Positions 1 through 64,000 of a stretch of 64,000 bases of DNA are shown one piece after another (positions within the stretch are counted from its first letter, which is position 1; every line of letters begins with the position of its first letter). The notes beneath the pieces were generated by a model that was given only the letters and a program-made list of their open reading frames with translations, ran no database searches and was not told where the DNA came from. The position numbers and the translations under genes were made by a program. Origin of the DNA: an uncultured bacterium (lineage in GTDB: Bacteria > Chlamydiota > Chlamydiia > Chlamydiales > VFKH01); the NCBI GenBank assembly GCA_964630595.1, contig CAZVVT010000002.1, positions 1,609 to 65,608 of the forward strand. Direction: 5' to 3'.

Positions 1-6
1 CGCGCC

Positions 7-1338
7 ATGACCCTACTGGGCGGACAGATCGGCCAATCCTCCTTTAACTCTGGCGATCTTCATGAGCTCGTCGAGTTCGTCGCCTTTCGCAAAGGGTCGG
101 GCGCCTCTTTGGATGAGAGCACACTACAGTGGGTGGAGAAGCTGGGCGCGCGTCTGGGCAACCGCACGCTGAAAGGACGATCCGTCACTACTCTTGAAGA
201 GGTTGTTGCTTTAGAGCCTCACGAGGTCGACATCGGCCGCGCGACGGCGATTGCACAAGGCGATGGCAAAATCCGCGAACTGGAAGCAACGCTCGACCTT
301 CTCGCTCTGCGCGCTTTAGCCAAACTGCAGCCCTATGGGGGGCTAAACGCCTCGGATCAGCGCAAGATCAATGCGATCAACGAGGTGCTCTACTTCGAGC
401 TGAGTCTGCGCTACCCTCCCTTGAGCGATAAGGAGAAGTATGGCTACTCCTCCGTCTCGCAAATTCTCGACAGCAGAAAGGGGATTTGCATGGGCACCTC
501 TCTGCTTTATCTGTGCATTGGGCAACGCCTCAACCTCGAACTTGAAGCCGTCACGCCGCCCGGCCACATCTACGTCCGCACGAAGGAAATCAACATCGAA
601 ACCACGGCGCGCGGGATCAATGTCGCGGGTCGCAACTACGAGAGCATCCATACCAAGGGGCTCAAAGTACGCACACGCAAAGAGGCGCTCGGCTGTCTCT
701 TTGGCAACCAAGCCTTTGAGCTTGTCCGCGACGCGCGCTTCGAAGAGGCTGCCGCACAGCTGGAAAAGGCAGTGCTCTTTATGCCCGACGACGAGGTGAT
801 GCTCCAAATGCTGGGTCTGTGCCGCATTCTCTCCGGACAGGAGGGCAAATCAAAGATCGAACAATCTCTTGCTCTTCCCACCGATGTCGAGATCGACCAC
901 CTTACTGTTGGCGAAGACTACCTACGGGGCAATGTGGACAAGGAGGCCATCAAAGCCTACCTCCTCCCCTACGAGCCGAAAAAGAGTGCGCTGCTGCAAA
1001 AACGCGCCGCGATGACCAAAGCCCTCAAGCGCTGCCCTCGCTTCCGCGACGGCTGGCTCCAACTCGCCGAAATCAACCACGGCCTCAACCGCCCCCAAGA
1101 GGCCACCGACGCCCTCCTGCGCTACCACGCCCTCGATGCAGGCTCTGTGATGGTCGAATGCTCCCTCGCCGAACTTCTCATCGACCGCCTCCAATACTCC
1201 GCCGCCCGCACCCACCTCCTGCGCGCTCAAGAAATCCTTCAACAAGCAGGCGTACACAAAAGCCGTCAGTGGCACATGCTCTGGACCCAGCTGCAGTCGT
1301 ACGACTCATCTCCCACAGAAAAATCGTATGGATCATAA
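7..1338 (+). CDS. Transglutaminase-like (SirB1/UPF0162-type) protein with TPR-like helical C-terminal half
   Basis: 443-aa ORF. The core [36 protein letters not shown] resembles the Cys/His core of SirB1-type transglutaminase-like proteins and is followed by a helical repeat region. The ATG is 6 nt from the window edge, so the true start may lie upstream. Overlaps clpB by 11 nt. Confidence 0.6.
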
Positions 1339-3898
1339 ATTTACGGAAAGCGTGCTGCATGCGCTGCAAAGAAGCGTACAGCTGGCGCAAGAAAACAAAT
1401 ACACCGAAGTCAGTCCAAATGCACTGCTGTTTGCCTTTCTGGAGGATCCGGAGGGGTACTTCGCCTCCTTTTTTGCAAGCCACAAATTGGATGTGGCAAA
1501 GTTGGTGCAGGAGCTAAAAGGAGCGCTGGATAAGCAGGCGCGCTTTGCCGATGGTGGACAGCCTGCGCTTTCGCCCCGCTTGCAGCAGATCATCAATAAC
1601 GCTTTGGCTAAGGCGAAGAGCTGGGGAGATACCTATACCGCTTCAGATCACTTTCTGGCAGCCTTTTGGGAGAGTGCGGAAGAGCCCCTTGCATCCTTTA
1701 AAAAGGGTGTTACAATCGATGCTGAAAAGCAGATCAAAGAGATACGAGGAGGCGAGAAAATGGAATCGGAGAATGCAGAAGCTGGCCTGAATGCCTTAAA
1801 GAAATATTGCCGCAATTTGACGGAGGCGGCACGCGAGGGCAAACTCGATCCCGTGATCGGCCGCGATGAGGAGATTCAGCGCACAATTCAGGTCTTAAGT
1901 CGCAGGACGAAGAACAATCCCTTATTGATCGGCGAGCCAGGTGTAGGAAAGACAGCGATTGCCGAGGGGCTGGCAGGACGCATTATTGCAGGCGATGTGC
2001 CGGAGTCGCTGAAAGGCAAACAGCTTTATGCACTCGATATGGGGGCGTTGATTGCCGGTACGAAGTACCGCGGCGAATTCGAAGAGCGGTTGAAGGGCAT
2101 TCTCAAAGAGGTGGAGAAGGGCGAAGGGCAGATCATTCTTTTCATCGACGAGGTGCACACACTGATCGGCGCAGGCGGCGGCGACGGGGCGATGGATGCG
2201 GCCAATCTGCTCAAACCAGCGCTGGCACGCGGCACGCTGCACTGTATTGGCGCGACAACGCTGAATGAATACCAGAAACACATCGAAAAAGATCCCGCTC
2301 TCGAGCGCCGCTTCCAGCCCGTGTTGGTCAAAGAGCCGACTCCGGAGGATGCCATTGCTATTTTGCGCGGTTTGAGGGAACGCTATGAAAACTTCCACGG
2401 TGTGCGCATTACCGAAGATGCATTGACCGCCGCTGTGATGCTGTCGCACCGCTACATCTCCGACCGCTTTCTGCCCGATAAGGCCATTGACCTGATCGAC
2501 GAGGCAGCAAGCCTTATCCGCATGCAGATGGGCTCCCGTCCTTTGGTGGTGGATCGCAAAGAGCGCGAGCTGTCCAGCCTTCTTGTGAAGCAAGAGGGGC
2601 TCAAACGGGAGGAGAACAGCAAGCCCGAACTCGAAAAGTTGGCCAAAGAGATCGCCCACGTGCGCGAGGAGCTCTCCGTCCTCAAGTCTCGTTGGGAAGA
2701 GGAAAAGAAGGCTTTGGTTGTCGTCAAAGAGAAGAAGACCGAGCTGGAAAAGTTAAAAACTCAAGAGGCGGAAGCCGAGCGCATGTCCGACTACAACAAG
2801 GTCGCTGAGATCCGCTACAGCAAACTGCCCAAGCTGAAAGAGGAAATTGCCGGATTAGAAAAGGGACTTGCCTCCAAAGATGCGCGCATGCTGAAGGAGG
2901 AGGTCGACGAGCACCTCATTGCAGAGATTGTGTCGAAATGGACCGGTATTCCCGTCACCAAGATGCTGCAGGGCGAGGCGAAGAAATTGCTACACCTCGA
3001 GCAGACTTTGGAAAAACGAGTGGTGGGCCAAGATATGGCTGTAACGGCTGTTGCAGAGGCCATTCGCCGTTCGCGTGCAGGTCTGCAAGACCCTCATCGC
3101 CCCATTGGCGTCTTTCTCTTCCTCGGTCCCACAGGAGTTGGTAAGACCGAATTGGCTAAGGCGATCGCAGAGCAGCTCTTCAACCAAGAAGATGCCATTA
3201 TCCGCCTCGACATGTCGGAGTATATGGAGAAACACTCTGTTTCACGTCTGATCGGCTCTCCTCCCGGCTATGTCGGCTACGACGAGGGAGGGCAGCTCAC
3301 AGAGGCGCTGCGCCGACGCCCCTATTCTGTGGTTCTCCTCGACGAGGTGGAAAAGGCGCACTCCGATGTCTTCAATATTCTGCTGCAGATTTTCGATGAT
3401 GGCCGCATCACCGACAGCAAGGGACGCGTGGTGAACTGCAAAAATGCGCTCTTCATCATGACCTCCAACCTCGGTTCAGCAGCTCTTCTCGAGCGTGCTG
3501 AAAAATCCAGCAAGACGCTGACAAAAGAAGAGATCTTGAAATTGGTCGATCCTGTTCTCAAGAGCCACTTTCGTCCGGAATTCCTCAACCGCATTGATGA
3601 GATCCTCCCCTTCCTGCCTCTTCAAGAAAGCGAGATGGAGAAAATCGTGGCGATTCAACTCGAGGGCGTCAAAAAACGACTCCACGATCGCGATATTCAG
3701 CTCCATTGGTCGAAAGAACTACTTGCTCATTTGGCAAAAGAGGGCTACGACGCCGCTTTTGGCGCGCGCCCCCTCAAACGTCTGATCCAGCAAACCATCG
3801 TCAATCCCCTTTCCAACGAAATTTTGGAAGGAAAGATCGGCGCGGGAAAAACTGTGAACCTCAAAGTGAGTGGTAAAGGCGAAATAGTTGTGAATTAA
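1328..3898 (+). CDS. clpB: ATP-dependent disaggregase ClpB
   Basis: 856 aa. Clp N-domain, two AAA+ modules (Walker A GEPGVGKT and GPTGVGKT), a long coiled-coil middle domain, and canonical ClpB length. Confidence 0.97.
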
Positions 3899-3929
3899 AA
3901 GATGATTCTTTACAGTCCCTTGTCGGATT

Positions 3930-4880
3930 ATGAAGCTGATCTCTTTTTTCACACTTGCATCACTCTCACTGTATGCAACCTGGGAAGTCACGGTAGGCGC
4001 TCTCTACTTGCGCCCACAGTTTGATGACCCCTACTTTGCTTTGCAAGTGCCCGTCACCAACGTTGCTTCGGGTTCTCGCGTGGCCAACCGTTTTGGCAAC
4101 GATGGGGGCTATTTTGCAGCGCTCAAAAAGTACTTTCCGTGCAACCGCTCTCTCGCTCTTTCTAGCAACTATTTCGAAGCGGGCCATACCGCCTCCGTCT
4201 CTGCAGGTGCCAACAACAACCTCTTTGCTACGAAGGGGGCTCCTTCGATGTTTGCCAATACGGTTTCCAGCGCCGTCTCGAACATCAAGCTCGGCTACAT
4301 CGACGCGAGCCTGCTCTTTTCCCAAGGACTGCAACCTTGCACGTGGCTTCGCAGCGATTTCCTCATTGGGCTGAAATTAGCCCGCTTCGATTTCCATGAA
4401 CACGACGCCTACACCAACCTCGCCGGTGCCATGCAGTACACTGTCGACTACTATTCCCAAGCCATCGGCGGCGGCCTCGCCTTTGGCCTTGCGGCAACAG
4501 CCGACCTTTACCGCGAATGCGATTACGCCCTTGACCTGATCGCCAACACTCAGCTCGCCCCCCTGTTTGGCACGATGAGAGCGGCGAGTTTTTCGCTCAA
4601 CTCCACCACAGGCGCCTCTTCCGTTACGGCGATCAATACACCACAGCTGCGCCTTCTTCCCCTTTGGGAAACCAACCTTCTACTCAGCTACAAGCTGCGC
4701 TCTACCTGTTCTTGCATCACTTTGGATGTGGGCTACAAGCTGCTCTACTTAAGCCGTTATTTTGATCGCATCAATTTCTACGGGCCCACGGCTAACGGTG
4801 CGGGTAGCGGCGTCTCTAGCGATGACTACGGCGACGTCCTTTTACAAGGCCCCTTCGCTACGCTGGGTTATATCTTCTAA
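3930..4880 (+). CDS. Putative outer-membrane beta-barrel (porin-like) protein
   Basis: 316 aa. Sec signal peptide MKLISFFTLASLSLYA, an alternating beta-strand-like pattern, a C-terminal aromatic signature ATLGYIF typical of BamA substrates, and 5 Cys. Confidence 0.6.
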   Translation: MKLISFFTLASLSLYATWEVTVGALYLRPQFDDPYFALQVPVTNVASGSRVANRFGNDGGYFAALKKYFPCNRSLALSSNYFEAGHTASVSAGANNNLFATKGAPSMFANTVSSAVSNIKLGYIDASLLFSQGLQPCTWLRSDFLIGLKLARFDFHEHDAYTNLAGAMQYTVDYYSQAIGGGLAFGLAATADLYRECDYALDLIANTQLAPLFGTMRAASFSLNSTTGASSVTAINTPQLRLLPLWETNLLLSYKLRSTCSCITLDVGYKLLYLSRYFDRINFYGPTANGAGSGVSSDDYGDVLLQGPFATLGYIF

Positions 4881-5328
4881 CAAGAGCGTGCGCTGTTTCC
4901 CTTGGAATGGTGTGAATACCGCCCCAAAGCATAAACGTATATGAGCCTTGCGCAGCCGCCAAACTCTGCGATGCCTGGCGTGCTGTCTCCTGAAACTCTG
5001 GATCCCCAGAGAAAATATAAACGTGCAGAACCATCAGCTCATATCCCCGGCTTTCATACAGCTGTAAACGCGCTAGTGCCTCATAAGCGGGCTTGAGCAC
5101 AAGCAATTCGATGGCTGCGCAACCGCAGAATGTTTTAAAACTCGCGTTGCGCAAAAGATCGATGCCGGGAATGGGTACCCACCAACTCACAATGTACGCC
5201 ACCAAAGCCCATTGCATAACCTCCCTAACCCGCTCCGCTGTCTGACTCAGTCTAGCGGGCTCGCGCAAAAAGAGAGCCTCGTAACCTGTCAACAAACGGC
5301 TGACCGCCCCGTCAAGTGCAAATGCCAT
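4858..5328 (-). CDS. Hypothetical protein with one hydrophobic segment
   Basis: 156-aa ORF filling what would otherwise be a ~430-nt gap in a very compact genome. Hydrophobic stretch WALVAYIVSWWVPIPGI and no recognisable motif. Overlaps the 3-prime ends of both neighbours (23 nt and 17 nt). Confidence 0.4.
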   Translation of the reverse strand: MAFALDGAVSRLLTGYEALFLREPARLSQTAERVREVMQWALVAYIVSWWVPIPGIDLLRNASFKTFCGCAAIELLVLKPAYEALARLQLYESRGYELMVLHVYIFSGDPEFQETARQASQSLAAAQGSYTFMLWGGIHTIPRETAHALVRRYNPA

Positions 5329-6973
5329 ACTTCTTCCACTTACTGCTGACTAATTCCTCTGTTGCTCGATCACACTCTACCGTGCCGGGATACGAGGGCT
5401 TCATGCGAGCATCAATCACAATCGGTGCCTCGAAGGAGATGTGGTTAAAGTGCACACTTTTTCTCGCATGAATATCTCCGGCGGGATCAAACCGCGTAAA
5501 GACGGTCCACAAAAAAGCCTCTTGTGAGGCAAGCGCTTCTTGGATCGAGTCCACCACTACCACCAGCGGCCACTGTTTGAGCTCTTCGAAATTCTGCGGC
5601 ATCTCCTGTATCACCAGGCAGCCCGGGCAGAAGGGTTTGGCATGCAAAGAACCCTCGTAGGCTGCGGGCAGTGCTCGTGGCTCGCTCATGCCCAGCAGTA
5701 CAGCACGTGAGCCCTTGTTGAGCGCAGGACCGGTGTAGTCTAGCGTATCCATCGACAGGTTAGCGAAGATGTAGAGATCCTTTTTCGGATCAAAGCGCTC
5801 CAACACGGCGGTCAACGTCTGTCGAAAATTCTGTAAGTCGACAGGCTGATCGGTCACCAGCAAAAACTTGGTCAACGCCAGCTGTCCCTCTCCCAGAATA
5901 CGGAAAGCCGCCCCCATCGCTTCGCGCCAGTAGCGCTCTTGTACGCGCGCAGCGCCCAGCGAATGAAATCCCGTCTCCCCATAGCTCCAAAAGTCGAGCA
6001 CGCTGGGCATCGTCAAACAAAGCAGCGGCTTAAGGAGCGTTTGCAAATAGTTACCGAGGAAATAGTCCTCTTGGCGCGGCTTGCCAACCACTGTTGCCGG
6101 AAAGATCGCCCCTTCGCGCGCCCAAATCTGTTCGCAGTGAAAAACGGGAAACTCATGCGCTAAACTGTAATACCCAAAATGGTCTCCAAAGGGCCCTTCC
6201 AGGCGACGCTCTTTTGGTTTGGCCACACCATGCAGAATAAACTCTACATCGACCGGCAACCGGTGTGCCCCCACCTGCGTCAAGGGCAGCTTCTTCTCGA
6301 GCAAAAGAGAGGCAAAGAGCAACTCCGGTACATTCTCCGGCAGTGGCGCAATCGCCGATAAAATCAGCTCTGGAGGTCCTCCCAGTAGGATCGACACGGG
6401 AAGCGGCCGGTTTTCTGCTTCCGCAGCGTGGTAATGAAACCCTCCGCCCTTGGCAATCTGGAAATGTAGTCCCGTTGTTCTGCCATCATAGCGTTGAATG
6501 CGGTAGACCCCCAAATTGCCCGACTCCCCTTCCGTATAGACCAAAGGCCAGGTCAAAAAGCGGCCCCCATCTTCCGGCCAAGAGGTCGTAAAGGGCAACT
6601 CATCCAAGCTTTTCAGAGGGGTAAAGGGCGAGCGCGCGGAGGTAAATCCCGCCTTACAAAGGGAAGCGATTGTGCTGCGCTTCTTCCACAATGTCTTGAG
6701 ATCAAGCGAGCCCTTCAGCAGGTCAACAATGCGGTCCAGCCGCTTGAGTCCGCCAAAGGCGAGCTCCACGCGTTTTTCCGTGCCAAACAAGTTGGTGACG
6801 ACAGGAAACGATGAACCTTTGACTTTCGTAAAGAGAAGGGCTGGGCCGCCGCGCGCAATCACCCGGCGGTGTACCTCGGCCAACTCAAGGTGAGGATCCA
6901 CCTCTTCGTGGATGACCGTCAATTCGCCCTCAGCTGCAAGCTGTGAGACGAACCCTTGCAATGACCGGCTCAA
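5312..6973 (-). CDS. ubiD: UbiD-family decarboxylase (probable quinone/menaquinone biosynthesis)
   Basis: 553 aa. The N-terminus LTVIHEEVDPHLELAEVHRRVIARGGPALLF and overall collinearity and length are typical of UbiD/3-octaprenyl-4-hydroxybenzoate decarboxylase-like enzymes. Confidence 0.85.
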   Translation of the reverse strand: MSRSLQGFVSQLAAEGELTVIHEEVDPHLELAEVHRRVIARGGPALLFTKVKGSSFPVVTNLFGTEKRVELAFGGLKRLDRIVDLLKGSLDLKTLWKKRSTIASLCKAGFTSARSPFTPLKSLDELPFTTSWPEDGGRFLTWPLVYTEGESGNLGVYRIQRYDGRTTGLHFQIAKGGGFHYHAAEAENRPLPVSILLGGPPELILSAIAPLPENVPELLFASLLLEKKLPLTQVGAHRLPVDVEFILHGVAKPKERRLEGPFGDHFGYYSLAHEFPVFHCEQIWAREGAIFPATVVGKPRQEDYFLGNYLQTLLKPLLCLTMPSVLDFWSYGETGFHSLGAARVQERYWREAMGAAFRILGEGQLALTKFLLVTDQPVDLQNFRQTLTAVLERFDPKKDLYIFANLSMDTLDYTGPALNKGSRAVLLGMSEPRALPAAYEGSLHAKPFCPGCLVIQEMPQNFEELKQWPLVVVVDSIQEALASQEAFLWTVFTRFDPAGDIHARKSVHFNHISFEAPIVIDARMKPSYPGTVECDRATEELVSSKWKKYGICT

Positions 6974-6974
6974 T

Positions 6975-7250
6975 TTAGATCTTTTGGCCTTGCGCCCGGA
7001 GATCTTTTACCACAGAGGACAAACCACGCTTCTCAATGGTGCGCATTGCAGCCATGGAAAGGCGGAGGGAGATGAAGCGATTTTCTTCTGCAAACCAGTA
7101 GCGCTTGCGCATCAAGTTGGGAAGAAAGCGACGCTTGGTCACGCCGGTAATTTTAATACCAATACCCTTCTTCTTTTTGGCAATACCACGGGTAGTGTAG
7201 GTTCTTCCACACTGGGGCTTACGACCTGTCACTTGGCATTCTTTTGTCAT
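6975..7250 (-). CDS. rpmB: 50S ribosomal protein L28
   Basis: The 172-aa ORF is trimmed to the internal ATG at 7250. This gives 91 aa, MTKECQVTGRKPQCGRTYTTRGIAKKKKGIGIKITG..., which is a typical L28. The upstream part of the ORF is Arg-rich frame noise that overlaps the divergent PLD gene. Confidence 0.93.
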   Translation of the reverse strand: MTKECQVTGRKPQCGRTYTTRGIAKKKKGIGIKITGVTKRRFLPNLMRKRYWFAEENRFISLRLSMAAMRTIEKRGLSSVVKDLRAQGQKI

Positions 7251-7308
7251 GATTGGCATCCTTCGAAAAACTGCCGGCCATTTTATCATAGCCCCCCAAA
7301 AGGAGCAA

Positions 7309-8217
7309 ATGAAACGTCTTATCCCTCTCCTCCTCCTCGTTCTTGCCCTCTTTCTCGGCTGGCATCTTCTCCACCCCCGACTGCCCTCCACCGACCGCCC
7401 CATCTGCTTCTGGTCCAACCAAACCGGCGACGACCTACGCTCTGTCCTCCACGAATCCCTCTCGAGCGCAAAGGCCTCCGCCTTTATCTCCATCTATACC
7501 TTCACGGATAAACGGCTCATTAAGGCGCTGCAGACCGTCCCCCAAGTTCGCCTTCACGCCGACAAAACCTGCAACTTAGGCCCCCTCTTTCCTCAGATCA
7601 AATATGATGACCGCTCCGGTCTTATGCACCGCAAAATCGCCGTCATTGACGACCGGCTCTGCCTGGTCGGCTCCGCTAACTTCACCCGTGAATCGCTCCA
7701 GCTCCATGACAACCTCATCGTCGGTTTTGATAGCCCCGAACTGGCCCTGGCTCTCCAAGAAGAGCGGGCGGGCCGCTTTCACCTCCACGACCAAGAAATC
7801 GAGCTCTTCTTTCTGCCCCGCGACAAGGCCGCCCTAGACCGCCTTCTCGGCCTTATCCAGGGCGCTCAAAAAAGCCTCAAAGTAGCCATGTTTCACTTCA
7901 CTCACCCGCAGCTGCTCAAGGCCGTCTTAGGCGCCAAAGTGCATAAAGAGGTCGCCCTCGACCGCGCCTCGAAGAAAGCCATCCAGCTCTTTAAGAAGGC
8001 CCACATCCCTGTCTACACAAACAAAACCACCACACTCCATCACAAATTCGCCCTCATCGATGATGAGACCCTCGCCTTCGGCTCCGCCAACTGGACGCGC
8101 AACGGCCTGCAACGCAACCGCGAAATTGTGGTGATCCTCACGCCCCTCACAGAGCAGCAAAAATCGTTCTTTGCCGACCTCTGGTCACAGCTTGCTTGCC
8201 CAGCAAAAGCGATCTGA
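7309..8217 (+). CDS. Phospholipase D superfamily protein (two HKD motifs)
   Basis: HKD motifs HRKIAVIDDRLCLVGSANFT and HHKFALIDDETLAFGSANWT. N-terminal signal/anchor MKRLIPLLLLVLALFLGW. Start placed at ATG 7309, preceded by AGGAG at 7301-7305. The ORF track starts at 7249. Confidence 0.88.
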   Translation: MKRLIPLLLLVLALFLGWHLLHPRLPSTDRPICFWSNQTGDDLRSVLHESLSSAKASAFISIYTFTDKRLIKALQTVPQVRLHADKTCNLGPLFPQIKYDDRSGLMHRKIAVIDDRLCLVGSANFTRESLQLHDNLIVGFDSPELALALQEERAGRFHLHDQEIELFFLPRDKAALDRLLGLIQGAQKSLKVAMFHFTHPQLLKAVLGAKVHKEVALDRASKKAIQLFKKAHIPVYTNKTTTLHHKFALIDDETLAFGSANWTRNGLQRNREIVVILTPLTEQQKSFFADLWSQLACPAKAI

Positions 8218-8231
8218 TTCATATTGATGCC

Positions 8232-8927
8232 ATGAAGATCGGACTGATTGGACACGGCAAGACGGGCAAAGAGGTGGAGCGCTATGCACTCGCTGCAGGT
8301 CACACTATTGTGGGCTTCTGGACTACTTCGCAGCGCGATGATCTCTCTCAAGCCGATGTCTGGATTGATTTTAGCTCACACCAATCGGTCATCGAACATG
8401 TGCAAGCAGCAGCTGACGCAAAAAAACCGATTGTGATCGGCACCACCGCGTGGGGCCGAGAAGAGAGTCTCATCAAAGAGATCGTTACCAAAGCGCAGAT
8501 CGGCGCGATCTTCTCCCCCAACTTTGCCATCGGCGTGCACCTCTTTGTCAAAACAGTCGAAGCGCTAGCCAAAATGGCGGCGAAGTTGGACTTTGACCCC
8601 ATGGTGCTCGAATGGCACCACCGCGAAAAAAAGGACAGCCCCTCCGGTACCGCTCTCGTTCTCAAAAACATCCTCGAAACCCTCTACTCCAAAACCGCCC
8701 ATCTCACCTCCGAAAATGCCAAACTGCCCGCTGATGAGTTTCACGCCATCGGCATCCGCGGCGGCTTTGATCCCGGCACCTACACCGTCACCTTCGATTC
8801 TCCCAGCGAAACGATCGAACTCACCCACCGCGCCCGCTCTCGCGAGCCCTACGCCCGCGGCGCCCTCCTCGCTGCCGAATGGATTCGCAGCCGCACCGGC
8901 TTTTACACCATGGACGATTTGATATGA
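8232..8927 (+). CDS. dapB: 4-hydroxy-tetrahydrodipicolinate reductase
   Basis: MKIGLIGHGKTGK dinucleotide fold and the EWHHREKKDSPSGTA signature (compare E. coli EAHHRHKVDAPSGTA). Start trimmed to ATG 8232. Confidence 0.9.
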   Translation: MKIGLIGHGKTGKEVERYALAAGHTIVGFWTTSQRDDLSQADVWIDFSSHQSVIEHVQAAADAKKPIVIGTTAWGREESLIKEIVTKAQIGAIFSPNFAIGVHLFVKTVEALAKMAAKLDFDPMVLEWHHREKKDSPSGTALVLKNILETLYSKTAHLTSENAKLPADEFHAIGIRGGFDPGTYTVTFDSPSETIELTHRARSREPYARGALLAAEWIRSRTGFYTMDDLI

Positions 8928-9820
8928 AAAAGCTTCAAGGCACCTTCACAGCCCTTGTTACCCCCTTTAAGGGCAAAAATAGCAACGCCATTGACTACGA
9001 TGCGCTGCACATTCTCTTCAAGCAGCAGCTCAAAGCAAAGGTCGACGGCATCGTCATCTTGGGCACGACAGGTGAATCGCCCACCATTACTGATAAGGAA
9101 CAGGAGAAGCTCATTCGTTTCTCTGTAGAGAAACTAGCAGGCAAATGCAAAGTCATTGTGGGAACCGGCGGCTACTGCACGCATGGCACGATTGATCGTA
9201 CCAAGCGCGCAGAAGATCTCGGCGCCGATGCGGCCCTCATCGTCACGCCCTATTATAACAAGCCGACCAACGAGGGCATCTACCGCCACTTCAAGTCTGT
9301 GGATGATGCCGTTAACCTTCCCATCATCGTCTACAACATTGCCGGACGCACAGGACGCAATATCGACACCGACACGATGAAGCGCATTGCCGATCTCGAT
9401 AACGTAAAGAGCATCAAAGAGGCCTCCGGCAGCATTGAGCAGATTATGGAGGTCATCGACGCCATCTCTTTACACCGCAAAGACTTCTCCATTTTAAGCG
9501 GCGATGACAACATCACCTTCCCCCTCATCTGCCTCGGCGGCCACGGCGTCATCTCTGTCCTCTCCAACCTCATCCCGATCGAAATCGTCGAACTGGTGAA
9601 GTTCGCCCTAGCAGGCGACCTGCCCAAAGCGCGCCAAATCCACTACCGCCTCCTCCACCTCTTCAAAGTCGCTTTCATCGAAACAAACCCCATTCCCATC
9701 AAAGAAGCTCTCAACATGACGGGAACCTCTGTGGGCAGCTACCGCCTCCCCTTGTGTGAAATGCGCAGCGACAACAAAGCCAAACTCAAAAGCGTCCTCC
9801 AGCAACTGGATCTCGTATGA
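8924..9820 (+). CDS. dapA: 4-hydroxy-tetrahydrodipicolinate synthase
   Basis: FTALVTPF, LGTTGESPT and VYNIAGRTG motifs. ATGA overlap with the dapB stop (8924-8927). Confidence 0.93.
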   Translation: MKKLQGTFTALVTPFKGKNSNAIDYDALHILFKQQLKAKVDGIVILGTTGESPTITDKEQEKLIRFSVEKLAGKCKVIVGTGGYCTHGTIDRTKRAEDLGADAALIVTPYYNKPTNEGIYRHFKSVDDAVNLPIIVYNIAGRTGRNIDTDTMKRIADLDNVKSIKEASGSIEQIMEVIDAISLHRKDFSILSGDDNITFPLICLGGHGVISVLSNLIPIEIVELVKFALAGDLPKARQIHYRLLHLFKVAFIETNPIPIKEALNMTGTSVGSYRLPLCEMRSDNKAKLKSVLQQLDLV

Positions 9821-10821
9821 AAATTCCCGTTGGCATCTTGGGAGCCACCGGCCTTGTTGGACAGCAGTACCTCCTGCGATTAGCCAACCACCCGCAGTTT
9901 GAAGTAGTCTATTTGGCGGCGTCGGAGCGCTCTGAGGGCAAAACCTATGCGGAGGCCGTGCAGGGACGCTGGCGTCAGAGCGAACCGATTCCGGAGAAAC
10001 TGGCGAAGCAGATAGTAGAGCCACTCACAGCAACTCCCCAAGCGCAATTGCTTTTCTCCGCGCTCGATAATGGCTCTGCACGCGTGTTTGAGCCCCAATT
10101 TGCGGCACTAGGGTACGCTGTTTTCTCCAACGCCTCGTGGGGACGTACAGAAAGCGATGTGCCCGTGGTGATCCCAGAGGTCAATGCGCACCATTTAGAT
10201 TGGTTGGTGCGGCAGAAACAAGAACGCGGATGGAAAGGTTTTCTCGTCGCCAAGCCCTGCTGCACAGTGCAGTCCTTTGTCATTCCACTAGCTGCACTGC
10301 ACAAGAAGTGGCCCATTAAAAAAGTCTTCGTCACCTCCCTGCAGGCCCTTTCAGGAGCAGGTCTTTCCGGAGAAGCTCACGCGGACAACGTGATTCCCCA
10401 CATCTCGGGAGAAGAGGAAAAGCTGGAAAACGAGCCGCGCAAAATTTTGGGCGCAGACTTGGTCATTTCTGCCCATTGCAACCGCGTGCCCGTCAGCGAT
10501 GGTCATCTCACCTGCGTCAGCTTTGCCTTTCAAGAAGATCAACCCACCAAGGAAGAGATCCTCGATGCGTGGAAGAGCTTTCCTGCGCTCGATCTTCCTT
10601 CCGCACCGCGGCAAACGATTCACTACTTTTCGCAAGAAGACCGCCCACAACCACTCCAGGACCGTGATTTGGAAAATGGCATGGCGGCATCGGTGGGGCG
10701 TCTGCGCCCCTGCCCACTTCTTCATTGGCGTTTTGTTTCTCTCACTCATAACACAGCGCGCGGAGCCGCCGGTGGCGGCATTCTCTGCGCCGAACTTTTC
10801 GTGCAACAAGGACTTCTCTAA
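9817..10821 (+). CDS. asd: Aspartate-semialdehyde dehydrogenase
   Basis: GILGATGLVGQ NADP fold, active-site Cys region KPCCTVQS, and SLQALSGAG. Overlaps dapA by 4 nt. Confidence 0.92.
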   Translation: MKIPVGILGATGLVGQQYLLRLANHPQFEVVYLAASERSEGKTYAEAVQGRWRQSEPIPEKLAKQIVEPLTATPQAQLLFSALDNGSARVFEPQFAALGYAVFSNASWGRTESDVPVVIPEVNAHHLDWLVRQKQERGWKGFLVAKPCCTVQSFVIPLAALHKKWPIKKVFVTSLQALSGAGLSGEAHADNVIPHISGEEEKLENEPRKILGADLVISAHCNRVPVSDGHLTCVSFAFQEDQPTKEEILDAWKSFPALDLPSAPRQTIHYFSQEDRPQPLQDRDLENGMAASVGRLRPCPLLHWRFVSLTHNTARGAAGGGILCAELFVQQGLL

Positions 10822-12014
10822 TGGTCGCTCGCAATCCCCACATGGCCCAACTCTCGCGGGAATATCTCTTTCCCGAAGTACGCAAACGCAAAGAGGCCGC
10901 TTTAGCGCAGAGGCCGGATGCCAAGCTCATTTCGCTGAGCATCGGCGATGCAAGCGAGCCGATCAGCCCCTTTGCGTCCAAAGCCATGGCCAATCAATCG
11001 ATCAGCCTCAGTACGGGAGATGGCTTTACCGGTTACGGGCCCGAACAAGGCATCGAAGATTTGCGTGGTGCTATTTGCATGCACTACTACAACGGGATTG
11101 TCGACCAAAACGAGATCTTCGTCTCCGATGGCGCCAAATGCGATATCGCACGCCTGCAGACTCTGTTTGGCGGTGACATCACGACTGCTGTGCAAGATCC
11201 GAGCTACCCTGTCTATGTGGACACAGCGCTCTTGATGGGACAAAAGGTCCTCAAGCTCCCCTGCACTCCCGAAAACGATTTCTTTCCCGATGTCAGCAAT
11301 GCGCCCGACTTTGACCTTCTCTACTTTTGCAATCCCAATAACCCGACAGGAGCTGTGGCCACAAGATTCCAGCTCACTCAACTCGTACAAGAAGTGCGCC
11401 GCCGTAGCGCGATTCTGATTTTCGATGCCGCTTACGCCACCTTCATTCAAGATCCCGATCTTCCTAAAACCATTTTCGAAATTGATGGCGCGAAAGAATG
11501 CTGCATTGAGATTCAGTCCTTCTCGAAAATTGCCGGCTTTACTGGCGTACGGCTTGCTTGGACAGTGGTTCCCGAAGCATTGCGCTTTAGCGATGGCACC
11601 AGCGTCCACAGTGATTGGACGCGCATCATGACCACCTGCTTTAATGGAGCGAGCATCATCGCACAACACGGCGGACTCGCTGTTCTTACTCCCAAAGGCT
11701 GGCAAGAGGCGCAGGAGCTGTGCCGGTTTTATCTCCACAATGCGGCACTCTTGCGCAAAAGCTTTTCCGACTACGAGATCTATGGAGGCATTCACGCCCC
11801 CTACTTGTGGGTGCGCATCCCCTCCATGACCTCATGGCAGGCTTTCGATCACTTCTTAGAAGAATACGACATTGTCACAACGCCGGGCTCCGGTTTTGGC
11901 CCATCCGGAGAGGGCTTTTTGCGCCTGTCAGCCTTTGGCCACAGAAGCGTTATTGAAGAAGCTGTGAAAAGATTGGCTATTCCTCATCATCTTCATCGAT
12001 CTCGATCTCGATGA
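10821..12014 (+). CDS. dapL: LL-diaminopimelate aminotransferase
   Basis: 397 aa. The N-terminus RNPHMAQLSREYLFPEV...ISLSIGDASEPI and the PLP-lysine motif SFSKIAGFTGVRLAW are typical of the DapL family known from Chlamydia and plants. TAATG overlap with asd. Confidence 0.88.
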   Translation: MVARNPHMAQLSREYLFPEVRKRKEAALAQRPDAKLISLSIGDASEPISPFASKAMANQSISLSTGDGFTGYGPEQGIEDLRGAICMHYYNGIVDQNEIFVSDGAKCDIARLQTLFGGDITTAVQDPSYPVYVDTALLMGQKVLKLPCTPENDFFPDVSNAPDFDLLYFCNPNNPTGAVATRFQLTQLVQEVRRRSAILIFDAAYATFIQDPDLPKTIFEIDGAKECCIEIQSFSKIAGFTGVRLAWTVVPEALRFSDGTSVHSDWTRIMTTCFNGASIIAQHGGLAVLTPKGWQEAQELCRFYLHNAALLRKSFSDYEIYGGIHAPYLWVRIPSMTSWQAFDHFLEEYDIVTTPGSGFGPSGEGFLRLSAFGHRSVIEEAVKRLAIPHHLHRSRSR

Positions 12015-12183
12015 CCTCGTCATCAAACTCTTCATCGTCTTCGAGCTCTTCGTCATCGAAAACTTCGAAATCGTCATCATCACCAAATTCAGCATCAAAC
12101 TCAGCATCTAAGTCGTCGGTCTCATCGCCTTCAACGTCCAGCCCTTTCACTTGCCAATGTTCAGGATTCAGATCTTTTTCCAT
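11977..12183 (-). CDS. Hyper-acidic small protein (68 aa from ATG 12183)
   Basis: MEKDLNPEHWQVKGLDVEGDETDDLDAEFDAEFGDDDDFEVFDDEELEDDEEFDDEVIEIEIDEDDEE. GAAGAGG lies 6 nt upstream of ATG 12181-12183, whereas the ORF track starts at TTG 12189. The 3-prime end overlaps the dapL end by 38 nt. Confidence 0.55.
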   Translation of the reverse strand: MEKDLNPEHWQVKGLDVEGDETDDLDAEFDAEFGDDDDFEVFDDEELEDDEEFDDEVIEIEIDEDDEE

Positions 12184-12278
12184 GTACAACCTCTTCTAGC
12201 TCATTGTAGGAACGTTACCGAATTCAGAGCAACCTTGGAAATTCGCCAAAAAAGCTCGCCAAACAGTACACTTCTGAC

Positions 12279-12875
12279 ATGACCGCATATTCCATCGCCT
12301 TTTCCCTTTTTCTGATCTTAAATTCCATTGGAGCCATCCCCAGCGTTTGTGAGTTCCTTAAAGGACATTCACAAAAGAAACAGCGCTCTCTGCTAATTAA
12401 AGATTTAATTGCTGTTTTGGTTTTATTAATTGCATTTAGTTTCCTTGGCGAATACTTCTTTGAGTGGATTGATATTACCCAATCCACCATTCGGATGGCC
12501 GGTGGGCTGCTGCTGGGCATGGTAGCGATTAAACTGATCTTCCCCTCGCTCAAGAAATACGACATTGAGTGCCACCTTGATGAGCCTTTTATTGTTCCCA
12601 TTGCCACTCCCCTCATTGCGGGGCCAGGCGCTTTAGCTGCAACGATGGTTTTTGCTCGCCAAGCCGCTGACGCCACCAGCATGGTCTACGGTGTTGTTGT
12701 CGCTTGGGCAGCAACGGCGCTCATTGTTTTCTTCGCCTTTGAACTGAAACGTCTCATTGGTGATAAGGGCATCATCGCCTTCCAACGCTTAATGGGCTTG
12801 ATTTTAACGCTCGTTGCCGTGCAAATGTTCCTGACGGGACTGACAGAATTCGTACAACATAACTTTGGGCAATAA
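12279..12875 (+). CDS. marC: MarC/UPF0056 family integral membrane protein
   Basis: 198 aa with about 6 hydrophobic helices. IATPLIAGPGALAA matches the MarC family signature. Confidence 0.8.
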   Translation: MTAYSIAFSLFLILNSIGAIPSVCEFLKGHSQKKQRSLLIKDLIAVLVLLIAFSFLGEYFFEWIDITQSTIRMAGGLLLGMVAIKLIFPSLKKYDIECHLDEPFIVPIATPLIAGPGALAATMVFARQAADATSMVYGVVVAWAATALIVFFAFELKRLIGDKGIIAFQRLMGLILTLVAVQMFLTGLTEFVQHNFGQ

Positions 12876-12878
12876 GCG

Positions 12879-13472
12879 ATGCATTCTTTTGGGTTACTGC
12901 AAATTGCACTTACTCTCTTTCTGATCATGGATGCTTTTGGCAACGTGCCCTTTTACTTGGCCCTGCTCAAAGATTTTCCGGAGCGCCGCCGTCGCCGCAT
13001 CATCTTGCGCGAGATGTTGATTGCTCTTGCCGTCATCTTTATCTTTGCCTACCTGGGCAACACCTTCCTGAATTTCATCCACGTCAATCCCGCCGCTGTT
13101 GGTATGACAGGCGGTCTGATCCTCTTCATCATCTCTCTGCAGTTGATCTTCCCCAAAAAAGCTGAAGAGCCCAAGCCAAAAGCCCTTCTCGAACCCTTTG
13201 TCGTTCCCCTCGCCGTTCCCTTAGTGGCCGGCCCAGGGATCTTGGGTTCCGTGATGGTCTATGCAGCGCAATTGAACAGCATGAACACCCTCAGCTTAGC
13301 GATTCTCCTCGCCTGGGTCCCCTCTCTTATTGTCCTGCTCTCCTCCACACTTTTGCAGCGCCTGCTGGGCAAGAACATTCTCATGGGCATCGAACGCCTC
13401 ATGGGCTTCGTCATGACCCTCTTCGCCGTCAACCTCTTCCTCGATGGCCTCCGCTCCTACATTCAGAACTAG
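12879..13472 (+). CDS. marC: MarC/UPF0056 family integral membrane protein (tandem paralog)
   Basis: 197 aa, collinear with the upstream copy (LAVPLVAGPGILGS). The intergenic gap is 3 nt. Confidence 0.8.
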   Translation: MHSFGLLQIALTLFLIMDAFGNVPFYLALLKDFPERRRRRIILREMLIALAVIFIFAYLGNTFLNFIHVNPAAVGMTGGLILFIISLQLIFPKKAEEPKPKALLEPFVVPLAVPLVAGPGILGSVMVYAAQLNSMNTLSLAILLAWVPSLIVLLSSTLLQRLLGKNILMGIERLMGFVMTLFAVNLFLDGLRSYIQN

Positions 13473-14181
13473 GCTAATCGTTGCCTATGATGGCACGGAC
13501 TTTTTCGGGTGGCAGAAGACAAAAGAGGGCCCCTCTATTGAAGAATCTTTGGAGGTTGCCCTCGCTCATGTGCTCCAAGAGCCGGTCACTTTAGAAGCGG
13601 CCAGCCGCACCGATCGCGGCGTGCATGCTCGTGGGCAAGTAGTCTGCTTTACCGCCTCCAAAACAGCCTCTGCGCGTGCCATCAATAGTCAGCTGCCTCC
13701 TACCATCCGCGTTCTCGACTCGCTCCTCTGCCCCCTCGACTTCCACCCCACCCTCCACGTGCGCTCTAAAGAGTACCGCTACACCATCACCATGGGACCG
13801 GTACAGCCCGCCCATCAGCGACTCACCTCTTGGCACGTCCCCTACGAACTGGATCTGCCTCTCATGAAAAAGTGCTGCCAGGCCCTTATTGGCACGCGCG
13901 ACTTTGCCGGTTTCTGCAACACCAAAGAAAACGAAAGCTACGACAGCACGATTCGGACCCTCTTTCATTTCGATCTCGAACCAATCGGGGTCCATCAGGT
14001 AGAATGGAGGGTCGTTGCCGACCACTTTCTCTACAAAATGGCACGGAATTTGGTGGGCACAACAACATGGATTGGATGCGGAAAACTGGGGACGGAGGCT
14101 CTTGCCGCAACAGATCGCACGCGTACGGGCGTTACTGCACCGGCATGTGGGCTGATCCTGCACCAAGTAAACTATGAATGA
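13444..14181 (+). CDS. truA: tRNA pseudouridine(38-40) synthase
   Basis: VAYDGTDFFGWQ and the catalytic-Asp motif ASRTDRGVHARGQVV. 245 aa. Confidence 0.92.
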   Translation: MASAPTFRTRLIVAYDGTDFFGWQKTKEGPSIEESLEVALAHVLQEPVTLEAASRTDRGVHARGQVVCFTASKTASARAINSQLPPTIRVLDSLLCPLDFHPTLHVRSKEYRYTITMGPVQPAHQRLTSWHVPYELDLPLMKKCCQALIGTRDFAGFCNTKENESYDSTIRTLFHFDLEPIGVHQVEWRVVADHFLYKMARNLVGTTTWIGCGKLGTEALAATDRTRTGVTAPACGLILHQVNYE

Positions 14182-15019
14182 CCGGAATCGCCCCTGCTTT
14201 TGCGGCAGCGGAAAAAAGTTTAAGCACTGCCACGGAAAAGAGTTCGACCACTATTGGCGCAACTGGCACATCCTGCTCAAAACGCCCGAGCAGATTGCCG
14301 GCATTCGCAAAGCGTGCCAAACTGCTGCCCACATCCTCGACGAAACCTGCAAGCGCGCCAAAGAGGGCGTCACCACAGACGAGCTCAACGACTTTGCCCA
14401 CGACCTCCACCGCCAGCTGGGCGCTAAACCCGCCCCTCTTGGCTATGGAGATCCGCCCTACCCCAAAAGCATCTGTACCTCTCTCAATGATGTTGTCTGC
14501 CATGGCATACCCGACGCTACCCCCTTGCGCGATGGGGACATCCTCAATATCGATGTTACAGCGATTGTCGATGGGTACTATGGCGATTGCAGCCGCATGG
14601 TTTCGATTGGCAACATCTCTGCAGAAAAGGCGCTTGTAATCAAGGCCGCCCACGGCTCCTTGCTGGCCGCCATCGATATTCTACGCCCCGGCATTCCTCT
14701 CAATGCCATCGGCGAGGCGATCGAAGCCTATGCCATCCCCTTAGGCTGCTCGGTCGTTCACCAATTCGTCGGTCACGGTGTGGGAGTGCTCTTTCATGAA
14801 GAGCCGCAGATTTTCCACAACCGCAACCGTTGCACGACCCCTCTTGCCGCTGGTATGACCTTCACTATCGAGCCTATGATCAATGCAGGCCTTGCCGAAG
14901 CCCAAATCGACTCTCACGATCGTTGGACCGCCCGCACCATCGACGGCAAAGCTAGTGCTCAATGGGAACACACCATTCTCATCACGGAGACGGGACACGA
15001 AATCTTAACAATCGCATAA
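14174..15019 (+). CDS. map: Methionine aminopeptidase type I with N-terminal SEC-C-like zinc motif
   Basis: CFCGSGKKFKHCHG, followed by the MAP core with metal-ligand regions DILNIDV, DGYYGD, GHGVG and WEHT. Confidence 0.93.
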   Translation: MNDRNRPCFCGSGKKFKHCHGKEFDHYWRNWHILLKTPEQIAGIRKACQTAAHILDETCKRAKEGVTTDELNDFAHDLHRQLGAKPAPLGYGDPPYPKSICTSLNDVVCHGIPDATPLRDGDILNIDVTAIVDGYYGDCSRMVSIGNISAEKALVIKAAHGSLLAAIDILRPGIPLNAIGEAIEAYAIPLGCSVVHQFVGHGVGVLFHEEPQIFHNRNRCTTPLAAGMTFTIEPMINAGLAEAQIDSHDRWTARTIDGKASAQWEHTILITETGHEILTIA

Positions 15020-15061
15020 GCTCTTGTTAAAAAAAATAATGAGCCTATAGCATTCATTCCT

Positions 15062-17848
15062 ATGCTAAAGCGCCTCTTTTTTCTCTCCCTCCTTTCGGCA
15101 GCGCTCGCCGCCGAGCCTACACTTCTTACGCAGCATGAGTCGGACGGCACGCATAAATTGCGTTTCGACGGCTTTGCGCCGGGGATGCGTTTTCGCCTTA
15201 TCCAGCAAACGATGACGGGTGAAGAGGCCTACTTGGGCTGGGTTAAAGAAGATGACAGTGGTCAGCTCTGTTTTTGCGTTGATGGGCAAGAAATTCCTCT
15301 ACACAAAGTCTCTTTTTCACCAACGGGATTCGCTTTCGGTGAAAAAGTGACCTATATCGCCATCGCCAAAGATCGCACTTATGAAATTGCCCATACCTTT
15401 GTGCCCCGCCCTCTTTCCGCCCAAAACTCCCTCGAAGAGCGCATCGAACTGCAGCAGCTGAATCCAAACGGTAAAGTATGGCAACTTAAAGGCAGCGGTT
15501 TTGACGCAGGGAAAAGCGTTATCTACGATGCTGTAACCACCACAGAGACCTTTGCCGGCACAGTTGTCACCGACGCATCAGGCTGTTTTGAAAAGCAGTT
15601 TGTACCAACCAACTCCACCCTTCCCTTTGGTTGGACACGGATCACGGTGGACTCTGGTCGTGGTAGCGCCTTCACGCTGAGCTACCCTTGGGGCGAAGAA
15701 GCGGTTGTGGAAGCCAGCAAAAAAGCCAAAGCACTCGAACGCCCCGCGAAACCTCTCCAATCACAACTCGTATCCGGCGAACACAAGCTTGTGATTCCCG
15801 TATTCAGTGATTCCATTGAAACCAGGGCTGCTCCTCAAAAACAGGCGACCGTGGCTCCGCAACCCAAAACAGCCGCTCCTTCCATCAGAGAAGCGTTGTC
15901 AGCTCGCCCACAAACCGCCTCACAGCAATCCTCTCCCCTTCTTGTTGCCGCTCCCCTTCCTCCTACTACCTTCACACCAGCCCCCAAAGGCTCTCCCGCA
16001 CCCGACGCCACACGCCTTATCAGGCAAAGCGCGCATCAAGAATCCATGCGCTTACAACAAGAAAAGACCCGCCAAGACCTACTACGCTCACAGCAAGCAA
16101 GGGCACATCAAGCCCTACTACGCTTCCAACAAGCAAAGGCTCGCCAAGAACTGCTGCGCTCACAGCAAGCAAAGGCAGCGGCTCGTCAAAAACAAGCGCT
16201 TGCCCAAAAACAAGCCTCACAGCAACGCGCAAAGCCCATTCAAGCTTCTCAGCAATGGAAGATGATGGTTGCTGCACCCAAAGCAGCTGCCCCCGCACAA
16301 GCTCCTAAACCCAACCATCCAAGCGCTATCGATTTAGCTCTAAAGAGCGCCGCAAAAGAGCGTGCTCAAACTGCACGTCCTGCAGCTGCCCCCAAAGCAG
16401 CCGCCCCCGCACAAGCTCCTAGAGCAGTAGCTCCTGCACAAGCTCCTAAACCCAATCACCCAAGTGCTATCGACCTCGCATTGAAGAGCGCCGCAAAAGA
16501 GCGCACGCAAGCTGCGCGCCCTGCAGCTGCCCCCGCACAAACTCCTAAAGCAGCAGCTCCTGCACAAGCTCCTAAACCCAACCATCCAAGTGCTATCGAC
16601 CTCGCATTGAAGAGCGCCGCAAAAGAGCGCACGCAAGCTGCGCGCCCTGCAGCTGCCCCCGCACAAACTCCTAAAGCAGCAGCTCCTGCACAAGCTCCTA
16701 AACCCAACCATCCAAGCGCTATCGACCTCGCATTAAAGAGCGCTGCAAAAGAGCGCACGCAAGCTGCACGCCCTGCAGCTGCCCCCAAAGCAGCCGCCCC
16801 CGCACAAGCTCCTAGAGCAGTAGCTCCCGCACAGGCTCCTAAACCCAACCAGCCAAGCGCTATCGACCTCGCATTGAAGAGCGCCGCAAAAGAGCGTGCT
16901 CAAGCTGCACGTCCTGCAGCTGCTCCTAAACCAGTTACCCCTGTCGCACAAGCCCCCAAAGCAGCCGCCCCCGCACAAGCTCCTAGAGCAGTAGCTCCCG
17001 CACAGGCTCCTAAACCCAACCAGCCAAGCGCTATCGACCTCGCATTGAAGAGCGCCGCAAAAGAGCGTGCTCAAGCTGCACGTCCTGCAGCTGCTCCTAA
17101 ACCAGTTACCCCTGTCGCACAAGCCCCCAACAAAGCAGCCGCCCCCGCACAAGCTCCTAGAGCAGTAGCTCCTGCACAGGCTCCTAAACCCAACCATCCA
17201 AGTGCTATTGACCTCGCATTGAAGAGCGCCGCAAAAGAGCGTGCAGCGAAACCTGTTCAACAGGCGAAAGCGGCTCCGGTAGCTCCAAAAACTGTAGCAA
17301 CTCCAGCTCCTAAGAAAGAACTTAACAGCGCTGTGGACTTGATCTTTGGTGATTCTGATAGCGCAGCCTTTGCCAAAGGCAGAGCACCTACTCCAGACAA
17401 TGAACCAGTGGCCCGAAAAGTACAGACTGCGCCAGCTCCTAAAGTTGCGCCAACCTCCAAGGCTGCAGCAACTCCCAAAGCTGTACAAGCCCCTAAAGTT
17501 GTTCCACAATCCCCTAATGCTATCGACCTCGCATTAAAGAGCGCGGCCAACGAATCTAAAGCTTCCGGCAAAAAGGCGGCAAGACGGGCAGAGCCTACAA
17601 AAGCAGCTCCTCCTGCACTCATCGAAAGGAAGGCTGACGCGATAAGCGAAGCACAAGCCCAGGATATAGCCCGCAAGAAGGCCGTAGAGGCATTAAAGGC
17701 CGAAACGGCGGCACGCGTGGCCAAAGCGCGCGAACTGACAGGAAGAGCGCCGCCTGCACAAAAAGCAGATACCGGTGCTTCCCAAAAGGTTGTCGGTCCT
17801 AATGCCATTGATATCGCACTAGGCCGAGTCCCTACAGCAAAGCGCTAA
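15062..17848 (+). CDS. Secreted/envelope Ala-Pro-Gln-Lys-rich tandem-repeat protein
   Basis: 928 aa. Signal peptide MLKRLFFLSLLSAALAA, a ~220-aa beta-rich N-terminal region, a Gln-rich LLRSQQA repeat block, then 7 near-identical plus 3 degenerate copies of a PSAIDLALKSAAKER-centred unit. No known domain recognised. Confidence 0.75.
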   Translation: MLKRLFFLSLLSAALAAEPTLLTQHESDGTHKLRFDGFAPGMRFRLIQQTMTGEEAYLGWVKEDDSGQLCFCVDGQEIPLHKVSFSPTGFAFGEKVTYIAIAKDRTYEIAHTFVPRPLSAQNSLEERIELQQLNPNGKVWQLKGSGFDAGKSVIYDAVTTTETFAGTVVTDASGCFEKQFVPTNSTLPFGWTRITVDSGRGSAFTLSYPWGEEAVVEASKKAKALERPAKPLQSQLVSGEHKLVIPVFSDSIETRAAPQKQATVAPQPKTAAPSIREALSARPQTASQQSSPLLVAAPLPPTTFTPAPKGSPAPDATRLIRQSAHQESMRLQQEKTRQDLLRSQQARAHQALLRFQQAKARQELLRSQQAKAAARQKQALAQKQASQQRAKPIQASQQWKMMVAAPKAAAPAQAPKPNHPSAIDLALKSAAKERAQTARPAAAPKAAAPAQAPRAVAPAQAPKPNHPSAIDLALKSAAKERTQAARPAAAPAQTPKAAAPAQAPKPNHPSAIDLALKSAAKERTQAARPAAAPAQTPKAAAPAQAPKPNHPSAIDLALKSAAKERTQAARPAAAPKAAAPAQAPRAVAPAQAPKPNQPSAIDLALKSAAKERAQAARPAAAPKPVTPVAQAPKAAAPAQAPRAVAPAQAPKPNQPSAIDLALKSAAKERAQAARPAAAPKPVTPVAQAPNKAAAPAQAPRAVAPAQAPKPNHPSAIDLALKSAAKERAAKPVQQAKAAPVAPKTVATPAPKKELNSAVDLIFGDSDSAAFAKGRAPTPDNEPVARKVQTAPAPKVAPTSKAAATPKAVQAPKVVPQSPNAIDLALKSAANESKASGKKAARRAEPTKAAPPALIERKADAISEAQAQDIARKKAVEALKAETAARVAKARELTGRAPPAQKADTGASQKVVGPNAIDIALGRVPTAKR
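16268..17245 (+). repeat. In-frame tandem repeat array, 7 units of 126-174 nt
   Basis: The AAA codon of the PKPN(H/Q)PSAIDLALKSAAKER core recurs at 16307, 16448, 16574, 16700, 16841, 17012 and 17186, giving spacings of 141, 126, 126, 141, 171 and 174 nt. The two 126-nt periods are copies of one unit, and the 171- and 174-nt periods are copies of a longer unit, with only scattered substitutions visible by eye. Confidence 0.95.
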
Positions 17849-18669
17849 TCTAGTTCGTCTTCCGGTTCGGGTTCGAAGTCTACAAGGGTCTTCGAGCGCT
17901 TGCCTGCAAGCAATCGCACGATAGAGAGCGTCCAGGCAACGAGGATATAGCCCCAGGTGACGACGGCAAAGAGGATCGCGAAGTAGTTCAGCACGCCGTA
18001 CAGCAGCCCTAAAGCGATCAGGACCGTAATAAAGACCAGGTTAAAGGAGCGCACGCGGATGTGGAGCGTTTTGACGCTGGGAAACTTCCAACGGCTGATC
18101 ATGAAATAGCCGAGAACAGCTAAGACCGCGCCTAAAATGGCAGCGCGGGTGACGGGCTGCAGAGCAGGTAATTCATCAGAGGCGAGCAGAAGGTTGGCCG
18201 ATACGGCCGCCAAGGCTGCTGCAGGGATAGGCAGGCCGGTGAAATTCTTCTTGTGCTCATGCATCAGCGCAGCACTCTCTTTGGCCTGGCTGTTTTTGAC
18301 ATTGAAGCGAACCAGACGAAGCACGCCGCAGACGGAAAAGAGCAGAGCCGCTGCAATCATGAAAAAAGAGAGGGTGGTGCCAGGGGCGGCCTTAATCGTG
18401 GTGATGACTAAAACAGCCGGAGCAACGCCAAAAGTGACGGCATCAGAGAGCGAATCAAACTGCACTCCAAACTCGCTCTCCGCATGAATAAAGCGCGCAA
18501 TGGCACCGTCTAAAACGTCAGCAATAGCGCCCACAATGAGAAGAATGCTCAAGACGTAAATGAGGTGAAAATTCACGTCCACCGCGGTGGCCATCTTGAA
18601 GACCACAAAGAGCCCACAAGCGAGCGCAAAAGCAGTGACCAAATTTGGGATGAGAAAGACCTTACGCAT
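17845..18669 (-). CDS. pssA: CDP-diacylglycerol--serine O-phosphatidyltransferase
   Basis: IPNLVTAFALACG start and the CDP-alcohol phosphatidyltransferase motif DGAIARFIHAESEFGVQFDSLSD. Multi-pass membrane protein. Confidence 0.85.
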   Translation of the reverse strand: MRKVFLIPNLVTAFALACGLFVVFKMATAVDVNFHLIYVLSILLIVGAIADVLDGAIARFIHAESEFGVQFDSLSDAVTFGVAPAVLVITTIKAAPGTTLSFFMIAAALLFSVCGVLRLVRFNVKNSQAKESAALMHEHKKNFTGLPIPAAALAAVSANLLLASDELPALQPVTRAAILGAVLAVLGYFMISRWKFPSVKTLHIRVRSFNLVFITVLIALGLLYGVLNYFAILFAVVTWGYILVAWTLSIVRLLAGKRSKTLVDFEPEPEDELD

Positions 18670-18736
18670 AGAACCTCATTGTATCAAAAGTCCCTGTTTT
18701 TAAGGGGGTTGCATTTATTCTAGACGGAAAGCGGCA

Positions 18737-18752
18737 ACACTATATATAGTGC
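18737..18752 (+). promoter_or_regulatory. NrdR box 1
   Basis: ACACTATATATAGTGC matches the published NrdR-box consensus acaCwAtATaTwGtgt at 15 of 16 positions. Perfect palindrome CACTATATATAGTG. Lies upstream of nrdA and overlaps a TATATA -10-like hexamer. Confidence 0.8.
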
Positions 18753-18769
18753 CGAAACAGTGAAAAGAC

Positions 18770-18785
18770 CTACAATAGGTTGTAG
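18770..18785 (+). promoter_or_regulatory. NrdR box 2 (weaker)
   Basis: CTACAATAGGTTGTAG has palindromic outer arms (CCTACA...TGTAGG, 18769-18786) and matches the consensus at about 10 of 16 positions. Its centre is 33 bp from the box 1 centre, roughly three helical turns as expected for tandem NrdR boxes. Confidence 0.55.
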
Positions 18786-18790
18786 GCGAA

Positions 18791-46511: not shown

Positions 46512-47520
46512 GCAAAGCGGCGATAACCACGCCGCTAAACTCATGAAAGCTCTCCAGACGCTGCGCCCCTCTCTACGCTTCGTCGGCGTGGGTGGGCCAC
46601 AGATGCGCGCCGCTGGCCTTCATTGCCTTATCCCCCAAGAAAAGCTCTCCACGATGGGATTTACGCAGGTTCTGCGCCGTATTTTCGAACTGCTGGGCTA
46701 TCTTAGCCAGCTGCGCAGAGAAATTGTGCAGCGCAAACCACTGGCCGTGATCTCCGTCGACTTCCCCGATTTCCATTTCCATCTCGCCCGCATGACGCGC
46801 AAAGCGGGCTACAAGGGTCCTTGGATCCACTATATCTCCCCATCGCTATGGGCGTGGAGAAAAGGGCGCGCCAAGTCCATCTCGCGACTTGTCGATAAGG
46901 TTCTGTGCATCTTCCCCTTTGAACCCGCCTACTATCCGGAAGGCAAGGCGCTCTTTGTGGGAAACCCTAGCGCAGCGGAGTTTTCACCGGAGGAAAAACG
47001 GCCTGGCGTAGCGATTTTCCCTGGAAGTCGCCCCGGTGTGGTAGCGCACAATCTGCCCCTACAGCTGAGTGCCGCGCGCCTTTTGGGGCTACCCATCACG
47101 ATCTCTGTGGCCAATTCGGCCTGCAGAGCCATTATCGAGCCCCTTGCTGCCGGTGCAACGCTCGTTTCTGATTCCCACCGCTCTTACGAGCACGCCATTG
47201 CCACAAGCGGCACAATTGTCTTGGAATTAGCCCTTGCAGGCACTCCTACGGTGTGCACCTACTGCGTCTCGAAGTTGAATATGTGGGTTGGTGAGCACAT
47301 CTTCGGCATCCAGAAGCAATTTTTCTGCCTGCCCAACATTTTGCTAGGCCGAGAAATTGTTCCAGAACTCATCGGCGCACAGATCACTGCAGAAGAGATT
47401 GTGAGCCATATGGGACGAGTAACGGCTGCAAAAGAACTGACCAAAATCCTCACCTCAGGATATAAAAATCCCTCTCTACAAGCAGCGGAGGCCGTTCTCA
47501 CATGCGTTTCAAAAATCTAG
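46435..47520 (+). CDS. lpxB: Lipid-A-disaccharide synthase
   Basis: IILLAGEQSGDNHAAKLMKAL (compare E. coli ALVAGETSGDILGA) and GT19 collinearity. Candidate starts at 46435, 46441 or 46462 all overlap the LAB_N ORF by 50-77 nt in another frame. Confidence 0.85.
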   Translation: MAMASGSSPMFATSSSSDEIILLAGEQSGDNHAAKLMKALQTLRPSLRFVGVGGPQMRAAGLHCLIPQEKLSTMGFTQVLRRIFELLGYLSQLRREIVQRKPLAVISVDFPDFHFHLARMTRKAGYKGPWIHYISPSLWAWRKGRAKSISRLVDKVLCIFPFEPAYYPEGKALFVGNPSAAEFSPEEKRPGVAIFPGSRPGVVAHNLPLQLSAARLLGLPITISVANSACRAIIEPLAAGATLVSDSHRSYEHAIATSGTIVLELALAGTPTVCTYCVSKLNMWVGEHIFGIQKQFFCLPNILLGREIVPELIGAQITAEEIVSHMGRVTAAKELTKILTSGYKNPSLQAAEAVLTCVSKI

Positions 47521-48281
47521 TTGTCACCCTTCTCCTCTCCAGCTTCTGCCGCGGCGCGATTGTGCAAATCGATCAGATCAACGACCTCTACAGCTATCTC
47601 AAGCCCTCTACGCTGGTGATTTTTGATATCGACAACACCCTCATGATGACCTCCCAGCAGCTGGGTTCTGACCAATGGTTTTGCAAACGAAGTGCCGATT
47701 ATCAAGCGAAGGGACTCTCGTTCCAAGAGGCTACGGACAAGGCCCTTTCGGAGTGGGTAGCGATTCAGAGCATTACACGCGTAAAGCCGGTGGAAACAGG
47801 CGGTCCCGAGGTTGTGCGGCGCATTCAGCGGCAAGGCTATACGGTGATTGGACTAACAACACGTGGGCTGGGGCTTTCTACGCGCACTGTAGAGCAGCTG
47901 CACTCCATAGGCATTGATCTTTCGCAGACGGCTCCCACGCAAGAGGAGACTTTTTTTAAGGCCACACGCGGCGTTCTCTTTCGTGGAGGCATTCTTTTTA
48001 CGGCGGGAACGGATAAAGGGGTCTCTCTTTTTCGGTTCCTTGATCGATTGGATTTCACGCCGAAGTCGATTGTCTTCATCAATGACAAAACTACCCATCT
48101 CGAGGAGGTAGAGAAAGCGGCTCGAGCACGCGGCATCGAATTTTTGGGGCTGCGCTATAGTCGCACCGATGAGTGGGTGGCCTCTTTCAACCCTGAAATC
48201 ACCGACATTCAACTCCGCTCTTTCGGCCATATTTTGAGCGACGAAGAGGCGGAAAAACTTCTCACTCCTCAGGTCCCTTAA
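47502..48281 (+). CDS. Secreted HAD-superfamily-like protein (DUF2608-like)
   Basis: Signal peptide MRFKNLVVTLLLSSFC and HAD motif I LVIFDIDNTLM. 259 aa. Confidence 0.65.
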   Translation: MRFKNLVVTLLLSSFCRGAIVQIDQINDLYSYLKPSTLVIFDIDNTLMMTSQQLGSDQWFCKRSADYQAKGLSFQEATDKALSEWVAIQSITRVKPVETGGPEVVRRIQRQGYTVIGLTTRGLGLSTRTVEQLHSIGIDLSQTAPTQEETFFKATRGVLFRGGILFTAGTDKGVSLFRFLDRLDFTPKSIVFINDKTTHLEEVEKAARARGIEFLGLRYSRTDEWVASFNPEITDIQLRSFGHILSDEEAEKLLTPQVP

Positions 48282-48282
48282 G

Positions 48283-49587
48283 ATGAAGATTTGGGAAGAG
48301 TTCTTACAAAAGCTGGAAAAAGATTTGGGCTCCAAGGTCACGAAAAAGTGGCTGGCCGGACTGCAGCTTCTTCGTTACGACGCTCCCGGACTTTATCTCC
48401 AAGCCAAAGATTCCTTTCAGGCCCACTGGTTTGAAGAACATGTGCGTCCAAAAGCTGCGCTTGTTGACAACGGCAAGAAGATCAAAATCCATCTTAGCGT
48501 TGCCTCTGTGCAGGAGCAGGCACGCACCAAGAAACGGGAAAAGGTGCCCCCTCTCAAGATTGAATGGGCGCCGCTCGACAGCGAATTAAGCTTTGACCAA
48601 TTCTTCTTCACGGAAGAAAACGCCCTCGCCGAGAAGGTTCTGCACCAACTCAAAGAGGGCACCATGGATCGCTCTTTCAACCCCATTTTCATTCATGGCC
48701 CCTCTGGCAGCGGCAAGAGCCATCTTTTGAACGCCCTCGCTATTGAGCTGAAAAGCCGCGGGCTTAAAGTCATTCACGCCAAAGCCGAAGTCTTCACAGA
48801 GCATGTTGTGGGAGCGATTCGCTCAGCACAGATGGACCTTTTTCGCGCCGCCTACCGCCATGCAGATGCCCTTTTGATCGACGATGTACAAATCCTTTCT
48901 GGCAAAGCCTCTACGCAGGAGGAGTTCTTCCACACTTTCAACACTCTTCATCTCGATGGCCGCACGATCATTCTTACGGCCAACTGCGCACCTGGTGAAC
49001 TGACTGGCATGGAGCCGCGACTGATCAGCCGCTTTCAGTGGGGCATTGGGCTCCAGCTCTCGCTGCCGAAGCGTGCAGAGACCAAGCATCTTCTGCTCAA
49101 ACGCGCCAAAGCCATGGGCCTCCACCTCGACGACAGCGCCATCGATGCTCTCGTCTCCACCTTCACCAGCCTTAAGCGACTCCTCAAGGCATTGCAAACG
49201 GCCTCTTTCCGCACTCACAACCGCAAAAAAACGCTCACCGGAGAGGCTCTCCTCGATCTTCTGCCCGATCTCATCGATGAAGAAAAGCAGGCGCAAATCA
49301 CCCCCGACGCTGTCATTCAGGCCGTCGCCCAACATTTCGGCATCCTTGTTGAGGACATCATGGGCAAGTCGCAAAGTCGCGAGTGCGTATTGCCTCGCCA
49401 AGTCGCCATGGCCCTCTGCCGCCATCAACTCGCCCTCCCCTTCACGCGCATCGGCACCATCTTCGGTCGCGACCACTCCACCGTGATGAGCTCGATTCGC
49501 CAAGTCAGCAAGCTGCAACAAAGCAATAAGGACCTCTCCTCGTCGCTCTCCCGTTTAACCCAACAACTCTTCGTAAAAGCCTCATGA
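48283..49587 (+). CDS. dnaA: Chromosomal replication initiator protein DnaA
   Basis: 434 aa. Walker A GPSGSGKSHLLNA, LLIDDVQ, and the domain IV signature FGRDHSTVMSSIRQV. Confidence 0.93.
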   Translation: MKIWEEFLQKLEKDLGSKVTKKWLAGLQLLRYDAPGLYLQAKDSFQAHWFEEHVRPKAALVDNGKKIKIHLSVASVQEQARTKKREKVPPLKIEWAPLDSELSFDQFFFTEENALAEKVLHQLKEGTMDRSFNPIFIHGPSGSGKSHLLNALAIELKSRGLKVIHAKAEVFTEHVVGAIRSAQMDLFRAAYRHADALLIDDVQILSGKASTQEEFFHTFNTLHLDGRTIILTANCAPGELTGMEPRLISRFQWGIGLQLSLPKRAETKHLLLKRAKAMGLHLDDSAIDALVSTFTSLKRLLKALQTASFRTHNRKKTLTGEALLDLLPDLIDEEKQAQITPDAVIQAVAQHFGILVEDIMGKSQSRECVLPRQVAMALCRHQLALPFTRIGTIFGRDHSTVMSSIRQVSKLQQSNKDLSSSLSRLTQQLFVKAS

Positions 49588-49964
49588 AATCGATCCACAC
49601 ACCAGATGCCCCCGCCGCTATTGGCCCCTACTCTCAAGCTATCCAAGCAGGAGACTTTCTCTTCATCTCAGGCCAGCTTCCCATCAACCCCGCCAGCGGC
49701 ACGATTGAAGCTGTCACTATCGAAGGCCAAACCGAGCAGGTCCTGAAAAACCTCGAGGCTATCTTAAAAGCCGCTGGTCTCACCTTTAACAAGGTCGTGC
49801 GCTCTGAAATTTATCTGAAAGATATGAGTGATTTTGCCGTCGTCAACGGCCTCTACGGCCAGTGCTTCCCCGGCCACAAACCTGCTCGTCAAACCCTACA
49901 GGTCGCGAAGCTACCCCTCGACGCCCGCATTGAGATTTCCATGATTGCCTGTTGTGCAGCTTGA
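49584..49964 (+). CDS. ridA: RidA/YjgF family reactive-intermediate deaminase
   Basis: 126 aa. APAAIGPYSQAI... and the C-terminal LPLDARIEI pattern. Confidence 0.9.
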   Translation: MKSIHTPDAPAAIGPYSQAIQAGDFLFISGQLPINPASGTIEAVTIEGQTEQVLKNLEAILKAAGLTFNKVVRSEIYLKDMSDFAVVNGLYGQCFPGHKPARQTLQVAKLPLDARIEISMIACCAA

Positions 49965-51020
49965 GAGGATCTCAATTGTCAAGCCACCCTTTGTAGGATC
50001 GTTCAAGGAAAGGTTTTGATGCATAGAGGCATAGCACACATGCTCGCCTTTTTTGAAACGTACCTGTTGGTCAACTGAGGCGATGACGTCGCCATCTTCT
50101 TGTATGGTAAGAGTGAATTTACGAGCTGTTGGGATCTCGCTTGGTTCTACTTGCGCCGCCTCTTCTGGATATGCCCTTTGCATAAGCCCCAGCATGATTC
50201 CTGTTCCGTAACCCATAAATTGCTGTTCAAAAGCTTCTAGAACATTGCGCGCCTTTTCCAAATCCTCGCCTAACTTGCCTGCTACTGCTAGAAGAATCCG
50301 CCAAGCTACCTGTGGTTGATCCGTGGTAAGGGGAAGAGGTTCATATACTTCGCCAAACTCTTCAAATACTTCTTTCTCGATTGTAATGACTCGTTTTGGT
50401 TGTTCACCAGGCGATTGAATATGAAGATAATGGGCAGCACGAGCAATTTCCTTAGCAAACTCCGCTTGCAAAGGAAATGGATTCGTACGCTCTGGATTTA
50501 ATGGATCAGCAAGAGTGCCCACTTCTATATCAGGTTGTCGTCCAACTCTGGCACAATCTTGGCGAATTGCCGCGTAGCTTAAGGGGGTGAAATTAAGAGT
50601 ATAGTCAGGAGAGGCGTGATTCGTTAACTCATGCACATCTACTATGGGCACCCTAATCGTCGTTACATGCAGCGGGTGTGCTTTGCGAATAGCGTCAGCG
50701 CTTTGTGCATAAAACGCATTTCGCGATGCAGGATTTGCGCTATTTGTAGCGACTAATTTCGTCTCTTCTTGCGGGTCACATTTGCGGATCAATCCAATTT
50801 CAAGATCGACATTCCACGCATGGACGCGGTGCAGAGCCTGCAAAGAACGCTTCGCGCACTCCTCGATCTTCGCTATTCGGTAGCTATGCCCTGTAAAAAA
50901 CGAGGTGATCCAGAGGATGATGCGGCGACCCCATTCAAGCTTAGAAAAACCCCTGGTCTCATTGTAGTAGTAATCGCGAATAACCTTATCTTGGATACTA
51001 CTAAGAGCGTTATCTGCCAT
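49911..51020 (-). CDS. Orphan protein, no recognised domain
   Basis: 369-aa ORF. AT-richer than its neighbours (line 50401 counts 43% GC). Overlaps the ridA end by 54 nt and lgt by 11 nt. Confidence 0.55.
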   Translation of the reverse strand: MADNALSSIQDKVIRDYYYNETRGFSKLEWGRRIILWITSFFTGHSYRIAKIEECAKRSLQALHRVHAWNVDLEIGLIRKCDPQEETKLVATNSANPASRNAFYAQSADAIRKAHPLHVTTIRVPIVDVHELTNHASPDYTLNFTPLSYAAIRQDCARVGRQPDIEVGTLADPLNPERTNPFPLQAEFAKEIARAAHYLHIQSPGEQPKRVITIEKEVFEEFGEVYEPLPLTTDQPQVAWRILLAVAGKLGEDLEKARNVLEAFEQQFMGYGTGIMLGLMQRAYPEEAAQVEPSEIPTARKFTLTIQEDGDVIASVDQQVRFKKGEHVCYASMHQNLSLNDPTKGGLTIEILSSCTTGNHGNLNAGVEG

Positions 51021-51801
51021 ATCCTTTATTATACCACCCTCTGTAAAGAAGCGCAGCCCCTAGAACGATAAGGGGTAGGCTGAGCCATTGGCCCATGGTG
51101 ATATAAGGCGTAAGTACTTGACCCTGAGGCACTTTGATAAATTCGATCAGAAACCGGCCCGAGAACCCGATCAGGAAGAAAAGGCCGCTGAGCACCCCTG
51201 CTCCCATGCGGGTATACTTTTGGACCCGCCAGAGGCCAAAAAAGAGGGCGAAATAGAGAAGGGCTTCGTAGAGCTGAGCGGGATGAAGGGGCTGAGGGCT
51301 GATCTGGCCAAAGACGATGCCCCAGGGCAATTGCGTGACTGTGCCTACGATCTCTTGGTTGATGAAATTGCCCAGGCGGATGAAGCCCGCAGCGAGCGAG
51401 CAGGGCGTGACCATGAGATCCAGCACGACGAGGTAGCGCAAATGGCTCACGCGCGCATGAATCCAGATGGCGCCAAAGATGGCTAGAATGCCGCCATGGC
51501 TTGCCAGTCCCCCTTCCCACACCGCCAGGATTTTCCACGGATGGCGGCTGTAATAGGGCCACTCATAGAAAAAGACCTCTCCTAGCCGCGCTCCCACAAC
51601 CGTAGCAATGATCACCAACAACAAAAGCCGATCGGCTAACTGCAGCCCCAGCACTTTGTCTTTAGTGTAAGCAAAGAATTCCCACCGCAAAAAGAAGTAG
51701 GCGAGGAGAAATCCGAGCGCAAAGCAGACTCCGTACCATGCCACGGGGTGGTTCACCACGGGCAGATGGAACGCAATACGTGAGGGATCCCAGATGATCA
51801 T
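51010..51801 (-). CDS. lgt: Prolipoprotein diacylglyceryl transferase
   Basis: 263 aa. GGLASHGGILA, IRLGNFINQE and HPAQLYEAL motifs. Confidence 0.93.
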   Translation of the reverse strand: MIIWDPSRIAFHLPVVNHPVAWYGVCFALGFLLAYFFLRWEFFAYTKDKVLGLQLADRLLLLVIIATVVGARLGEVFFYEWPYYSRHPWKILAVWEGGLASHGGILAIFGAIWIHARVSHLRYLVVLDLMVTPCSLAAGFIRLGNFINQEIVGTVTQLPWGIVFGQISPQPLHPAQLYEALLYFALFFGLWRVQKYTRMGAGVLSGLFFLIGFSGRFLIEFIKVPQGQVLTPYITMGQWLSLPLIVLGAALLYRGWYNKGYGR

Positions 51802-52295
51802 GTGTGAGCGGTTTTCGAAACGTTGATCTGGCGGAAGTATTGCACACTTCCGTTGATGAGTGCGGAACCGACAGCTACATCCACCAAGCCGCGAATGTCA
51901 TTGGGAATGCCGCTTGCACGCATCAAAGCTCCAAGCCCTATCATTGCTGCAATGAGCAAATAGAAAAGAGGGCTGTACAACTTTCCAATCGGTGTTGGTT
52001 CTTTGAAAGAGCGAATGCGTGCCACCGCTCGCCTTACTGTCTTTGCCAGCACAAAGCGACTCTTGAAGTAGCCCACAGCCAACGCCGCCGCTACCAGCAC
52101 CATGCCCGCCTGCTCATAGCCGCCCGAAACGGGAGCTACGACGCTGATCAACGAACTGCCTTCTGTTGGAAAAAGCTGATGCACCAGTGCTGTTTCAACA
52201 ATGAGGCGCAGGCCTAAAGTGAGAAGGCCCAACCCCACAACCAGCCAGACAAACCCGGCCAGTCCAATCATGATTTTGTGTGATACTTTGAACAT
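51798..52295 (-). CDS. Hypothetical 4-TM membrane protein
   Basis: 165 aa with four hydrophobic helices. Overlaps lgt by 4 nt, suggesting co-transcription. Confidence 0.6.
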   Translation of the reverse strand: MFKVSHKIMIGLAGFVWLVVGLGLLTLGLRLIVETALVHQLFPTEGSSLISVVAPVSGGYEQAGMVLVAAALAVGYFKSRFVLAKTVRRAVARIRSFKEPTPIGKLYSPLFYLLIAAMIGLGALMRASGIPNDIRGLVDVAVGSALINGSVQYFRQINVSKTAHT

Positions 52296-52323
52296 GGCAG
52301 CAGTTTGGCAGAAACCCCATCAA

Positions 52324-52668
52324 CTAGCAAGTCAGGGCGACGGCGGTGGCGTACTCTTTGCAGTGGCTCATGCTGATCTGCACATTGTGAGAGGCGAAGC
52401 GCCCAGAGAGACGGGCGGTGGGCTTACCTAAAGAGTCATTGGTGATTTCGATGTCGTGGAAACCGATGCCTTCGCGAAAACCAGTGCCGAGGGCTTTGAC
52501 GATGGCCTCTTTGGCGCAGAAGCGAGCGGCGAAGGCAGCACCAGGACGTTTTTGTTTCATGCAGTGAGCAATCTCAGACGGAGTGAAGACCTTGTGGAGG
52601 AAAGCATCGCCGCGGCGCTTCCAGGCCGCCTCTACACGGGCGATTTCGATGATGTCAGTGCCTATCAT
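52324..52668 (-). CDS. acpS: Holo-[acyl-carrier-protein] synthase
   Basis: Trimmed to ATG 52668, giving 114 aa. [12 protein letters not shown]...FAARFCAKEAIVKALG...SMSHCKEYA. Confidence 0.9.
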   Translation of the reverse strand: MIGTDIIEIARVEAAWKRRGDAFLHKVFTPSEIAHCMKQKRPGAAFAARFCAKEAIVKALGTGFREGIGFHDIEITNDSLGKPTARLSGRFASHNVQISMSHCKEYATAVALTC

Positions 52669-53459
52669 ATGCCGAAAGGAATGGTGAGGGTGAGAGCGGC
52701 AGCTTGGCGGTTGTTGGGGGCTTGCCGAGCCGCGAGCCGTATTGTCCATTGTACACCAATTTCGCCCACGGTGTAAATGGAGGCAGTCCAAGCCATTTTC
52801 AGATCGGTGCGCTCCGTAGCAATGGGGCCCCAGCCGTACAAGAAACCCTCGATGCCAGGAAAAGAGTTGCGGCCCAAGCCAACAAGCCGCTCAATAGAGG
52901 CCGAAAGGGACATGTTGTCGCTCATGTTTTTCGCCAGTGTTGCTTGCAGACGCCACCAAGACGATCCTTGGGTCGGAGCACCAAAAGCAACCAGCCCCCA
53001 AAGACGCCAATCCCAGAAGCAGCCGCATGCCCACTCTTTACCCAAAGAAATCTGCGCTTCAGCTTGCGTGTAGCCAAAGTAGTTCAGTGAAGGGTCCTTA
53101 AGGCCCCACTTACTCGCCTCATCAAGACGCAAGGCTACGGTCAAACTCATCGGATCGCAGCCATTCACGTCATTGAGAAGTTGGTAGCGGCCGAGGGCGG
53201 AGAGCCCGACCGGCTTAAAGGTGTTGGCCGTTGTGGCCGCAGTATAGGCAGCAAGAGCAAATTGCCACTCCTCAAGAGAGGCACTCAAACGGGCCATCGC
53301 CAAATGGTCCCAGCTCGTGTAGTTCACAGAGCCGATGCCAGCGTAATGGGCAATTTCCCAAGAGCCATCAGCTACAAGTTCGTAAGGGTTGCCAAGCCAG
53401 GGCTGCTCTAGGTCCGCTGCAACAAGGGCGATAGGCAAAAAGAGGAGCGCCTTCTTCAT
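52665..53459 (-). CDS. Putative outer-membrane beta-barrel protein
   Basis: 264 aa. Signal peptide [15 protein letters not shown], an aromatic-rich alternating pattern, and a C-terminal LTLTIPFGI. 3 Cys. Confidence 0.5.
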
Positions 53460-54391
53460 TGGCTAAGGAAACGCTCTGCTTCGAGGGCCGCCATACAGCC
53501 GCTACCGGCCGCCGTCACCGCTTGGCGGTAGATATGGTCTTGCACATCCCCTGCGGCAAAGACACCCTTGATGTTGGTGCCCGCCGTCCCCGCAATCGTC
53601 TTGATATAACCATTGGGGTGCAGGTCGATTTGGCCATTGAGAAATCCTGTATTGGGCTGGTGACCAATGGCAAAGAAGACTCCGCCAGCGGTGCGCTTTG
53701 TCATCTCGCCAGTGACCACATTCTTGATCACCACTTCGCCCACAACATCCCGGCCGTTGACCTGCTCGATCACGCTATTCCACAGCACCTCGATTTTGGG
53801 GTGCTTGAGAGCACGCTCGCCCATGATCTTCGAAGCACGAAACTGGTCTCTTCGGTGCACAATGATCACCTTGCTGCCGTAGTGCGTTAAGAAAAGTGCC
53901 TCTTCCATCGCCGTGTCGCCACCGCCAATGACAAAGAGCTCCTTATCGCGGAAGATCGGGGCTGCGCCATCGCATACGGCGCACGCCGTTACCCCTTTTT
54001 GCCAAAACTGTCCGTCGAGTGTGCCAGGCACATCGAGACGTTTGGCCACAGCTCCAGTGGCAATGATCACGCTATCGGCCGTGAAGGTGCGCTCGGGAGA
54101 AACCACTGTGAAAGGGCGCTTGGAAAAGTCGACGCTCTCTACATCTTCGGTGTAGATCTCCGTACCGAAACGCTCCGCTTGCTTGCGGAAAGCCGCCATC
54201 AAATCAGGACCTGTGATCCCTTCGGGAAAGCCGGGATAGTTTTCCACCTCCGTTGTCGTCATCAGCTGCCCGCCTGCTACGCCGGAAAAAAATCCCTCAA
54301 ACAAAACGGGCTGCAGATTCGCTCTCGCTGCATAAATAGCAGCGGTATATCCCGCAGGGCCCGAACCAATAATCACAAGTTTACGATGCAT
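53456..54391 (-). CDS. trxB: Thioredoxin-disulfide reductase
   Basis: [21 protein letters not shown] fold and the redox motif CAVCDG. Start trimmed to ATG 54391; the ORF track starts at 54436. Confidence 0.93.
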
Positions 54392-54464
54392 GACTATAAT
54401 TCTCGCTTTCTCCAGTGAAAAATTCCACTCTTTCATGTATGATTTTTGGAAATCGTGAGGGAAA

Positions 54465-57224
54465 TTGGTCAGAAGAACGGTTCATAGGTTGTTCAATGTT
54501 TTTGAAGGAGAGCAGCGTCTTGTCGTGCTCTTCGCCGCTTTAGCCTTCCTCTGGTCCTTTGGCGCCTACGCAGCTGTCACCATGGCCGACGGTTTCTTCC
54601 TACAAAACTTAGGCGCGAATCTGCTGCCCCAAGTGTATTTAGTCACCGCTTTGGTGATGTTCGCCGCCTTAAGCCTTTTCCTCTGGGCCTTCAACCACAT
54701 CGACGCATGGCGCATTTATGCGATCTCTTTAGTCTCCATTCTAGCCATCATTGTCGCACTGGCTCTCTATGCGGGCCTGACCACGCCCATCCCGGAGTTT
54801 TGGTTTTTCCTAAAAGTCTTCTGCAATGGATTCACGGTCATTTTGACGACCTGCTTCTGGTTCTTCCTCGACCAATACTTCAACGCGCAGAACTCCAAGC
54901 GCCTCTACACCCTTTTTGCCTCCGCAATCTTTCTGGGCAACGGCGCAGGAAGCCTCTTCTTGAGCCTAGGAATTGATTATTTTGCCGTAGCAGGGGTGCT
55001 CGGCACGGTGGCCCTCTTCTTTCTCGCCTCCTTCTTTTGGGCCAAGTATATCCGCCAGCAGACCACCCAGGTCTTTGATGACCTAACGGAAAGCTCTACG
55101 ACCCCCGAGCGTATCCGCTTTAAACAGCTGGTCAAAGGAACCATTGCTTCAAGGTTCACTCTCCTACTCATGGGCCTTTATCTTTTGATTCAAGTGCTCA
55201 ATATCACAGCCGAACTGACCTACATGCGCGGCTTTGAAATTGCTTTTGCTTCTAGCGGCGACAATGCGCTGACCATCTATTTGAGCAAATGTACAGCATG
55301 GATCTCCCTAGGCAACATGGCCTTTGGGCTTTTTTGCTACAGCCGCATGATCCAACGCATCGGCGTCAACCACGCCGTCTTTATCTCTCCCTCCTTCTTC
55401 CTTGTCGCCTTTTTCGCCTGGGGCTTTACAACGAGCTTGCTTGTGACGGTTTTCGCACTCGCCATCGTTGAGGGCGTTTCTTATGTCATTGATGAGAACA
55501 ACTCCAACTTGCTGCTCAATTCCGTTCCCTCTCACATCAAAAATAAGGCCCGCGTCGCCATCGACTCCTTCTTTGAGCCTCTGGGCATGCTCTCCGCCTC
55601 TCTCCTCTTCTTTTTCAGCGGCACCTCCCCTGCAAGCCTAGGCCTTGTGCTGACCCTCATCACTCTCGCCTTTGCTTTTTTGATCCGCACAGAATACAGA
55701 AACGCCGTCTGGAAGAATCTGCGCGAGATGGGGCTCGACCTCAGGCGCACTTTCGACCAATGGATCCGCCTGATTCACCCCAAAGAAAAGAGGCAGAGCA
55801 CCTACGAATTGCTCGCCATCCTGCACCGCCAAGACGAACATTCTCGCCTCATAGCCTTTGAACTCTTGCTCCACTTTGATGAGCCCAAGCTTTTGAGTAA
55901 ACTGCTGCTTCATGCCGGCCGCCTCTCGATCAAAAGTCGCTTAAAAGTAGTTTCGCTACTGGAAAATTCCCGTTTTTCGAAGCACCCCGAAGTCATCGAA
56001 CGACTACTGCTCTGGATGCGCGAGGTGCCAGGAAGCAATTTGGAGCGCACCATCCAACTCTACTTGGCAAGATTGGGACTACTTCACCCCGAACGCGTAC
56101 GCGAAGGCAACGAGATTGCCCGCATCTACGCTCTCAAAAACTACTGGGCAGGATTAAGTCCTGAAACGATTTCACAAAACCACCTTGAGGCGCAAGAGCT
56201 CTTGGAGGCACTATTGGCCTCGGATCGCCCCGAAAAACTGAGCGCAGGGATTGAAATCTTGGGCAAAGAACCCTCCCCTGCGAACTTTGAACGCGTTTTG
56301 CTCCATTTGAACAACCCTGCAATCGAAGTACAACAGCAAGCCGCGAAAGCTTTAGAATTGCTCATTGAACCCAATGACCTGAATTCGGCAACGCATCTCA
56401 TTGATGTTCTTTCAGGATCGAATAACCCCGAGATGCGCGAATCTTGTCTGCGCGCTCTAGCATTGATTGTCACTCCAGAAATTGCGCGTCCTCTAATCGC
56501 TCAGAGTCTGCACTTTAGACCACAAGAAAGGCGTTCGCTCGAATCGATGATCTTGAGTCTGGGCGACAGTATCTGTGGCGAGATCTGCGAACTCGTGGCC
56601 GACAGCGCTCTTCACGATCGCTGCCGCGTGCTGGCCGGCCGCATCGCGGCTAAACTCAACCGCACGCTTTTTACAGAAAAGCTCTACGCGATCATTCATG
56701 ATGAGCTGATGAAGGCCTACACTGCTTTCTACCATGCCTTGGGTGACCATGAATGGCACTCCGATTATGAACTTCATTTGCTACGCGATGGTCTCAACTC
56801 CTGCGCCCTCTCCTCTATTGACCTCGTCGTGCAGCTCGTTGCCCTCGCCGGCGGTTTTGAAGAGAGCGAACTTCTCTCCGGCCTACTGCACAGCACCAAC
56901 CCTAAAACACGCGCTACGGCCATCGAAACTCTTGAAAAGGCCGCAGAGTCGCGGCTCTGGCTCTTGCTCAAACCTCTGATCGATGACAGTCCATTGGGCG
57001 AAAAGCTGCGGCATGCCGGCCGCTTCACGGAAAGCATGACCCCTGATCAGCTCATCGACTGGCTCGAGCGCATGCCCCACGACACCGCAAAACTCACCTC
57101 TATGATCCTCCGCGCTCGCAGCGGGGCCCAAGGGTGGACCAATCGCATTTTAGAACTCATCGAAGGCAAAGACACTCTCTATCACCAATTTGCCCAAGAA
57201 CTGATCGGAGGACAAACCCATTGA
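54465..57224 (+). CDS. TLC/MFS-like (ATP:ADP-antiporter-family-like) membrane domain fused to HEAT repeats
   Basis: 919 aa with a TTG start preceded by GAGGGA. About 12 TM helices in the first ~420 aa resemble TLC-type carriers ([21 protein letters not shown]). The C-terminal ~480 aa hold HEAT/PBS-lyase-like repeats ([48 protein letters not shown]). Confidence 0.7.

Positions 57225-64000: not shown

Follow-up and report, generated by a model that had tools for sequence, protein, structure and literature searches.

A Sec-exported Chlamydiota protein with an Ig-like head and a ten-fold repeated motif: a possible multivalent docking scaffold

The open reading frame described here lies on the plus strand of a 64-kb stretch of DNA from an uncultured member of the Chlamydiota (the whole stretch that was analysed, termed the window below). 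It runs from an ATG at 15062 to a stop codon included at 17848, and its translation gives a product of 928 residues, as the first-pass annotation had stated. The upstream neighbours are genes for DHDPS, asd, an aminotransferase, two MarC proteins, truA and map, the last with 55-60% identity to Chlamydiota MAGs in a genome contig scan; downstream are CDP-OH transferase, nrdA, nrdB and YkuD genes. The 3' end of the frame and the convergent CDP-alcohol phosphatidyltransferase gene (17845-18669, minus strand) overlap by 4 nt. Long antisense frames over the repeat array, such as 16733-17509 on the minus strand, were dismissed as by-products because the repeat is stop-poor. The features assigned within the frame are collected in Table 1.

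Table 1. Features of the 928-residue protein, with nucleotide positions in the window
Feature	Residues	Nucleotides	Strand	Evidence
Signal peptide, Sec-type (signal peptidase I)	1-16	15062..15109	+	MLKRLFFLSLLSAALA, predicted cut between ALA and AEP; translation inspected
Beta-sandwich domain 1	~20-117	15119..15412	+	AF2 pLDDT >90 (43-sequence alignment); family alignment A2; Foldseek
Beta-sandwich domain 2	~118-211	15413..15694	+	Alignment A2; AF2; profile match aa ~25-223
Pro/Gln/Ser/Thr/Ala-rich linker, pI 10.2 (aa 216-328)	212-328	15695..16045	+	Composition; charge; low pLDDT
Gln/Arg/Lys-rich segment, pI 12.0, net +13	329-403	16046..16270	+	TRF; repeat analysis; charge
Seven-unit tandem array, units of 42-58 aa	404-735	16271..17266	+	TRF; motif positions; selection; exact repeats
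Basic Ala/Lys/Pro-rich tail, pI 10.3, plus stop codon	736-928	17267..17848	+	Sequence; composition; domain searches
Degenerate motif copy 8, NSAVDLIF	755-762	17324..17347	+	Motif scan; shuffle test
Degenerate motif copy 9, PNAIDLALKSAANES (shown with next residue)	818-832	17513..17560	+	Motif scan; repeat analysis
Degenerate motif copy 10, PNAIDIAL, 8 residues before the C-terminus	913-920	17798..17821	+	Motif scan; shuffle test

The N-terminus has, by eye, the layout of a Sec type I signal: an n-region (MLKR), an h-region (LFFLSLLSAALA) and a c-region with small residues at -3 and -1 (A-x-A, here A-L-A before A), assigned by inspection and not by a predictor. The sole hydrophobic segment, by inspection aa 5-16, is followed by A-L-A and A-E. 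The Sec signal proposed in the first-pass annotation is thus retained, with cleavage predicted between MLKRLFFLSLLSAALA and AEP, and relatives of the N-terminal module are themselves exported or lipoproteins. A lipobox Cys at +1 is absent, there being no Cys in aa 1-60, and no C-terminal anchor or sorting signal was recognisable in the tail (aa 736-928).

A beta-rich N-terminal region of ~220 residues had been proposed from the sequence, and structure prediction agrees for the first ~200. With a 43-sequence alignment, AF2 modelled the head as two tandem Ig-like beta-sandwiches with pLDDT 89.1 and pTM 0.82 (single-sequence AF2, run on the head without the alignment, gave pLDDT 37), and pLDDT drops to 49-69 beyond model residue ~210. 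The first sandwich ends in a motif conserved in the family, GE..Y..I..D....A...P.P(L/I) (alignment A2), while the second starts with G-S-G-F and finishes with Y-P-W-G (W210, G211), where the W is invariant and the G nearly invariant among family members. Foldseek matches to the model were generic tandem Ig/FN3/MG-like pairs only, and BLASTP detected no internal duplication of domain 1 and domain 2. An acylphosphatase identity for the head (E=0.0015, PDB; E=0.014, NCBIfam) was dropped, because these weak matches sit in beta-sandwich 1 and lie far below the family cut-off. The head is acidic (charge -8, pI 5.0), while aa 216-928 carry a net charge of +69.

No domain had been recognised in this protein before, a statement that fails for the head. 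An exhaustive phmmer search returned 53 family matches at E<1e-3, with 52 other proteins at 8e-9 to 1e-3; two matches of the exhaustive search, an ACBP-repeat protein and a DUF7507/DUF11-repeat protein, were multi-stretch and were rejected as spurious. The A2 profile matched the head over its full length (aa ~25-223, hmmsearch), with W-G at the module end, at E=1.3e-58, a figure that is inflated because the protein itself contributes one of the 43 profile rows. The head aligns with family members over its whole length at 20-25% identity and has in common with them the motifs GF.PG, GE..Y.L.S.D, P.PIE, G.GF.P.E and the terminal Y.WG, in addition to the two tandem Ig-like sandwiches seen with AF2 and Foldseek. 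We therefore place it in a real family of exported proteins of ~220-280 aa, each a double beta-sandwich, for which neither Pfam nor NCBIfam has a model.

Within this family a lipobox was found in 17 of 42 homologues and a signal peptide in most of the others, so the type I signal of the present protein, which has no lipobox, differs from that of the 17, although both kinds are exported. Family members usually stop right after WG, or else continue into TPR/Sel1 repeats or additional modules of the same kind, and none of the 53 representatives has the Pro/Ala-rich repeat tail found here. Since the module is fused in other bacteria to TPR/Sel1 protein-interaction scaffolds, its occurrence in this protein fits a head that is paired with varying scaffolds. 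The genomic context of two family members was uninformative, cluster annotations read only 'hypothetical protein', and a genome contig scan using the head gave no match.

Beyond the head the protein changes character: over aa 216-928 (~700 residues) aromatic residues are nearly absent and cysteine is entirely so. Tandem Repeats Finder recovered three arrays, which are the only tandem repeats scoring at least 80 in the whole 64-kb window, and all three lie in this frame. The first (16049-16177) has a period of 36 nt, 3.6 copies and 74% matches, and encodes the 12-aa unit LLR(S/F)QQA(K/R)A(R/H)Q(E/A/D), in accordance with the Gln-rich LLR(S/F)QQA(K/R)A block already noted. The other two belong to the seven-unit array, with periods of 126 nt (16397-16923, 4.1 copies, 91% matches, score 772) and 171 nt (16781-17244, 2.7 copies, 97% matches, score 873); the check suggested with the first-pass annotation was thus carried out and found its arrays. 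Each unit consists of a Pro/Ala-rich spacer made of 9-aa sub-blocks, with proline every 2-5 residues, and an invariant APKPN(H/Q)PSAIDLALKSAAKER. The repeat formula given earlier is right in its seven units, and departs from the sequence in unit 1, which reads AQTARP, and in unit 7, which is without the QAARPAAAP tail.

The core motif A[IV]D[LI][AI][LF] occurs ten times, at aa 422, 469, 511, 553, 600, 657, 715, 757, 820 and 915. The seven cores of the array begin at nt 16325, 16466, 16592, 16718, 16859, 17030 and 17204, and the spacings over all ten copies are 141, 126, 126, 141, 171, 174, 126, 189 and 285 nt, the first six exactly as previously listed. A six-frame translation of the 64-kb window contained the motif nowhere else. 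Three degenerate copies downstream of the array had been described, and a shuffle test bears them out: of 200,000 shuffled versions of the tail (aa 736-928), only 3 contained even one match, and since three are observed, the copies are not due to chance. Copy 9 retains 86% DNA identity to the array core.

Over the ten copies the consensus is [P/N]-[S/N]-A-[I/V]-D-[L/I]-[A/I]-[L/F]. As a sequence pattern this fits a helix N-capping box, and its I-x-L-x-L pattern would suit a beta-strand equally. The core had been called amphipathic, a description that holds only in part, the helical amphipathicity being modest (hydrophobic moment ~0.25-0.39). Strings of the form A(I/V)D(L/I)AL(K) also occur by chance in ordinary folded proteins, as seen in a metagenome scan, where some of them presumably lie at helix starts, which would favour the helical reading.

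The units of the array differ widely in how far their DNA has diverged. Units 5 and 6 (marker string CCAGCCAAGC) show 0 mismatches in 126 nt and units 2 and 3 show 4 in 126, whereas the remaining pairs within units 1-6 differ at 12-28 positions in 126 nt; unit 7, whose 3' third has diverged, differs from the others at 33-43. The claim that neighbouring units are near-identical in DNA therefore holds for these two pairs and not for the rest. At the protein level the 35-aa unit is near-constant across the seven-unit array while synonymous sites have diverged, and the 15 codons of PSAIDLALKSAAKER contain 10 variable nucleotide sites with no amino-acid change. For unit 1 (marker string GATTTAGCTCTAAAG) against units 2-6, pS is 0.33-0.52 and pN is 0.039, values that rest on ~27 synonymous sites and on divergence estimates complicated by gene conversion among units. 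The difference between pS and pN indicates that the peptide is under purifying selection. The same synonymous divergence means that the array as a whole is not recent, so that the recent expansion proposed earlier applies to some of the units, as recent duplicates, and not to the array. The view of the AIDLAL core as the conserved functional unit is strengthened, the core being kept in three diverged copies and its changes within the array being synonymous only.

Searches with the repeat part were negative throughout. The whole protein gave no Pfam or NCBIfam match at E<=1, the tail alone gave no Pfam match at E<=10, PDB sequence searches with the whole protein and sub-regions returned nothing significant, and neither did sub-regions, a single unit or a motif profile against Pfam, NCBIfam and PDB. 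A word-indexed homology search with the whole protein found only the protein itself; those with the N- and C-terminal parts found no match, and these are weak negatives, because they did not return the protein itself either. In seven Chlamydiota MAG loci, tblastn found no homologue downstream of map. When metagenomes were scanned for a degenerate form of AIDLALKSAA, 39 single matches came up, apparently in ordinary single-copy proteins (IspH-like and aminotransferase-like by eye, for example), with no array or Pro/Ala-rich frame among them. No orthologue carrying the repeat part was thus found by word-indexed, tblastn or metagenome motif searches, and literature searches, both on the SRA runs and on Pro/Ala repeat proteins of chlamydiae, were without relevant result.

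From these observations we infer that the protein most likely acts as a docking scaffold with multivalent binding, either within the envelope or extracellularly. Each motif would start a short alpha-helix, with [S/N]-x-x-D as a classical N-capping box after Pro, and the Pro/Ala-rich segments would serve as extended spacers. All ten helices would then dock the same ligand, giving multivalent binding (avidity), while the folded head would make a second, different contact, either as an anchor or in target recognition. The number of units may shift by unequal recombination between them, two recent duplications being visible. The explanation as a whole, in which a real gene of an uncultured Chlamydiota would encode a Sec-exported 'head plus string of beads' protein, its Ig-like head and ten-motif basic string together forming such a scaffold, is held tentatively, at slightly less than an even chance.

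A charge-driven polyanion binder or adhesin is an unlikely alternative. Here the basic tail would bind peptidoglycan-associated polymers, LPS, host glycosaminoglycans or extracellular DNA, and the AIDLAL helices would be secondary. The mature protein has a net charge of +61 and a pI of 10.3, the pI reaching 11.4 in the array and 12.0 in the Gln-rich block, with a composition of A 24%, P 11% and K 9% (A 24-37% and P 11-17% across the scopes measured), and mycobacterial HBHA and histone-H1-like Lys/Ala/Pro repeats do bind polyanions through charge. Those repeats have dense lysine of the KxxA/PAKK type, however, so the likeness is only partial, Lys density being well under that of HBHA or Hc2-type repeats, and no family model was matched. 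Charge also leaves unexplained the strict conservation, in ten copies and despite synonymous divergence, of an uncharged hydrophobic core in which D is the sole charge. More broadly, PA(K)-rich spacers that span the wall or bind ligands are found in HBHA and in pneumococcal PspA/PspC, whose proline-rich region contains a conserved non-proline block. These are likewise surface proteins with extended PA(K)-rich repeats sometimes broken by a conserved non-proline segment, but they are mycobacterial or Gram-positive, are anchored otherwise, are without the Ig-like head of this family and showed no homology in any search.

The identical peptide units with variable spacers between them, the selection on peptide rather than DNA and the basic residues flanking each core (KER, AAR) could also be those of a polyprotein precursor that yields, once cleaved, numerous copies of a single active peptide of ~20-35 aa, as in multi-core precursors or Kex2-processed repeats. 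We regard this as improbable: no protease, maturase or transporter gene was found in the neighbourhood, copies 8-10 retain only the 8-aa core without the flanking putative cleavage sites, and no diderm precursor of this kind that has a folded Ig-like head is known to us.

Stretches of 179 and 131 nt recur exactly within the array and are beyond short-read resolution, and in the four short-read assemblies with the locus (SRR12822863, SRR12808459, SRR12808457 and SRR9903538) the contigs end at the array edges; the copy number of seven is for this reason to be read as assembled only. These facts, and the repeat-part orthologue not being found, would also suit an assembly artefact, or an orphan gene in decay whose low-complexity stretch has expanded without function. 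The two array edges nevertheless recur, with flanks of 100% identity, in four independent runs, the frame is open over 928 codons, the diverged motif copies lie outside the DNA-level repeat, and an assembler does not create synonymous-biased differences between units, all of which makes this explanation very improbable. This array is one instance in which a copy number from a MAG calls for long reads before it is trusted.

The resemblance to TolA/TonB noted in the first-pass annotation, which would imply a periplasm-spanning spacer or energy transducer, lies in the envelope location and the long, basic, Pro- or Ala/Lys-rich extended region, and it fails at every defining feature that could be checked. 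In place of the uncleaved N-terminal TM anchor by which TolA contacts TolQ/TolR there is, by inspection, a cleavable type I signal that includes the aa 5-16 segment. The folded domain is N-terminal, the wrong end for either protein, and no TolA or TonB C-terminal domain was detected at E<=10; TolA domain III did not appear in Pfam/NCBIfam (E<=1, whole protein), Pfam (E<=10, tail) or PDB sequence searches, and the TonB test found the Pro-rich spacer without the anchor or PF03544. The neighbouring truA, map, CDP-alcohol phosphatidyltransferase and nrdAB genes are not those of a tolQ-tolR-tolA-tolB-pal cluster, tolQR, exbBD, tolB and pal being absent. Unlike in TolA/TonB, proline breaks any long helix, and the tail would, by rough estimate, have a contour length of several periplasm widths. 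We consider a TolA/TonB-like role highly improbable.

Tarp is a type III secreted substrate without a Sec signal, and the Sec signal of the present protein sets the two apart. In Tarp, a disordered chlamydial protein with a proline-rich region, a ~10-residue helix that is partly preformed binds actin monomers, and orthologues carry one to several binding copies (PMC5792643, PMC2904776). A host-cytoskeleton effector of this WH2/Tarp type, to which a chlamydial protein with a disordered region, Pro-rich segments and recurring short motifs resembling helices would point, is scarcely probable, in that no WH2 Pfam match was found at E<=10 (array, tail or single unit), KSAAKER follows the helix with no LKK(T/V)-type or hydrophobic continuation, the hydrophobic pattern is PhixPhixPhi and not PhiPhixxPhi, and no sequence similarity to Tarp was detected.

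Returning to the docking scaffold, the present standing is that of a single orphan repeat protein from one uncultured lineage, a common situation. The head, for which the model is of high confidence, is a two-domain envelope module without annotation; it recurs in metagenomes and is fused elsewhere to TPR/Sel1 repeats. Going further, the motif could be a candidate N-capped helical docking motif, previously undescribed, displayed ten-fold on a secreted chlamydial scaffold and engaging a specific partner multivalently, and the head would then define a new, widespread and unannotated envelope domain family; we think this pair of claims doubtful as it stands. The partner could be a protein of the host (a protist), or it could be the acidic Ig-like head of the protein itself; in the latter case head-to-tail self-assembly might build an extracellular or periplasmic mesh. 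If the docking-motif reading is true, it would offer a defined peptide of 8-20 aa, open to synthesis and to use as bait, and the protein would be a clean bacterial secreted counterpart of eukaryotic multivalent linear-motif scaffolds, in a phylum that lives inside eukaryotic cells.

The product of the ORF at 15062-17848 (+), a single reading frame of 928 aa in the ORF listing, is well supported as a Sec-exported protein with a double Ig-like head followed by a basic, motif-bearing string. Tandem Repeats Finder reported three arrays within it, the only tandem repeats scoring at least 80 in the whole 64-kb window. The core motif A[IV]D[LI][AI][LF] occurs ten times (aa 422, 469, 511, 553, 600, 657, 715, 757, 820 and 915), at start-to-start distances of 141, 126, 126, 141, 171, 174, 126, 189 and 285 nt, and in no other reading frame of the window. 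The six core spacings given in the first-pass annotation agree exactly with these distances, and spacer variation does proceed by whole 9-aa sub-blocks, as it had proposed. Its unit consensus holds in general, but the corresponding stretch is AQTARP in unit 1, and the QAARPAAAP end is missing from unit 7. The three degenerate cores it had placed 3' of the array (copies 8-10) were borne out: at least one match arose in just 3 of 200,000 shuffles of the tail, and three copies are observed, far beyond chance. The region from aa 404 onward contains just two aromatic residues and lacks cysteine. The AT skew is 0.33 in 16001-18000.

Repeat arrays (Tandem Repeats Finder), protein segments and neighbouring genes of the ORF
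Feature	Position	Strand	Details
36-nt repeat	16049-16177		3.6 copies, 74% matches
Period-126 array	16397-16923		4.1 copies, 91% matches, score 772
Period-171 array	16781-17244		2.7 copies, 97% matches, score 873
P/Q/S/T-rich linker	aa 212-328		basic
Gln/Arg/Lys-rich block	aa 329-403		holds 12-aa repeat; pI 12.0
Seven-unit array	aa 404-735		A 37%, P 17%, pI 11.4
Ala/Lys/Pro-rich tail	aa 736-928		three diverged motif copies
truA	13444-14181		upstream of ORF
map, methionine aminopeptidase with N-terminal SEC-C motif	14174-15019	+	upstream of ORF
CDP-alcohol phosphatidyltransferase	17845-18669	minus	convergent, directly downstream of ORF
nrdA, nrdB			downstream of ORF, beyond phosphatidyltransferase gene

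The units differ in age. Over 126 nt there is no mismatch between units 5 and 6, and there are four between units 2 and 3 and 14-28 between unit 1 and any of units 2-6. Over the 35-codon block APAQAPKPN(H/Q)PSAIDLALKSAAKER.Q.ARPAAAP, pS was 0.33-0.52 and pN 0.039 for unit 1 against units 2-6, and 0.33-0.37 and 0.026 for units 2-4 against units 5-6. Across the seven units, 10 nucleotide sites of the 15-codon core PSAIDLALKSAAKER vary, and none of these changes alters an amino acid. Since synonymous sites make up ∼23% of the core, the neutral chance is ∼0.23^10, a rough figure for few and not fully independent sites, and silent-only variation is very unlikely under neutrality. Thus, two recent duplications sit in the array beside units that are much older and constant in peptide, and the recent expansion suggested at first pass applies to the 5/6 and 2/3 pairs but not to the others. 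A peptide kept constant across old units argues in favour of its being functional.

All ten copies keep the residues [P/N]-[S/N]-A-[I/V]-D-[L/I]-[A/I]-[L/F]. A classical helix capping box has S/N at the N-cap, D/E at N3 and Pro before; the motif fits this pattern, from which we infer that each copy would begin a short helix. Similar strings matched by chance in folded enzymes presumably lie where helices begin. The helical hydrophobic moment is moderate (0.25-0.39) and the I-x-L-x-L alternation is equally compatible with a β-strand, so the secondary structure of the motif is a prediction.

The head is a member of an unannotated yet real family. An exhaustive phmmer search with aa 18-260 against 1.84 billion cluster representatives gave 53 proteins with E<1e-3, the best after the query itself at E 8e-9 with 20-25% identity; almost all span 216-300 aa, with alignments covering aa ∼30-215. 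The 43-sequence family alignment conserves GF.PG, GE..Y.L.S.D, P.PIE and G.GF.P.E, with an invariant W, then G, at the module end. For the members tested, Pfam and NCBIfam gave no match, and the source annotation is 'hypothetical protein'. A lipobox is present in 17 of 42 homologues and a signal peptide in most others; a few, from other bacteria, are fused to Sel1 or TPR repeats or carry the module two or three times (P0021, P0035, P0040, P0050, P0015, P0022). The mature chain of the homologue P0044 begins with EPTL, as does that of the ORF product. With the family alignment, AlphaFold2 predicted two consecutive β-sandwiches (pLDDT 89.1, pTM 0.82); prediction from the single sequence was unsuccessful. 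Foldseek hits in PDB and BFVD were confined to generic tandem pairs of the Ig/FN3/macroglobulin type, with low TM-scores (0.2-0.29), so the predicted fold class is clear but a specific function is not deducible from it. No paralogue of the head is present elsewhere in the window.

The repeat part appears to be an orphan as far as the searches reach. Pfam (E≤10) gave nothing for the linker-plus-Gln-rich region, array, tail or single unit, and the motif profile and tail, searched against PDB sequences, gave one insignificant match; the tail motif had no detectable relatives in the searches made. A degenerate DNA pattern for A[IV]D[LIFM]A[LF]K[S..]AA found no arrays in JGI metagenome contigs and 39 single matches, about the hand-estimated chance number and, by eye, apparently in ordinary single-copy proteins (IspH-like and aminotransferase-like contexts). 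A word-indexed protein search found the ORF product itself (P0001) with the whole protein, and missed even this with the N-terminal 236 aa or C-terminal 229 aa, a weak negative.

Upstream, map and truA overlap by 8 nt, and the SEC-C motif of map is a zinc-binding one (PF02810, E=6e-8). MAGs of Chlamydiae, Chlamydiales and Anoxychlamydiales encode methionine aminopeptidases 55-60% identical to the map product, and the GTDB species representatives include no closer genome. In three related Chlamydiota MAG loci (L003, L005, L007) the truA-map pair is kept, the gene 3' of it differs and no homologue of the ORF lies downstream; the gene is therefore lineage-specific, set amid housekeeping genes. 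Near the ORF there are neither tol or exb genes nor genes for proteases or transporters.

On the antisense strand, each repeat unit carries a terminator-like hairpin and T-run opposite the KER(T/A)QAAR codons (16361-17082, minus; for example 16645-16629, 16519-16503, 16771-16755, 17082-17066 and 16911-16895), downstream of the convergent phosphatidyltransferase gene. Terminator-like sites numbered 23, against 9.1 ± 2.9 in shuffles. The hairpins are probably a by-product of the repeat, but might halt antisense transcripts that read through. Several long antisense ORFs (123-258 aa, Cys/Arg/Leu/Ser-rich repeats; 16340-17808, minus) lack support as genes and are best explained as by-products of a stop-poor repeat. 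Elsewhere, a 626-aa ORF (23259-25139, +) with no Pfam match on record has a J-domain-like HPD motif (FRALHPDKW) at its C-terminus and a Gly/Ala-rich segment that is present in duplicate (AEDRGSGGAAAGAG / AEGHGSGGAAAGAG); an effector-like orphan is a possible reading.

The best-supported reading is a Sec-exported head-plus-beads scaffold. A folded double Ig-like head, common to small envelope lipoproteins, is joined to a long basic string, on which Pro/Ala spacers would display ten copies of one short putative docking motif for multivalent binding; this mechanism is given somewhat less than an even chance. The first-pass likeness to TolA/TonB fails as membership, given the cleavable signal, absent C-terminal domain and wrong gene context; 'extended envelope spacer' is a loose analogy only. 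Charge divides the protein into an acidic head (net −8, pI 5.0) and a basic remainder (net +69). The main rival is a polyanion binder driven by charge, but this would leave the conserved uncharged core unexplained and we consider it unlikely. A precursor cleaved into many peptides is very improbable, and a WH2/Tarp-like actin binder, compared through the Tarp helix (PMC5792643), hardly credible, as the WH2 model does not match the ORF product.

That the array is an assembly artefact is equally hard to credit. Logan contigs from four independent SRA runs (SRR12822863, SRR12808459, SRR12808457, SRR9903538), which seem to share one strain, match the window at 100% identity. On the 5' side they break off at 16324, and on the 3' side at 17212 or 17215 (loci L001, L082 and L084, together with 16324), 17529 (L083) or 17558 (L085); the innermost of these ends coincide with the first and the last perfect core. 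Exact repeats of 179 nt (16781/16952) and 131 nt (16460/16586) lie within the array, and the source contig aside, no contig on record spans it or encodes the full-length product. Both edges are therefore independently confirmed, and the interior copy number, which such contigs cannot check, is that of the source contig only.

The sequence alone suggests neither a partner nor a phenotype for the ORF product. Secreted orphan repeat proteins are frequent in intracellular bacteria.
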